From the NCBI GenBank assembly GCA_963837175.1, contig CAWIMJ010000046.1, positions 32,001 to 96,000 of the forward strand: a stretch of DNA of 64,000 nt. The letters are read 5' to 3'. Within the stretch, counting starts at the first letter, position 1. Every line of letters starts with the position of its first letter. This DNA is from an uncultured Nitrososphaeraceae archaeon. GTDB taxonomy: Archaea > Thermoproteota > Nitrososphaeria > Nitrososphaerales > Nitrososphaeraceae. The translations under genes and the position numbers were made by a program. The notes below the pieces were generated by a model. That model had not been told where the DNA came from. It worked only from the letters and a program-made list of their open reading frames with translations, and did not search any database. Below, one piece after another: positions 1-64,000 of the stretch.

Positions 1-960
1 ATAGCCCACCTATACGGCTTGGTGGATGTCATAAGAATCGAGAGATACACCCTGCATTTGATTTAGAGTGGATGTCACTTCTCGCCAAGTCAGGTAGACT
101 AATGAGTGGAGCAAATTATAAAATCAATATCAGAGGCTTCAAAAAGAGTTACCAGATTTATCCACGCCTGCGACTACGATCAAGCAGGTGAGGTCATCGG
201 TTATAATATCCTTCAATATGCTTGTAAATTTAAGTATGAGGAATCCTTATGGGCTAAGTTTTCGACGCTTACCGATCAAGAAATAAGGGAATCGTTTGAT
301 AATCTGCTAAAACCTAGCAGGGTATTGGCTGAAGCTGGTAGATCTAGGCATATCTTTGATTTCATATATTGAGTGAATCTTTCAAGAGATCTTTCACAAT
401 TGTTTAAGGTAGGCAGTAATGGCAAGCAATATCATAACTTGTCCATTGGCAGAGTACAGGGACCTACTCTTTTATTTGTAGTACATAAAGAGATGGACAT
501 TAGAATACATATTCCAGATCATTATTGGAGCATATCAGCAGATTTTGAAAAAAATGGGCACATAATTAAAGCCTTTTACAAAAAAGACAAAGTACAGACA
601 TTATCAGAAGCAAATTCAATAATGAATGCTTGTAATGGCAAAGATGGATTAGTCAGTCAAATTAAAGTTCGAAAAATGGTACCTCATCCTCCCACTCCAT
701 TAAATCTAAGCGATTTACAAAGAGAAGCATATAGATTATTCAAACTTTCTCCTTCTTGCATGCTTTCAATTGCAGAAAGTCTTTATCTCAGTGAGGCGAT
801 TTCTTATCCGCGAACATCAAGTCAGAAGTTGCCATTATCTAGAGACTACAAGAAAATCATTACATCTATCTGAAGTGAATAACAATTACGAAAGCAAGCG
901 CAGCATTACTCTCCAAGGATCGTCTTTTACAGAATGAAGGAATTAAAACCGATCCTACAC
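1..960 (+). pseudogene. topA: Type IA DNA topoisomerase (topo I/III) pseudogene, truncated
   Basis: TOPRIM motif ACDYDQAGEVIG, AGRSRHIFDFIY, SIGRVQGPTL and active-site ISYPRTSS. In-frame TGA at 370-372 (expected Gly), further stop/frameshifts near 871-900, and homology ends at about 960 next to an IS-end-like GGCTCTGTC. Confidence 0.85.
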
Positions 961-992
961 TAGGCTCTGTCAGTCAAAGAATAAATGAGTAG

Positions 993-1829
993 CTAACTAA
1001 ATACACTGGTATTCTTGCCATAGACATCAGTTCGGCGATTTTTCAAAAGTGGAAGTAGTTCTCGTACCTTCTGGACTCTAGGTTTATCAATCTCAACAAC
1101 TTCCATTCCTTCTCTATTTCCCATATCTAACAGAACTACACCAAATGGATCTACAGCCATACTTCTGCCAGAAAAAATGTTGCCAATTTGATTGGGTGCA
1201 ATCATGTATGAACCATTTTCAATAGCCCTCGCTTTAAGTAATGTCTGCCAGTGTTCTTCCTTCATAACGCCGTGAACCCATGCGGAAGGAGAGACCAAAA
1301 TATTGGCACCCTTAACCGTCAAAATCCTAGACATTTCAGGAAAACGAATATCATAACAAATCATCAATCCTAGGTTTCCTACCGATGTCTTGACAGGCTT
1401 TTCAATCATATTACCAGCCATCATCTTATCAGATTCTTTAAATCCTAGTGCATCATAAAGATGTAATTTGCGGTAAATTGAAGATATTTCACCATTGCTG
1501 TCAATAAGAACTGCTGTATCGTACACACGATTATCAAACCTACTACCATTTTTTTCATAAATTGTTGATATGATGCTAATCTTGTTTACCTTGGCAGCTT
1601 TCCGCAGAGTAGCTATGAAATTTCCATCATTAACAGATTCTGCCTTTTCGGATAACTGCTTTGCAGACATACTCATTGGTGAATAAGCCATTTGGAATTC
1701 AGGAAAACATATCATACTTGATTTCTTCTTCGCAGCTTCTCTGATAAAGTCGATTGACAATTCCAGATTTTCCATCTTGTCTTCTGATGATCTCATCTGT
1801 ACTATAGCGACGAAAGGAAACTGTGGCAT
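993..1829 (-). CDS. Carbon-nitrogen hydrolase (nitrilase/Nit family amidohydrolase)
   Basis: Catalytic triad motifs FPE, YRKLHL and ICYDIRFPE; ARAIEN; SGRSMAVDPFG. Confidence 0.92.
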   Translation of the reverse strand: MPQFPFVAIVQMRSSEDKMENLELSIDFIREAAKKKSSMICFPEFQMAYSPMSMSAKQLSEKAESVNDGNFIATLRKAAKVNKISIISTIYEKNGSRFDNRVYDTAVLIDSNGEISSIYRKLHLYDALGFKESDKMMAGNMIEKPVKTSVGNLGLMICYDIRFPEMSRILTVKGANILVSPSAWVHGVMKEEHWQTLLKARAIENGSYMIAPNQIGNIFSGRSMAVDPFGVVLLDMGNREGMEVVEIDKPRVQKVRELLPLLKNRRTDVYGKNTSVFS

Positions 1830-1881
1830 TTTTCAGTCTAGTAGTGCTCATCAAAGCATAAAATAAAATAGTTTGCTACTA

Positions 1882-2058
1882 TTAAAGGGGCTTTCCTGAA
1901 ATATACCAATCCTCCTTAGATTTTTCATCATATACAATAATTATGTGTTCAGCTTTAGCTTTTAGGATTTCCATCGCAGCTTCAGTTATCGCCTTTGCAA
2001 ATTCTTGTTTTTGTTCTTTAGTTCTTCCAGGATACAGTGAAATTGAAATTAGAGGCAT
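1882..2058 (-). CDS. 4-oxalocrotonate tautomerase family protein (58 aa; not in ORF track)
   Basis: Hand translation MPLISISLYPGRTKEQKQEFAKAITEAAMEILKAKAEHIIIVYDEKSKEDWYISGKPL has the catalytic Pro-1 and the GRTxEQK signature. Confidence 0.9.
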   Translation of the reverse strand: MPLISISLYPGRTKEQKQEFAKAITEAAMEILKAKAEHIIIVYDEKSKEDWYISGKPL

Positions 2059-2190
2059 ATACAGAAATTAATTCATAGATAATTAAACCCTCTGTATAGA
2101 TGGAGTTGAAATGAAACCATTATATAACAACACGCAAATTACAAACAATTGTTCATATTGGCAATCGATTTTTAATCTCAATTAGAATAT

Positions 2191-3009
2191 TCATTCATAA
2201 AGGATTATAAAATTGGCTGATATAATAGCTCCTATTATTGCACTTATCAAATTAACCGTATTATTATTAACTATTGATATCCCTTTTTCTGGAATGGTAG
2301 GAAAATTGCAATGTATGGATCTTTTTTCTAGAGATTTTCTACAATTTACGCACCTGTATTTAGCTTGAATAGTCGCTCCAAAAATGCTATCGATATTTGT
2401 CGATATCATTCCACCGACAATAGCCGCTGAAATTATAATAGGTATACGCAATGATATATTTTCTGATATTAATAGTCCACATATTATTCCTATTAAAAGG
2501 GAACCCATAAGTGCAGCAATCTCCCCTTGAATTGTGACTCCCCCTGACTGACCTTTATCAATTTGCTTACCTGTTAATAGTGATCTTGGTTTTACTTTAC
2601 TCAATAAGCCTAATTCAGTTGCAATAGTATCCGAAAGGGCAAAACTTATTGAACCAACAAAACATAGCATAAAGATTGGATCATTACGTGATATATAATA
2701 AAGGATAGCAATAGTTGCTAATGGCCCTCCATTTGCTAGTACGTTTCTCCATCCTCGTGCACCATTATTTTCCTCAGCCACTCCCATCCTCTGTTTCTGT
2801 TTATATTTATACTTGGTAAACAGCGAAGCAATTAGGAAAAATAATAACAAGACAATAAACCATGAAGTACCACCAAAATATAATATAATAAAACCTATAG
2901 GAATGGCAGTTAATGCACCATATTTATCGATTACATTTATTTTGTAAGCAAAAATAGTCATGACGACGATACTACTAAGCCATACCATAACTTGTTCTAC
3001 AAGAAACAT
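2191..3009 (-). CDS. DUF92/TMEM19 family membrane protein
   Basis: RGWRNVLANGG, SDTIATELG, GQSGGVTIQG, DSIFGATIQ and NNTVN motifs; multiple TM helices. Confidence 0.88.
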   Translation of the reverse strand: MFLVEQVMVWLSSIVVMTIFAYKINVIDKYGALTAIPIGFIILYFGGTSWFIVLLLFFLIASLFTKYKYKQKQRMGVAEENNGARGWRNVLANGGPLATIAILYYISRNDPIFMLCFVGSISFALSDTIATELGLLSKVKPRSLLTGKQIDKGQSGGVTIQGEIAALMGSLLIGIICGLLISENISLRIPIIISAAIVGGMISTNIDSIFGATIQAKYRCVNCRKSLEKRSIHCNFPTIPEKGISIVNNNTVNLISAIIGAIISANFIILYE

Positions 3010-3702
3010 ATCTATTATAACTCAAATTATCTAATTAAGTTCTGTTGTAGATTGAAAAATTACTTAGGAAGTAGATTATACTCCAGATAATTTTCTGAGA
3101 TACTTTTTTGTGCCAGTTCGTAGGGGCAAAGATTAGATATCCTTGGATAAATGTAACTGGCATAGATAACTTCAGAACCTTTTCATAATCGCTCATAACC
3201 AACAGAATCATATTCAATTTTTTACTATAGCCAATTCCTTTAATCCATATTTATTTCTTGATATCTGTAGTTTCGGCCTAGGTTCTATTCATCATACTCG
3301 AATATTCCAAAGTAATTGTTGATATTAATTTAAAAATTTGTATAAATTATTGAACATTAAATGCTTTAATAAGGAGGACATTAAATTTCTCGTTTTCATT
3401 ATAAGTAGCGACACAATGTACATCTATGATTTGGTTTGATACCTAGTCCTATGAATAATAATTGATATATTTTTACTAACTATCTGTTCTTCCCTTGGCT
3501 CTCAAAGGATAATAGATTCGATTTATAGTGGCCATTTAGTGATTAAAAAGACATGCGTGTTTATAATAAGTTGCTGTTATACAGAATTAAAATGATACAG
3601 TAGTTGCCTAGCATGATATTCTAGCTAGGTCTATTATGTAATAATAGTATTCCTATGTAAGCTTTAATATACTTAGATTCGATATCAGCGGATTATTAAA
3701 AA

Positions 3703-4380
3703 ATGAAATCATCAGAAGAATCTATGTATTGGATTAATGAAAGGATAACCCAATGTAAATTGTGTCCCCGTTTATCAAATTACATCGGGGTGATTGGTAA
3801 ATCAAAGGTAAAAAGATTCATAAATGAACAATATTGGGCGAGGCCTCTTCCAGGTTTTGGAGATATAGAAGCAAAGTTATTAATTATTGGCCTGGCACCT
3901 GCTGCCCACGGTGGAAATAGAACAGGTAGAATGTTTACAGGCGACAGCTCGGGAGATTGGGTTACAAAAGCTTTATTTCAAACGGGATTTGCGAATATAC
4001 CTACAAGCCACTTTAGAAATGATGGACTCATTTTAAAAGGCGCCTATATTGTTGCAGCAGTGAGATGTGCTCCACCTAATAACAAACCAACTCCTATTGA
4101 AATATCTAATTGTTCACAATATCTCTTGGCAGAATTAAAGATTTTACATTCTACAGAAGTTATCTTGGCTCTTGGAAAAATTGCTTTTGATGCATTTTGT
4201 AAAGCCAGTAATTTAAAAGGATTAGCTTTTGACCATGGCGCTCGTTACTGTATTAAGGGAAACAAGATTCTGCTTGCTTCTTATCATCCTAGCAGACAGA
4301 ATACAAACACTCATAAGTTAACATGGCAAATGTGGATGGATATTTTCAAAACTGTCAGATCACTAATATCAGATAGATAG
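3703..4380 (+). CDS. udg: Uracil-DNA glycosylase family 5 (UdgB-type, Fe-S)
   Basis: CKLCPRL, GLAPAAHGGNRTGRMFTGD, VRCAPP and YHPSRQNTNT motifs. Confidence 0.92.
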   Translation: MKSSEESMYWINERITQCKLCPRLSNYIGVIGKSKVKRFINEQYWARPLPGFGDIEAKLLIIGLAPAAHGGNRTGRMFTGDSSGDWVTKALFQTGFANIPTSHFRNDGLILKGAYIVAAVRCAPPNNKPTPIEISNCSQYLLAELKILHSTEVILALGKIAFDAFCKASNLKGLAFDHGARYCIKGNKILLASYHPSRQNTNTHKLTWQMWMDIFKTVRSLISDR

Positions 4381-4390
4381 ATAGATAGAT
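4371..4390 (+). repeat. (AGAT)5 microsatellite overlapping the udg stop codon
   Basis: agatagatagatagatagat read directly from the sequence. Confidence 0.8.
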
Positions 4391-4786
4391 GACTTTTCAC
4401 TTAACAACAAGTCTATAGATCGAGACATCATAATTCGCTTTATATTCAAGGGAAGTAGAACATTGGCAAAGTATGATTACTCTTTACAAAGAAAAAAGAT
4501 GCGAACTGGAACAGCTATAGAATTGATTATTTTGGTTTGTCGTTTATATTGAATAAAATGCTTATTAGACAAGAAGACTCTTAAATGTAGTGCCAATAAA
4601 TATATAAAGTCTAGCAAAAGGTGAAAGATAACCTGAAGCTTCTTTCAACTCTACATCAAGGTTTGGTTTTCATAGGTTTTCATAATTCTATTGTTATAGG
4701 TATATTAGTCGCCTACTTGTTATCTAATATCAGTGATTGTTGATAGTTAAGAATGTTTAAGTTCTATTACTGCACTTCATTTTTCA

Positions 4787-5548
4787 GTGAAATCATGCTG
4801 CATTATATACAGCACAATGAAGAGGGAAGCTGTAAAAACAATAGTCCTAATTTTGGGATTTATTATAATATTTTTAACAATCCATTATGGTAATAAATCG
4901 ACAGTATTCGCACAAAATCTTGCTAATAATAGTAATAATTTTTTTCTGGCTAACGGGACATTTATAAAAAGCAATAGTATGACAGATTATGTTAACATCA
5001 GTTCTCTTATCAGCGACGACTATAATATAGAAGGAACAATAAATGGTCAGATTAGTGCAAAATCAGAAGAATTAGCAACAAATAAGGACAATCAGACCTC
5101 ACTTGACGCGGATTTACCAGTGCAGATGTACCTTTTAGGTGGAAAATTGAGACTTGATGTGTCTAAGGGATACGTCAAATATTTCAAGGCAAATATAACA
5201 ATGATAACAACTATGGGTAGCGAGATCCATGAGCATCTGATAATTTTCAAACCTTATACTGCTGGGATTGCTTTACTAACTAATAATAGTGCAACGACAC
5301 AGAATATGAATATAACAAGTAATAATAGTTCTATATCACGAAATGGATATAATAGTATAGTATTCTCAGGTGTAGCCGACATAATAACAAATGGAGTAAT
5401 GCAGTGGATAGAGGTACCAATATCTGTCTCTATATTAAACGAGAAGGTAATTACCATTGAATTAGATTCAAATAGAATTGATAATCATTTCTTCGGTGCA
5501 CCGATCTACGCTCTAGTAAGTACAATTGAACCACTTGCATCTACGTAG
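4787..5548 (+). CDS. Secreted/membrane-anchored Asn-rich hypothetical protein
   Basis: N-terminal hydrophobic segment ending VFAQ and many N-x-S/T sequons; true start probably ATG 4817. Confidence 0.7.
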   Translation: MKSCCIIYSTMKREAVKTIVLILGFIIIFLTIHYGNKSTVFAQNLANNSNNFFLANGTFIKSNSMTDYVNISSLISDDYNIEGTINGQISAKSEELATNKDNQTSLDADLPVQMYLLGGKLRLDVSKGYVKYFKANITMITTMGSEIHEHLIIFKPYTAGIALLTNNSATTQNMNITSNNSSISRNGYNSIVFSGVADIITNGVMQWIEVPISVSILNEKVITIELDSNRIDNHFFGAPIYALVSTIEPLAST

Positions 5549-6051
5549 AAAAATAGCAGATGATCTAGTTTCACGGTAAATACAATAGCGCTATTGATAG
5601 TTTTTAAATATTTATTCAAACATAATCGGAATATATGAAATAAAGAACAATAGCGCCGGCTTTAACATAGCACGATTTAGATAATAAAATTTTATTGTAG
5701 GATATAAATTCAAGTTTCTATTTATATTCTTATATTATTTTTGTATTATGATTAATATAACTTATCATATATTTGATAGAAAACATTGACCAAGATTTGT
5801 TTTTACATAGGTGGTTGTTCCATAATTTTCAATGTTTCCATCTATAATAGAGAATATAGTTCCTTAAGTTTAGGCATTTCTTAGTTGAAGATTGATTTAG
5901 GTGTGCTCCATATAATCTTAGCATTTCCATCTGGAACATTTTTGGGAATATTACCTAAGTATTGCTCCTAATTCTTCTATATTTATTGAGTTGTTGATTA
6001 ACAATTATTGAGAGTAAGTCTTAACTAAGTACTATAGACGAAGTTCTCTCC

Positions 6052-6474
6052 TTGCAAGTGTCAGCCTCCTCGCATTACTTATATTCCTGGAGTAAATTCG
6101 GAAGAGAAGCTGAATTTGTTGTTGTGCTGTATCTTAAATTAAAAGGATGGGACATAAAGCTTTCCAAAGGAAGTAGGGGACCAGCAGACATTATCGCTAC
6201 TCGGGCTTTTAAAAAGTGGCTGATCCAAGTAAAATCAAGCAGCTTGATACCTCGGTTGAAAGGCTCAGAGGTAAAACGACTTCGGAAAATGGCTCAACGA
6301 GATAAAGGCCACGCTGTAATTGCCACTTTGCAGCCAATAGAAACTGCGATTGGAACGCCAATGACAGAACAAAATATTTTGGAGTTATATACAAAAGACA
6401 CAGCAATATTACAATTTGGAAATTATGCCATGTCTTTCTATTCTCTTAAAGATTGGAAAAGATTAAGACCTTAA
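6052..6474 (+). CDS. PD-(D/E)xK nuclease, Hjc/restriction-endonuclease-like
   Basis: GREAE...LKLKGW...SKGSRGPADIIA...WLIQVK pattern. Confidence 0.75.
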   Translation: MQVSASSHYLYSWSKFGREAEFVVVLYLKLKGWDIKLSKGSRGPADIIATRAFKKWLIQVKSSSLIPRLKGSEVKRLRKMAQRDKGHAVIATLQPIETAIGTPMTEQNILELYTKDTAILQFGNYAMSFYSLKDWKRLRP

Positions 6475-6725
6475 GACAGTGATTGATAATTCATGATGTT
6501 GTATTAAGCCCACATTTCTTTCATTATTGCATTCCCATTGGAATCAAGTAATAAAATCATCAAAGGATCCTTTATAGTTCTTTATTCTTAAAGATCATTC
6601 TTATTATATATCATTCTCAATTATATGTGGCTGACCGCTACCCTGCTATGCATAAGCCTGAGTTAAGTTTACATAGAACAATTTTCTCTAATGGTTATAG
6701 GACATATCTCTGCAGATAACTTACG

Positions 6726-7154
6726 ATGACATCACACGAAGGACCCACAATATTATGGAATATGCTTAAGGGTAAGAAGGTCAAAAGCAATGACGGAAAG
6801 GATGTCGGCGAAATTAAAGAGATATCTCTGAATTTCTTACGATTAGAAAAGGGTACACTAAGTAAGGACAAATTTTGGATTCCAAAATATATAGCTGATG
6901 CTTTTGACGGTAAGACATTATGGCTTTTAGTAAGCGAAGAGGAACTCCTTGGTAAATATTTCTATGGGAGTGAACCACCAACAGATCAATATTCAAAAGA
7001 CTTTGAAGCGTTTAAGACTACATCATATGGACAAAAGGTAACATTTCTTCCAGACTTGGATCAAAATGTGAGAGTAATCGAGGAAAAAACTACAGGCGTT
7101 GAGACTAAAACTCAGAAGGAAACAGAATATAAAAATATTCGAGATATAGAATAA
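6726..7154 (+). CDS. PRC-barrel-like domain protein
   Basis: LKGKKVKSNDGKDVGEIKEI...KFWIPK pattern. Confidence 0.65.
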   Translation: MTSHEGPTILWNMLKGKKVKSNDGKDVGEIKEISLNFLRLEKGTLSKDKFWIPKYIADAFDGKTLWLLVSEEELLGKYFYGSEPPTDQYSKDFEAFKTTSYGQKVTFLPDLDQNVRVIEEKTTGVETKTQKETEYKNIRDIE

Positions 7155-7359
7155 AAATTGTATTTAACACAATCTTTAATAGCAAAGGGATAAAAATTAT
7201 TATTCTATATAAAGAAAAATATTTAAACTGATGCAATATCACCTATTCTCTAATTCCGTAGTTAGATCTACTATCACAATTAGTAACACCAGTTTTTTAA
7301 AATCTGAAATATTTTTCACACCTATCAGAGTTATATTTTGTTATCGTCAAGATTAATAA

Positions 7360-7839
7360 TTGACTGGTGAAAATATCTCTTTTATGGACCAGCAACAAAT
7401 CGTTCCTCATACAATGTTGTGGTTATGTTTTGCTTCACTAGTTCTCGTGTACAGTGTTATGCTGATAGGAGTGTACATTAGTGCTTCTAACGTGCGTTTA
7501 TTTTGTACTGAATGGCCACTCTGTCCTAATGGATTTAATTTCCCACCTCCAAAATATTTCTTTGAACACTATCATAGAGTTTTGGTCGTCATTACAGGAG
7601 TTTTTATTTATGCTATTGCCGCATATGCTATTAAAAATGCTAGAATCACACGAAAGTATGCTATAGCATCGAGCATCATCATTTCATTCCAAATTTTATT
7701 GGGTATGCTAGTGGTCAATACTAAATTGCAATCTTTGATTGTGGCAATACATTTGTCAACGGGAGTTCTACTATTTGGTATGACACTAATGACTTTTCTG
7801 TCAGCTTACAAGGTAATAGAGAAAAAATCTGCAATATAA
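7360..7839 (+). CDS. ctaA: Heme A synthase-like protein (COX15/CtaA, half-size 4-TM form)
   Basis: CTEWPLC disulfide motif, EHYHR, QILLG and IHL; four TM helices. Confidence 0.75.
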   Translation: MTGENISFMDQQQIVPHTMLWLCFASLVLVYSVMLIGVYISASNVRLFCTEWPLCPNGFNFPPPKYFFEHYHRVLVVITGVFIYAIAAYAIKNARITRKYAIASSIIISFQILLGMLVVNTKLQSLIVAIHLSTGVLLFGMTLMTFLSAYKVIEKKSAI

Positions 7840-7996
7840 TGAGTAGAATAGAACTACAAATACCTTTAGTCTATATTAATTCAAAAGTTGCAAATAACGC
7901 TACTAGTAGTAATATCGGCGTATAACTATGATTACCTCTCTAAACTTAAATTTTTGAAGATATGTTGATCCAAGAAATATAGACGAAAGAGATAAA

Positions 7997-8431
7997 TTGA
8001 AAGTAAAGTCTGTTGTATCAATGAATAAACGACAATCTGCGACTAACGCAATTTTGTCTGGAATTGCGTTTTTAGCCTTACTTGCACCATTTTCATTTGA
8101 TGTCACCAGTCAATTTACACAGCAAGCATTAGGGCAAGATACTGCTCCAATAAATGCAACGACCACAGTAATTAATCAAACTGATAGGACTTTAATGCCA
8201 GTTGTGATCAATATTACACGTAACGCCAATGCAACAGGTACTGCAGCGGACTATATCGTAAATATAACAACTTCTTCTATGACTAATACCTCTGCAATGT
8301 CAGGCAATCAAACTGGTCTTGAGATAACACCTTTTCTGGTAGACGTACTTCGTAATACTAATGCAACAAGTATAGCAGCGGAATACATAGTAAACATAAC
8401 AACTGGTGCTAATGATACAACTCGACAATAA
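7997..8431 (+). CDS. Secreted Thr/Asn-rich protein with internal duplication
   Basis: Signal peptide; two copies of P-x5-R-N-x-NAT-x2-AA(D/E)YIVNITT. Confidence 0.65.
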   Translation: MKVKSVVSMNKRQSATNAILSGIAFLALLAPFSFDVTSQFTQQALGQDTAPINATTTVINQTDRTLMPVVINITRNANATGTAADYIVNITTSSMTNTSAMSGNQTGLEITPFLVDVLRNTNATSIAAEYIVNITTGANDTTRQ

Positions 8432-9079
8432 AAATATATATCACAATCTTTCCTTTTTCATAGAACAAAATTATGACATAAGTTAGAAATTAACTTTATT
8501 ATCCTTGTATTCTATATATTATCAAATCTACAAAGAGCAAAGAAAACTCTAAAAGTGAGATATTGTTTCGCATTAGACAGCATATATTTAGAATTTTTAG
8601 CAATTCAACAGGTAAAAGAAAGATAGAAAGACCTTACTGCATAATTGCGTCCAATGTAATCTATATCGATATAATTGGAAGTAATGCCAAACTGTCGATG
8701 GTATTATATTAGATAAATTTTAAAATATATCTATTACATATTAATTTTGAAAAGCGTTTTCATTAATCATCACAAGAATGGTCGTGATTGATGTTAAAAT
8801 ATATACCGTCCTCAATCATAAAATGTGATTTAGATATTCATTTCTATAAAAATCTATAACGATACAGAAATGCTGCAGTAAGATTGATGACTTCAATTTC
8901 CTTAGATTGTTAACAATTCTATTTTGACTTCTAACAATAAAATGATGAGTTGTGTGTGCCAAGTATAAAAAAAGTTACAATACAGGCGACTTCATTTATG
9001 ATAATAGGTTTAACCTACATAGTTCCGAATTATCATGCATTGTATGCCATGTTACTAATAAAATTAAGTAATCAATTGA

Positions 9080-10084
9080 TTAGAGCCAGTGCCGAATTTT
9101 TAGAAAATTATCAATGGGCTCTTTTTTAAGCAATTTAATTAGAGCCAGTCCCTGCGGAACTGATAACATGGGTTTCTTGAAATGATTATCGATAGATATT
9201 CTTGGACAGGCAACTTGTACAAATGCATCGATTCCTTTGAAAATTTGTATACGATCTTCAGTAATATCTGTCAATGCAATTAACTGCACCTTTTTTCCTA
9301 ACTGTTCAAAAGATTTCTTTAATTCAAGTGCCTTTATATGCGCAAACTGTCCTTCTTTTAATCCGACTATAATTCCTATTATTTCTGCATCCAATGCTTT
9401 ATATATTGATAATATGGCTTTCTTCTGTAGTTGTCTAGCAATTCCAGTAACATCAGAATAGTCTTCGAAGTATGGATCTAGCATATATGTAGGTTTTTCT
9501 GTTGATATTGCAACACCCGCTGAATGAAATGTGCTTTGACCAAGGAAAATATAAGCGTCAACTTGGCTTTGAATGTTATATGCTGGATAGAATTCGCAGC
9601 CAAAAACTTGTGCATCATTTAGCTGTCCTTTTCCTCTACCTATAATCACCTGATAACCAAATTCTTCAAAGACCTCTCTGACACGTGTGATTTGACTAAG
9701 ATGTTGACTATCAGTTACTAAAGATATCGAATTGTAATTTTTACTTTTAAGTTCTAATGCGCATTTTCTTGCTACTCTATCGAAAGTAATATCATCAAAT
9801 GCATTAATCATTACTACTTTTTCATCAAATGTTTCCATAGACACAGTGTGGCCGATATTGAACAAAATTTCAGCTCCTAACATATTTGCCGCATGTATAT
9901 TCAGATCGCATGACCCCCAACATGTATCGCCAATAACATATGCAGGAATACCAAATTTTTCGGTGATATTACTTGCACTATTTTGAATTTTCGGTATAAG
10001 AGCTTCTGGCCCATTGAGTGCTACAGAATGAGGCTTTCGTTCATATATTATTTTGAATATTCTCTTTTCATCTATTACCATCAT
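9080..10084 (-). CDS. dph2: Diphthamide biosynthesis enzyme Dph2
   Basis: DTCWGSCD, QVFGC, GQSTFH and QVACPRISID (three Fe-S cysteines). Confidence 0.95.
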   Translation of the reverse strand: MMVIDEKRIFKIIYERKPHSVALNGPEALIPKIQNSASNITEKFGIPAYVIGDTCWGSCDLNIHAANMLGAEILFNIGHTVSMETFDEKVVMINAFDDITFDRVARKCALELKSKNYNSISLVTDSQHLSQITRVREVFEEFGYQVIIGRGKGQLNDAQVFGCEFYPAYNIQSQVDAYIFLGQSTFHSAGVAISTEKPTYMLDPYFEDYSDVTGIARQLQKKAILSIYKALDAEIIGIIVGLKEGQFAHIKALELKKSFEQLGKKVQLIALTDITEDRIQIFKGIDAFVQVACPRISIDNHFKKPMLSVPQGLALIKLLKKEPIDNFLKIRHWL

Positions 10085-10515
10085 ATATAGTTAACCACCA
10101 TAATAGAAGATAATTTGTAGATTGTCGATATTATCATTTTATATACAATATAATAAATGCAATCTATTACTCTTGTTGATAGTACGTTTTTATCTATTTG
10201 CACTGATATGCATCTCCAATAATGAGAAAATATAATTAAATTTAAATTATACGAAATTACTAAAATCTAATTATATGATTTATATTCCGTCATAATTGTT
10301 AAGTTTATAGGTTCTTCGTATAAGTTACTTTTTCTAAAAACATTGTTCTGTGCGGAGATACATTTTAGATAAAAAGTAAAAAAAACGAGCTATCAATTCC
10401 CATTATTGGAGCTGTGCTAAAAAATACAAAACAATATTTATTATTAAAATATATTGTTAGTAAGGGTTAGTACCTAGATTCCTATGCAATATTTTTAATA
10501 TGTTATAAATACAGA

Positions 10516-13197
10516 TCAATTTTTAATATCAATAGAATAGATATTACTAAGAATTGTTGGCACATTATTAGTACCACCGTTCTTGAATTGAACAGTTATT
10601 TTTTCACTATTGGCATCAACTACGATTTGGAACCTGCTTGAACCTTTGGCAGTTTGAAAGGCGTGTTCAAACTTAATAGGAAGAGAATTATTTCTTAAGG
10701 ATTCGGGAATGTGGGGTTCGAAATGGACCTTATTCTCAATCATATTTATTTTCATCCCTAACATCATCTCACTCAGGGCATAAATATACATCCCAACTGA
10801 CCATGCCTGAAGTATACAAGAATTAAATGGTTCAGGTCTATCACCTCTATATGTTTCCGCAAACATACCATTTTCAGACAGGATCCGTTCTGCCATTGAT
10901 TCTATATAATATAAAGCCTGCTCTCTCCTTCCGAATTTAATTTCACTTATAGCAGCCCATCCTGTAACTAAAGGCCAAACAGCACCATCATGATAAAGGC
11001 TGGGATGATACTTGGGATCTGATGCACTTAACGTTCTGACACCCCAAGGAGTGGTAATATCATCTTTTTCAATCCTTGTGAGAACATATTCAGCTTTGGC
11101 TCTATCTCGAACGGCATCTGTTATCAAAAGAACCAATGCGTTGGGTCGTATACTCGGATCCTTTGAGCCATCCCTTCTTATAGTATCATGATAAAATTTG
11201 GTACTGGCATTCCAATACTCTATATCAATTTTATTCCGCAGTTCTTCGGCTGACTTTTGCCATTTTTGCATATTATAATTGTCTCCTACGATCCTCGCTA
11301 GGTCACTTCCTATTTTCAAACTTTCGTAAAACAGAGCTTGAATATCATTTGCACTTTTCCTTCTATCTATATGATCCATCCATGTGGAATCTTGTATAGG
11401 TAATTTTTCAGCAACTCCTGTAAATCCATGCTCTATCAATCCGTCACCGTCAGAATCTTTCAAAAACCCCCAATTTACAAGGTCGATAATGGATTTCCAT
11501 CGCTTTTCCAGATAGCTAATATCACCTGTAGATAACACATATTCATGTATTGCCCACGGAAAAAGAAAAGTAGAATCAGCCGACCCATAAGTTGTATTAT
11601 GTAGAAAAGCCGGCCCACTTATTATCATAGGTAACTCACCTTTTTTTGCTATTGATGAGGTTTTTTTAGCCTGGTAGCGCAGAAAATTTTCAATTATTGA
11701 ATATGCAAAGTAATAATCTTCCATAGACAAATAACCTCTTAGCGACCAACCAGTATCTCTGGCCCAATAATTAGGGAATCTCGGTAGTCCCGCACAAATT
11801 CCAGCTCCAAGTTCGTCATATTCTGCTTTTAAGTATTCCATGCTCACCTTTGCTTTTTCTAAAGCTTTGATTAGTTTCGCAATAGTTGGATTTTGTTTTG
11901 CAGTTGATTCAGCATATAAAGTAGAAGAGGAGACTGCTATGAAGTGTTCCTGGGTGTCATCTAACAGCTGTCTATAATTATCCCGAATAAACCGGTATTC
12001 TTTTATACAATCTTTAGAACTGTTAAAACTACCAGCGCCAACAAGAGAAATCTCATCACTCTTTCCTGCTTCAATTTCAATGTCATAAGATAGCTCTATG
12101 TCATTATCAAATGAATCCATTAGAATTTTAGAAGGCCGCAAATCTTTCGGTGCAACTCCAATTGTTCCATAATAATGAGCAACACCTTTTTTGGCACTTG
12201 TTTGGATTTGCAGGCAATTCTCTGTTGTAATCAACTTTGAATAATTACTTTGAGAAATAGCAGCAAGACCGTAACTTGTTATATTGCCATCAATAAGAAA
12301 ATGGATTCGAATCTTTCGTTTGGTTTTTTTAATATTCTTCTTAAAACCCATTTTTGAAAAATCAGTATGTCTATCTAATAGATCAAGTTCTAGGCGCATA
12401 ACAAATCCTCTGTTTTCTATAGGTACAAACAGTGTTCTTTTTACTTGCAATCCTGCTACTTCATGCCTAGTATAGAGAAATCCCTTCTCATGTCTGGAAG
12501 ATACAACAAAATTTGGAAGCCGTTTGCGTACACCATCATCCATAGAAATCTCAACTATAATACGGCCAAAAGCTCGTGCGGGAGGAACATATAATCCTCC
12601 ATTATCATATCTAGCTCCCATCCATGTCCAATTAGCAGAAAGTGATCCATTGGATGAACAAACTATATATGCCTTTTTTCCAGATAATATCAATGGATTA
12701 GCAAAATTCTTAAAGATAGTATCTTCGGTCATTGTAGTAGATTCCTGATCATCAACTAGATTAGAAGAAAGAAAGATCCTTTCTCTCTGTTCTCCTGCAT
12801 AATCACTGAAGGCAAAGGGAATAATTATTTGCTCGAAGCCTTCAAGTTTACTCAAAATTACAATTTTGTGTTTCTTTTTTTCTTCCAATCCGTCTTCTTT
12901 TATTATTAAGAATCTTGCACTTTGGAAAGGCTTGAAAGGAATAGGTCTATCTTCACAAAGCGCAGATGCGTTTACGACATCCTCAGAAGTTGCAATAAAA
13001 ATCGATTTTTTTGGAAAGGGAATCCCGTTTATATAGATATCAAGTGATACAATATTTCCACCTAATGGTACAGGCGGATTTAGCAAAGAGAAAATAAATC
13101 CCTGGTTTTTACTCTCGCCCTCGACTATTATTACATTTTTTAAGCTTCCCTCAATATAAGAGAGTACAGTATGCGTTTTATCTAATGTCCTTACCAT
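10516..13197 (-). CDS. Amylo-alpha-1,6-glucosidase / glycogen-debranching-like (alpha/alpha)6 glycoside hydrolase with extra N-terminal domain
   Basis: AGLPRFPNYWARD, SADST, TWMD, RPNAL, PWGVRTL, YHDGAVWP and QAWS motifs. Confidence 0.85.
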   Translation of the reverse strand: MVRTLDKTHTVLSYIEGSLKNVIIVEGESKNQGFIFSLLNPPVPLGGNIVSLDIYINGIPFPKKSIFIATSEDVVNASALCEDRPIPFKPFQSARFLIIKEDGLEEKKKHKIVILSKLEGFEQIIIPFAFSDYAGEQRERIFLSSNLVDDQESTTMTEDTIFKNFANPLILSGKKAYIVCSSNGSLSANWTWMGARYDNGGLYVPPARAFGRIIVEISMDDGVRKRLPNFVVSSRHEKGFLYTRHEVAGLQVKRTLFVPIENRGFVMRLELDLLDRHTDFSKMGFKKNIKKTKRKIRIHFLIDGNITSYGLAAISQSNYSKLITTENCLQIQTSAKKGVAHYYGTIGVAPKDLRPSKILMDSFDNDIELSYDIEIEAGKSDEISLVGAGSFNSSKDCIKEYRFIRDNYRQLLDDTQEHFIAVSSSTLYAESTAKQNPTIAKLIKALEKAKVSMEYLKAEYDELGAGICAGLPRFPNYWARDTGWSLRGYLSMEDYYFAYSIIENFLRYQAKKTSSIAKKGELPMIISGPAFLHNTTYGSADSTFLFPWAIHEYVLSTGDISYLEKRWKSIIDLVNWGFLKDSDGDGLIEHGFTGVAEKLPIQDSTWMDHIDRRKSANDIQALFYESLKIGSDLARIVGDNYNMQKWQKSAEELRNKIDIEYWNASTKFYHDTIRRDGSKDPSIRPNALVLLITDAVRDRAKAEYVLTRIEKDDITTPWGVRTLSASDPKYHPSLYHDGAVWPLVTGWAAISEIKFGRREQALYYIESMAERILSENGMFAETYRGDRPEPFNSCILQAWSVGMYIYALSEMMLGMKINMIENKVHFEPHIPESLRNNSLPIKFEHAFQTAKGSSRFQIVVDANSEKITVQFKNGGTNNVPTILSNIYSIDIKN

Positions 13198-13403
13198 CCC
13201 AATACACCTAACTAGCCGTATTATCAGTAAATGATGGAGAACCCTCTTATTTTAAACTATAAAACACTTTATAGGGTCTATCAATATCTAATACCTAAAT
13301 CAATCCGTAAAGCTAGATGTTGATATATAATAGTATTAACAAATATTACATATTAACATTAGAAGTGCTAATTTAATATTGAAAATAGAGTATGTAATAA
13401 AAA

Positions 13404-14267
13404 TTGACATCTATTGGTAAAGTCTTGGTCGGAGATAACTATCCAGTCAGGGTAATGGGAATAATTAATACCAGTCCGGAATCTTTTTACAATGGATCTA
13501 TTAAAACTAGCACCAACGAAATTGCTGGAACAGCTAGGGAGATGCAGAATAGTGGAGCCGATATAATAGATATAGGTTCAATGTCAACAGCGCCCTACCT
13601 TCAAACTATCATTCCAATTGAGGAAGAGATCAAAAGAATGAGACAAGCAATAAACATGGTAAGGAAAAGTTGTAACCTACCAGTTTCAGTTGATACTCCA
13701 AGATCAAGTGTGGCTAAAGAGGCTATCATCTTTGGTGCTAATGCTATCAATGATATTACTGGATTAAAGTATGACAAAGAGATGGCAGATATTGTATCAA
13801 AGTCGAATATCCCAGTCATCGTAGGGGCATATAATGGGAATCAATCATTATCACCGCCCAACTTAGGAAAGATCCATGGTACAATAAAACTTCTAAATGA
13901 AAGTATTACGATTGCAAGAAGAGCAAGTATTGATAACGACAACATAATCATAGATCCATCTGTTGGATTTTTCCGGAGTGGTGGTAAAAATCCATTCTTT
14001 ACACTAATGAAAGATGTACCTTGGTATACTCGGGATGTTGAAGTAATTTCAAAGCTAAATGATATAAAGAAACTGTCAAAACCGGTTTGTGTTTCTGTTT
14101 CAAGAAAATCATATATAGGTAAGTTATTTAATCTGGATACGAAGGACCGCTTAATTCCGTCATTGGTTTGCGAAATAATATCTACTTTAAACGGTGCAAA
14201 CTTAATTAGAACACACAACGTAAAGGAGACAGTTCAGGCACTTACAATGTTAAGTTTACTTCATTAA
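13404..14267 (+). CDS. folP: Dihydropteroate synthase
   Basis: VMGIINTSPESF, DIGSMST, SVDT, INDITG, DPSVGF, SRKS and RTHNV motifs. Confidence 0.92.
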   Translation: MTSIGKVLVGDNYPVRVMGIINTSPESFYNGSIKTSTNEIAGTAREMQNSGADIIDIGSMSTAPYLQTIIPIEEEIKRMRQAINMVRKSCNLPVSVDTPRSSVAKEAIIFGANAINDITGLKYDKEMADIVSKSNIPVIVGAYNGNQSLSPPNLGKIHGTIKLLNESITIARRASIDNDNIIIDPSVGFFRSGGKNPFFTLMKDVPWYTRDVEVISKLNDIKKLSKPVCVSVSRKSYIGKLFNLDTKDRLIPSLVCEIISTLNGANLIRTHNVKETVQALTMLSLLH

Positions 14268-14377
14268 TAAACTCTAAAGGATGTAAATTGATTTTACTCA
14301 TTGGTATATCTTTTACATAAAGAGTGATTTATTTAATGTACATATATCTAATTAAATAGGCAATAAGTTGATTTGTT

Positions 14378-15203
14378 ATGGTGAGTGAGGCTGTCACTTT
14401 TCAAGGAGAGCGTGGAGCCTATAGTGAAATGGCAGCTTTACAATATTTTCCGAATGCAAAGGTTCTGCCCAAGAAATCATTTCAAGATGTATTTGATAGC
14501 ATAGAAACTGGCGAAGCAAATTATGCAGTAGTACCTATTGAAAATTCTATAGAGGGAAGTATAAACGAAACTTATGACTTATTATTACAGACAAAAATAA
14601 CTGTATCTGGTGAGATTTATCAGAGAGTTAGACATTGTCTTATTGTAAATAAAAACATAACCTTAGGTCAAATAATGATTGTATATTCACACCCTCAAGC
14701 CATTGCACAGTGCAGAAGTTATCTTCAAGTAAAAAAACTTGAGTCTGTTCCTACATATGATACTGCGGGCGCCGTAAAGATGATCAAAGAAAAAATAATT
14801 ATGAATGCAGCTGCAATAGCTAGTAGAAGAGCGAGCAGAAATATACGACATGGATGTTTTGGAAGAAGGAATAGAAGATAAAAAAAATAATTTCACAAGA
14901 TTTTTGGTCCTCTCAAAAACAAAAACAAAACCAACAGGCTATGATAGGACCTCTATAATATTTTCTGTCAAGCATTTGCCAGGTGCTTTATTTGGTATTC
15001 TTAATGAGTTTGCTAGTAGAGAGATAAACCTTACTAGAATAGAATCACGTCCTACTAAGGAAACCCCCTGGGAATATAACTTTTATGTTGATTTTGAAGG
15101 CCATTACGAAGATGAAACTATTAAGAAAGCGTTGCAATCTATAAAAAACAAAAGTGTGTATTTCAAAATTCTAGGATCTTATAAAAAAGCAGAATTATAT
15201 TAA
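14378..15203 (+). CDS. pheA: Prephenate dehydratase (one +1 frameshift at about 14833, probably a sequencing error)
   Basis: FQGERGAYS, PIENSIEG and SHPQAIAQC in frame 1; NFTRF and ACT-domain NLTRIESRP in frame 2. Removing one base in GCGAGC restores AAEIYDMD. Confidence 0.9.
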
Positions 15204-15671
15204 CTAGCGTTTTTCAAATCTTACGGCCAATCCTGTTATAATTATTCCTGTTATTATCAACATTATAGGTCCACTAAATGCTATTCCATTAAGCTTGTTC
15301 TGAGCATAGCCTTCTACATATAAATCTGAACTGCCTATATTGTTGATCTCGATTTTATAGTCTCCTTCTTTTTCTGCTGTAAAATTATAATTAAAATCTG
15401 AAGTTCCTCTTGCTTCAGATTTTATGATATGTTTGACTGGATCTGTAATAGTAATGTTGAAAATTGAACCTGTAATGATAATATCGGCCGTGCTCCCAAT
15501 ATTCATATTCGGAGTTAAAATATCTGTCATTCCGGCTTTTATAATTCCATGAAGTGGCACTTCGGCAGGTTGTGAATATAAATATAAAAGGATGACTCCG
15601 ATACCAATGAATACAAACCCTGCAGCCAAAAGAATATAGAATCTTATGGATTTTGATGATCTATGTGACAT
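15204..15671 (-). CDS. Hypothetical membrane protein (N- and C-terminal TM helices flanking a beta-sandwich/GOLD-like domain)
   Basis: Two terminal TM helices; FTAEKEGDYKIEINN motif, similar to the ORF at 34090-34761. Confidence 0.65.
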   Translation of the reverse strand: MSHRSSKSIRFYILLAAGFVFIGIGVILLYLYSQPAEVPLHGIIKAGMTDILTPNMNIGSTADIIITGSIFNITITDPVKHIIKSEARGTSDFNYNFTAEKEGDYKIEINNIGSSDLYVEGYAQNKLNGIAFSGPIMLIITGIIITGLAVRFEKR

Positions 15672-16229
15672 TCTACATTATTTTACCATATGATATTATA
15701 AATATTCAAGTAGTATTTAATTAGGAAAAACAAACTGCTATACTAAAAGAGAAATATGGTATACCCTATATATGATATTGATACAATCGGTTATGATAAA
15801 ACCCTGAAGTATCTCAAGATAGTTTTAAACATATTTAAACCAATTATTGCGTATCTTCATATAAATACTGACATCATCAATTCAACTGAAATCAAATAAT
15901 GAAAGCCATAATTATCACTAATGAAAGTTAGATGAAAGATAGATCAGCTATAAGAGTTTCAACCTATTGTGAAGGTGGATTAATTGAAGCAGTCTTATAT
16001 GATATCACGAGATAAAGTTAAGGATGCATAATCACGGGAAAGTAGAGACTTTCTAGATAACAGGTAGAATTACTTTTTAAACAAACAATTATAGCTAGCA
16101 GAAAGGTAAGAATCAAATAACAAGCATAAGATTGACGGACGAATATAGTACAACTTTGAATATGTTTTTTTATCACTAATTACAGTAATTCATATTCTAA
16201 TATCCACAGATTTCTATTCTTTATTCCAC

Positions 16230-16905
16230 TTATGAAAGTTTTTTACATCTGAACCTGAATCGTATGTAGTTTATATACTCATTATTATTAATATTAGGTT
16301 TAGTATAATTGCCATATTCTTCTATGATAAACAAATCTCTCGCCTTAGATGATTTTCCTTCTTTAGTGATAAATACAAATTCTTCATATTTTTGATGTCT
16401 TTTGATACTATTTGTTAATTCGATAATATTTTTTTCATTTGGGACTATAATAAAAACTCCTTCGAAACCGTTCGATCCAATTGGCCATGTATAGACGCTT
16501 ATAACATTTAATTTGTTAAGACTAGTCATTGTTATTGGACTAGAGACCCTTTCATGTTCGATAATAGATAAAGCTAACTAAATTTCAATAAATTAGATAA
16601 GGGGAGCCACAACTATTTATGTCTACCAACATCACTATCTCTTCAGTCTGCTCAACAACTGCATATGGATTGATAGATACTGAAGACCCATGATACTAAA
16701 GAATTTGCTAAGCTTACAATATGCTAATGAAAGAATTTGTTAATGGTTCGTATATGTTTCTAGATCTTAATATGTGTTCAACAATATTATCTTGATGACC
16801 AACAAAAATTATCTCATCGGATCGGTACATATGATTAAAAAATAACAAGGACATAATATAATAGAAACTTCCGAGATTTCTAAAGTAATAAAAATTATTA
16901 GCCAT
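16230..16905 (-). pseudogene. Fragmented hypothetical gene
   Basis: Two short co-oriented protein-like ORFs separated by stops; family not recognised. Confidence 0.3.
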
Positions 16906-16980
16906 AGTTCATTTTATCATAATCTAATGTCGAGTATATGTATACAAATTTCTCAGGTTAATCGATAGATAGTATGTCTT

Positions 16981-18417
16981 CTACATCAAGTTCACATCGT
17001 GAGGCTGGCTTTCAATATAACCAGCAGGCGTAATTTTGATAAATTCTGCGTTTTTCTGCATTTCCGATATTGTTTTTGCACCGCAGTAGCTTAAGCCAGA
17101 TCGTAAGCCACCTACAAGTTGCCTAATAATCTCAACTACACTACCTTTATAGGGGACCATTGCTTCGACTCCTTCTGGGACATAGTCATTTAAATCATTA
17201 GAGTCTACAACCTGTGGACCTTCTTCTCTATACTTTCTGCCGAGTGAGGCATAGAATGATGCCATGCCCCTGTACATTTTGAATTTTTTTCCATTCTTGA
17301 CAAGTGTTTTTCCAGGACTCTCATCAGTTCCTCCGAACATGCTGCCAACCATTACCGAAGATGCCCCAACTGCGAGTGCTTTTGTTGTGTCTCCTGACGT
17401 TCTGATGCCACCATCAGAAATTACTGGAATATCGTATTCTCTTGCTACTTTAACACTTTCCATGACTGCGGTTAATTGCGGAACCCCTGACCCTGTAATT
17501 ACTCTTGTGATACATATGGAACCAGAACCTACACCCACTTTCACTGCATCAACTCCAGCTGTAATTAAATCCCTGGCACCTTCACCGGTAGCAACGTTTC
17601 CAGCGATGAGTTCGCAATGAGGAAATGCTTTTTTTATCATATTTACTGTGTTGATAGCATTATCGCTATGACCGTGAGCAATATCAACTATTATAGTATC
17701 AGCTCCTGCATCTAAGAGTGTTTCTGTTCTTTCTAAAAAGTCACCTTTTACCCCAACTGCGGCTCCAACAAGCAGTCTACCTTTTTTGTCTTTAGAAGCA
17801 AATGGATACTGATCCATTTTCATAATGTCCTTACTTGTGATAAGACCTACAATTCGCTTTTTATCATCAACTACAGGTAATTTTTCGATTCTATGTTTGT
17901 GAAGAATTTCTTTTGCTTGCTCCATTGTAGTTCCATATTTTGCAGTAATAACATTCTTAGTCATCAGTTCCGAAACTTTGCGTTCCATGTTCTTTTCAAA
18001 TGTAATGTCTCTGTTGGTGATGATGCCGTCAAGTGTCCTATCCTTGTCTTCTACAAGCAAGCCTGATACGCCATATTCCTGCATCATTTTCTTTGCCTCA
18101 TTTACTCTCATATCATTTTTGATAGTATATGGTTGCTCGATCATAACTGATTCAGAACGTTTTACTCTCAAAACTTCGTCTACTTGGTCCCCAATAGTCA
18201 TAAACCTATGAATAATCCCAATACCTCCTTCTCTCGCCAAAGCTATTGCCATTCCAGATTCTGTAATTGTATCCATATTTGCACTGACAAGCGGAATATT
18301 TATGATAATATTTCTAGAGAGTTTTGTTTTCAAATCCGTCTGAGTTCTGGAAATTACTGAGGACCGTTTAGGGACAAGTAATACATCGTCAAACGTCAGA
18401 CCTTCTTTAATGTCCAA
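16981..18417 (-). CDS. guaB: IMP dehydrogenase with CBS domains
   Basis: GLTFDDVLL, SANMDT, DIAHG, GVGSGSICITR (catalytic Cys), YRGMAS and PEGVE. Confidence 0.97.
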   Translation of the reverse strand: MDIKEGLTFDDVLLVPKRSSVISRTQTDLKTKLSRNIIINIPLVSANMDTITESGMAIALAREGGIGIIHRFMTIGDQVDEVLRVKRSESVMIEQPYTIKNDMRVNEAKKMMQEYGVSGLLVEDKDRTLDGIITNRDITFEKNMERKVSELMTKNVITAKYGTTMEQAKEILHKHRIEKLPVVDDKKRIVGLITSKDIMKMDQYPFASKDKKGRLLVGAAVGVKGDFLERTETLLDAGADTIIVDIAHGHSDNAINTVNMIKKAFPHCELIAGNVATGEGARDLITAGVDAVKVGVGSGSICITRVITGSGVPQLTAVMESVKVAREYDIPVISDGGIRTSGDTTKALAVGASSVMVGSMFGGTDESPGKTLVKNGKKFKMYRGMASFYASLGRKYREEGPQVVDSNDLNDYVPEGVEAMVPYKGSVVEIIRQLVGGLRSGLSYCGAKTISEMQKNAEFIKITPAGYIESQPHDVNLM

Positions 18418-19577
18418 TATTCCCTTACTGTCTAGCCGCCTTGTAGGATTATAAGCGTTTAGTTATTTAAAGAATGGGCTTTTAATTTTATATTGTAAGT
18501 GTTGTAAGCTATTTTGCTAATACTTGTATAATTACTAGATCAGTATATACCTGACTATTTAATATGAAGCAAGAATATCTGTTGTAAGGTTTAATTGATT
18601 CTTGTCATAATTTTTTATTAGTATATTCTTGATCACATACTTTTACCATTCTATTATGATATATCATTCGCTCCATCGTGATCAAGTAATAGTTTACTAT
18701 GCATTACCGTTATCAAGTCAATTGTAGCATATGTTTCATTGCTGGTAATGTCGTTAGTATCCATATAACTACTCTAGTATTCTCAAATCGAGAAGACAAG
18801 AGAACCACAATGAAAATTATAAAATAGAGACTTATCTTCAAGTCAAAAATAAATAGCATTTACTATGGCGACAATAGAGTATAATGGTAAAGACAATAGT
18901 ATAGTAAGCTAGGAAGTACTTGCCAGAGTGATATTAAAGAATGAAATGGATAAGGAAGAATTTACTCTTAAAAGCATTTGAAGAAAATGATGTGTCCATA
19001 TTGTCTGGATTACCAGAGTTTACAAGAAATAAGAAATGTTGTTGATGTCCATTTTTATGATAGACGTATGAATAAATATAATGAGGCAGAAAAGCTAAAG
19101 AATAGCAGGGAGATAGATATCTGATATCTGATATCAGTGTTAGTTTGACTTAGCCTGTTGTAGGCAAATAAAGAACAAGATGATAGAAAGTATAATAAAA
19201 TTCAGCATCTTTCATATATTTTAGATTTATCTCCTTTTCTATACATATAATATAATATTTATATTAATGACGATTGATTTATGTTGCTAAAATTATATCA
19301 CTTTCGTAGAGATATCTGTATACTTTGCATCATCACATTATGCGGTAGATCCAAACGTAGAATATTAATAACAAACGCCAAATAAATAAGTAATACTGTG
19401 ATTTTTCTTTTATTACATATCAAAAATTGACACAACAAGTTTATAACCTATTAAGAGGCGATTATAATTTCGTATTTATAAATAATCTACTCAATACATT
19501 TTTAACTATTATCACGAATTACATCATCCATCTAAGAGCATTGTCTATAATGATACTCTTAGTGAAGTTTCTTATGA

Positions 19578-20198
19578 TTATTGCATTTTATGAATCAATC
19601 TGAAAGTTTCTTTACCATAATCGTTCGTTAATTTTCGCTCTTCGTACACTCCACACTCAATGCATTTTACGCTATTATGTACGCGAACAGTATCACCGCC
19701 ACAATTAAAACATAGTGTATAGAGAACCCCGAATTCTTTTTCATCGATTGTTATATGTATTGTTGAATTTAATAGACTGATTACTCGTCCTCGTATAATA
19801 TCGCCAACTCTAAAAATAGTTCTGCCGCGTCTTTCTCCCCTTTCACGCCATCCTCCGCCTCCACTATTACTACCACCTATTCTAGTGGATGCTATTGCAG
19901 AAAATCCGGCATATGATTTCTTCTCATTTATATATAATATCCTTACTGAGATCATATTTCCAAACAGCATCTCTATATAGCCAACTAGAACATCACCAAT
20001 TTTAGGCAGCATCGGTGAATTTTTCTGGTTAATCTTTACTATCCTTCTTTTAAAGTCATATACTCGTGTACCTACGGCTTTCGATCGGATAGTTCCATCT
20101 GTGACATATGTATTCTTCCCCCCTTCGAACTCTTCAATGAATGCCACTTGTTCTCCTGGAAAAATTGGTGTTACTGCATGTTTGTCTTTGATCATCAT
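19578..20198 (-). CDS. csl4: Exosome complex RNA-binding protein Csl4
   Basis: FPGEQVAFIEEF, S1 domain (PKIGDVLVG, FRVGDIIRGRV) and C-terminal Zn ribbon CFNC...CIEC..EERKL. Confidence 0.92.
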   Translation of the reverse strand: MMIKDKHAVTPIFPGEQVAFIEEFEGGKNTYVTDGTIRSKAVGTRVYDFKRRIVKINQKNSPMLPKIGDVLVGYIEMLFGNMISVRILYINEKKSYAGFSAIASTRIGGSNSGGGGWRERGERRGRTIFRVGDIIRGRVISLLNSTIHITIDEKEFGVLYTLCFNCGGDTVRVHNSVKCIECGVYEERKLTNDYGKETFRLIHKMQ

Positions 20199-20755
20199 AT
20201 AGGACGTATATCAATGAGTTTTAGATATAATTGTTACACTAATTTTTGTTATTCTATTTGCTAAAAATATACCTTCTTACATTACGCACTTTTCTAGCTG
20301 ACTGTAACATTCATCTATCAACAAAGCATTCTGTATAATTTAATACATCGTAAAACTTCAATTTCTTCCACAAGATCTATTGGGAATAAAACCAAAAATG
20401 TATGATCTTCTGCTTATATTATAAAGTAAATTTATTATCAGTTTATTAGAAAAACAGGTTCTGTTAACTTGACGGGTTACCTATCAACGTGTTAACTATC
20501 GGGTGATACATAATTTGTCTGATAAATATTCATGTATTTCTTCAGGTTCTCCCATGATTTCTTTATATCTTCATTCCTTGGTTTCGTTATGGCATATTTT
20601 CCACTAAAAGGAATTCCTCGATATCATAAACGAATGTAATCGATTAACCTACCGTAGCGGGCTTCTTTTCCTCTACCATATTACTACTTGTCTCCCCATT
20701 GTTATAGCTCTTTCCCTCTCTTTGTTGAAGCCTAAATAGCAACGAAAACCGTATA

Positions 20756-20873
20756 TTCATCGTGCTGGGCAATAGAATTCCTCCCGGCAGTGCTCCAACT
20801 AGGCTGGTAAACTGGACTGATGCTGCGCACGTCAGCGAGGGAATTCCTCTGTTTCGCCAACAACGGAAATGAA
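20756..20873 (+). ncRNA. Candidate structured RNA (multi-branch hairpin, possible pseudoknot)
   Basis: Locally GC-rich. Nested pairings TTCAT/ATGAA, AATAG/CTGTT, GAATTCC/GGAATTC, CCGGC/GCTGG and CTGATG/CGTCAG. Three stems need G-U pairs that form only on the + strand. Confidence 0.5.
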
Positions 20874-20944
20874 CAAAATAAGATACATAAATCAAGCTAA
20901 TAAATTTTTTGTACGGGAACAAAAAGTGTGGTGAAAGCTGATTA

Positions 20945-21031
20945 ATGGCAAGCGATGATTGTAAGACACGAATTCGCAGCCATTGTCTTGGGAGGACGGA
21001 CTGCAATTGTAGCCTTCTTAAAGTGGACTAA
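20945..21031 (+). CDS. Putative 28-aa Cys-rich peptide inside the IS6-type element
   Basis: MASDDCKTRIRSHCLGRTDCNCSLLKVD; SD-like GGTGA at 20930-20934. Confidence 0.35.
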   Translation: MASDDCKTRIRSHCLGRTDCNCSLLKVD

Positions 21032-21250
21032 CAAATGTTCTTGTTAAACCTGACAAGACATCCATCTTTTCGTTGTTTCTTTCACCGATATCAAAACAGA
21101 TTCTTCAGCCATAAACTTTTGTTTAACGATAGTAGGAGGTTTATCATCACCCAACAGTTAACGCTTGCTTCTATCGCCTGTCAAGGTAACAGAACCGAAA
21201 AACAATATATATTTATTAGTACAATTAAATCTAGGTGAGAATGATTTTCT

Positions 21251-22378
21251 CTGGCTCACAACCATTCTTATGAAAAATCAGCTGAAGAGATAACTTTCTC
21301 GGGCTACTCACAAAACTATTGTGTATGCTTTGTAAATATAATGGATTCTATAAAAATTACTAGTGAAATTACTAATGCTAATAAAATTAGCAAGTATTAT
21401 TCAATATTTCTTAATACACTGTCTGCAATAGCCAAAAACTTCAATGCAAAAACAATCAAGATTACAAGCGACGGGTTAATATTTTACTTCCCAGAAACAC
21501 ATGATTCTAGCAATAAATCTGCTTTCAAAGATGTAATAGAATGTTGTCTTACCATGATAGCAGCAAATATAATTATCAACAAGGAGTTATATAAAGAGAA
21601 ACTGCCGTCCGTTAGTTACAGGATAAGTGCGGATTATGGTAGAGTAGAGCTTGCGAAGTCTGCAACTTCACAAAATGATGATTTATTTGGTCCTACCATG
21701 AACGTTTGTGCAAAGATAAACTGTAAGGCAAAGACAAACGGTATAGTAATTGGTTGCAGTCTATACCGCATGATAAAATCGTTTTCGTTCTCTGTTGAGG
21801 ATTACCAATTCGAAGAAATTGGTGAATATTCAGTCGGCTTTGAACAACATTATACGTTATATTCTGTTATAAATAGTAATAGAACCAACAAGAATGTATC
21901 AAATCAAAAAAAACGGATTTCCAAGATGAAATATCCTCAATTACACTCGTCACAGATGAAGAGAGAATCATTATTATCCATTGAACCTGAAAATCAACAG
22001 TATAAGTATTCAGCAAATATCATGCTTGTAGATGACGAGGAAGACTTGCTAATTACTTACAGGTCCTTCCTAGAGGATGAAGACTACAAGGTTGAATCGT
22101 TTACAGATTCTGAGACAGCACTAAATCACTTTGCAGAGACGAATGTATATGATTACAATTTAGTAATTTTGGATATAAGAATGCCTGGTATAAATGGACT
22201 CCAACTCTATTGTAAATTAAAAGCAATGAATATATCCATTAAGGTGTTGTTTGTATCCGCGCTTGATGCAATTGATGAGATCTTGAGTGTATTACCTGAC
22301 GTAGATCCCAAAGATATTATTAGAAAGCCAGTCCAAAGGGAACACTTTGTTAGTGCTATCAAAAGGGCACTCGGCTAG
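21251..22378 (+). CDS. Class III nucleotide cyclase-like domain fused to a C-terminal response regulator receiver
   Basis: The frame is open upstream of ATG 21341 (EITFSGYSQNYCVCFVNIMDS) to CTG 21251. Cyclase motifs YRISADYG and DLFGPTMNVCAKIN; REC motifs LVDDE, LDIRMPGING, SA and KP. Confidence 0.85.
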   Translation: MAHNHSYEKSAEEITFSGYSQNYCVCFVNIMDSIKITSEITNANKISKYYSIFLNTLSAIAKNFNAKTIKITSDGLIFYFPETHDSSNKSAFKDVIECCLTMIAANIIINKELYKEKLPSVSYRISADYGRVELAKSATSQNDDLFGPTMNVCAKINCKAKTNGIVIGCSLYRMIKSFSFSVEDYQFEEIGEYSVGFEQHYTLYSVINSNRTNKNVSNQKKRISKMKYPQLHSSQMKRESLLSIEPENQQYKYSANIMLVDDEEDLLITYRSFLEDEDYKVESFTDSETALNHFAETNVYDYNLVILDIRMPGINGLQLYCKLKAMNISIKVLFVSALDAIDEILSVLPDVDPKDIIRKPVQREHFVSAIKRALG

Positions 22379-22692
22379 TTTACTTTACAACATATATGTC
22401 TTAGCGAGAGAAACCTAATACAAGAGAACAACAAGAGCATCTTGTATAATCTTTCGCAATTACATAATCTAGTTTGATAGAATACATTTATTCTATAAGA
22501 TATATCTGACCTGTTATAGTAAAAATAGATAAAATGTCATAAATGTATCCAATAATTTATTAAAGTAATTATATTATTATTGATAGCAGATAATATTGAT
22601 AGGGTTATGACGTTATCATTATTATGTTGCATTAATATTTAATCTCGATCTCAATAGACTATCAATAGCCAATGATTGGCAACTAACTATTA

Positions 22693-22830
22693 TCAAAGCT
22701 CATTCATACCGAACTTATGATAGCACCTATTGCATTTAAATTTCTCTTTTCCTGGATTGCCAGAGACGACCTCAAGGTCACTTTTGGTTTTACATATTGG
22801 GCATCTTCCATATATCGTTTTCTTGGGCAA
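22693..22830 (-). CDS. 45-aa zinc-ribbon microprotein (not in ORF track)
   Basis: TTG start; MPKKTIYGRCPICKTKSDLEVVSGNPGKEKFKCNRCYHKFGMNEL with CPIC and CNRC knuckles. Confidence 0.7.
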   Translation of the reverse strand: MPKKTIYGRCPICKTKSDLEVVSGNPGKEKFKCNRCYHKFGMNEL

Positions 22831-23051
22831 TGGTGATTGTGTGTGGTTGGGTATTAAAAAAGATTAAGATACATTAATAATTATCGATAACTGGGAAACT
22901 TTATCATTCTTTTTCTTTGCTTTTTGTATTGTTACATATTTCTTAATAATTGATAGTTTTATATACTTTTGAAATTCCTTAGTTTATCAATAAATATACT
23001 TCATTCACACTAGAGCACAGTCTATTAATAACTATAACATAATCTTTCAGT

Positions 23052-23792
23052 GTGAAGTTTATAGATTGGTTTCCATATTATCAGGATATCAGACAGCAAT
23101 TTGGATATAGTACAGAAAAAGATCAAGAAGCAGCATATTATCTGTCACGAATTATTAAAAGAAAAGCGCTTGCTCCAAAAATATTACATAAAAAAATTGC
23201 AGGAAAACAAATATTGGTAATAGGTGCAGGCCCCAGTTTAGAACAAAATATTATATTTATAAAAAAGAATCGCAAGTTTGTCAAGATAGTCTCAGACGGC
23301 GCTGTTCAAGCCTTGATTGAAAATAATATCAAACCGGATATTGTTGTTACAGATTTGGACGGGAATCAATCATTTTTACAAAAAGCAGAAAAGATAGGTG
23401 CATTAATGGTAGTGCATGCTCATGGAGATAATATTCAGATATTGCAAAAGCTTGTTCCGCGGTTCAGACATGTTATTGGCTCGACTCAAGTAATGCCAGT
23501 CAAGAATGTCTATAATTTTGGCGGATTCACTGATGGTGACCGCTCTGTATTTTTGGCAGAAGAATTTGGTGCCAAAGAAATTATCCTTATAGGAATGGAC
23601 TTTGGCATTCATATAGGCAAATATTCAAAAGAAATGGTAGAAAATATTGATTTGAAAAAAAGGAAAATGAAAGCTGGTAAACGCCTGCTTGAAATACTTG
23701 CTAAACAATCTCGTTCACGGTTATTTGATACATCTAAAAGACCAATTCGAGGGTTTACTGCTTTTTATGCATATAATGGTATTAAGAATTAG
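23052..23792 (+). CDS. mptE: 6-hydroxymethyl-7,8-dihydropterin pyrophosphokinase MptE (DUF115)
   Basis: GAGPSL, VVTDLDG, VHAHGDN, GSTQ, NFGGFTDGDR and GMDFG. Confidence 0.92.
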   Translation: MKFIDWFPYYQDIRQQFGYSTEKDQEAAYYLSRIIKRKALAPKILHKKIAGKQILVIGAGPSLEQNIIFIKKNRKFVKIVSDGAVQALIENNIKPDIVVTDLDGNQSFLQKAEKIGALMVVHAHGDNIQILQKLVPRFRHVIGSTQVMPVKNVYNFGGFTDGDRSVFLAEEFGAKEIILIGMDFGIHIGKYSKEMVENIDLKKRKMKAGKRLLEILAKQSRSRLFDTSKRPIRGFTAFYAYNGIKN

Positions 23793-23793
23793 A

Positions 23794-23961
23794 ATGTTTG
23801 GTCAAAGACAAGCAATCGGTATTCTAGGCATAATTTTTGCAATCTCAGGTGGTATTGCTTGGTTCTTCCAGCAGACAATCTTTGCAGTAATGCTTTGGGG
23901 TGTGGCTGGGATTATATTACTAAAACTTAATAGAAAATCAAGAATCAGATCAAAGATATAG
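23794..23961 (+). CDS. Small 2-TM membrane protein
   Basis: MFGQRQAIGILGIIF... starts immediately after the mptE stop; two hydrophobic helices and a basic tail. Confidence 0.6.
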   Translation: MFGQRQAIGILGIIFAISGGIAWFFQQTIFAVMLWGVAGIILLKLNRKSRIRSKI

Positions 23962-24048
23962 AGAAATTATGCATAATACTCAATGTAAATTTTATTATTA
24001 TGAATCAGCAATCTGAAATACTATTATACCATTTATGTCAATGATGCC

Positions 24049-24744
24049 TTGAAAATGTCGACCTTTTCAGAAGACGATGTCAGACGCGCAGCCGAGATAC
24101 GCGAATGGCTCGTCAAACAGATTTCTGACAGACAGGAAGAAATTGAAAGATTACGTACTACGCTATTCCTTATTGATAGTCTGTTAAAACACGGCAGCTT
24201 TAGGGCCGCTTCTAATATTACATCCCCGGTTGCTCTATCACCCCCAGTATCAACGGAGGTACCAGTCAACTCTGCAAAAATATCCAATCTCATCAAACAA
24301 CAGAGGATAGCAACCACTGCTACGTCTATGGAAGAAACAATTGGAAGTGAACCTAAACCTGAACAACAGACCACGGATGAAGTTAAAGAGATTAGACTCT
24401 TAAAACGAGTTAAAGATAACTTATTGCTTGCAAATGCAGAATTATTTCCAAACTCACTTGAAATCATACCAGCTGAAGGAATAATACTTAATGTTAATAC
24501 TCCTCCTTTCAAGTCGTTCTTTTTAAATAGAATTTTGGAAGGGATGAAAACGAAAGATGCAGAAAAAGTCACTCAGAAGCAGATTAAAGATATAGAATCA
24601 CTGAATTATCAGATAGAAGAAGATAAAAATGGTTCTATAAGGAAAATCACAATAATTAACTATAGAGACAAAGAGCGGCTGAATGAGATATTTAATACTT
24701 CTACATGGGTATTTACAAGGATGATAGAAAAGAGTGGAAAATAA
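24049..24744 (+). CDS. Hypothetical protein with N-terminal coiled coil, overlapping the guaA start
   Basis: 231-aa ORF with protein-like composition; overlaps guaA by 11 bp. Confidence 0.75.
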   Translation: MKMSTFSEDDVRRAAEIREWLVKQISDRQEEIERLRTTLFLIDSLLKHGSFRAASNITSPVALSPPVSTEVPVNSAKISNLIKQQRIATTATSMEETIGSEPKPEQQTTDEVKEIRLLKRVKDNLLLANAELFPNSLEIIPAEGIILNVNTPPFKSFFLNRILEGMKTKDAEKVTQKQIKDIESLNYQIEEDKNGSIRKITIINYRDKERLNEIFNTSTWVFTRMIEKSGK

Positions 24745-26285
24745 TAAGAATATTGACAAGATAATAGTTCTAGATTTTGGCTCCCAATATAGTCATCTCA
24801 TCTGTAGACGTATACGTGAAGCAAACATATACTGTGAATTATTACCGTTTGATACCCGAGCCGAAGTAATTAAAGCTCTCAATCCAAAAGGAATAATTTT
24901 CTCTGGTGGGCCCGCGAGTATTTATTCAAGAGATTCGCCAAAACCTGATAAGGACATTTTCGAAATGAATATTCCCATATTAGGAATTTGCTATGGTCAG
25001 CAAGTATTAATAGATAAGTTTGAAGGTACTGTAAAAAAATCAAATATCAGAGAGTACGGCCGTGCTGAACTGGTCATTGATGACAAGTCTGATCTTTTCA
25101 ACAATATCGAGAAAAACATAAAATGTTGGATGAGTCATGGAGATGCAGCTGATAAGATTCCAAAAGGATTCAAAGTTATTGCTCATACAGAGAATTCATT
25201 TTCGGCTTCTATTGCAAATCAGGAAAAGAAATTTTATGGAATACAATTTCATCCCGAAGTAGTACACACAGAAAAAGGAATAGATATTTTGAAAAACTTT
25301 TCTCAAAAGATCAGTATGGCAAAAGCTGACTGGAATATAGAAAAATTTATAGACATAACCATAAAGGATATTCGAAAGCAGGTTAAAGATGAAAAAGTGC
25401 TGTGCGCAGTAAGTGGCGGAATTGATTCTACTACTGTGGCTGCCCTCCTACACAGAGCCATAGGTGACAGTTTACAATGCGTCTTTGTAAACCATGGATT
25501 ATTAAGACAAGATGAAGAAAATTTAGTTATCAGGTTATTCAAAGAGCATCTTGGTATCCAAGTAATATATGTTGACGCAGAGAATCAGTTTCTGCAAAAA
25601 TTGGAAGGGATTGAAGATCCTGAAAAGAAACGAAAGATCATAGGTGAAGAATTTGCAAATGTATTTAAGGATGTGGCCAAAATGAACGGACCATTCCAAT
25701 GGTTAGCACAAGGAACACTATATCCTGATGTTATTGAAAGTGGAGTTTCGAGAGGACCAGCAGCAGTAATCAAAACTCATCATAACGTTGGTGGTCTTCC
25801 GAAATGGCTTAATCTTAAAGTAATAGAACCATTGAGCAGTTTATATAAAGACGAAGTTAGGAAAGTCGCAAAATTACTTGGTATTCCAGATGCTCTATTA
25901 AAGAGGCACCCATTCCCGGGGCCAGGATTGGCAGTTAGAATAATTGGAGAAGTGACGAGTGAAAAAATACGTATAGCTAAACACGCAAGCGAAATAGTTG
26001 AATATGAATTGAAGGCTTCAGGTTTTTATGAAAAAGTATGGCAGGCATATGCCGCGGTAGGAGATGACCGGGCAGTAGGAGGTACTGGGTGACGAACGAG
26101 TTTATGGTCATATTGTGATAATCAGAGTAGTAGAATCTATAGACTCAATGACTGCGGATTGGACTAGATTGCCCTATGAATTAATTGAAAGGATTAGCAA
26201 CAGAATTACAAATGAGGTAGAAGATGTGACATTGGTTACATATGCCGTTTCAAGCAAGCCTCCCGCAACAATTGAACCACAATAA
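24734..26285 (+). CDS. guaA: GMP synthase, fused GATase+synthase (one +1 frameshift at about 26081)
   Basis: [33 protein letters not shown] and PFPGPGL; the other frame continues VLGDERVY...[10 protein letters not shown] to 26285. Confidence 0.93.
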
Positions 26286-26662
26286 AAACCATTCCAATTT
26301 AAAAAATCAAACATTTGATTTTCATTTGTCCGTTTTGTTTTTTTTATTGAAATTGATCAAGATAAAATTTTAATAATAATTCCGAACTACTCATAGAATG
26401 AGTGAAATAGAACGTGATTGATTGCTTTTATCTGATTATAAAAATGATAGTTAACTGTTAAAAAAATGAAGTATTATCATGACCTAATTTTATTCACTTA
26501 TTCAAGAGATTATTATCGTGACCTTATCTGATGTACCCAAAAATGAGTTTGTAGGAAATATGCTTATACAATAAATAAAATAAAAAGGATGTTTTTATAT
26601 TTTATAAAAGAAGGGCGAAATGCCTTATAGAATATGTTTCCGGAGTAGTTGTAGTAGTGGCA

Positions 26663-27154
26663 TCATCCTCCGCCACCACCAGCATCTCCACCTCCGTCAC
26701 CAGCATCGGTTTCTGCTGCTTTACCACCAGTATCAGCTAATGACAAATCAACATATTCTGCTCTTTTAGCAGGTGAATTTAGACCTGTTTTACAGATCAA
26801 ATTATCTTTACTCAGATCTTTCAGTAACAAAGCACATGCCTTATATTCATCACCTACATTTACATTTACAGTTGGAAAAGTGGCAACAAACTCTAGAATA
26901 CCTCCACCTTGAGTGGCATTTACAGCAATATTTGCTGTATCGAACAACTTTACCTTTGATTCACCATTTACACTAACTATGGCAACAACATCGCCAGTTG
27001 TAGGCTGTATACCAAATACAGACAAAATGACTTTAAATATATCAGTTCCCTTTCCTGTCTCTGCTTGGACTGGGCTTAGAATGCCTGAAGTTGACACTGC
27101 CATTACCATTAGCACTGTTAAGACAAGAAAGATTATTCTCCTTCTTATTTGCAA
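26663..27154 (-). CDS. Secreted protein with Cys pair and Gly-rich C-terminal tail
   Basis: Signal peptide ending VQA; YKAC...LICKTG; ends DGGGDAGGGGG. Confidence 0.7.
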   Translation of the reverse strand: MQIRRRIIFLVLTVLMVMAVSTSGILSPVQAETGKGTDIFKVILSVFGIQPTTGDVVAIVSVNGESKVKLFDTANIAVNATQGGGILEFVATFPTVNVNVGDEYKACALLLKDLSKDNLICKTGLNSPAKRAEYVDLSLADTGGKAAETDAGDGGGDAGGGGG

Positions 27155-27577
27155 ACTATTACAAAGATGTGCAGTAGACTATTTAACGGTTAAAAGTTAT
27201 TTAACAGCAATCTCAGGCAATTAGAAATCTATAATTTAGTTAAGGATAATATTGAGTTTCTTATTATATTCCAGTAATGAGCAGTAAATTCTTTATTTTT
27301 ATACTGCATCAGTTTACTTACGGTTTTAGTTTGTCATTATATTATATATCTATTAATTATCTTCATACAATCATAACAATTTACAATTGGCATTTCGCGT
27401 ATTATAGAATAACGTATAATCAATAGAATAAGATATTGAGATTATATAAGGTACGGATAACATATATGAAAGCGTATTATTTTTAGAATTCAGAATTTAA
27501 GCATTTTTAAAGTAGAGAAAATGTATTTTTATCTGTTTGACTATAAATATAATGTAGTGATATTTAGAAATAGTAGC

Positions 27578-27976
27578 ATGAAAAGCAGACAGAGTGATTA
27601 CGTGTCACCTGTTACAAAATTTGCAAACGAACCCTGGTTTACGGATATGCAAAAATTATCAAATGACGAATTAATGCGTATGTATAATGCTATGATAACC
27701 GGTCGATACGAATTTGCAAAACATGCTTGGTATATTCCATTAGCTGGAGACTTAAGATGCCCAATCATGGTTGCGAAAGGTTACAACGCACCAGATACTC
27801 CTGAAAAGATGGTTGGGTTCCAAGAGACAACCAAGATACTAGAACAAGAATATCAAAGGTTTATAGACGCATGGGATTTTGATTATATATCAAAACGCGA
27901 TATTCAAAATGCTATTATGACTATTCTTGAATTAAGAAGTATAAAAATTCTGGAGTTGTGTACCAAAACTCATTAA
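27578..27976 (+). CDS. Hypothetical protein
   Basis: ORF 27521-27976 with protein-like composition; likely start MKSRQ at 27578. Confidence 0.55.
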   Translation: MKSRQSDYVSPVTKFANEPWFTDMQKLSNDELMRMYNAMITGRYEFAKHAWYIPLAGDLRCPIMVAKGYNAPDTPEKMVGFQETTKILEQEYQRFIDAWDFDYISKRDIQNAIMTILELRSIKILELCTKTH

Positions 27977-28802
27977 TACCAAATTAGTTTATATAATTAA
28001 TATTTTCTCTATCTTCCTATTTGAGATAATCATAACTTTTAATAGTTACAAATAGTCTATATCAACAGAAAAATAAATGTTATTTGGTATTATCATTGAT
28101 TATTGTTACATTTTGATTAGAACGCAAGAAGAGTTATTAATTCAGTTCTGTCAAATATCAAATACTAATAATTTATATTTTATAATAGATTGACAATGAA
28201 TTGTGGTAATTTCAAATTCCTGACTATTGAACACTATTTAGACAGCCAGACAAAACAGGGCTATAAACTCATTAATGCTTTCTTTTTGTTGTGAAGTTTT
28301 TTTATTATCTGTATTTATTTAATAGATGATATTATTAACTTCAATATTGCCCAATTTGCCTTAATAAATAGGCGACCATTATTATTCGTTTCAAGTACAC
28401 AGACTACAATGATATTAACATCATGGTAAAACTTGTAGGCATATTAATGAATGTAAAAATTGTAAAGCACTTGAAATCCGGTTGCATGCTGATAAGTGTT
28501 CAGCATGAAACCGAATCTAATAAATAAAATGGTATCTTGTGAATAAACTATTTGATTTTGATTAGAAGGAATATTTAAAAGAAAAAACATTCCCTGATCA
28601 ATACCGCTAGATTTTAAATAGCCAAATCTTTCCTTGTATTAGTCTATTTATATATTCAAAATCATGGTATGTATGTTTCCTTAAATTACTTTCAGCGTGC
28701 CGCATTATAAATTTCGATTCCTTTTATGATAACTTCTGGTAGAAGACTATCTGCAATAAAGAGAAAATTATCTATGACAGTATAGAAGATATTATTAATC
28801 TG

Positions 28803-29126
28803 TTACCAAGATGTTACTTTTTTTGGAGTGCAAACTTGTCTTTCTAGATCATCCAGTCGCGGTATCGTTTCTGTATTAGCCCGCAGTTGTGAGAAAGATT
28901 TGTCATATCTAATTTTTTGCATTACTGCAAAAACCTCATCAGTAGTTACGCCATGTTTTATATCGTATTCAATTTGTTTAGCACAATTTGAAAGGGTACT
29001 ATATTTCTTGAAATTACGTTTTTCAAATGATGAGGCATCAGGAGATATACCTGTTATGTAACGGATTATGACTTTTTCGACATGCTCAAGGTGCCAGTCT
29101 TTCATCGCAAAATTATTAGTCTTCAT
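28803..29126 (-). CDS. Hypothetical protein
   Basis: 107-aa ORF with a TATA-like element upstream (revcomp TTATATA near 29160). Confidence 0.7.
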   Translation of the reverse strand: MKTNNFAMKDWHLEHVEKVIIRYITGISPDASSFEKRNFKKYSTLSNCAKQIEYDIKHGVTTDEVFAVMQKIRYDKSFSQLRANTETIPRLDDLERQVCTPKKVTSW

Positions 29127-29319
29127 AATGCTTCCAGTCTACATTTACCAAAAGCGCATATATAATACTTTGAACAATAAATTTAACTTCTTAATTTAGT
29201 AGACCTTTTTATCAAGAACCATATCTAGACTGATCCAATTCAATAAAGAGATCAAATAAGGATACAATTTGTAAACATAGTTTATCCAACATAGATAATA
29301 TGGTTCTCCCACCATTACG

Positions 29320-29896
29320 AACTTAGCGTGTCCTTGCTGATCCAGATAGTCGATCTATCGTTTTGATTGTTAGTTATAGTCATGTTTCAGTATGGAAATG
29401 GATTCAACATTATAGACCAAAGAAAATATTGCAAAGGAAAAGAAGAAAAGAACAGGAATTTATTGTAGATAAAACTTTACTTAAAGTTGGCAATCAATAT
29501 GTTTGGGTTTGTGTTGCTATTGAGCATTTTGACAAAGTAATTCTTGGTATCCGTATTTCTTTTGAACGAACAATGCTTGTTGTTGAAGGATTTCTTAAGG
29601 ATTTAGTTAGAAAATTATTGAAAACATCCACTTTCAACAGATACGGTGATAGAATGGCATCATCCACAAGCTTATAAATTTTAATATATAGAGCATATCA
29701 TTTTTATTCATTATATGGGAGAAAAATTTCATTGAAAGGGGAACAATCCAATACATTAAGGATATAACAGAAAGCTTTGATGACTACTTTCCTTGTAGTA
29801 GTGGAAAAGAAAAATGTATGTAGAATACATCAGAAATTGGTTCAATCTATTTGTTGACCATCATATAAGGAAGTGATGATTTAAGTAAACAAAGCC
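29320..29896 (+). mobile_element. IS6-family (DDE) transposase remnant
   Basis: SHVSVWKWIQ, FIVDKTLLKVG..YVWVCVAIE and ISFERTMLV, with further frameshifted homology (ESFDDYFPC); right end AAGTAAACAAAGCC at 29883-29896. Confidence 0.85.
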
Positions 29897-29953
29897 GAAT
29901 ATCATATACATATATATAAATTAGATGAATTTTCTTTTTTTCTTTATCACGGA

Positions 29954-30157
29954 ATGATCATAAAAAATACGGATCCATATAAAATGAAAAAATGCATATC
30001 TTGCAAAAGAGATATAAATCTGAATGAAAAGTTTTTTTCTTATCCATTATCCTTACAACAGATTTGTTTTTCTTGTGCCAAGAATGAAATCCCAAAAACT
30101 ATTGATATTTTAAACAGAGATTTAAAAAAAATAGAAGAAGAAACTAAAGTTCAATAA
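29954..30157 (+). CDS. Small Zn-finger protein
   Basis: CISC...CFSC followed by an amphipathic helix. Confidence 0.7.
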   Translation: MIIKNTDPYKMKKCISCKRDINLNEKFFSYPLSLQQICFSCAKNEIPKTIDILNRDLKKIEEETKVQ

Positions 30158-30191
30158 TGAATATGAGAGAGGACTTCATAGGTATACGTAG

Positions 30192-31142
30192 TTGTTACGG
30201 CCTTTGTCTTCTTTATGCCTCAATCAGGCCATCATCAATCTAGAGATTAGCATAAACAGTGGACAGATGTTTCTATGGAACAGAATTGACAATGCATGGT
30301 ACGGGATATATGGAGAACATATCCTGAAATTTTCGACCTATGCCGCAGATCATCTTCAACAAAATAAAAATATAAATAACAACGATAGATTCATAGAATT
30401 TTACTCATTTCCCGCTATGAAAGGATGGGAACAACATGTTTTTAGATTAGATGATGATATTAAATATATTTTATCTAGTTTTTCGAAGGATACTCTCCTA
30501 TCTGAGGCAATAAGAAGATACCCAGGTCTGCGTCTGATGCGCCAGGACCCTTATCAGTGTATGTTTTCCTTTGTATGTGCTAGCAATACTAATATTCTAA
30601 TGATTCGGAGAATGCTCAACAGCCTTTCAAGAAAATTTGGTAGGAAAATAGTAGTTGACGGAAAGGAATTTTTTACATTTCCTACTGCCACCGATCTAAA
30701 CAGAGCAACAATTACAGAATTATGTTCATGTGGGCTTGGATATCGATCAAAAGCAGTCAAATTGCTCGCAGAGAGTATTTCTATAGGAAACCTTGATGTT
30801 AAATATCTGATACAAGCTAGCTATGATGATGCAAAAACCGAATTATTGAAAATATATGGCATAGGTAATAAAATTGCCGATTGTATACTACTATTCTCTC
30901 TAGAGAAGCTTGAGGCTTTTCCTATAGATGTCTGGATTACACGAGCACTTTCCCAGCATTATAGTTGGCTTCTAAGTTACAACAAAAAAGAAAAGGGAAA
31001 TAGCAGTAAGAATAAAAAAATAAATTATGATCAGTATATAACATTTTCAGAAACTATTAGAAAATATTTTGGGAAATATTCTGGCTACGCTCAGCAGTAT
31101 CTTTTTTATTATATGCGACAAAATGCGGGCAAGAAATGGTAA
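30192..31142 (+). CDS. ogg1: 8-oxoguanine DNA glycosylase (OGG1-like HhH-GPD)
   Basis: SGQMFLW, GLRLMRQDP, GLGYR, HhH GIGNKIADC, AFPIDVW and GYAQQYLF. Confidence 0.88.
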   Translation: MLRPLSSLCLNQAIINLEISINSGQMFLWNRIDNAWYGIYGEHILKFSTYAADHLQQNKNINNNDRFIEFYSFPAMKGWEQHVFRLDDDIKYILSSFSKDTLLSEAIRRYPGLRLMRQDPYQCMFSFVCASNTNILMIRRMLNSLSRKFGRKIVVDGKEFFTFPTATDLNRATITELCSCGLGYRSKAVKLLAESISIGNLDVKYLIQASYDDAKTELLKIYGIGNKIADCILLFSLEKLEAFPIDVWITRALSQHYSWLLSYNKKEKGNSSKNKKINYDQYITFSETIRKYFGKYSGYAQQYLFYYMRQNAGKKW

Positions 31143-31391
31143 TATGCTGAAAACATAATGCAACATTCTTATCTAAGATTCTTAAAATTATGTCTTATAA
31201 TGAAAGTATTGGCTTTACTTTCTTTAAAGTGCATTCTATGTTCTGCTGCTTTATTCAAAGGTAGAATAATTCAAAGATAACTCAGATAAAAGCAGTAAAG
31301 CAACTTGATTGACTATAAAAGAAAAATTAACTCCGAGCCAGTATAGTCATACGACTCTATGCTGCACGCGATAGGAAGGTAATTATAATCA

Positions 31392-31793
31392 TCAAGCTGG
31401 TGCAAAGCCATGATAGTATGGTATCTGCGTATATTCTTCTTTTGAAATTATCTCTGTTAATGAAATTAAATGTCCATCAGGATCTTTTATAATAGCATGT
31501 TTTCCAAATGGTTCCTCAGTTAACTTTTTGTAAAACTTTACTTCTTTCTTTTCTAGTTCACTACAGACCGATTCTAGATTATTAACGTTGAAGCCTACTA
31601 ACATGCTATTATTTTTTGTTATCTTCCTTTTTTTCGTAGGATGTAAAGCAAGTACTGTTGATCCATGTTTTACAAATTCTATCCAATCTTCAGATTCTTT
31701 CTTTAATTCCATTCCTAGGGTATCTCTATAGAACATTAGAGATTTTTTCACATCTGAAACTAGAAGTATAACTGCACCTATTCTACTGAACAT
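31392..31793 (-). CDS. VOC/glyoxalase family protein
   Basis: VSDVKKSLMFYRDTLG and EPFGKHAIIKDPDGH. Confidence 0.88.
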   Translation of the reverse strand: MFSRIGAVILLVSDVKKSLMFYRDTLGMELKKESEDWIEFVKHGSTVLALHPTKKRKITKNNSMLVGFNVNNLESVCSELEKKEVKFYKKLTEEPFGKHAIIKDPDGHLISLTEIISKEEYTQIPYYHGFAPA

Positions 31794-32157
31794 AACAATA
31801 TCTCCAAAATTAAATCATCATTATTTGTTGGAATTCATAAACCTTTCGGAGAATGATAGACTTTCCCATCAAATCAATATTCAGCATATAAAAAAGAACA
31901 ATTCATATCTCAATTCTATACAAAAGTATTTTTTAATGTTGAATTATTATTTTCTTAATATCTATTAGCAACAATACTTTTAAATACAAATTAATTGTAT
32001 AAGATTGATAATATATATACTTCCTATACTCTAACAAAGATCATAATTCCTATAAACTAAATTTATGATTGAAGTCAGAATCTTATAGATGTTTGTTGTA
32101 ATTGATTGCAAGGAACTAATCATAAGATGTATATATCAATCATCGATAAAGCCGGAA

Positions 32158-32679
32158 CTAAAAAATTCTACCTTTTTGTACTGTCTTTAATCTTTCTAAC
32201 AAATCTATTATTTGTTCATGTGTAGGATTAATAGCTCTAATAACGTCTAAATCTACCTTAAATCTTTCCAATTGAGAGTAAATTTCTTTGTCTTCTACCA
32301 TATCAATTAATGTATTCACATTAAAGGGTTTTTGCATTAGCTCTACAACTTGTTTTAACTTTCTTATAGAATCTGTGAGAGTTTCTTTAGCATATGCAGA
32401 GGCAAATATTATTCGCTGATGTGGATTCATCGCAAGAATTTCTTCTGCTACTTGCATACCATTAATCTTAGGCATTTTATGGTCAAGGATAACAACATCA
32501 AATGGTAAGGGTTGTCCTATAGCATCTATTGCAGTTCTTACAGAGTGGCATTTTTCATGATAAGCCTCAAGACAATTTTCGCCATTTTCAGTTGTTGTAA
32601 CTTGGTGATTTCTTCTTTCTAATGCCATTCTGTATAAGAGAGCAATGTCCTTTTCATCTTCTGCTATCAATATATTCAT
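32158..32679 (-). CDS. Response regulator receiver protein
   Basis: ILIAEDE, ILDHKMPKING, FASA and QKPF. Confidence 0.9.
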   Translation of the reverse strand: MNILIAEDEKDIALLYRMALERRNHQVTTTENGENCLEAYHEKCHSVRTAIDAIGQPLPFDVVILDHKMPKINGMQVAEEILAMNPHQRIIFASAYAKETLTDSIRKLKQVVELMQKPFNVNTLIDMVEDKEIYSQLERFKVDLDVIRAINPTHEQIIDLLERLKTVQKGRIF

Positions 32680-33217
32680 GAGTAAAAACCATTCAGTAAT
32701 ACTCAAAATGGACCTACTATTTTATGTTTTTAGTCTAATACCTTGCAGACTGGTGTCTAAAATATCGAAGCGATAAATTGATTCAAGTTCTTATAATATA
32801 AATAATATGGCAATCAATTTAGATGAGAAAAATTCTCACATTTTTTGTTTGTGTTTTTTTATATAAAATGCTTTTTATTAATAAACGAAATATCGACTTA
32901 TACCAGCCCATATATCTATACCAAGATTAAACAATCTTCCCTATGTCTTGATAAATAAAACTTCGAAAAAGACATTTATCAGGCTCAATTCCTTATCGAT
33001 TCTTTCATCTATATCGAATAGATCTTCGTTGCTATGGTTGACTAATAGTGGATAATTATCATAATTATTATGCATTTGTTTTGACAGGTATTAATTGTAT
33101 GTGGTAGTCGGATCATAAGATGACATAATATCCAATTAACCCGTAATAACCAATTGCAATAGTGTTAATAAAACAATACAAATCCTTGTATTGATCAATA
33201 TAAACAATTGTATTGAT

Positions 33218-33916
33218 ATGACAAGACCATGTATTTTCTTCGACCTCGGACAGACATTGATAAATGAATGGAGTTTTATTGACTACTTTGACCAGCGGTT
33301 CTTTGAAATACTCAACGGTTTTGGAGCAAGAATTAGTTTTAGGAATTATATTACAATAAGAGATAACGTTATTAGAAATCGCAAGATAGGTCATGGTAGT
33401 ATCAGAGAATTAATCATTGAAGTTTGCAAATTAACATGCCAGCAGGGCTATGAGAAGATTATCGTGAAAAGGTTAGAGCCTGAATTAAAAGAAGCAAGAA
33501 GAAATTTTTTTTGTTTATTTGGTGATGCTGAACAAACATTGAGTTCTCTCTTAATATTATGTGATCTTGGAATAATAGCTAATCAATCTATGGACATTCT
33601 AAAGATATTGGAGGATTCCAAAATAGAACGATTCTTTAAAGTTATTCTACTTTCATCAGAAGTTAAAATAAGTAAACCTGATCTAGAAATATTCCATCTG
33701 GCAATGAACCTCGCCAAAAGAAGTCCAGAGGATTGTATCATGGTCGGCGATAGACTTGACACAGATATCAGTCCAGCAAACAAATTAGGAATGGAAACTA
33801 TTAGGACTACCAATTCGCTTTTCAAGTTACAAGAACCAATGAATGAATTTGAAAAACCAACACACACTGTTGCCAATTTGAGCGAAATAGCAAATATTTT
33901 AGAATCTATCACTTGA
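33218..33916 (+). CDS. HAD-superfamily hydrolase
   Basis: FFDLGQTL, IAN, KPD and VGDRLDTDISPANKLGM. Confidence 0.88.
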   Translation: MTRPCIFFDLGQTLINEWSFIDYFDQRFFEILNGFGARISFRNYITIRDNVIRNRKIGHGSIRELIIEVCKLTCQQGYEKIIVKRLEPELKEARRNFFCLFGDAEQTLSSLLILCDLGIIANQSMDILKILEDSKIERFFKVILLSSEVKISKPDLEIFHLAMNLAKRSPEDCIMVGDRLDTDISPANKLGMETIRTTNSLFKLQEPMNEFEKPTHTVANLSEIANILESIT

Positions 33917-34089
33917 CCTATAATCTCATTTAATCCAACTGAGTCACTCAGTCAAATAAGTTAGAAGGGTTATTCTTCAAAATATCGATTATTTTCTTTA
34001 TTTCTCGGTCACAAAATAGGAGATTTAATGGATACGATAGTGATCAGGTACTTTATAATACCATTTTTTTATTAATTTTAAGCGAATTG

Positions 34090-34761
34090 CTATAATTTCT
34101 TTTTTTCTGTAATGTAGTATTCCTGATTAGATTGAGAATTAGGTCTTATTATTCTCTTTATTGGATACTTGAAATATCGTATAATTTTGCTAGCTATTAG
34201 TTTCCAAATAGCACATATATCTCCTTTGTAACCTAAGGATTTGTCTCTAATGATCACTATAACCCCTGCGATAAATCCAAGGTTTCCTAATATAATTAGT
34301 AAAACACTTGTGAATATATCTCCTAGAGCACTAATGTTGGGATTCTCATTCTTATCAAATAGCGATAGATATCCAAGAATTGTATCAGCTTTTACTGATT
34401 CAGCTCCTTCATTTGTAATTATTAAATCATATTTGCCGTTAATTTGGGGTTTAAAATTTGAAACCAAATCATCACTGAAAATGGATCTTGAAAGAATTAA
34501 ACCATTTTGATCTTTAACTATTGCACCTATAGGAACATGAGGGGGTCCGGCTTTTATAACAATAGACATAGTAGGTCCCGTTTCACTTACATTAATCGAT
34601 AAAATCCGTGATTCTCCAGCTTTAATCATATAATTCCCTACAGATATATCTTGACTCAGAAAAGGTCTTGTTGCATCTATACTGAATATTATGGTAAGAA
34701 GAATGCCTATAATTATTATAGCAGAACTTAGAATTATTAAAATATGCCCGCGGGTAACCAT
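34090..34761 (-). CDS. Hypothetical membrane protein (paralog-like to 15204-15671)
   Basis: Two TM helices flanking a domain with FKPQINGKYDLIITN. Confidence 0.65.
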   Translation of the reverse strand: MVTRGHILIILSSAIIIIGILLTIIFSIDATRPFLSQDISVGNYMIKAGESRILSINVSETGPTMSIVIKAGPPHVPIGAIVKDQNGLILSRSIFSDDLVSNFKPQINGKYDLIITNEGAESVKADTILGYLSLFDKNENPNISALGDIFTSVLLIILGNLGFIAGVIVIIRDKSLGYKGDICAIWKLIASKIIRYFKYPIKRIIRPNSQSNQEYYITEKKKL

Positions 34762-35387
34762 AACTTCTCATGATATAGAGATACAAACCTTTATTATGCC
34801 AATTGTTAAATACTTTTAGTTATAGCACTAACCTTTTGTTACTTATTTTGTTATCTCCCTTGGCCACATTCTGGTGTAATCCTTTTCTGTAAAAGTTACA
34901 GAGCAATCCAGTGTACGTTTTTCTTAAAAACATATCAATAAAAATATTTCAAATGTAGATCATTTCTAGGATAAACTTGAGTCATCATATAAATAAAATG
35001 TTATCTCTTATGCTGATAAGGATTTAATGCAGACTATCGATTTAGAAAAGTTAGTATTAGATTCAAGGAAGCAAATCAGTCAGCGGATTAACTGACTATA
35101 AAAAGTAGTAATAAAAACTTGATTGTTTAAATAAATGATAAGACTATGTAATATTAAGATGAGATTCCTTGCCCAATAACTTAAATTTATTGATTTCGGC
35201 CATCTTTTTAGAAGTAAAGGAATTAAAATGAGATTATTGAATGTATTTGTCGATACATAGTGATAATTACAAAATATAATTTCTCGGGCAGTCAATAAAA
35301 TATATTACACTAAAATATAAACCTCATATGATAACATAATTTAAAGATTGATAAGCAAGTAAAATTCTTTACATACAATATATTATA

Positions 35388-35597
35388 TTGACAGAAAATC
35401 CCGTAAGGCATATTGATACTCTTAGAGAAATGGAAAATATAAAACGCGAATATCAGATACGCTGTAGTCATTATGAGCTTGAATATTCTTCAAAGGATAA
35501 GATCATCAATTGTACTATTTGTAGAAAAAATTGGTCGTTTGTGGAAAACCGCAGCTATTCAAAGACCAAAGAAATCTATACAGCTGATAAAGATTGA
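35388..35597 (+). CDS. Small Zn-ribbon-like protein
   Basis: CSH...CTICRKNW motif. Confidence 0.5.
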   Translation: MTENPVRHIDTLREMENIKREYQIRCSHYELEYSSKDKIINCTICRKNWSFVENRSYSKTKEIYTADKD

Positions 35598-35985
35598 TTA
35601 AAAATCATCCAAAAATATCAACGTCATTTGTCATGTTTAAGTACCCATTATTTCAGAGAAAACTACTAAAAAGAGATAGAAAAATTTTCTAAAAAAAATT
35701 GCAATTTATTATTGTTCATAGTAATACACCATACCATTATCATTGTTATTAGTATTTTTGCTTGTTCTATCATATTCATCGTTTTATCATCAATTGTAGA
35801 ATAAGATCGATGTGTGTATCATCCATTAGATATCCGAAAAATTCATTATTACTAACAATTGTTATGATTCCATTTTACTAAAATGGTAAATCTAGTGATC
35901 ATTTTGATATGTTATTGTTATTTAATGTTAGATACAGAGCCACTATAAGATAAAAGCTTATCATACATACTTCATAGGAGCTTTT

Positions 35986-36222
35986 TTACAATTGCAATTT
36001 TTTTTGCATATAAATTTCCTTCATTTTGTTAAGTCCCCACACCAACATTACAATAATTACAATTGCAATAGACGCTTGCATTAGAGATATGACGAACCTA
36101 TCTAATCCATTTCTAAATAAAATAAAATCTATGGGAGCTATAAAATTTATTAGAAAAGCGGTGATCGCCAGTATCATTACCCACATTGCTGTGATAAATC
36201 CCAAAAGGCCGGTCACCCTCAT
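35986..36222 (-). CDS. Small 2-TM membrane protein coupled to aglH
   Basis: Abuts the aglH stop codon; two hydrophobic helices. Confidence 0.7.
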   Translation of the reverse strand: MRVTGLLGFITAMWVMILAITAFLINFIAPIDFILFRNGLDRFVISLMQASIAIVIIVMLVWGLNKMKEIYMQKKLQL

Positions 36223-37242
36223 CTATCTACCACCTGACAAGAAATAATATTGTATTAAAATAGAAATGAACGCTAGTGACGAAGAAAATACTGCTAACTT
36301 AAATATATAATAACCAATTTCTCTTTCTGAAAGAGGACCATCTGCTAGTATTAACCTTACCAGGGTTATAGGTGCATTCTTCTCTTTCGATGCGGCTAAT
36401 TTGAAATCAGCCCTTATAATAGTAGGTCGCTCTTTGACTTGTCTATGTTCGACAATTTTCTTAACGCTGGAAAGAAAGAGAAATGAATTCATTACAGCAG
36501 GCAGGAGAGCAATAACTCCTATAATTTCAGAGTTACCTGCAATTGCAATTGCCCCATACATGGAGCCCATTACCAAAGTGCCCGAGTCACCTACAAATAT
36601 CTTGCTTGGAAATTTATGATACCCATACAATCCAATTGTTCCAAACAGCAAAGGAAGTGCGGCGAGAAATACGTCATTATCACCAAAGATTGCTATACTT
36701 AATAAAAGTGGCATAGTTGTAATAATTACAAATCCAGTAACGACACCATTTAGAACGTCGATTGAGTTAATAGTATTGCCAACAATTGGAATGATTGCTA
36801 GTATAAGCGGTATGTATAACAGTGGAATGAACACATTTCCAAATACAAGATTTAAGTGGGTTCCATGAGCTCCAAAAATAATTAGAGGCATTGCAGCTGC
36901 TATCAGTGCAATAGGTTTGAACCAACCTGGCAAAACTTTCCTATCATCTATTAATCCTACTACGAATGCAATTACAGTGGTCAACATTATGGCCATAATT
37001 GTCATATTCAATGTTAATAAGTAAAGAATAATTTCAGATGCTACTATCCCACCAAGCAATATAGGACCAGCTGGTCTAGGAACATTGGGTCTTCCGGGCT
37101 TATGATAATCTTGTACCACACTACCTTGTGCTATTAAAGAACTTATCATTTTAGGAGTTGCAATTAATGTAACTAAGAAGGAAGTGGCTGAGACAATCAC
37201 TCCATATATTAGAATATTATTTCCAAAAGATAGGTCTAGCAT
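36223..37242 (-). CDS. aglH: UDP-GlcNAc:dolichol-phosphate GlcNAc-1-phosphate transferase (MraY/GPT family)
   Basis: DYHKPG, GLIDD, NTINSIDVLNG, FPSKIFVGDSG and APITLVRLIL; multi-TM. Confidence 0.85.
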   Translation of the reverse strand: MLDLSFGNNILIYGVIVSATSFLVTLIATPKMISSLIAQGSVVQDYHKPGRPNVPRPAGPILLGGIVASEIILYLLTLNMTIMAIMLTTVIAFVVGLIDDRKVLPGWFKPIALIAAAMPLIIFGAHGTHLNLVFGNVFIPLLYIPLILAIIPIVGNTINSIDVLNGVVTGFVIITTMPLLLSIAIFGDNDVFLAALPLLFGTIGLYGYHKFPSKIFVGDSGTLVMGSMYGAIAIAGNSEIIGVIALLPAVMNSFLFLSSVKKIVEHRQVKERPTIIRADFKLAASKEKNAPITLVRLILADGPLSEREIGYYIFKLAVFSSSLAFISILIQYYFLSGGR

Positions 37243-37557
37243 TTCTTAATACCAAATATTTAATGCAGATTTATATAATTCCCTAGTATAATATTACTCC
37301 TATACATGATGTTATATTATATCATATCACAAATGCAATGATTGTTAATAGTTGGATTCTTTGTCCTAAAGTGATCTTAATCCATCTTTTTTTAAAAACA
37401 CATCATACAAACTATTGAAGAGTATTGATAGGCAAAGTAGTTATTGTAGGAAATCATAATATTTCTATCACTTTTATAACGGTTTGTCTTGAAATAATGT
37501 ATAATGAATTATCATTTATATGATTAATTTATTCTTTCATTGGAAGCTATATATAGC

Positions 37558-39719
37558 CTATTTTTGTGTCTTCAATTGCTCTTTTAACTTGGCTGCTACT
37601 GTTGGTCCGATTTTTGAAATAGCGGCAAGTTTTGAATCTGATACTCTCGCAAGTTTTCTGGTATCTGTAAGACCAGCATCATACAACGCTCGAGCTCGCA
37701 CCCTGCCAATTCCTTCAAGAGCAACAATCTGAATCAGTTCTTCTCTCACACCATATTTTATTCGCGTCCGAAGATTGTGTATTTCTGTGAGCAAATCTTC
37801 TCGTTTAAGCAATTTTGCAACTTCATATAATGAATATGTTAGCCAGCCACCAATCTCCACCATTCTATGCATATCCCCAGGTTCAACTCCAACCTTGTCG
37901 CTTATCATCCTGTCACTAGTTTCATCAATCCACTCATTGAGAGCCAATAGACTCCTCGAATAATCATATTCGCTTATTGGATAAAAGAGTTCATCGCTAT
38001 GATGTTGAATTAATGAATTCAATTCTTCAAAATCCTTTTTCCTCAGAGATAATTTTGGATAGAAATCTGCACTGGTCGTAATCATCTGAAGAAAACCTAA
38101 AGTGTAACTTTTATTGTTGCCATCATTTCTTTTCGTAGTCGTACAATCCAGCGAGCCTATTGCTTTTCTAAATTCTACTGCAGTTAAAGGATCAATATAT
38201 AGTAGTGTTGTTTTTCTTCCAAAGTCTGTAGCAATATATCTATCATTTTTACTTTTTATTAAATACTCTGCTTCAAGATAGCTTAAAGCAGCATCAACTT
38301 TGAAAACAACAGTATTTTTCTGATAATTCCTTGCAAATAATGTACTTTCGAATAGATGGTAAATTTCAATTTTTTTTATTCCAGGGACTCTTGCAACGGT
38401 ACTAAGAAGATGAACCCTTATTGCTCTGTCATTAATCAGTTGTGAGCGCAGAGGCTCTGGGTTACCTAGGATATATTGGTTATACAGATCCTCTGCACTA
38501 ACTCCTGATTCCGCTACTATTATTGCTTCTCCAAAAGTATCATATTGTGGTCTACCTGCTCTACCAGAGAGTTGTTTATATTCTAAAACACTGATGGGAA
38601 TATTTCCGCCATATCCAGCATCATAGCGTAAAATACTTGCTAGAATGATACGCCTTGCAGGCAAGTTAACACCTGCGGCCAGTGTTGGAGTGGCGGCTAA
38701 TAGCTTAATTATCCCTTTTTTGAATGACTCTTCTACAATCTCTCTACTTGTGGGTCCTAATCCCGCATGATGGAATGCTACACCTTTGGCTACGAGATGG
38801 GAAAGATTCCTTGTGAGTTCAGTATCGTCGCCTTTGTTGAGGATCTTCGATGATAGCTCAATTGTCCTCTCCTGCGCAGATTTATCGAGACTTTTATAAA
38901 CCGCTTCTGCAGCCTTTAGTGGCAAGAGAAAAAGCACGTTTTCGGGTGTCTGCGAAAATTAAAGCCTGTCCACCATTCTTTAGTGAATCAATTGCAATAT
39001 CTATTGCAGCAGAGGTAACACCAACAGAAGTCAGAATTTCGAATCTACTGCCATCATTCATGCGAATATTTCCATCCTCGTAGACTCCTTCTATCAACTT
39101 TGTTGGTCTCCAATTACTTTCAATTAATTCACATCCAAGCCAGTCAGCAATATCGTCAGAATTTGCAACTGTTGCACTTAACGCAAGAATTTGTGATTGC
39201 TGATACAGTTGACATATATTGGTTAGCATCATCTCCAAAGTAGGGCCGCGTTCTCGTTCCCCAATTAAATGAACTTCGTCAGCCACAAAAAGTCCTACAT
39301 CAGAAATCCATTCAGCCCCATGTCGCATAAGCGAATCCATTTTTTCATTTGTTAAAATAATAACATCTGCATCCTCTACATCCTTTCCAGACGAATCATA
39401 GTCGCTGGTAGCAATTTTGACTCTTGTTTTTATACCATTAATATCTAAATCCTCAAGAACATGAAAATCATGGTATTTTTCAGTAGCTAATGCCCTTAAT
39501 GGAGTAAGATAAATAACCTTTAGCCCTTTTTCGATTGTTTTTATTGCAGACCATCATTGCTATTAGTGTTTTACCACTCGCAGTAGGAGTGGTAACAAGC
39601 AAGTTTTTGCCCTCTAGAAGACCCTTTGACAGAGCAAGTTCCTGTGGTGGATAAAGTGAAGAGTATCCTAGTAAACTAAGCAAGATCTTTATTTTGGCGT
39701 CTGTTATTCTTATTGTCAT
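37558..39719 (-). CDS. hel308: Ski2-like helicase Hel308/Hjm (two +1 frameshifts at about 39550 and 38914)
   Basis: [52 protein letters not shown] and C-terminal HhH (GIGRVRAR), spread over three frames. Confidence 0.92.
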
Positions 39720-39952
39720 GCCTTGAGCATATAGATAAAAAGTTACTTATTTAATTGATATTAAATCTCATCGTGCACTTTATGATAGCGATATAATACT
39801 ATAAAAATTCAAACGATTCCTAAGTTCACTAAGAAGATGAAGAACGTCAGATCTTCCCGTATTAGAAACATCTTGCTGTCAATCCTTGAAATTGAGGCTA
39901 TATTATTATATTCAGTTAATCCTTCTTATATTTAATAAAAAAGAATACTATA

Positions 39953-40255
39953 ATGAGTGGTCAAGAATATCTTTCACAGAATTTGTTATGGATTGGTATT
40001 TCATTAGGTATAGTGTTTGCTATTTTATCATATGTACCCTTTCCTTTTTCTATACCGTCCGCTATAGCATCTTTCTTCATCGTCATTTTTTATTTAAGGA
40101 AAAGAGTGATAAAAAGAATTAAAAATAAAGCAAGAATGTTTCGTAGTAGCAATAATAATAATCAGTCTTTAAACTATTATTGTATGACATGTGGTACAAA
40201 ACACAATGATGCTGCTTGTCCTAAATGTGGTTCGAAAGCCAAAAGAGTTGGATAA
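39953..40255 (+). CDS. Membrane protein with C-terminal zinc ribbon
   Basis: Two TM helices followed by CMTCG...CPKCGS. Confidence 0.75.
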   Translation: MSGQEYLSQNLLWIGISLGIVFAILSYVPFPFSIPSAIASFFIVIFYLRKRVIKRIKNKARMFRSSNNNNQSLNYYCMTCGTKHNDAACPKCGSKAKRVG

Positions 40256-40799
40256 CTCACCATGGTAATGCGAATCTTCTGCTTCTTAGGTAAATCAAGT
40301 AGCAGGGATATAAATCAAAAATCAAAAGAGTCTCTTGAAGGATCAACCTTTGGGCAAGGGATACTTTTAGCAAGTTTTATAATTTATATATTAAAATACT
40401 ATTGATATCTCTTGAAGACATATGATTCATTTTATTCTTCAATTTATTATCTAACGTCTTTGATATACTATTGTTTTGATAAATGATAAATAATAATTAT
40501 GATATTTAATTAATTGACCTGCAAACGCTTTTGACCAAAAAATTATTGCCGCATAACTCTAAAATTCTGAAATTTACCTATCTTGGATTTCTGAGTGTGA
40601 AAATAAAATATACTACATAGATACAATTGGAAAAAAACTAAATTTTGGGATTGTTGCCATGGCTACCTACACGCATTGCATATAACACTGAATTTGTATC
40701 TATCGTAATCACAATGACTTGGATGACACTCTAAACATTCGCACTGTTCACATTGATGTATATTCTTGTTCTTCTCCTTGTCATTTTTCCTATTATTAT

Positions 40800-41400
40800 C
40801 AGCTAGTTTTTCTCTGGCAAGAAACTCCAGAGGTTCATTGAATTTCGTTGGTCTTTCAATGTAAGGTGCATGCCCGCAATTTTCTATTACCTCAAGCCTG
40901 TTGTTTGGAATTTTATTAATTTATTCAGTTGCACAGTCTCATATGTCGGACGCAATGCAGCTAGAGGCTATAAAGAGAAGACAGGGTAGCAGGTTTTGTT
41001 GATATTGCTAGAGCAACCAATACTAATTCTTCTATTCTAGTATTAAATCTGGCCTCAAATTCTGCTCCTAACAATCCACTAAAAGATGAACCAACTATGC
41101 TTATTTTATCAATATGCACATTTTCTAAAAAACTCTTCTAAGAATTCTATAAAAAAATCAATTGTATAGTCAGCTGTAGGTTTATTGCTATATCCAAAAC
41201 CAATAATATCAGGTGCTACTACTCTGAAGTCGGATTCAGATAAAGTTGATGCCACATATGAATCTGTCAGCCGAGGCTCCTAATCCATGTAGGAAAACAA
41301 GAGTTTTTGCAGTCGTTTGATTGAGTAGATTGGTTTTCATAATCATAGTCAAAGTATCTTATATTGCAGCCATTGACATCAGTAATCTAATAGAAATGTC
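40800..41400 (-). pseudogene. Alpha/beta hydrolase pseudogene
   Basis: Fragments LVFLHGLGASAD, RVVAPDIIGFGYSNKP, VGSSFSG and EVIENCGHAPYIERP, with several frameshifts and an internal deletion. Confidence 0.8.
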
Positions 41401-41501
41401 TTGATCCAACAAACCGTCGCATCCTTTAAAGACGCTGATTTATCACTAATATAATAGTATTAAATCCATGCAAGGTTCTTTTTATTCATTGTTGTTGCAG
41501 T

Positions 41502-43406
41502 TCAGTCTTCATCATCCGCGATTTTACTTTTGTGTCTATTGTTATGGCTGCTTAATGGTATGCTAAATGTAAATCTAGCTCCTCTTTTCATATTATAAGA
41601 ATAGTTTTCACCTTTAATCTTTCCACCATGTGATTCTACAATGCTTTTTGATATAAATAATCCTAGTCCAGTGCCCCCTGTTGGGGATTCTGTAGCAAAT
41701 TTTGAAAACAGCCTTGGTAGAATTTCGGGTGGTATTCCAGTACCAGTATCCTCGATGGCAATAACAGCTTCTTGTTGTTGGCTATCACTTTCTTGTTCTT
41801 TTATTTTCTTTTTCAAAGTAATAGATATTGTACCTTCTCTGGTAAATTTAATAGCATTATCTAAAAGATTGGAAATGACTTGGGTCAATCTGGATTTATC
41901 TGCCTCTAGAAAAATAGGAATATTGTCATCATCATTTGTCTTTTCAGATTTATGTATTAATAGTACATTAGCATTGCTAATTTGGTTTCTATAATCTTCT
42001 ACAATGTCTGATATTAACTGATTCAAATTAAATTGCTGTTTGTTTAGTTTTAGTGTTTGGCTCTCTATTCTTGTTACATCTAATATATCATTAGTAAGTC
42101 TTTGAAGTCTAACAGCATTTCTTTTTATTTTGTGAATTATTTCCTCTTTTTTTTCAGGATGTGTTTGTAATAGATGTGAAAACCCTAGAATAGCTTGAGT
42201 AGGTGTCTTCATCTCATGACTTGCTATATTGATAAACTCTTTCTGCAGCTTATCGTGAACTTGCAGTTGTTCATTTGCTAGAGCAAGCTGTTGATTTGAT
42301 AATGAAAGTTGCTTATTTGTCTCTTCCAATTGTTTTGTTCTTCTCTTTACCTCCTTATTGAGTATATTATTCCATTTTATAAGCAATATTATCAAAACTA
42401 GAACTGCAGCAGTAGTACCAGCAATTAATGAAAACATCTTTAATCTTTCTATGAAGAGAACCTCATTGATATGTGAATAGATCATTGAAGTAGGTGTTAT
42501 TATAAAGATAAAGTATGCATGTTCTCCGCCTACAGATATAGGATATCCTGTATTCAATCTTTCGCCGCTTCCAAAATCATATATTGTAAAGCCTCCTAAT
42601 AATTGGCCTGCAAAAACTTTGCGATAATAATCATTTTGAACATCACTATAATTAAAGAATTCCTGAACCTCGTTATTAAAAAAACTCTTTCCTAAAAATT
42701 CTGTTCGAGGAGTAGCTATGTAGTTTGCATTGCTATCATAAGCTACCAAGAACTTTGAATTGACATCATAAACATTTGCATAACGTGCGAAGAAATCTAT
42801 GGTCGGTATTTCAACTCCTACCATCCCAATATATTGACCACTTTCTCTATTTATTATTGGAAAGGTCAATGCAATCTTGTAGACACTGTCAATTCCTTCG
42901 AAACCATTTGAAAATACACTCCTTAAAGTATTTCTTGTCTTTTGTACATAATCTCTAAATGAAATATCTATATTTACAAAGCTTCTTTGTCCTTTTGCTA
43001 CTATGTTATATGTTATTATATCATCTTTATCAGCAATGAAAAGTCCATCAACTTTAGTAATAGCATTGATTTGATCAAATCTCCCACTCATTAACTTTTC
43101 AACTCTATCGCCATATAATTCACCTTGCTGCAAATAAATGGAGTCTGATAATCCCTGAAGAAGAGACATAATCCAATGAAGATCAGAACTAATATGCTGC
43201 CCCATAGCTTTTGTAGATTCTATCTGACGATCTCTTTGCTCTACAATTAGGCTATTCTTAACATTTTCTTCTGTAATATTTTGTAGATAAAAGAACAAAC
43301 TATATGACATAACGATTATTAAAATTGTAGAAATGATACCTATTCCTTTTATATGTCGAGAAAACAGAGTATTGTCGATGCTTTCTTTTTTTTCCTTCTG
43401 CTGCAA
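41502..43406 (-). CDS. Membrane sensor histidine kinase (extracellular Cache-like domain, HisKA, HATPase)
   Basis: Two TM helices; H-box ASHEMKTP, NLLDNAIKF, DTGTG and GTGLGL; likely TTG start at 43406 (ORF open to 43499). Confidence 0.92.
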   Translation of the reverse strand: MQQKEKKESIDNTLFSRHIKGIGIISTILIIVMSYSLFFYLQNITEENVKNSLIVEQRDRQIESTKAMGQHISSDLHWIMSLLQGLSDSIYLQQGELYGDRVEKLMSGRFDQINAITKVDGLFIADKDDIITYNIVAKGQRSFVNIDISFRDYVQKTRNTLRSVFSNGFEGIDSVYKIALTFPIINRESGQYIGMVGVEIPTIDFFARYANVYDVNSKFLVAYDSNANYIATPRTEFLGKSFFNNEVQEFFNYSDVQNDYYRKVFAGQLLGGFTIYDFGSGERLNTGYPISVGGEHAYFIFIITPTSMIYSHINEVLFIERLKMFSLIAGTTAAVLVLIILLIKWNNILNKEVKRRTKQLEETNKQLSLSNQQLALANEQLQVHDKLQKEFINIASHEMKTPTQAILGFSHLLQTHPEKKEEIIHKIKRNAVRLQRLTNDILDVTRIESQTLKLNKQQFNLNQLISDIVEDYRNQISNANVLLIHKSEKTNDDDNIPIFLEADKSRLTQVISNLLDNAIKFTREGTISITLKKKIKEQESDSQQQEAVIAIEDTGTGIPPEILPRLFSKFATESPTGGTGLGLFISKSIVESHGGKIKGENYSYNMKRGARFTFSIPLSSHNNRHKSKIADDED

Positions 43407-43470
43407 TATAAAAATTAATTGACTTACATATGTTAATCTTTTCTTTAAAGAAGTTAATAGGCAAATAATG

Positions 43471-44566
43471 TCAATTATTAAGTTTGCTACTATTTTCAAC
43501 CTGATATCTCTCAGACACTATGATCTTTTTATTGATTATATCTTGTGTTAATTGATTTAACCTCGCTTTTACATCTTTAGGTACTTTATTCTCTAAGCCA
43601 TGGAATGGTGCTAGATAGACAATACCGTCTCCTACAGCCCCTTTGCCTATTTCTAGTCCAGGTTTAAATATTTCTCCTGTAAAATTGCCGGCTTGAACCA
43701 TTTTAACAGCTTGGTCATATGCCTTATCTACATCCAAGACAAACGAGGTCAAAACAGTGTCTGGCGCTAGTTTGTTCTGATCTGAGACCGCGCCAAATGC
43801 GTATATTCCCTTTTCTTTAGCAGCCTCAATAACACCTTGACCAGATGTATCAGCTACATGTAACAAAAAGTCAGCACTAGCATTTATTTGTAATATTGCT
43901 GCCTTCCTTTCCTTTAGATGGATTATCAAAATCATCTAAATATGTAACAAGCACTTTAACGTTGCGATTCACCAACTTTGCACCTTGCTTATAGCCTTCA
44001 AAAATGTTTATGAGGTTTGGATATGTGACGTCTCCACCAACATAACCAATCACATCTGTTTTTGACATCATCCCAGCAAGTGCTCCTAACAAAAAGGATC
44101 CTTCCTGCTCCAGTGGGAAAATGGAAGCAACATTGGTTGACTTAGCAAGACCAGTAAAAACTACAAATTTTGTATTTGGATAGTCTTTTCCTACCTTTAC
44201 AGCAGGGTCTCCCCATTCAAAACCATGAGCTATAATCAAGTCATAACCTTCATGGGCATAATCTCTTAATGTAGCCTCTATATTTGTAATTGCAACATTA
44301 TCTGTAAAGTCAACTTCGTGACCATATTTAGTTTTTATTGCTTGTGCTGCATTGTATGCAAATGCGCCCCATCCTGCATCACTAAATAAAGCATCAGTTA
44401 ATAATGCTATTTTTAGGTGCTTATTGTACACCACCATAATCTGATCTGATGATGCTTTTTCTGTAACAGCAGCAACAGTAAGTTGGAAAGGTTGACCAGG
44501 TATTACTACTGCTATTATTACTATACCTATTGCTATCATGGCTAAATGCTTTCCTTTTACACCCAT
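43471..44566 (-). CDS. BMP-family (PnrA/Med-like) solute-binding protein (one +1 frameshift at about 43903)
   Basis: N-terminal anchor; DAGWG, GYDLIIAHGFEW, EGSFLLGALAG, IGYVGG, FEGYKQGAK, GVIEAAKE and SDQNKLAPDTVLTS. Confidence 0.88.
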
Positions 44567-45691
44567 AGCAGCAAATATTCAAAAATCGGTATAATATGTT
44601 TATCAGAATACATATAGGCTGATGCTGCTGCAATTTTACCTTGAATATAAAGGTCTGGTACTGTTGAGCATAATCTGCAAAGTCAGACTTAATAGAAGTC
44701 TCTATTCTTTCTTACCTTGTTAGTATTGACAGCTTTTTTATTACTATCTAATTATACTTAGTACTACCTTAAAGCTGCTACCAATTGTTACCAATTTTGT
44801 TGCCCTATTACCTCCTTTTTCCAGCTGTTACCAGTGCAGGTATTTTAAATTTTGAGTATCTAAGATTGTTATCTATGTACTAATATTGATGGTGAATTTC
44901 TTTGAAACTAGCTCTCGACATAATATACAATATCCGTTTTTTTCCACAAATTGTTTTGTACTTGTAAATTTCATTATAAAATAACGACACTGATATGATG
45001 CATAGATATTTTATTTTAAAGTTAATCATACTGAACTCTCCAAAGATGTTGTTGCATGAACCATATGTCTGCTCTCTGGGTACACTTCTTACATACCTGG
45101 ATATCAGAATATCATAATTTGAAAGGACATTGTTAGTAGCATGAATTCGATTTTTGTTAGATAATCGATTATTGTAACAGTGAGGTTCTTTTTGCTCAAC
45201 TTAAATGAGAAGATTTGTTTAAAAAATCGTTCTGCCTCACTAAACCATTTGGCCACAATACCGTTCACTCTAAGAAGAGTTCTGTCCAAATTCAAGAATT
45301 AATGATTTATACATTTGAACTTAGGATTGCCATCAGGAGATTTGGTTGTTTATGGGAAACTCGTAAGAGAACAATTCTATACAAGGCTTACTACACAGCA
45401 ATACATCTTATACTCCTTCAGTACATAGAAAATAATTAAGATTGATAGCCGATGTTTGAATCCCTGATTTTCTATATATTTCTACTCCAGACATAGAATC
45501 ATCTATTCATTATTACACAAAAGTGCTAAAAGGTGAATTACACTGGAAAATTCATGCTTATGGAGTTTGAGTAGCATGCATTAAATTGTCAGAAAAAGAT
45601 CCTTTAGTAAATCTATATCAGGATATTTATCTAGTCTCAATCTTAATCTAGCTAGCTGTCCTGATGGAGAGTGTTCAATTAAATTAGTATA

Positions 45692-46816
45692 TTACTTAAC
45701 AAATGGATCAAAAGATGACATAATCAAATTTGCAATTTCTGGTCTCATCAAGTGTTCTGCTGGAATCTCACCAGAGATAACCATTTTTCTCATCTTTGTA
45801 CCACTTAGTTCTTCTCTCAATTCCGGTGTATGCGGACAGTTTCTTTCATTTGCATAGCTCAAACATTTCTTGCAATAGTAAAACGTTGGAAAGAAAAGCG
45901 GTGCAATTCCGAGATCCTGATAATCTTCAAAGATCTCTTGGGCTGCAAAAGGGTGATAATAGTTTCCAACACCTGCATGATCTCTTCCAACTATAAAGTG
46001 TGAACATCCGAAATTCTTTCTCATAATTGCATGATGAATTGCCTCTTTCGGTCCAGCATATCTCATTTCTGTATGAAGAGTTACAAACATAGATCTATTC
46101 TTGGGATAATAATTTTCTATCAATTTCTCATATGCTCCGAGAATTACTTCATCCTTAAAATCGCCAGATTTTTTTTTGCCTATTAATGGATTTATAAATA
46201 ATCCATCATAAATATTCAAGGCTGCCTTCTGCAACATTTCGTGAGCAATATGTGGAATATTTCTTGTCTGAAATCCTACTACAGTTTTCCAACCTCTCTT
46301 CTGAATTTCGGACCTAGTTTCAAAGGGGCTCATTCTATATTTTCTCAAAGGTGATTTTTGTATTCTCTTAATAACATCAATCTTGCCTTCTATAAATAGA
46401 TCTTTCATTCTTATCATATTTGAAACTCCAGGATGTTGTAGGTCATCTGTCTGATAAATTGCTTTTGCTGCAGCAAGTTTATCAAATGAATAAACATTCT
46501 CAACATGAAGAATTCCAAAATTTTCATTACTACTCAAACAAACTTCCCTGGCATCTTTCATCTTTATTGCTGTTTGCTCGTCTACATCCAAGATTATAGG
46601 AATAGTCCATGCTAAACCATTCTTCAAATGACCACATTTTATAATGCTCTGGAAGTCATCCTCACCTACAAATCCCTCCAGGGGGCTGAAGACCCCATCA
46701 GCAATATTTTCAATGTCATTTTGAAGATTATAATTGACATTAATTGAAAACATTCCGTCAATATTTTTTTTAGTAGTAAATCTGTTTATCAATCTGCCTC
46801 CATGAGGAGGTGGCAT
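45692..46816 (-). CDS. sat: Sulfate adenylyltransferase (ATP sulfurylase)
   Basis: PHGGRL, FSPLEGF, FQTRNIPHIAHE, RYAGPKEA, VGRDHAGVG, CKKC Zn motif and SGTKMR; start at 46816 or TTG 46840. Confidence 0.95.
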   Translation of the reverse strand: MPPPHGGRLINRFTTKKNIDGMFSINVNYNLQNDIENIADGVFSPLEGFVGEDDFQSIIKCGHLKNGLAWTIPIILDVDEQTAIKMKDAREVCLSSNENFGILHVENVYSFDKLAAAKAIYQTDDLQHPGVSNMIRMKDLFIEGKIDVIKRIQKSPLRKYRMSPFETRSEIQKRGWKTVVGFQTRNIPHIAHEMLQKAALNIYDGLFINPLIGKKKSGDFKDEVILGAYEKLIENYYPKNRSMFVTLHTEMRYAGPKEAIHHAIMRKNFGCSHFIVGRDHAGVGNYYHPFAAQEIFEDYQDLGIAPLFFPTFYYCKKCLSYANERNCPHTPELREELSGTKMRKMVISGEIPAEHLMRPEIANLIMSSFDPFVK

Positions 46817-46859
46817 ACTAGTGCTACATGCATATCCCAATAATAATTCCCTACTTGTG

Positions 46860-47612
46860 TTATTTTTTAGTGGGATCCCAATGCAGACCGCATTCTTTTT
46901 GTGTCGCATTTTCCCACCACCATCTACCTGCTCGTGGATCTTCCCCAGCATGAATAGCTCTTGTACATGGTTCACAACCTATGCTTGGATAACCACTATC
47001 ATGTAACTTATTATATGGAACATTATTTTTATGAATATAATCCCAGATCATTCCATTAGTCCAGTCTGCTAACGGATTAATCTTAGCAATACTGCCATGT
47101 GAAGAATCAATTTCAAGTTTATTGATATTAGTCCTAGTTATTGCCTGCTCCCTTCTCAGGCCAGTAATCCACCCATCCAGATTACTTAACGCTCTATTAA
47201 GTGGATGTACTTTTCTAATTTCGCAGCAAAGCTTTCGATTTTCAACACTTTCATACATCAAATTCATACCTTTTATTTTGACCATTTCTTCGATTTCTCT
47301 TTGTTCAGGAAAATATACTTCAATTTGTATATCATATTTTTTTCGTATCGCATCCATTACATCATAGGTTTCCTGGTTGAGTCTACCAGTATCCAATGTG
47401 AAAATTCTGGTTTTTTCTTTGTTGATTTTTACCATCATATGTATAATAATTACATCTTCAGCACCAAAACTTGATGCCAAAGCTATCTTCGGTGCATAAG
47501 CATTAATAGCCCATTCCAGGACTTCCATTGCAGATTTGTCCTCCATTTCTTTTGCAATTTTTTTGATCTGCAATTCAGTTGGTTTTAATATATCAACATT
47601 TGTTTCAGACAT
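46860..47612 (-). CDS. cysH: APS/PAPS reductase (Fe-S APS-reductase type)
   Basis: SSFG, DTG, CCEIRK, GLRREQ, YPSIGCEPCT, RAGRW and KECGLH. Confidence 0.95.
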   Translation of the reverse strand: MSETNVDILKPTELQIKKIAKEMEDKSAMEVLEWAINAYAPKIALASSFGAEDVIIIHMMVKINKEKTRIFTLDTGRLNQETYDVMDAIRKKYDIQIEVYFPEQREIEEMVKIKGMNLMYESVENRKLCCEIRKVHPLNRALSNLDGWITGLRREQAITRTNINKLEIDSSHGSIAKINPLADWTNGMIWDYIHKNNVPYNKLHDSGYPSIGCEPCTRAIHAGEDPRAGRWWWENATQKECGLHWDPTKK

Positions 47613-48113
47613 ATTTAATATTCAGAATAATAGAGTTATATTCATTGTCATTATATAGATATGATTTCCATATTTAGATAGTCACTGATTTTAATTGGAG
47701 ACGAGAGTCCAAAGTTTCAATAGATGATGGCATACTATTGGTATAATTCCCAAATCTACAACTTTTTGAGATTAAAGCATAATCATATCATCTCCTTCCT
47801 TCATTCCTCACATAAAGAAAAGGAAAGTATCTTAGAGAAAGAACAAGCCGATACTTTATATAGATAGAACTGAATGTTTACTGATAATGATTACTTTTCA
47901 TGTATAACAAAAATAAATGTAAATTAAAGCAGTTATTATCAACTATTTGGTAATCTATTTCATTGAATATAATAATAGATAAGAGTGATTTGTTAAGTTA
48001 ACACAGGCCTGAAATTTATTATATTATAGATAAAAGTTGTGTTTATTAAATAGTACTTTTCTATATATAATATTAATTAAACGAGGATTTGTGATTGTTA
48101 GGGGAGGTTATGA

Positions 48114-49523
48114 TTGTCCGGGGATTTTTGGGAACTTATAGAGGAATACAGACAGCTAGGTTTTGATCCCCTACGATGGATTCCAACTTGCTCAAATGAG
48201 ATAGACACTTATCTCTTCCAATCTTCATTGAAAAATATCAAGAGAAGCAACATAAAGATAAAACCCAATTGGTTTGATTCTTTCCATTATACAGAAGGCA
48301 AGGGTATTGAACTTACTAGAAGAGTATATAGTTTTGATAACCCAAAAATCGAAAAAGAAGTAGAAATCAAACGGGCACTTTCTATATTTCGCATTCATCT
48401 GAATACTGGTGAAAATTCAACATTATTGTCAAAAGCAATTCAGAGATTTATGAAAAATTTCTATTCGAAAGTATTAGTAAAGAAAGTAACTACTTCTTTA
48501 ACAGCATATCCTGACGCTCAATTTGCGCTTCTGGACTACATAGAATTACACAGAGGTGACAAGGTAGGATACACATCTGCTAATAATTCTGTTACAAATA
48601 TAACTGATCCAACTCATAGTCCAGATTCTGAGATACATAGTAACATCTCGTTGACAGCCGCAATGGAATATCTAAATCTTCTAGGATGTACTTCAGGCTT
48701 TAAAGTATTTCCTGTATATGATGCTCCAAATGAAAATATTTTGGATAAGATTAGAGAAAACCTTGATCGATTTACTTCTCGTTATAACTTAGCAATGGAA
48801 GACTATAGTTCGCTTAAAGTAGGCAAGTTATTCTTCGGTGCGACTGCAATTGCAAATACGCTTAAGGAATTACCTACACGATATAACCAATCGGAAGAAG
48901 GAATGCAAATCGTTCTTTCGAATAAATTGGGTTCAATGACAGCTGTAAGTCTTTACATGTTGACTAAAATGGATCATAACAACATAACTAAATTTGAGCA
49001 AAATGGTATTGGATTAGACGCACTTTCTGCTGCAAAAGATGAGGCAATGAAACGTCTAACTGAACCTCATTTCGCTCTTGGTAAAATAATTTCAACATAC
49101 TGTCCAGATTTTGAAACAGAGTTTGATAAACATGTCCACATAACTGCTGTTCATCCTGTTACAACAGATGGCATATTTGCGGTGGGAAAACTTGCAGAAT
49201 TGACAAATTCCCATATTGTAATTAACAAACTTCCAATGAAGTATGAAGAGGTTGCAAAGTTTGCAACAAGAGAATTTTTGATTGAGAATGCAACTGTATC
49301 TACAAACGGATGTCACCTGATCGTCGCAACAAAGGATGTAACAAATTACATCCTGGAAGAGTTACGGAAATATAATTTTGAACCAACAGTGATTGGATTT
49401 ATATCAAAGAAAGGAGAAGCGAGTGTGGCAATTGGAAATGAGATCAGCGAATATGTGGCTTCCAAAGCTAAACTTGCTAGATTAAATTGTCTAGCTCAAG
49501 CAGAAAGTCAACAGCATGAATAA
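48114..49523 (+). CDS. SelD-related putative sulfur-metabolism protein (PurM/SelD fold), divergent
   Basis: N-terminal EYRQLGFDPLRWIPTCSNEID resembles the archaeal SelD-like GxNPLxxxxGCxVKxD; ITDPT, FPVYDAP, FFGATAIA, VTTDGIF and STNG motifs. Confidence 0.7.
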   Translation: MSGDFWELIEEYRQLGFDPLRWIPTCSNEIDTYLFQSSLKNIKRSNIKIKPNWFDSFHYTEGKGIELTRRVYSFDNPKIEKEVEIKRALSIFRIHLNTGENSTLLSKAIQRFMKNFYSKVLVKKVTTSLTAYPDAQFALLDYIELHRGDKVGYTSANNSVTNITDPTHSPDSEIHSNISLTAAMEYLNLLGCTSGFKVFPVYDAPNENILDKIRENLDRFTSRYNLAMEDYSSLKVGKLFFGATAIANTLKELPTRYNQSEEGMQIVLSNKLGSMTAVSLYMLTKMDHNNITKFEQNGIGLDALSAAKDEAMKRLTEPHFALGKIISTYCPDFETEFDKHVHITAVHPVTTDGIFAVGKLAELTNSHIVINKLPMKYEEVAKFATREFLIENATVSTNGCHLIVATKDVTNYILEELRKYNFEPTVIGFISKKGEASVAIGNEISEYVASKAKLARLNCLAQAESQQHE

Positions 49524-50292
49524 CAAAATCCTTCAACCATTCTGTGCTGTTATTTCTTCAATAGTGATGAGTTGATATCTTTCCAATAATAATTGTCACT
49601 TATTTTTCCTATTTTTTTATAATACTAACTTCAGTCGCTGTTTATTTTAGTCCATACTTTGAGATTGCATTTGGATGTAATATTTTGTCATACTTGAATG
49701 GCATCTCTTATAATAAATAATTTATTGTATATTATGATCACATATTGAAATTCAAATTATTCACAGGAATAAATGCAGTAAAATAAACCAATAGTCAAAT
49801 ACTCGTTTGTGAGAAATTTTTCATCTATCCTATAATATGATGATCCAAACTATAATACTCTAAATTACAATAATATAATTTAAGAGGACATTTGAAAACT
49901 TGAAATTAGAACACAATTCTAATTTCAAGATAATACTACAAAGGATTTTGGTAACAGTCGAGGAGAATAATTCATCAGCATTCGTAGAAATATAAAATAA
50001 CCAGACAACTTAAGTATATAAGTTAAGTTTTATTGAAAGAATCAAAAGGTTCAATAGTAAAAGTCGGAGACAGAAAATAATATTTATCGAGGCTTTAACT
50101 TATCTTAGAATACGCAGCAAAATATCAAAAGAGAAACGATGGTTTTCATAAACGGATTATCAGTACGTTCCCAAAAAATTAACTTACGTTTTACTCTATC
50201 GAATATAAGCATGTAAATCCAATTTGCCTTGTATCACTACAAAGGTAGGCTTTTTATAATATATACATCATCTAAGAAGAATTACTAAGTCA

Positions 50293-51072
50293 TTGCCATC
50301 ATCATCACCGACATCGCAATTTTCCAAACGACAAGTATTACTAGCCATAAGACAGATATTTTTGATAGCCTATATGACTGGAATTTTGTGGCTTCGCAGA
50401 AATCCTATTTCTATGGTTTTTTCTGCAATGAGTCCGTTTTCGCTATTGTTTGTTTTGTTCATAGTGAGCAATGGCGAATACATCGAATTTGCAGTTGCAG
50501 GTAGTCTTGTGATGGCATTAGTCGGTTATGGACTCGCATTGGGACAGGATATTTCATACTACAAGACCGAGTATAAGATTCAGGATGTCTTCGTCGCTTC
50601 ACCGGTTTCTCCCCTTGTTTACATGACAGGCTTGGCATTATCTCAGCTTCTGTTTGGCTTGCCGGCATTGACTGTTCTTACAATCCTTGCAGCGTACTTT
50701 GGAACTTCAATTATATATGTCCCTCTATTGATATCAACAATATTATTAATCTGGGGAACCATGTCGGCAATTGGATTTTTCTTATCATCACATATGCTAC
50801 ATATGCGAAATGCAACACAAGTTATTTCGTTTGTTAATGTATTCCTTGCAGTATTACCTCCTGTCTTTTACTCAATAGAACGTTTACCTCTAGAATTACA
50901 ATATGTTGCTTATCTTGTACCGACCACCCATGCCTCGTTAATGTTGCAATATACTATGGGATTTCCTACACCAAAAGAATGGTCCGTTGCTCTTGGTTTT
51001 GGAGTACAGTTTGCATATCTAATAGGATTTATGGTGCTGGCAAAGACAAAAGCTCTTTGGCGAGAGGCATAA
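50293..51072 (+). CDS. ABC-2 type transporter permease (orphan)
   Basis: Six TM helices, VFVASPVS and PPVFYSIERLP...YLVPTTHA. Confidence 0.85.
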   Translation: MPSSSPTSQFSKRQVLLAIRQIFLIAYMTGILWLRRNPISMVFSAMSPFSLLFVLFIVSNGEYIEFAVAGSLVMALVGYGLALGQDISYYKTEYKIQDVFVASPVSPLVYMTGLALSQLLFGLPALTVLTILAAYFGTSIIYVPLLISTILLIWGTMSAIGFFLSSHMLHMRNATQVISFVNVFLAVLPPVFYSIERLPLELQYVAYLVPTTHASLMLQYTMGFPTPKEWSVALGFGVQFAYLIGFMVLAKTKALWREA

Positions 51073-51963
51073 TATAATAATTTACTAAGATATAGCGGAT
51101 AAGGTTTATTTAAAATGCTGAAGATCAGTTTAGATATTATAAGAAGTGTTAGTGTAGTTTCATAGTAGTCACTTACAAAATTAGTCAAAGAATGTATGTA
51201 TGTGCTTCAAAAAGTATCTTCTCAATTACGAACATCAAAGTCTAAAAAAGATGTTTAATATAGCATCTTTATTGTTGCTGCTGACTATTTTTATTTTCTC
51301 TAATAGCTACTAGTATGTGTCAAATTAAATGTTCAATTGATAGATTCAGATGAGTTGATTAAACTACAACACACATATTGTAAATGTAACTGAGATTAAA
51401 AAGATGAGAATTTATAAAGTAAAAAGACGTGAGAAGATAATCATTACAAAATATACTCTTTTGAAGGTATTCAATTGTACTTGAAAAGGAAAATATTAAT
51501 TACTCGCTAATAGAGAAACTGAGATGATATTATCGAGATTAAGTTTTATTAAATCTATTATAATAAATTACATCATTTAATTGGTAGTTTGTAGTTAGGA
51601 AGAATATTATATTCTGATGTAATACCATCTTTCGCAGGCTATCGATATATTGTTTATGTTACATAAATATATCTTATTAAGGATGGTTGGACGCTATCAA
51701 CCAGGCAAGAAATTAGATGCCAAACATGATGTAAAATATTTGTCATCTAGATATCGAATCATATAGTTAGTAACGTTTTTATAATAAATTGTTACAATTA
51801 AGTGTAGACTTAAATTACTAGAAATAATCTTATTAGAAAGAAACTCATTCTATCTTTATATGATAAAGAATTCTTTATACGGTCCAGAAGACTCTCCTTG
51901 ATGTAGAATATTCCAATACAAAAAGTAAGGCTTATACATAATTATAAAATAAAAATATCATAA

Positions 51964-52281
51964 ATGCAATATCATAAAGCCGCTTTTCTTGGGCAGGAGA
52001 GATCAAGAAAAGCTCAGATGAAGCTATTCGATTATACTGGATTTGCAATGCTGACTTATACTATAAAGCAGGATAAGAAAGGATTTGAACCTGTTGGTGA
52101 AGAAATGTTAGTTGGTAAAATTACTATGGCTGACGAGGCGATGCTATTTATCTGCGATAAAGATGGATATGCAAAGGCACAATCAAAACCTATAACAATA
52201 CAACAAGGCGAGGAAATTTACCAAAAAATGATAAAAGATGGATTTTTAGAATTTATAGGCTCTATCAAGACTGTTTCTTGA
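51964..52281 (+). CDS. Hypothetical protein
   Basis: 105-aa ORF with protein-like composition, convergent with pyrH. Confidence 0.7.
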   Translation: MQYHKAAFLGQERSRKAQMKLFDYTGFAMLTYTIKQDKKGFEPVGEEMLVGKITMADEAMLFICDKDGYAKAQSKPITIQQGEEIYQKMIKDGFLEFIGSIKTVS

Positions 52282-52981
52282 CCATTACGATCTCGGTACC
52301 GACATGATGTGTACCAATGATCGCGTTCTTAATATTAGTTATGTCTGACCGTAAGACTCTAGTAGGTATTTTTGAACGTTCTATAACTTTTAATGCCACA
52401 ATATCCATAAGATCATATGTCCCTGCCATTGAGCTTCCATTCTTAAGAATTTCCATACATTCACTTACTGTAATTTCATTTAATAATTTTGCATTCCTGC
52501 TGATATTCGGATCTAAGTCATAAATACCATCAACATCAGTAGCATTTAGGAATTTTGAGGCCCTTACTTTTTCCGCTATTAATGCTGAGGTAGCGTTAGT
52601 ACTTTGACCTGGATGTAAACCACCCACAATTACTATTTTACCACTTTCTGCTGCTATTGTCACTTCTTCGAGATTTTTTGGAACTTGGGAATACGCCTGT
52701 TCTCCAAGAGCTACTATCAATAATTTTGCATTCAACCTTGACACTTCGATTCCCATAATATCTAAACTCGCTTCATCGGAGCCAAGATAACGTGCAAGAT
52801 TGATATAATGACGTGCAATCTTGCCTCCGCCGGCAATAACTATTGGTTGTACATCAATGCTAATGTCAGTGAGCATTTCAGCATATCTTTTAATAGTACC
52901 TTCGTTTCTTTCTTCGCTAAATATGCTACCACTTAATTTGATGGCTACCCTTTTTCTGATTATTCTATTACTGTTGTTCAT
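52265..52981 (-). CDS. pyrH: Uridylate kinase
   Basis: IKLSGS, GGGKIAR, GGLHPGQSTN, TDVDGIY and AGTYDLMD. Confidence 0.95.
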   Translation of the reverse strand: MNNSNRIIRKRVAIKLSGSIFSEERNEGTIKRYAEMLTDISIDVQPIVIAGGGKIARHYINLARYLGSDEASLDIMGIEVSRLNAKLLIVALGEQAYSQVPKNLEEVTIAAESGKIVIVGGLHPGQSTNATSALIAEKVRASKFLNATDVDGIYDLDPNISRNAKLLNEITVSECMEILKNGSSMAGTYDLMDIVALKVIERSKIPTRVLRSDITNIKNAIIGTHHVGTEIVMVKKQS

Positions 52982-54231
52982 ATGCTTCTCTCCGATAATT
53001 CTTCACCAAGAACCTTTCTAGTAGAGCATTCTACTACATTTCTATTTTCAGCAGTAGTGTATACTCTTAACATATCAAGAAAACCAGTTATAGAATCAAT
53101 AAGTGGAATTTCAGAGATAGGGGTCTCGTAAGCCCGTTCTTTATCAACAAGAAATACTGATCTTATCTCTTTCTTTGTAGGAGTTAGCGGCATTGATGGC
53201 GCTCTTGAAGCATCAACAAAAACAGAACTCTCATCTACTTCTGCAACATCAGCTATCTGTTTGCCAAGATCATGTAGCGCTTGTCTATTCATTTTTCTAT
53301 ATAATTTATCGCGTTTATGTAAAAATTTTTCGTAAACACATTTTAATAGTTTTCTAGATCTATAATCTATTGCTAATTTGACTGCTATTTTATTGCCATT
53401 TTGAAATGAGCAAATGCGTTCAAGAGTTGCTTCATCTGTTAGATCAAGGTAATTTTTCAAAGAGGTATCCGTTAAACCCATCTCTTTGTCAGCTAGTATC
53501 ATAGAATGTAATAACATAACTTCTGCAGATCTTACTGTTTTATGAAAATAGACCGCCTTGAACATTTCATATCTAGAAATCAACATAGATTCAAATGAAT
53601 ATAGCGCGGATCTGTTAATAGCTAAATGTCCATTAGACACTATCTCAAAGGAACTTATCAGCCGGTGATAATCAATCTTACCATACTCTACTCCTGTAAA
53701 GAGTCCATCTCTAGACAAATAATCCATGCTATCCGCAGATAGTCCGCCAGCAATTATCTCATTGAAAAATTTTACATTAGATTCACCAAATGATAACTTG
53801 CATATACCTGATGAATTGTAACCGTATTTTCTTACAATGTCACTAACCTCACTATGAGATATTATCTTCCTTCCCATATCTTCATGGCTTCTCTTGCATC
53901 TTGCCTCCAATACCTCCTCAAATAGATGGGAAAACGGTCCATGACCTATGTCATGAAGCAATGCTGCCAATCGTAACTCCTGAACTAGGTCTTCATTTTC
54001 AAGATATCCTTTGGTAAGAAGAGTTTCTCCTGCATAGCCCGCTACATGCATAGTGCCAAGCGAATGCTCGAATCTAGAATGTTGTGCACTAGGATAAACT
54101 AAATGTGCTCCAGCAAGTTGTCTGATTCTTCTCAAACGCTGAAAAACTGGCGTATCAATAAGTTCTCTCTCCACATCAGAAAATCTGATATAATGATGGA
54201 CTGGATCGGTAATTTCACCGGTAAACTTCAT
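52978..54231 (-). CDS. HD-domain dNTP triphosphohydrolase-like protein (SAMHD1/YwfO-like)
   Basis: DPVH, FQRLRRIRQL, HSRFEHSLG, LLHDIGHGPFSH, DYLSRD and VYFHKTVR. Confidence 0.92.
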   Translation of the reverse strand: MKFTGEITDPVHHYIRFSDVERELIDTPVFQRLRRIRQLAGAHLVYPSAQHSRFEHSLGTMHVAGYAGETLLTKGYLENEDLVQELRLAALLHDIGHGPFSHLFEEVLEARCKRSHEDMGRKIISHSEVSDIVRKYGYNSSGICKLSFGESNVKFFNEIIAGGLSADSMDYLSRDGLFTGVEYGKIDYHRLISSFEIVSNGHLAINRSALYSFESMLISRYEMFKAVYFHKTVRSAEVMLLHSMILADKEMGLTDTSLKNYLDLTDEATLERICSFQNGNKIAVKLAIDYRSRKLLKCVYEKFLHKRDKLYRKMNRQALHDLGKQIADVAEVDESSVFVDASRAPSMPLTPTKKEIRSVFLVDKERAYETPISEIPLIDSITGFLDMLRVYTTAENRNVVECSTRKVLGEELSERSI

Positions 54232-54265
54232 AATTATGGATGGTCATTGTATGTGATAGCAGAAA

Positions 54266-54874
54266 TTAAACTTTAAGATTTTTTCTAACAATTGTCATTA
54301 TATCTTCATGAACTTGATCTTTACTTTTTTCACCATTAATTATCTTCCATTTATATTGTCTTGCAAGTTTGCGATAGTTTTTATGAACATCTGTCAGCAA
54401 TTTCTGATCTTTTTCAAATACATCACGGTTCTCTACTGCTCGTTGATAAGAAGTCTTAGGACTAACTTCAATGACTATAACTATATCTCCTTTTGGTAGA
54501 CCCTTGTCTAAGTTGATGAGCCAGTTAATATTAAGACCATTTGCAATACCATAAACAAGATTTGATTGATAATATCTATTCATTATTAAGATGGTGCCAT
54601 TGTCTATCATACTTTCTATTTCCTTCTTCTTCTCCCACCTATTAGCAGAAAGAAGAAGATGTTTTAGTTCATCAGGATAATCGCGTTTGCCATCTAAAAA
54701 AGCTTGGATCTCTGCTCCAATAGGTGTGGTATAATCAGGAAAATCCAACATTACACAAATTCTTCCAGAAAGTTTGAGAGTATCTAAAAGCAGTCTGGAC
54801 TGTGTTCCTTTGCCAGCTTTGTCTGTTCCCTCTATTACTATAATCTTGCCTTTTTCCAATGCATTGAAATGCAA
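54266..54874 (-). CDS. tmk: Thymidylate kinase
   Basis: IEGTDKAGKGTQ, FPDY, LLSANRWE and NRYYQSNLVYG. Confidence 0.93.
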   Translation of the reverse strand: MHFNALEKGKIIVIEGTDKAGKGTQSRLLLDTLKLSGRICVMLDFPDYTTPIGAEIQAFLDGKRDYPDELKHLLLSANRWEKKKEIESMIDNGTILIMNRYYQSNLVYGIANGLNINWLINLDKGLPKGDIVIVIEVSPKTSYQRAVENRDVFEKDQKLLTDVHKNYRKLARQYKWKIINGEKSKDQVHEDIMTIVRKNLKV

Positions 54875-56014
54875 ATCAAGAATAATAAAAAGATGTTGGG
54901 AGAATTTTTATATTTCAAAACAATTCAAAGATTAATATTTATTAAATCATAATAATAAATTTTAATAATGATTACTAAACTAGTAAATATTAATTCATAA
55001 ATAGTTATCTGTATTTATAAGCACTTGTAATAACTTTTCTATTGTCCACTCTCAATACATATTCTACCATCACAAGAAATTTTACAATCGTTTCTATCAT
55101 AATCTATTTCGCAATTAATATGACATATACAAATGAAGGTAAATAATGAAATTATTTTGTTAGTATAAACATTGTACATGAGATGAGATCTAACTACAGC
55201 ATTATTAATTTTATCCTTATTATATACTACAACTTATAGGACCAACTTTAAAATAGTGGCATCTCGGCATTTCATCTATAACATTTGACTCATGATAGCT
55301 TAAAATCAGGAACCAAAATCGTTTACATTTTTTTGTGCTCTTGTCAATTACCATAACAAATATTCAGCTATATATGCTACAAATATGATAGATTATACGA
55401 TATGAGAATTTATAAAATACCAAAAAAACAATTAGGAATTTCGATGCCATTAATATTCTATGTTAATGTCCTTCGACTCACATTATCTTGTTCGACGAAG
55501 TGACTTCATCTTTACATGATAGCTCTAAAGCGATCAAGCAAAATTACTAAATGCAACGGATCAAAGTCATTCACCTAGAGGTTGCTTGCTTTTTAAGTAG
55601 AGTTGAAGGCATTCTTAAGTAAATAGTGGTCAAGACTAGGCGCTTAATTTACGGAACTTTGAGTTTTAAAAATCTGGAATGTATAAAGCCAAACCACAAT
55701 TGTAAAGTTACAAGATCTCCCTGATCTCTTGATTTTACTTCTTTTTAAAGAAGATTACCTATATAAGTTATACATTAGACAAAATGTTAGTTACGGATGT
55801 ACTTAAATGCGAAATACCAAATCGTGCGTTAACAGTTTGGCACCTAATTCAGTTCGCGAAAATACTGCAATAGATAGCCTGCTTACAAGAGAAGGATCTG
55901 AAGCATAAGATTTCTCTTGGAGTAGAGTGTATAATTTAATCCATAGATTGCTACTTTTAATTTCTATTGTTTTAATGTTGAAGTGTTGTAAATAATTATA
56001 TAATTGCTAGATAT

Positions 56015-56206
56015 TTATTTTCGCTTATTTCTAATTTCTTGCTTTTCCTTCTTGTAAACAACTCTACAATAGTCATGCAAATGAGTAACATCTTCCATTC
56101 TTTCACATTTGCCACATAACCACGAAATATACTCCTTGCAAAAATTACATACAGAAATAGGAATAAGGAATGTTCCACATGCTCTGCAGGATTCTTTATT
56201 AAACAT
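56015..56206 (-). CDS. Small multi-Cys zinc-finger protein
   Basis: CRAC...CNFC...CGKC...HLHDYC. Confidence 0.7.
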   Translation of the reverse strand: MFNKESCRACGTFLIPISVCNFCKEYISWLCGKCERMEDVTHLHDYCRVVYKKEKQEIRNKRK

Positions 56207-56461
56207 TTTATACTACTCCATTTTATTTTGATTTATTGTAATTGATATCTTTGGGAACATAAACATTAATATCAATACATAGATATCTTTCAACACGCAA
56301 GTATAAAGTTTTAATCTTTCTTATATAACAAAGTAACTCACTTATCAGGAAACATACATCCATATATATCCTATAGATAACTTAATTTTTAGATCACTTT
56401 ATTATAGTCAGAAAATACTCAAATCTCTTTTGAGTATTTATAAAACTACATCATATGTATT

Positions 56462-57236
56462 GGCTGTGTTAACTTCAGCCATCACCTCCTTGTTGATAAT
56501 TAACGAAAAAATTAACCAATTTCTGATGTGTTCTAACATACACTTTGCTTATCTTCTACTACAAGGAAAGTAGTCATGATCAAAGCTTTCAGTTCTATCC
56601 TTTTGATGTACTGTATAATTCTTTCAATCATGCTTTTCTCATCATAAAAGGAGGAATGCAGATGATGAGGATGATGATGAATAATAATAATATGATTCGT
56701 ATTCAGGAATTTTCATGCTTGAGGATGACACCATGTACCACTACCATCATATCTGTAAAGACTGGATGCTTTCTATATTTCTTTACCAGATCTTTATAAA
56801 TGCCTCAACACTAAGCACAGTTCTCCCACTCAACGGAAATATGAATACCTATAGGGTACTTTATCTATTGAATCAATGATGATGTCTATTATCCAGAGCC
56901 AAGCATAGATATTGATTGCTTACTCCTAATAATGTTTCATCTATATTATAAATTCAGAAGATATTTTCCTTCTCTTTTGAAAAAATCTTCCTCGGATTTA
57001 CCGTTGAATCTCATTTCTTCCATATCAATACATGATTCTTCTTTTGATAAATTGATAAATTGTGATTAACTGCTGATGTGATGATGCTTTTCGTCTAATC
57101 GAAGGACATGAAAAATATAATCGTAATGCGTATATCATATGTATTTTTGGAGGAAGGTGATTTGTCTCTTTTATTATTATTAAGAGTAAGAGATGTAAGA
57201 CATTGCATCTAGGCTTAATGCTAAGTAAAAAGAGCC
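56462..57236 (-). mobile_element. Decayed full-length IS6-family element
   Basis: Ends GGCTGTGTTAACTT (56462) and rc GGCTCTTTTTACTT (57236). Frameshifted transposase (IDETLL, LVKKYRKHPVFTD, DYFPC). Its 3' part is clearly similar to 29770-29896. Confidence 0.85.
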
Positions 57237-57295
57237 GATAAAGTTTAGAAAATCATATGAGCTGAGATATTTTAGTTATGCTGTATAACAGTGCC

Positions 57296-57390
57296 GTAAA
57301 CGTTTACAAATCACTTGTAAACGCACTTGTAAACTACGCTGTTTTAGTCCGATCGCAATATCAAGTTATCATACAGAGTAGTTTGTAAAC
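57296..57390. repeat. Cluster of (T)GTAAAC direct and inverted repeats
   Basis: GTAAAC 57296, GTTTACA 57302, CACTTGTAAAC twice (57312, 57324) and TTGTAAAC 57383. Confidence 0.7.
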
Positions 57391-57758
57391 TATGTATGTC
57401 AGAAAATATTACTAAGGATAGGAATCAATTTCAAAATATTTGAATTCAAAGTGACATATCCATATCATGTAACAATGTTTTCAAAGATAAAGAGATTATT
57501 TTATAATAAGATTGCAATAATATATGATACAAGCAGGAGATAACAAGCAAGAATATATGTGTGTTATGTACTAGATGTTCTTGCAGAATGAATTGCTTAT
57601 CCAATTTTGGTTAAAAGAAGAAAATTAACAATTAATACTATAAGTCAAGCATTATAAATGTAATATTTTTCAAAAAGTTTTAATTATGATATCCTTAGAC
57701 TTATTTACATACATATATTCGTAGGACTACATTAAGGTGCTTAATGTGATAACATACT

Positions 57759-57908
57759 TTAACCACCTCCTCCTCCTTTTCCACCGCCTGTTGATTCTAC
57801 ATCAAGGGATTCTAATTCTTCTTTTTCCTCTTCTTCTTCTTCTTCTTTCTTTAGCTTCATGTCTTTTTTAGTTGGGTTTCGATAATTGTTTTGGTTTTCT
57901 GATGACAT
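57759..57908 (-). CDS. 49-aa acidic peptide with Gly-rich C-terminus (not in ORF track)
   Basis: MSSENQNNYRNPTKKDMKLKKEEEEEEEKEELESLDVESTGGGKGGGGG. Confidence 0.5.
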   Translation of the reverse strand: MSSENQNNYRNPTKKDMKLKKEEEEEEEKEELESLDVESTGGGKGGGGG

Positions 57909-58099
57909 TGTAATAATCCATTATATTTTCTTGAATAATAATTGCTCGGAACCAATAATCCGATCAGTTACATTTACATGCTAAGTGAATATCATAATAC
58001 ATGTTTAGAACTAGTTTTATTGTCCTTAATATTGTTTAAAGTTTGACATTTTGGATGAATCTACTGATCCTTCCAGTTAGTTTTATTTAGTATTTTATT

Positions 58100-59720
58100 T
58101 TGCTCAGCTCTTTGTAGAAGTAGTTGATGATGTAGTAGACTTTGATGATGATCTTGTCATATCTGACGAAACGTTACTAGAAAGCCCGGGTATATTTGAT
58201 ATCCTTTTACCCTCATCAGTAGAAGTAGCTGCGAATTTAATTCATTAGTTCTTACTATATATTCTTCCCTCTGTCTATCACCTGTTTCATACCGAAGAAT
58301 TAATTCTCCTTCAACTGGACTCCTATTCTACAATTTCAGTATTAAAGGAGCAAATCCTGTGGCTACTAATTCTAAAATGATATTACCAATTCTTCACTAT
58401 AAAATAATGATGGCGATTGTTCAGAATCTCGATTAATCTTCATTCCATCTTTATCATCTATCTTGATTGAGTCGAGTTTTAAATGGGAAGTATTCGATTT
58501 TGGATTTAAAAGGCTATTCATTTTATCTGTTAGTAATTTACCAAGGAGCAGAATTTTAGGTATATCAGTAACTTGGAGAAATTCTTTTTGGAATAGATTT
58601 AGCCTGCGGATTTCCTTATCCTGTATATAATCAATTCCTAGGCACGTTTCCTTCAGATATCAACCTCTTATAAAAATCAGCATTTGCCGCGACATCAACG
58701 TTAGCATCATAATTATTCTGATTCCAATCAGTCAAATCATATTCGACCTTCAGGACTTTGTCATCTAGTTTTGAAGCATCATCAGCAAATATCAAAGAAA
58801 GTGTCTTGCCACTTATTAATTTTGAATAAGCAATAATCATCGACAGAAACGAATTCTGGTTCTTTTTCCACAGGAGACAGAGCATCATCACCACCAGACA
58901 CAAATCGAAATGACCTCTTCAATTTTTCAGATATTGTAGTTTTAAAGCCAACAGGTATTATTGTATCTTCTATACCAAGATCAGAAACTTTTCTTTTATG
59001 ATTCCAAAATTCTACAGAAGAATCATCAATTATAAATGAATAGGAAAGATAGGGGTCACGATCATCAATAGCAGTACCAGAAAACTTTACTGCATTTTCA
59101 ATCTGCAGTAGTATATTATTCGTGCAGGAAATTCTATGAGTTATCATCAGTCTGATCAAGAGAGACTTCTACAATATTCAATATATTTGATGTTAATGTG
59201 AATGGCATATTGAAATAATCTTTTGATAACTAGGATTGCAAAAGTATAGCAGCATTCTTATAGGAATCTGTTATTTTTGACTGAATATACTTCTTGTATT
59301 CTTCTGAATGTTTGGCATATTCTTTCGCACTATCCGTCAACTGATGGATCAATGCATTTTTTATTTGAAAAAATAAGTCGGTACCCGTTGGTGTAGGAAA
59401 TAATGGATTTATTATATCTTCATGATAATTCTTGTGAAAAGCATCCATTGATGTGTCGGTATAATTTTAAATTGTTTGATTTTTGCAATCATTTCGTTTT
59501 CTAATAATTCAGCATTATGCAATACAAAAAGTAATTTTTCAACATTCATGTGTATCTGAATAGTATTACTTGAAATAGAAACAAAATCCTTTAACATATT
59601 AATAAATTCTTATCCTCGTCAAATACAGTATAATCACCAAACAGGTATCTTCCACCTTTTTTTAAGGTATAATCGTTGTCATCCGTAATATAGATATTAT
59701 CACGATCTCTTTTAGTCATT
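58100..59720 (-). pseudogene. Large fragmented hypothetical gene
   Basis: A chain of overlapping co-oriented protein-like ORF fragments (59597-59412, 59448-59230, 59159-58782, 58903-58631) ending in a Ser/Thr-rich stretch. Confidence 0.55.
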
Positions 59721-60083
59721 ATAGTTTATTGATTAGTGTATGTGATTTAAAGTATCTGATTTATGCGCCTATTAAAAAACTCAGATGATGTATTCGGAAT
59801 TAACTTTGTATATCAACATATAATAAATTTTTCTTAGTAGGCGCACCTACAGGCTTTTCAATTTCATTATTTGGTGTTCTCACTTTCTTATTTTCTAGGG
59901 ATCAATAACATAATTACTTTCCAGTAGCCTACATAGAGAACCAGTCCCTCTGAAGATTTGTACCAGGGACTCTAACGCAGCAAACAAACCTGCTTTCAAT
60001 TAGCAGTAAATTTAGACATCTGTAGAGATTAGCATTAGAATAACTTCTTAAACACACAGATATATAACTATGATTAGTAGTAT

Positions 60084-60500
60084 ATGAGCATAAATTATGA
60101 GTTTCTGTATGCATTCAGTAAAGAACTTTTGAAGTTGGACAAAACTATCACATGGATTGGCATAGCAAACAATTTTGGTGTCCTTCTTAATGTAGAACAT
60201 AGGGAAGAATTATTACCACTTTTGACTGAAGAAGAAAATGAAGAATATGTCTCAAGTACCATAACGAGACATAAAACTAGGATAAAGTTTGAATCAAGAA
60301 TAGGGAAGCTTATTTATGCATTAGGTAAATATCAAAAACTTAACAGAGTTACAATCCCAATAAATGAAAATTATTACCTGCTTATAGCACTGGATACAGA
60401 AGTAAAAGATTTTGATAACACAATAATGGAAAAAATAATTCCACTTATAAAAAAAGAAAAACACAATTTTGGTAATTCTAATGCAATTGAACATAAGTAG
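60084..60500 (+). CDS. Thaumarchaeal roadblock/profilin-like family protein (DUF6659-like)
   Basis: LLKLDKTITWIGIANNFG...PLLTEEE...IGKLIYALGKYQKLNRVTIP pattern. Confidence 0.7.
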   Translation: MSINYEFLYAFSKELLKLDKTITWIGIANNFGVLLNVEHREELLPLLTEEENEEYVSSTITRHKTRIKFESRIGKLIYALGKYQKLNRVTIPINENYYLLIALDTEVKDFDNTIMEKIIPLIKKEKHNFGNSNAIEHK

Positions 60501-61425
60501 CAGAATAGATTGGCTCTGTCTGGCAATAATCTCTAGTTCTAAAAGGTTAGTAATTGAAGATTATACTATATACATTTTTTGCTGATATGTATTTGAGGAT
60601 TGTTATTACAAGGATCGTTTTTCTTCATTGATATAGGTTTGTCATCATTCGCCATCTTGTTGAGTTTGTATGAACATATTTTCTAAAAGTCTTTTTATAT
60701 TTGTATGCATAGATTTTATTCTTGTATTTACTGTATAACCCACAAAATTGGTAAGGATATTCTACAAAAGAAAAATATGCCAGTTTAACTTTTCTTTTTT
60801 TTACTTTGCTTCTCTTTCTGTTGCCCTCATGTTTGCCAGCTTTTGTTGCTATTGCCTTGAGTCGTCTTCTAGATACATCTATCTACTTTTATAATTGACT
60901 CATTTGTGCTTGAATGTTCCAGATTTACCGAAGCTGTTTATCTACATGTCTAATTGTTTCTGTAAAACTGAAATTATGTTGATCGCCTTTCCAATTTGAT
61001 CCGTCTGTTTTTTTATATGCGTACTTACATCAACTAATGTAATTTCCTTCTTAATAGTTCTTCTCTCTTCATGGTCATCCCATACCTTCTTTCTTTTTTT
61101 GTGTCATACAGCCTTTTATATTCATTTTGTCCATGCTGATGCTCTTTTTGTCGTGTATAAGTATGAACTTCCATAGATTTTTTAATTGCGTGCTCTTCTA
61201 TTTCTCGGTATCTATCCTTAATCTGGGACTTTAAATTCGACGTCTTCCGACACACCTTGAATAAAGAAGTAGAATTAAAATTAGTTATTATTAATTATCT
61301 AGAAATGTTATAAGCTATAAGATTACAGATAGTTAATAACATTATTACCTTATACTAATATTGGACTACAGAAGCTCTACAATATTGTTTAATATACAAT
61401 ATCAAAAAATAGTATAGGAATTTTT

Positions 61426-62772
61426 TCACATTATGCCCCTTATGAAGGTTCTATAGATGTATAGAGCATCTTCTTCGTCTTTTGCACCTACTATTGTTGC
61501 AGCACCGCTTGTCAGAAAACTTACAGACAATTTACTAGAATTGGTACTTTCCGCGGTTATTCCTAGGCTACCCCTAGTTTTAACCTGGTATCCGAGCAAT
61601 TCTGCATTTTCTATTATTTTCATCAGGTCGATTGGCAAAGATAGTTCGGATGGAGTAACAGTGTATGTTCTCTTGCCCATATCTCTTCCGCATAACTCTT
61701 CTATTAGCAATTGCTGTTGTGCAACTTTTACCGTATCCATCCTTTTTTTCGATCCACAGGAAGGACACTCTTCATGCCTAAACATTTGAACTTTCTCAAA
61801 TGAAAGTTCATTCAAGTCCATATAAAGAAGATTATTTACAAGCGCAGGTTTTTGGCCTGTAATTATCTTGACTGCCTCTGAGACTTGTATGCCGCCGACC
61901 AAATATAATATAGATGGATGTATACCCTCCGTACTACACGTAGGCATATCATCCTCCAATAACGCAGGAAACATACATCGCAGGCACGCAGATTTATTTG
62001 GCAATATAGTACACACGGAACCTAATGTGCCTAGGGCACCTGCATAGATAAATGGTATATTATGTTTTATACATGCGTCGTTTAGAGCATATCTGGCATC
62101 AATGCTGTCAAGTGCATCTATAACAACATCAAATCCTTCTACAAGACTCTCTGCTGTATATTTGGTAACGGAGATTGGAACTGCTTCAATTTCAACTGCA
62201 GTATTCATTTTTTTTAATCGTTGTGCAGCTGCTTCAACCTTGACTTTTCCAATATCGTCTTCTGCATAAAGGTGTTGCCTGTGTAAATTTGAAATTTCAA
62301 TAACATCTCTATCCACTATTCTTAGTTTACCAACTCCCATGGCGGTTAGTTGAGTGACAACAGGATTTCCAATCCCACCAACACCAACAACGCACATTTT
62401 TGCATTACGTAGTTTTTCCATTCCAATAAACCCAATCTCTTCAAGCATTATCTGTCTTGAGTACCGTTGCATATCATTACTTGTCAGCTCTGCTCCACCA
62501 GCCACTGCTGGTAGTATGTATATAGAATCACCATCAATAAGCGACATCGTCATACCATTGCTATTAAAGCGCATATTTTTGCCATTAATGTAAATGTTGA
62601 TCAGAGCACGTGGCTTGCCATTAAGATCAAACACCTTAAGTTTAAAGTCCTCCCCCATCTGATTGGAAACTTTGTTAAATGCATCTTGCAAATCACTGGA
62701 TTCTAACAAAATTTTTTTCTCTCCTAAACCTTTATTTAATACTGAGGGTATCACGAATTCAACTTTGGCCAT
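61426..62772 (-). CDS. moeB: ThiS/MoaD ubiquitin-like domain fused to ThiF/MoeB E1 adenylyltransferase, plus C-terminal domain
   Basis: N-terminal beta-grasp ending ILPAVAGG; RYSRQI, GVGGIG, SNLHRQ, CLRC, active-site PTC and CPSC; C-terminal LCGR...GAKDEEDA. Confidence 0.9.
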   Translation of the reverse strand: MAKVEFVIPSVLNKGLGEKKILLESSDLQDAFNKVSNQMGEDFKLKVFDLNGKPRALINIYINGKNMRFNSNGMTMSLIDGDSIYILPAVAGGAELTSNDMQRYSRQIMLEEIGFIGMEKLRNAKMCVVGVGGIGNPVVTQLTAMGVGKLRIVDRDVIEISNLHRQHLYAEDDIGKVKVEAAAQRLKKMNTAVEIEAVPISVTKYTAESLVEGFDVVIDALDSIDARYALNDACIKHNIPFIYAGALGTLGSVCTILPNKSACLRCMFPALLEDDMPTCSTEGIHPSILYLVGGIQVSEAVKIITGQKPALVNNLLYMDLNELSFEKVQMFRHEECPSCGSKKRMDTVKVAQQQLLIEELCGRDMGKRTYTVTPSELSLPIDLMKIIENAELLGYQVKTRGSLGITAESTNSSKLSVSFLTSGAATIVGAKDEEDALYIYRTFIRGIM

Positions 62773-62799
62773 TTCTGTGTTATCACCATTTTTACATGA

Positions 62800-64000
62800 T
62801 CATCTAATCATTGCTGAAACTATTTGTACGTCTGGTTTTACAGTGTTAAATTTTGGAAGTACATCTATAATTGACTCGGTAGCCTTAAGTCCGTTACCTG
62901 TGATATAGCAAACTACTTTTTCATCTTTGTCTATTTTACATTCTTCAATCAACTTTCGAAGTACCGCTACACATACTCCACCTGCAGGTTCTGTGAATAT
63001 ACCTTCTGTTTTAGCAAGCATTAGTATTCCATCAACAATTTCTTCATCTGTAGCTTCTTCTGCGAGTCCATTATATTGGTTCAATCTTTTCAGAACATAT
63101 GGTCCATCACCAGGGTCACCTATTGCAAGACTTTTTGCAATTGTCTTAGGCCTTTCTACGGGAACAACTTCAATTTTTTTCTTAAAGGCTTCGACCACTG
63201 GAGCACATCCATGAGGTTGTGCAGCCGTTATCTTTAGGTTTGCTAGACTATCAACTAAACCAAGATCAAGCAGCTCTTCAAATCCTTTGCAAATTGCATT
63301 TAACATTGCTCCACTTCCAACCGGAATTATTAGATTGTCAGGAACCTCCCAATTTAGCTGCTCGGCTACCTCATAGGCAAGTGTCTTCGAGCCTTCAACA
63401 TAATATGGTCGCATATTAATATTGACTATACCAATGCCTTTAGAGTCTCCTATTACAGATGCAACCCTATTTGCATCGTCATAAGTTCCGTCTACTGCTA
63501 CGAATTCAGCTCCGTATGATAGTGCTTGCGCTATCTTTACCTTTTCAATGTCAGATGGTGAAAAAATATAACAAGGCAATTCTGCTTTTGCAGCATGGGC
63601 GGCAGTTGCAGAGGCTAGATTACCTGTAGACGCACAACCCACGGCTTTTAATTTGGTTTCTTTGGCTCTCGAAACAGCTACGCCAGCAGGCCTATCCTTA
63701 AAAGAAAATGTTGGATTTACAGAATCGTTTTTAATAAATAAGTTTTTCATCCCGCCTATTTGTTTACCAAGTCCGCTTGCTTTTTGTAACGGAGTGAAAC
63801 CAGCACTTAGATCTACAATATTGCTTTTATTAGCAATAGGTAACAGTTCAAAATATCGCCAATATGTTTTCACATCCCTTGAGGAAAAAGTTGTCCTCTT
63901 TAGATTGAAAGAAAAGTTGTAAATGACATCAAGTGGACCAAAACATTCTTCACATATGTATCTAAATTGTGGAGCATATTCTTTTCCACACTCTCTGCAT
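62800..64000 (-). CDS. thrC: Threonine synthase family PLP enzyme (5' end beyond the window)
   Basis: In-frame N-terminal CRECG...CEECFGPL; NPTFSFKDR (PLP Lys), CASTGN, EGSKT and ITGNGLK. Confidence 0.9.
   Translation of the reverse strand, partial: CRECGKEYAPQFRYICEECFGPLDVIYNFSFNLKRTTFSSRDVKTYWRYFELLPIANKSNIVDLSAGFTPLQKASGLGKQIGGMKNLFIKNDSVNPTFSFKDRPAGVAVSRAKETKLKAVGCASTGNLASATAAHAAKAELPCYIFSPSDIEKVKIAQALSYGAEFVAVDGTYDDANRVASVIGDSKGIGIVNINMRPYYVEGSKTLAYEVAEQLNWEVPDNLIIPVGSGAMLNAICKGFEELLDLGLVDSLANLKITAAQPHGCAPVVEAFKKKIEVVPVERPKTIAKSLAIGDPGDGPYVLKRLNQYNGLAEEATDEEIVDGILMLAKTEGIFTEPAGGVCVAVLRKLIEECKIDKDEKVVCYITGNGLKATESIIDVLPKFNTVKPDVQIVSAMIR

Follow-up and report, generated by a model that had tools for sequence, protein, structure and literature searches.

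The locus studied here raises the question of what kind of mobile element came to lie between the divergent csl4 (PF14382) and cyclase-REC (PF00211 and PF00072) genes of a soil archaeon of the Nitrososphaeraceae. The window, i.e. the whole stretch of DNA analysed, is 64,000 nucleotides long and belongs to a genome of 3.8 Mb that is 91% complete. A preliminary description had placed at this site an intact, cargo-carrying, non-autonomous IS6-type transposon with bipartite ends and an 8-bp target site duplication (TSD), and both the location and the non-autonomous IS6-type insertion were borne out by the ends, the duplication and the empty sites in related genomes. The element occupies positions 20,457-21,196 (740 bp), and its 51-bp arms, i.e. 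the terminal inverted repeats (TIRs) at 20,457-20,507 (plus strand) and 21,146-21,196 (minus strand), form the longest inverted repeat within 19.5-22.5 kb; the left arm was also recovered with a family profile. The TIRs are indeed bipartite, since left and right are identical at 18 of 20 positions in the outer block and 15 of 17 in the inner block, and at 4 of 14 in the spacer. In each arm a GTTAAC-centred motif occurs twice, at a spacing of 28 bp, and the two copies likely represent two transposase-binding sites. The TSD, GAAAAACA, is perfect and located at 20,449-20,456 and 21,197-21,204. The tips carry GG and the cTGTt motif, a feature of the IS6 family (PMC7986276), and the claimed resemblance of the outer ends to IS6 was confirmed by the host genome itself, where most of the 71 end-like sites are short IS6 ends with the same outer 14 bp as the element.

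The preliminary description had advised a search for empty sites, and these were found in all six other genomes of the genus, where csl4 and the cyclase gene are adjacent, 84-90% identical and without the element. The spacers of these genus mates can be aligned through the insertion point, where they have a single A-rich target copy that is not letter-identical to GAAAAACA. Contigs of an independent soil assembly (run X9) span both junctions, and an empty-site joint was absent from four DNA runs of the same species (three of them partly covered), so that the insertion has perhaps reached fixation in the species; it occurs in several independent soil samples. On its right side the element abuts a 15-bp AT run (21,205-21,219, plus strand) that is left intact, is kept in the empty sites and is the likely TATA box of the cyclase-REC gene. 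In all likelihood, the element thus landed at the edge of this TATA box, with the strict TATA motif, which lies within the AT run, at offset 1 from the duplication and not at offset 5. Because the element abuts the likely TATA box, an effect on cyclase-REC expression is possible, and the insertion parts the core promoter of a signalling gene from its upstream region. The contigs that four RNA runs yielded for the flanking genes stem mostly from relatives, and none of them covers the element. The cyclase-REC frame (21,241-21,345) is open from 21,245; no in-frame ATG precedes 21,341, and the CTG at 21,251 may serve as the start. On the other side, at 20,390-20,392, about 55 bp left of the element, a part of about 250 bp of the csl4-cyclase spacer that G003 and G004 possess is absent.

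To which elements do these ends belong? The absence of related ends elsewhere had been named beforehand as a ground for rejecting the assignment, and the same ends proved to be present in relatives of the host genome. In two of these (G025 and G028), the ends delimit elements of 2.8 kb that have 8-bp duplications and encode proteins of 370-374 amino acids with a SWIM domain (PF04434) and a DDE_Tnp_IS240 domain (PF13610); in the parent-element proteins P0001 and P0002, PF13610 scored 57.7 and 63.8 bits (cut-off 27). A scan with the end pattern gave at least 131 stretches, mostly in Bathyarchaeia, Methanoregulaceae and Nitrososphaerota, and one in an Asgard archaeon. An exact 8-bp duplication was found in 17 of 30 paired end sets, and other lengths from 4 to 12 in none. 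There were 38 duplication-bounded elements, 36 of which measure 2,153-4,580 bp. The repeat spacing of the outer motif was 28 bp in 40 of 76 ends and 37 bp in 14, with a seed pattern that favours the 28-bp spacing, and the left/right identity of the TIRs across 18 elements ran 0.91, 0.63, 0.84 and then 0.31. Passenger genes of the family encode HNH and GmrSD nucleases, a methylase, proteasome-subunit-like proteins, a MazF-like toxin and AbrB-type proteins; the proteasome-subunit-like passengers (PF00227) occur in four elements (L031, L077, L088 and L107). Transposase relatives with an E value of 1e-30 or better were present in 77 of 238 genomes of the family (two flagged as unpublished, on which no conclusion here depends) and in none of the six genus mates, and the transposase query gave no match in viral contigs.

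In the sections of the IS6/IS26 surveys used here (PMC7986276, PMC6807381), published members have inverted repeats of 14-20 bp, the archaeal members among the table rows listed are about 700-780 bp long with transposases of 211-231 amino acids, and one passenger-carrying member is named, the tIS ISDsp3; the survey also covers archaeal clades, the long zinc-finger clades h and i, and two MITEs. What the elements found here have in common with this family is the GG tips with cTGTt, the 8-bp duplication and, in the parent transposase, the PF13610 DDE domain. They differ from the members described in those sections by two-part ends of 51-60 bp, a length of 2,153-4,580 bp, a SWIM transposase of 370-390 amino acids and routine passengers. 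Thus, the short inverted repeats of 14-20 bp are replaced by the 51-bp bipartite ends, and instead of about 700-890 bp with one short transposase gene the elements are longer and carry passengers. A further departure concerns the target, as in 17 of 35 elements a TATA-like hexamer starts at a distance of 5 bp from the duplication and in 13 at 7 bp (overlapping sets), and at any other offset in at most 3 of 35. Insertion upstream of promoters at a fixed distance is also described for p-MULT, TnGBS and ISLre2, which, in the part of that work used here, have Mutator-like transposases and target bacterial sigma-A promoters, whereas the transposase here is IS6-like and the targets are archaeal TATA boxes (PMC3942029). 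The copy in the window therefore points to a large archaeal IS6-like branch that departs, in its long two-part ends, SWIM finger, passengers and TATA-side insertion, from the published family picture to the extent covered above. A search of the open-access literature found no description of this family or of the RNA discussed below.

Several other arrangements were seen in the family. In L263, L275, L221, L226, L053, L104 and L243, elements are stacked end-to-end and separated by one target duplication. Genus mate G004 contains a 337-bp non-autonomous member with an 8-bp duplication (L018:1026-1362), and a box C/D-like motif lies upstream of the transposase in another element (L079:3760-3830).

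Within its own genome the element stands alone. The recommended check for further copies found none, and the check for an intact IS6 with matching TIRs likewise ended without a matching transposase in the host genome. There are 19 PF13610 matches in this genome, which, together with the good preservation of both TIRs and the duplication, would fit the original proposal of an intact mini-cassette that spreads RNA/peptide cargo and is mobilised by resident IS6 transposases; moreover, the RNA does have real homologues (see below). However, the inner TIR block was not seen in the short IS6 ends among the sites listed, and the only long-type transposase is 29% identical, does not have its N-terminus in frame and belongs to ends with other inner motifs, hence no partner was found in the genome. 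Furthermore, the element is single-copy, and its interior is collinear with a 2.5-kb parent and broken. Elsewhere in the genome lies a 2.9-kb relative of the family (G000:C50:39045-41966, corresponding to L344:546-3467), whose ends differ in their inner motifs; its transposase is broken, and its 8-bp duplication is near-perfect.

The interior was resolved by comparison with sister elements of the full layout, in which a TIR is followed by a leftward gene for a winged-helix protein (wHTH), a shared promoter, a tRNA-like RNA, the rightward transposase gene and the second TIR. L209 (2,546 bp, with an 8-bp duplication and a near-full transposase) has this full layout; L095 (1,612 bp) is itself deleted, and its wHTH is 40% identical to a protein of genus g9. 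Reaching into the left TIR, at 20,492-20,630 on the minus strand, about 45 codons of the 3' end of the wHTH passenger remain. The wHTH profile matches here at residues 198-232 only (hmmsearch, E 3e-14), behind a 1-nt deletion near 20,614, and the stub also matches A6 (E 4.8e-8). Element bases 65-171 match a chromosomal gene in nine genomes of genus g9 at 75-78% DNA identity, and the stop codon of the passenger falls inside the TIR in both this copy and L209. Then comes the remnant of a divergent promoter (20,631-20,776), AT-rich at the matching place in L209, L244 and L247, with a TATA-like TATATT, read by eye, at 20,752-20,757, about 25 bp upstream of the putative RNA start. The decayed tRNA-like RNA gene itself lies at 20,777-20,845 on the plus strand and is 69% identical to that of L209; its assignment is based on alignment, a covariance model and covariation. 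The surrounding stretch 20,765-20,875 aligns with the sequence upstream of the transposase in L209 (z 14.1) and L095 (z 6.2), with 0 of 100 shuffles reaching these scores in either case.

The preliminary description had found no transposase homology in the interior, and this has to be revised, as 20,877-20,966 (plus strand) aligns with the 5' end of the SWIM/zinc-ribbon/DDE transposase of sister L095 (z 6.1, 0/100 shuffles). About 20 codons are recognisable, the start codon is lost and a frameshift follows; against L209 the z score is 1.1, and profile searches with HMMs and nhmmer were silent on this stub. Profile searches found no DDE domain inside this copy, and the N-terminal stub alone is seen. 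A decayed transposase interior had been named as something that would speak against the proposal, and this turned out to be partly the case, the transposase stub being accompanied by the passenger stub and the RNA. What remains, 20,967-21,145, is decayed sequence with the tail of a Cys-rich ORF and an AGGAGGT stretch (21,124-21,140) that, by eye, resembles one directly 3' of the L209 transposase. The Cys-rich peptide (20,945-21,031) that had been considered cargo overlaps the transposase remnant, has no homologue among the loci and, like the other interior ORFs (0/7), no Pfam match. Two candidate readings of this part were discarded: 20,975-21,145 as an inverted DDE fragment reached a minus-strand z of 3.0 with 1 of 100 shuffles against one element and failed against 44 transposases, and KWTNKCSC as a decayed SWIM finger was not significant. 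The GC-rich segment described earlier is real, with 50-58% GC at 20,740-20,870 compared to 33% for the window, and it holds the RNA gene; that it is structured follows from its homologues and not from its own folding energy (z -0.22 to -1.0). On this segment, Rfam gave nothing but chance RUF1 matches.

After insertion, internal deletions would have removed most of both genes from this copy. It is hardly in doubt that the element derives from an IS6-like cargo transposon, and very probably it is an internally deleted, likely immobile copy of such an archaeal transposon with wHTH, transposase and RNA remnants. The term intact does not apply, given that the passenger gene is a frameshifted 3' stub, and neither does the term intact cargo transposon (tIS), which suits the parents. 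MITEs are amplified to several copies. The element resembles them in having both ends and no transposase, but differs in content and copy number, with gene remnants inside and a single copy. Thus, rather than a spreading cassette, it is what deletions have left of a longer element, present once and reduced to part of the passenger, a stub of the transposase and a decayed RNA: a fossil and an ordinary relic. A further relic, L353, has kept a C-terminal wHTH stub near its TIR.

This relic, however ordinary, led to a small RNA family. Six other elements from Nitrososphaerota (L209, L095, L247, L244, L243 and L266) carry a tRNA mimic between the divergent wHTH gene and the transposase. Together with the present copy, the seven RNAs measure 66-69 nt. 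They combine an acceptor stem of 7 bp and a T-arm with a very small D-arm and a long stem that ends in an anticodon-like loop of 7 nt. All 7 acceptor and 5 T-stem pairs are formed in five of the seven copies, with 6 of 7 acceptor pairs in this copy and 4 of 7 in G174. The D-arm has 3 bp and a 3-nt loop in four copies and is somewhat different in G729 and G929. The loop C-Y-NNN-R-A is kept in every copy, with the triplets GGU, GGU, CGU, CGU, GUC, GCU and ACU. Accordingly built, the RNA shows the 7-bp acceptor stem stacked on a 5-bp T-arm that is expected of a tRNA, and lacks the canonical D-arm and variable loop. None of the listed copies encodes CCA, and in intact copies the 3' end of the RNA lies about 25-40 nt upstream of the transposase start. 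The copy in the window combines an acceptor-like stem with a damaged mini D-arm, the loop CU-GGU-AA and a T-stem of 5/5 pairs. Its T-loop, CGCACGU, is degenerate, and those of L247 and L244 are the canonical UUCGAAU. Low-depth strain variants at 20,823 and 20,833 break two T-stem pairs, and one at 20,818 restores a pair. Judged by its sequence, this RNA copy looks dead, and the loss of T-loop and D-arm features and of T-stem pairs is one more argument against a mini-cassette with working cargo, a reading that, in view of the single copy, the missing partner and the peptide without homologue, we regard as very improbable.

The family was delineated with a covariance model, R1, built from this copy, L209 and L095. 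In 594 kb of loci, R1 found L247 (51 bits) and L244 (28 bits), both independent and both from Nitrosopumilaceae. A motif scan for the T-arm and acceptor stem, with 0 matches in reversed and shuffled controls, added L243 and L266, and model R2, for which neither was used, found them with 31 and 26 bits, respectively. As true tRNA-Pro genes reach 23 bits with R2, close to these two weakest homologues, location and architecture count for L243 and L266 no less than the score does. When five copies are compared, both bases vary in 13 of 23 pairs, compared to 6.5 in shuffles (0/500 reach 13) and 3-5 in slid controls, with the pairs counted in an alignment fitted to the proposed structure and drawn from a family of seven copies, two of them decayed. 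In L209 the cloverleaf-like fold is not the minimum-energy structure, and the pair probabilities of D-arm and T-arm are about 0.15. Rfam tRNA (RF00005) did not match the copies, and ARAGORN missed them in default mode and called three of the three tested in mitochondrial mode. Thus, as far as sequence comparison goes, this appears to be a small family of RNAs that escapes standard tRNA and Rfam searches and that is not present in the literature searched. In shape alone it resembles mascRNA/menRNA (RF01684), likewise a small tRNA mimic with an acceptor stem, a T-arm and a reduced D-arm, and one copy, the RNA of G729, scored 28.3 bits (E 0.03) against RF01684, below the gathering score of 42.5. 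mascRNA is a vertebrate lncRNA product.

In searches of more genomes, R1 found G174, G228 and G766 plus one chance match in 80 genomes, and missed G583 under strict filters; R2 found G766 only in 146 Nitrosopumilaceae genomes, and two weak matches, both ordinary tRNA-Pro, in 40 more archaeal genomes. A DNA search with the L209 RNA in 401 genomes of the phylum, performed without a positive control, gave no match, nor did exact-pattern scans of metagenome and viral contigs, with a three-copy pattern so strict that it would miss L244 and L247. Among 93 transposase 5' regions, six contained the fold, five with the wHTH gene and one with a different tRNA gene, and 60 more upstream regions returned the tRNA of L103 again and nothing else. 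In most other members the slot upstream of the transposase, inspected by eye, is AT-rich with a small divergent gene. The L103 tRNA gene (L103:3047-3150, minus strand, from Nitrosopumilus sp. OZ240211) has a GAA anticodon and lies directly upstream of the transposase. It has a long variable arm and a 14-nt intron, and it is unusual for a long-arm body to bear a Phe anticodon; the L103 element also bears a methylase and an HNH gene.

One explanation for the RNA family would be that host tRNA genes were captured and now decay inside transposons without a function, much as the near-canonical gene in the same slot of L103 (Rfam tRNA, 41 bits) and the decay of the copies in this element and L095 might suggest. 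We consider this improbable, as the odd build (tiny D-arm, long anticodon-like stem, no variable loop) is common to five copies from two families that form 7/7 and 5/5 pairs in divergent sequence, which random decay would not yield; the covariation weakens this explanation as well.

What, then, might the RNA do in intact parents? The acceptor/T-arm half of a tRNA is what RNase Z and RNase P recognise. A transposase of 370-390 amino acids would bind the two motif copies at each end and insert the element with a stagger of 8 bp, in many cases 5 bp away from a TATA box, so that the host core promoter stays whole. A single rightward transcript would begin at the RNA, about 25 bp past the TATA-like box, and read into the transposase gene. 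Guided by the acceptor/T-arm half, the host RNase Z would cleave directly behind the discriminator base. This cut would release a small tRNA mimic and at the same time define where the transposase mRNA begins, about 25-40 nt upstream of the transposase start. Transposase output would then depend on host tRNA processing, and the transposon would tie its own expression to it. Control of the divergent promoter would fall to the wHTH protein, whose slot is filled by AbrB or zinc-ribbon genes in other members. There is a precedent in Haloferax, where, in the part of the study considered here, tRNase Z cleaves a t-element that precedes the 5S rRNA (PMC4326828). In both cases an archaeal tRNA-like fold lies directly 5' of another RNA product; the RNA here differs from the t-element as described there in that it is part of a transposon, is followed by an mRNA and has retained an anticodon-like loop, and its cutting is predicted (PMC4326828). 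In view of this precedent and of the recognisable acceptor/T-arm half, we give processing by RNase Z an even chance of being the main role of the RNA.

The kept 7-nt anticodon-like loop is unnecessary for cutting by RNase Z, which hints at another role. The RNA of intact parents could act as a free mimic of tRNA that serves anticodon nucleases, synthetases or the wHTH protein as a decoy or partner, in which case wHTH and RNA would form a two-part passenger module in an element otherwise as described above, and processing would merely be the release route. The loop C-Y-NNN-R-A, kept in 7/7 copies with changing triplets, fits such a role, as do the defence-like passengers of other members (HNH, GmrSD, MazF-like, methylase). 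The RNA is, moreover, found only alongside the wHTH gene, which has the same slot and orientation in L095, L209, L243, L244, L247 and L266. None of the 93 transposase 5' regions has wHTH without the RNA, and no RNA was found beside wHTH genes that lack a nearby transposase. The exception is L355, in which wHTH is divergent from a distant (33%) transposase and no RNA was found. The RNA-bearing transposases are located on at least four branches of an 84-sequence tree (FastTree, with weak deep supports), so that wHTH and RNA seem to move as one unit between transposase lineages. Against a free mimic stand the many chromosomes that have the wHTH gene without the RNA, the absence of encoded CCA in the listed copies, and the wHTH protein itself. 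The latter is predicted to be about 250 amino acids long with a winged helix and a helical part, and no catalytic domain was recognised; its best Foldseek match has an E value of 0.007. No Pfam family scored above cut-off, with a weak Mrr_N match in 2 of 16 proteins and a DUF5343 cluster at 0.86 in the Atlas, and a PDB sequence match was not found. On balance, we think the free-mimic role less probable than processing by RNase Z. Equally tentative is the broader proposal that an undescribed tRNA-mimic family, whose D-arm is reduced and whose anticodon loop can be exchanged, forms with wHTH a host-matured module that moves between transposase lineages and either couples transposase expression to tRNA metabolism or decoys anticodon nucleases. 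If true, such a mimic module would give a prokaryotic transposon a novel means of sensing or buffering its host.

The wHTH gene also has a history outside transposons. In genera g9 and g2 it is a settled chromosomal gene with neither TIRs nor RNA (L181-L188 and L231-L240), and a wHTH query of metagenome contigs gave 281 candidates, none of which was confirmed. The stub in the window resembles the g9 copies more (about 70%) than it does the other transposon copies (about 43%), which suggests an exchange of wHTH between transposon and chromosome. Finally, a strong ribosome-binding-site-like stretch 3' of the transposase in L209 (L209:2640-2750) and L095 (L095:4800-4925) could pair with sequence about 100 nt downstream, with fold z scores for this stretch of 0.1 and -2.65, respectively. 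In L209 the pairing would enclose, by eye, a 20-codon Arg/Cys-rich ORF, a layout that resembles type I toxin mRNAs.

Follow-up and report, generated by a model that had tools for sequence, protein, structure and literature searches.

The closest described relatives of the protein analyzed here form an archaeal SelD-like family (Li et al., 2014, BMC Genomics 15:908, PMC4210487), which corresponds to the model NF038049 (SelD_rel_HyperS, "SelD-related putative sulfur metabolism protein"). In the sections of that paper that describe the family, SelD-like proteins occur only in the Sulfolobales and Thermoproteales, and all of them keep the C-x-x-K motif, four aspartates and an asparagine. The same sections count the lysine of C-x-x-K, Asn87 and the four aspartates among the SelD residues that are essential or important for catalysis, and name TusA/SirA-like, DsrE/Prx-like, rhodanese and sometimes acylphosphatase genes as the neighbors of SelD-like genes (Li et al., 2014). 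The role of the family, known since 2014, is described as speculation in a 2026 review. We found no literature report of a SelD-like protein from ammonia-oxidizing archaea (AOA), although the supplements of the 2014 paper (Table S1, Figures S1, S2) could add taxa.

The window, the whole stretch of 64,000 nucleotides that was analyzed, comes from an uncultured Nitrososphaeraceae archaeon and contains a SelD-related open reading frame divergent from cysH and sat. All three reading frames are present as the preliminary description had reported them:

45692..46840, minus strand: sat, ATP sulfurylase with PUA_2 and ATP-sulfurylase domains (NF003166, PF14306 and PF01747), start deduced
46860..47612, minus strand: cysH, thioredoxin-dependent APS reductase, 250 aa (TIGR02055, PF01507)
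48114..49523, plus strand: SelD-related protein of the degenerate Nitrososphaeraceae type, 469 aa, TTG start (open reading frame and NF038049)

The product of cysH scores 280.8 bits on the TIGR02055 APS_reductase model (cut-off 235.3), also matches PF01507, and carries a CC...CxxC cluster motif and a C-terminal ECGLH, both invariant in 24 relatives. For Sat, the NF003166 model gives 480.5 bits (cut-off 387), and Pfam families PF14306 and PF01747 match as well. As listed, the sat reading frame spans 45692-46975 on the minus strand. Because this frame overlaps cysH by 116 nt, its family match begins only at residue 53-57, and relatives use a TTG start 8-9 codons ahead of PxPHGG, with a TTG found at codon 46 of the window sat, a true extent of 45692-46840 with the TTG start at 46840 appears more likely; the alternative start is an ATG at 46816. 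The SelD-related gene is flanked by cysH-sat on one side and by an ABC-2 permease on the other. No sulfite reductase lies beside the locus, in line with the preliminary description; the two NIR_SIR genes of the genome are on other contigs, as are its TusA genes.

The preliminary description had taken the 469-aa protein for a SelD relative, with the SelD-like family of Sulfolobales and Thermoproteales in view, and the NF038049 score bears this out, at 304.9 bits against a curated cut-off of 250. The match runs from residue 5 to residue 458 and from position 3 to position 464 of the 465-position model, and a genome search agrees. A Pfam search of the same protein returned no match and no DNA-binding domain. 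An AF2 model (pLDDT 92.9, pTM 0.92) gave 130 PDB matches at E ≤ 0.001 in Foldseek, the best being human SEPHS1 (3fd5, E 5.9e-15) and the SelD proteins of Leishmania, E. coli and Aquifex, followed by HypE and ThiL; among the matches listed are SelD/SEPHS1, HypE, ThiL and AIR synthetase entries. Structure prediction and Foldseek thereby return a PurM/SelD fold, as the preliminary description had supposed, and the two-domain PurM fold is retained in the predicted structure. The protein also shares with the family of Li et al. an insertion of ~90 residues in the N-domain. This insertion (90-100 aa) was considered as a second copy of the N-domain, and hhalign of residues 40-148 against 149-262 (probability 0.9%, E 0.063) gave the idea no sequence support.

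Residues were mapped through E. coli SelD (3u0o) and HypE (2z1e), together with a broad family alignment. The window protein reads W-I-P-T-C-S-N-E at residues 22-29, and the translation confirms that C26-S-N-E29 stands in place of C-x-x-K. In an alignment with 54 full-length NF038049-family representatives, 53 rows, including that of the window, have this region; 46 carry C-x-x-K and 7 another motif. SelD Lys20 corresponds to Glu29, a position that is glutamate in 83, glutamine in 41 and lysine in 1 of the 125 clade sequences. The equivalent of Asn87 falls at position 182, which is variable in the Nitrososphaeraceae clade, that of Asp91 is Tyr, Asn or Leu at position 186, and that of Asp227 is Pro348 in 125/125 sequences, while Asp51 and Asp68 are kept as Asp55 and Asp165. 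The GKGH, NND and TRP motifs of the SelD-like family are absent from the clade. Even the N-terminal cysteine is replaced in part, by Phe at 18 and Ser at 1 of the 78 loci with the region, the Phe forms being a subclade.

Because the equivalents of the lysine, Asn87, Asp91 and Asp227 are lost and a subclade is without the cysteine, SelD-type ATP-driven activation is unlikely in the Nitrososphaeraceae clade, as judged from these alignments. The same losses argue against the uncharacterized sulfur-activation step suggested by the preliminary description. Its other suggestion, a non-catalytic partner, held in part: a non-catalytic protein fits the residue losses better than an activation step does, and any partner is putative. 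A complex prediction of CysH with the SelD-related protein scored 0.00 in two runs, carried out without controls, which counts neither for nor against binding. As far as the alignments tell, a degeneration of the Nitrososphaeraceae type that reaches beyond the lysine is new here.

Other residues are held firmly. Cys192 is present in 125/125 clade sequences, and Cys400 and His401 in 124/125 each; Cys192 is also found in some canonical representatives. Asp55, Asp141, Asp165, Asp203 and His342 are conserved in the clade, and Glu185 adjoins the lost Asp91 position, so that a different Mg-ATP site is possible. The protein might then still be an ATP-dependent sulfur-activating enzyme with changed chemistry, acting on the product of cysH-sat or on sulfide, a proposal that we find rather unlikely. 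In such an enzyme, Asp55, Asp141, Asp165, Asp203 and Glu185 would serve Mg-ATP, and Cys192, Cys400 and His401 would serve the sulfur substrate, an assignment that is equally doubtful. Canonical and degenerate members alike keep the five acidic residues and His342 with few or no exceptions, the fold is wholly kept at high confidence, selection matches in strength that on the neighboring enzymes, and the SelD-like family taken together is found in sulfur-trafficking contexts in the sections of Li et al. (2014) that treat gene neighborhoods. These points have to be set against the replacement throughout the clade of four SelD residues named in the same sections, one of them by proline, and against the 18/78 loci in which the cysteine is phenylalanine. 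A clade-only profile searched against the PDB, moreover, retrieved no SelD, HypE or ThiL, and shows no sequence similarity to solved PurM-family enzymes.

Ratios of dN/dS are 0.11-0.18 for the SelD-related gene, 0.10-0.15 for CysH and 0.12-0.16 for Sat, which indicates that the SelD-related gene is still functional and under strong purifying selection. Four soil RNA libraries, each from a different study, contain near-identical contigs, although DNA may be present in such libraries. The cover given by these contigs (4 runs) omits 47612-47995 between the genes, a gap that does not count as evidence.

Within the family, the SelD-related gene is found in 80/81 high-quality Nitrososphaeraceae genomes. 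The linkage with sat and cysH extends well past this one genome: of the 108 family genomes holding both genes, 79 (13/18 genera) have the SelD-related gene next to cysH in divergent orientation, as do 67/80 named loci, although this linkage may reflect few events because kin are not independent. The preliminary description had also raised the matter of a second C-x-x-K paralog, and none was found; NF038049 has one match in the genome, and the best match of the SelD model is ThiL. No canonical selD was found in the genome by the SelD model, as the sole TIGR00476 match (33.8 bits) is that same ThiL.

It could be that the function is unrelated to sulfate assimilation, with the adjacency being inherited synteny and another sulfur or nucleotide pathway being served, and we consider this improbable. 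Two genera, g9 and g12, keep the gene and have lost the linkage, with the SelD-related gene and cysH on different contigs in 12/12 and 4/4 cases, respectively. Five named loci with at least 900 nt of upstream sequence have no cysH there, the two unlinked loci that are annotated (L054 and L067) have no sulfur gene nearby, and one genome that is 96% complete (G061) has the SelD-related gene with no cysH found. The closest relatives outside the Nitrososphaeraceae, on contigs of 67-71% GC, lie beside helicase-nuclease and primase-like genes. An unrelated function is harder to reconcile with adjacency that persists across lineages whose SelD-related proteins are just 44-46% identical, and with the broken pairs, which stay on one contig at ≤5 kb in g3 (7/7) and g10. 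Genomes without both genes (8) also outnumber those without only one (5), a figure inflated by incompleteness and by the adjacency itself.

The two transcription units diverge from a shared region that holds the putative start signals of the SelD-related gene:

47613..48113, no strand: shared divergent intergenic region, 501 nt, with both ends conserved and a middle insertion of ~250 nt relative to same-genus relatives
48036..48067, plus strand: promoter-like block ahead of the SelD-related gene, AAGTTGTGTTTATTAA...TCTATATA
48101..48107, plus strand: Shine-Dalgarno-like GGGGAGG, 7-13 nt upstream of the TTG start

In same-genus relatives the spacer is 249-257 nt long with its ends conserved, and across 67 loci the spacer between the SelD-related gene and cysH ranges from 123 to 1003 nt, the shortest being 123-149 nt. 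The block at 48036..48067 comprises a BRE/TATA-like and an initiator-like box, and its putative role as a promoter is our assumption from the archaeal promoter consensus. A TTTATTA box lies ≤120 nt from the SelD-related start at 51/80 loci, among them two with cysH ~4.8 kb away; the conserved-block alignment of the promoter-like region covers 24 of these 51 loci plus the window. The arrangement of TAGGAGAG/GGGGAGG followed by TTG is common to several genera for the SelD-related gene. A riboswitch or structured leader was considered and set aside, since the RNAalifold consensus of 25 leaders came to -0.05 kcal/mol, with 6 pairs that are not backed by real covariation, and an Rfam search of the intergenic region found no family, with only a chance miRNA match (E 0.7). 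The SelD-related gene may be co-regulated with cysH-sat.

Divergently transcribed regulators often tune the genes beside them. The protein could be a sensor or regulator of this sort, a ligand-binding pseudoenzyme that tunes the expression or activity of cysH-sat, which we regard as improbable. The divergent layout, with a compact promoter region common to both units, fits such a role, as does the weak TTG start, whose conservation across genera suits a low-abundance protein. One of the top fold matches, PDB entry 9hjt, has SEPHS1 scaffolding a transcription complex, and provides a precedent for a non-catalytic SelD paralog in such a role. A regulator of this kind would perhaps act via another protein, because the Pfam search, which had no match, gave the SelD-related protein no DNA-binding domain. 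This absence counts against a regulator, as does the persistence of the unlinked gene in two genera. A likeness of residues 60-134 to the HTH of DesR was rejected, being insignificant (E 0.45) and falling in a part that the model builds largely from beta strands.

Relatives beyond the family help to place the change. In a midpoint-rooted tree, the Nitrososphaeraceae clade (100/100, stem 0.94) is nested in the canonical family. It is sister to P0136 and P0150 (98/94), and these jointly are sister to a canonical Nitrososphaerales group (100/99). The window protein scores 305 bits on NF038049, whereas canonical members from the same order reach ~550. Three Pfam-annotated contexts of such canonical members contain rhodanese, TusA, acylphosphatase, a YeeE-like transporter and sulfite reductase, and tblastn with the window CysH and Sat found neither at 8 canonical loci. 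Linkage to cysH goes with the degenerate type and not with its canonical relatives. A metagenome scan gave no locus with P0150 alone as the query and 4 loci with an alignment as the query. Close relatives of the high-GC intermediates were also absent from a class-level search with P0150, in which the best hits were 27-32% identical. In sister AOA families cysH is present in 48/49 (f12), 10/10 (f8) and 7/7 (f3) genomes, and the SelD-related gene in none; the pathway is therefore not generally dependent on this gene.

Membership in the family, the fold, the lost residues, the conservation of the gene, and the linkage with its limits across the phylogeny are established by the analysis; we infer the loss of SelD-type catalysis, and likewise co-regulation with cysH-sat and any ligand or partner. 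As the SelD residues are lost, the fold is kept and the gene is conserved, a new role in sulfur assimilation is probable. The reading we prefer, at a little short of even confidence, is that a protein with the SelD fold has ceased to make a phospho-chalcogenide and acts as an accessory of sulfate assimilation. It descends from the archaeal SelD-like sulfur family and has lost the residues that serve Mg-ATP and phospho-chalcogenide formation in SelD-type enzymes. In the Nitrososphaeraceae, strong purifying selection kept it, with a new, near-invariant Cys400-His401 gained and Cys192 retained, and the gene became fixed beside cysH-sat with a compact divergent promoter region common to both. The remodelled pocket would most likely bind an intermediate (APS/AMP, sulfite or reduced sulfur), and hand it on or buffer it. 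A narrower form of this accessory role, which we put forward with considerable doubt, is a pseudoenzyme dedicated to the Sat/APS reductase module, where a new Cys192/Cys400/His401 site would take up APS, sulfite, or an intermediate of the sulfo- or persulfide type, and so draw the unfavorable activation of sulfate forward or protect the cell against free sulfite. Marine AOA have abundant sulfate and, if the accessory is dedicated in this way, would have no need of such an adaptation.

The clade offers a natural experiment, a SelD fold stripped of its catalytic set that is near-universal and strongly constrained in the main soil AOA family, and firmly coupled to the opening pair of sulfate assimilation genes. 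If the protein is an accessory or a carrier, it would be an added component of assimilatory sulfate reduction in soil nitrifiers. JGI labels these proteins "selenophosphate synthase", and neither this name nor the idea of a thiophosphate synthase should be transferred to the clade.

Among known systems, SelD itself (TIGR00476/NF010705) shares the PurM-superfamily fold, gives the best structural matches, and has Cys17 aligned with the N-terminal loop cysteine. The window protein, however, reaches 18 bits where the cut-off is 291, and has other residues at the positions that correspond to Lys20, Asn87, Asp91 and Asp227. HypE and ThiL have the same fold and are the next-best matches, with the C-terminal half of the window protein aligning weakly to HypE (21.3 bits), but the protein falls far under both family cut-offs and the genome has its own ThiL. 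SEPHS1 (PDB 3fd5, 3fd6) is the top structural match of the model. This animal paralog of SelD is non-catalytic, with no catalytic Sec/Cys chemistry, yet it is conserved. It is eukaryotic, only 15% identical to the window protein and the product of an independent loss, and it keeps its nucleotide site (with ADP and AMPCP, according to the entry titles), whereas metal-ligand positions are lost from the window protein. If our reading is true, the Nitrososphaeraceae type would be a second independent SelD paralog turned non-enzyme, after SEPHS1.

Compared to the SelD-like family as portrayed in the sections of Li et al. (2014) cited above, the Nitrososphaeraceae clade lacks C-x-x-K, Asn87 and two of the four aspartates, the window has cysH-sat in place of TusA, DsrE-like and rhodanese neighbors, and the host belongs to a mesophilic soil AOA family. 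The full-length score above the cut-off, the same fold, the nesting in the tree and the linkage to sulfur genes are shared, and the Nitrososphaeraceae type is a variant of this already known family.

The preliminary description placed a SelD-related gene head-to-head with the genes for APS reductase (cysH) and ATP sulfurylase (sat), and all three open reading frames (ORFs) are present in the window:

48114-49523, forward strand: SelD-related ORF, 469 aa, TTG start, with GGGGAGG 7-13 nt 5′ of the start
46860-47612, reverse strand: cysH, 250 aa, TIGR02055 match
46840 (start as placed here), reverse strand: sat, NF003166 match

CysH scores 280.8 bits on TIGR02055, the model for thioredoxin-dependent APS reductase (cut-off 235.3), and contains the CC...CxxC and ECGLH motifs, while Sat scores 480.5 bits on NF003166 (cut-off 387). 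As listed, the sat ORF begins at GTG 46975 and runs into cysH. Because the sat genes of relatives start with TTG 8-9 codons ahead of PxPHGG, and codon 46 of the window ORF is TTG, the start was placed at 46840. TTG starts are kept across genera, both in the SelD-related gene (ATTGTCT, at 48114 in the window) and in sat (35 of 48 relatives by our own start-calling), which suggests that translation initiation of the two genes may be deliberately weak. No credible ORF was found within the 501-nt spacer between cysH and the SelD-related gene. No sulfite reductase is adjacent, as had been stated; both NIR_SIR genes of the genome sit on other contigs, as do its TusA genes.

Elsewhere in the window, a PnrA/Bmp-like ABC substrate-binding gene (43471-44566, reverse strand) is split by a frameshift or assembly error into two overlapping ORFs, of 229 aa (profile positions 3-174) and 154 aa (positions 172-299 of 301). 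An archaeal helicase gene (37558-39340, reverse strand) is apparently broken, with a 148-aa ORF covering only the end of the DEAD domain, and the ORF after it, of 459 aa, carrying Helicase_C, archaeal helicase domain 4 and HHH_5. At 61426-63873 (reverse strand), 12 kb from the SelD-related gene, a MoaD/ThiS-like domain fused to a ThiF/MoeB/UbaA-type E1 (448 aa) adjoins a threonine-synthase-family PLP enzyme (TIGR00260, 301 bits), and the two resemble a protein-thiocarboxylate sulfur-incorporation pair.

No Pfam model matches the 469-aa protein. It matches NF038049, the NCBIfam model for a "SelD-related putative sulfur metabolism protein", over its whole length at 304.9 bits (cut-off 250), and SelD and HypE models give it just 18-21 bits. 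This family is the archaeal SelD-like family of Li et al. (2014; BMC Genomics 15:908, PMC4210487). An AlphaFold2 model built from 83 sequences (pLDDT 92.9, pTM 0.92) has human SEPHS1 (PDB 3fd5) as its top PDB match (E 5.9e-15); the further best matches are the SEPHS1 chain of entry 9hjt and the Leishmania, E. coli and Aquifex SelD enzymes, with HypE, ThiL and PurM ranking after them. Since the best matches of the model are SEPHS1 and SelD, the predicted fold supports the proposed SelD relationship and not a fold outside the PurM/SelD type. Neither a second NF038049 member nor a canonical SelD was found in the genome, where the best SelD-model match is ThiL.

A homologue search of 1.84 billion representatives gave 125 clusters, of which 54 full-length ones were aligned; the N-terminal region is present in 53 rows, including the window. 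Canonical members, those with C-x-x-K (mostly G-C-[AS]-V-K), make up 46 of the 53; the remaining seven comprise the window sequence, four representatives of the Nitrososphaeraceae type and the high-GC pair P0136 and P0150. The SelD residues listed by Li et al. (2014) were mapped by profile match to E. coli SelD (3u0o) and HypE (2z1e) and by the broad family alignment, A1.

Residues of SelD and the equivalent positions of the SelD-related protein
Cys17: Cys26
Lys20: Glu29
Asp51: Asp55
Asp68: Asp165
Asn87: position 182 (Ala in the window, variable in the clade)
Asp91: Tyr186
Asp227: Pro348

Among 125 sequences of the degenerate Nitrososphaeraceae type (the clade), position 29 is Glu in 83, Gln in 41 and Lys in 1, position 186 is Asn in 89, Tyr in 15 and Leu in 12, and Pro348 is found in all 125. 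The family-specific motifs GKGH, NND and T-R-P-x-G are also gone from the clade in A1. At the Cys position, 18 of the 78 named loci with an N-terminus (80 in all) have Phe and 1 has Ser; one Ser-bearing representative stands for a 262-member Nitrososphaeraceae cluster. The Phe subclade (L080-L098 except L085, 18 loci) shares 44-46% identity with the window protein, carries the motif W-L-S-T-F-S-N-E, and has cysH adjoining in 17 of 18 loci, the upstream sequence of L091 being too short to judge. By these substitutions, degeneration of the active site extends well past the Lys.

Asp55, Asp141, Asp165, Asp203 and His342 are still conserved in the clade, as is Glu185, beside the lost Asp91 equivalent (Glu in 119 and Asp in 5 of 125), which counts against full inactivation. 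These residues could serve a rebuilt ATP enzyme, an alternative that we consider unlikely alongside the replaced Lys20, Asn87, Asp91 and Asp227 equivalents; a clade-only profile found no PurM-family enzyme in the PDB. Cys192 is present in all 125 clade sequences and is Cys in some canonical representatives too. Cys400 and His401, each in 124 of 125, are specific to the clade, canonical members having Gly-Ala at these positions. The best description of the clade is a protein that has the SelD fold and no longer carries out SelD-type chemistry. We tentatively favour, at somewhat below an even chance, an accessory protein of sulfate assimilation that is not a phosphotransferase and would carry or buffer a ligand.

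An IQ-TREE tree with 48 rows, rooted at the midpoint for display purposes only, gives the Nitrososphaeraceae clade support of 100/100 and a long stem (0.94). P0136 and P0150 form its sister (98/94), and the clade joined with this pair has the canonical Nitrososphaerales group as its sister (100/99). P0136 and P0150 have G-C-S-V-E and have lost GKGH and NND, with T-R-P and the Asp227 equivalent kept. The sister group, which includes loci L132-L135, has the N-terminal motif G-C-S-[VT]-[EA] and lies on contigs of 67-71% GC. L133-L135 neighbour a UvrD/PD-(D/E)XK helicase-nuclease and/or a primase-small-subunit-like gene; no sulfur genes were found near L132-L135 (the single neighbour of L132 lacks a Pfam match), and no close P0136/P0150 relatives were found in the class-level genome sample.

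The SelD-related gene is a working gene. Compared pairwise with four relatives, it shows a dN/dS of 0.11-0.18 (Nei-Gojobori script), and in the same genomes CysH gives 0.10-0.15 and Sat 0.12-0.16. It occurs in 112 of 121 sampled Nitrososphaeraceae genomes; 81 of the 121 have a completeness of 90% or more, and 80 of these carry it. Four soil metatranscriptome runs, each from a different study, contain contigs that match all three genes with 0-1 differences (for example, a 424-nt piece at 48113-48536), although such libraries may contain DNA and the contigs give neither strand nor level.

The positions of NF038049 and TIGR02055 matches were compared in these 121 genomes, of which 108 have both genes, 4 the SelD-related gene alone, 1 a cysH fragment alone and 8 neither. 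The genes are adjacent and divergent in 79/108 genomes and 13/18 genera, with 266-1559 nt between the HMM matches. Nine genomes have another arrangement on the same contig (4.5-5 kb apart in all 7 of genus g3 and the one of g10, 10.5 kb in one g2 genome), and 20 have the genes on separate contigs, including 12/12 of g9 and 4/4 of g12; two unpublished genomes, G077 and G035, are among these 20. The 80 named loci come from Nitrososphaera, Nitrosopolaris and unnamed Nitrososphaeraceae MAGs and are not independent of this sample. In 67 of them cysH-sat adjoins, and in 2 it lies within 5 kb; 5 have at least 900 nt of upstream sequence without cysH-sat, and 6 are too short to judge. The linkage is therefore not unique to this genome. 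A role unrelated to sulfate assimilation would suit the separated genes of g9 and g12, and is quite unlikely beside the adjacency kept across lineages with proteins only 44-46% identical.

Genus g15 provides a 96%-complete genome (G061:C24, L136) that keeps the SelD-related gene, with no cysH found in the 850 nt upstream of it or genome-wide at E <= 1e-20. At L050, cysH-sat lies 4.8 kb downstream, and a HIT-family (HinT-like) nucleotide hydrolase gene (4025-4465, forward strand) is directly 3′ of the SelD-related gene. HIT enzymes act on AMP derivatives, and this gene possibly bears on an APS/AMP ligand of the SelD-related protein.

Both spacer ends are conserved within the genus, and the window has ~250 extra nt mid-spacer (about 47700-47990); three same-genus relatives have spacers of 249-257 nt, and L033 has a different ~520-nt insertion in the same place. 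In Nitrososphaera-type loci the entire spacer is 123-149 nt. A TTTATTA box lies within 120 nt of the SelD-related start in 51/80 loci. Aligning 24 of these 51 with the window gives, 5′ of the gene, AAGTTGTTTATTAA, ~10 nt and TCTATATA, then, about 25-30 nt past TCTATATA, TAGTGATTG[CT]TAGGAGAG and the TTG start. These blocks persist even with cysH 4.8 kb away, and AACAA[AG]TA[A]TTATAAG precedes cysH. By the archaeal promoter consensus, the conserved blocks are putative back-to-back promoters; no RNA family or conserved RNA structure was found in the spacer or leaders.

Within the order Nitrososphaerales, the SelD-related gene is present in 49/49 of f1 (the family with the degenerate type) and, at about 550 bits, in 7/7 of f14 and 1/1 of f10; the search gave no match in the remaining 13 families (e.g., 0/49 in f12, 0/47 in f9). 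cysH is present in f12 (48/49), f8 (10/10) and f3 (7/7), and APS reductase therefore works without the SelD-related protein in sister families of ammonia-oxidising archaea (AOA). A sensor or regulator is the alternative to which we give least weight, as improbable. The linkage is conserved and confined to Nitrososphaeraceae. The clade is best seen as a protein type under continued selection, its coupling to cysH-sat having arisen only in Nitrososphaeraceae.

Our literature searches found no prior description of the AOA variant of the SelD-like family, and a 2026 review, where it deals with the family, still cites nothing beyond the 2014 hypothesis. Around the canonical f14 and f10 genes, no cysH or sat was found within about 6 kb (0/8 loci, tblastn). 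In three Pfam-annotated contexts, the neighbours of canonical members are tandem-rhodanese, TusA (one or two copies) and acylphosphatase genes, along with a YeeE-like Sulf_transp permease, beta-propellers and NIR_SIR sulfite reductase.
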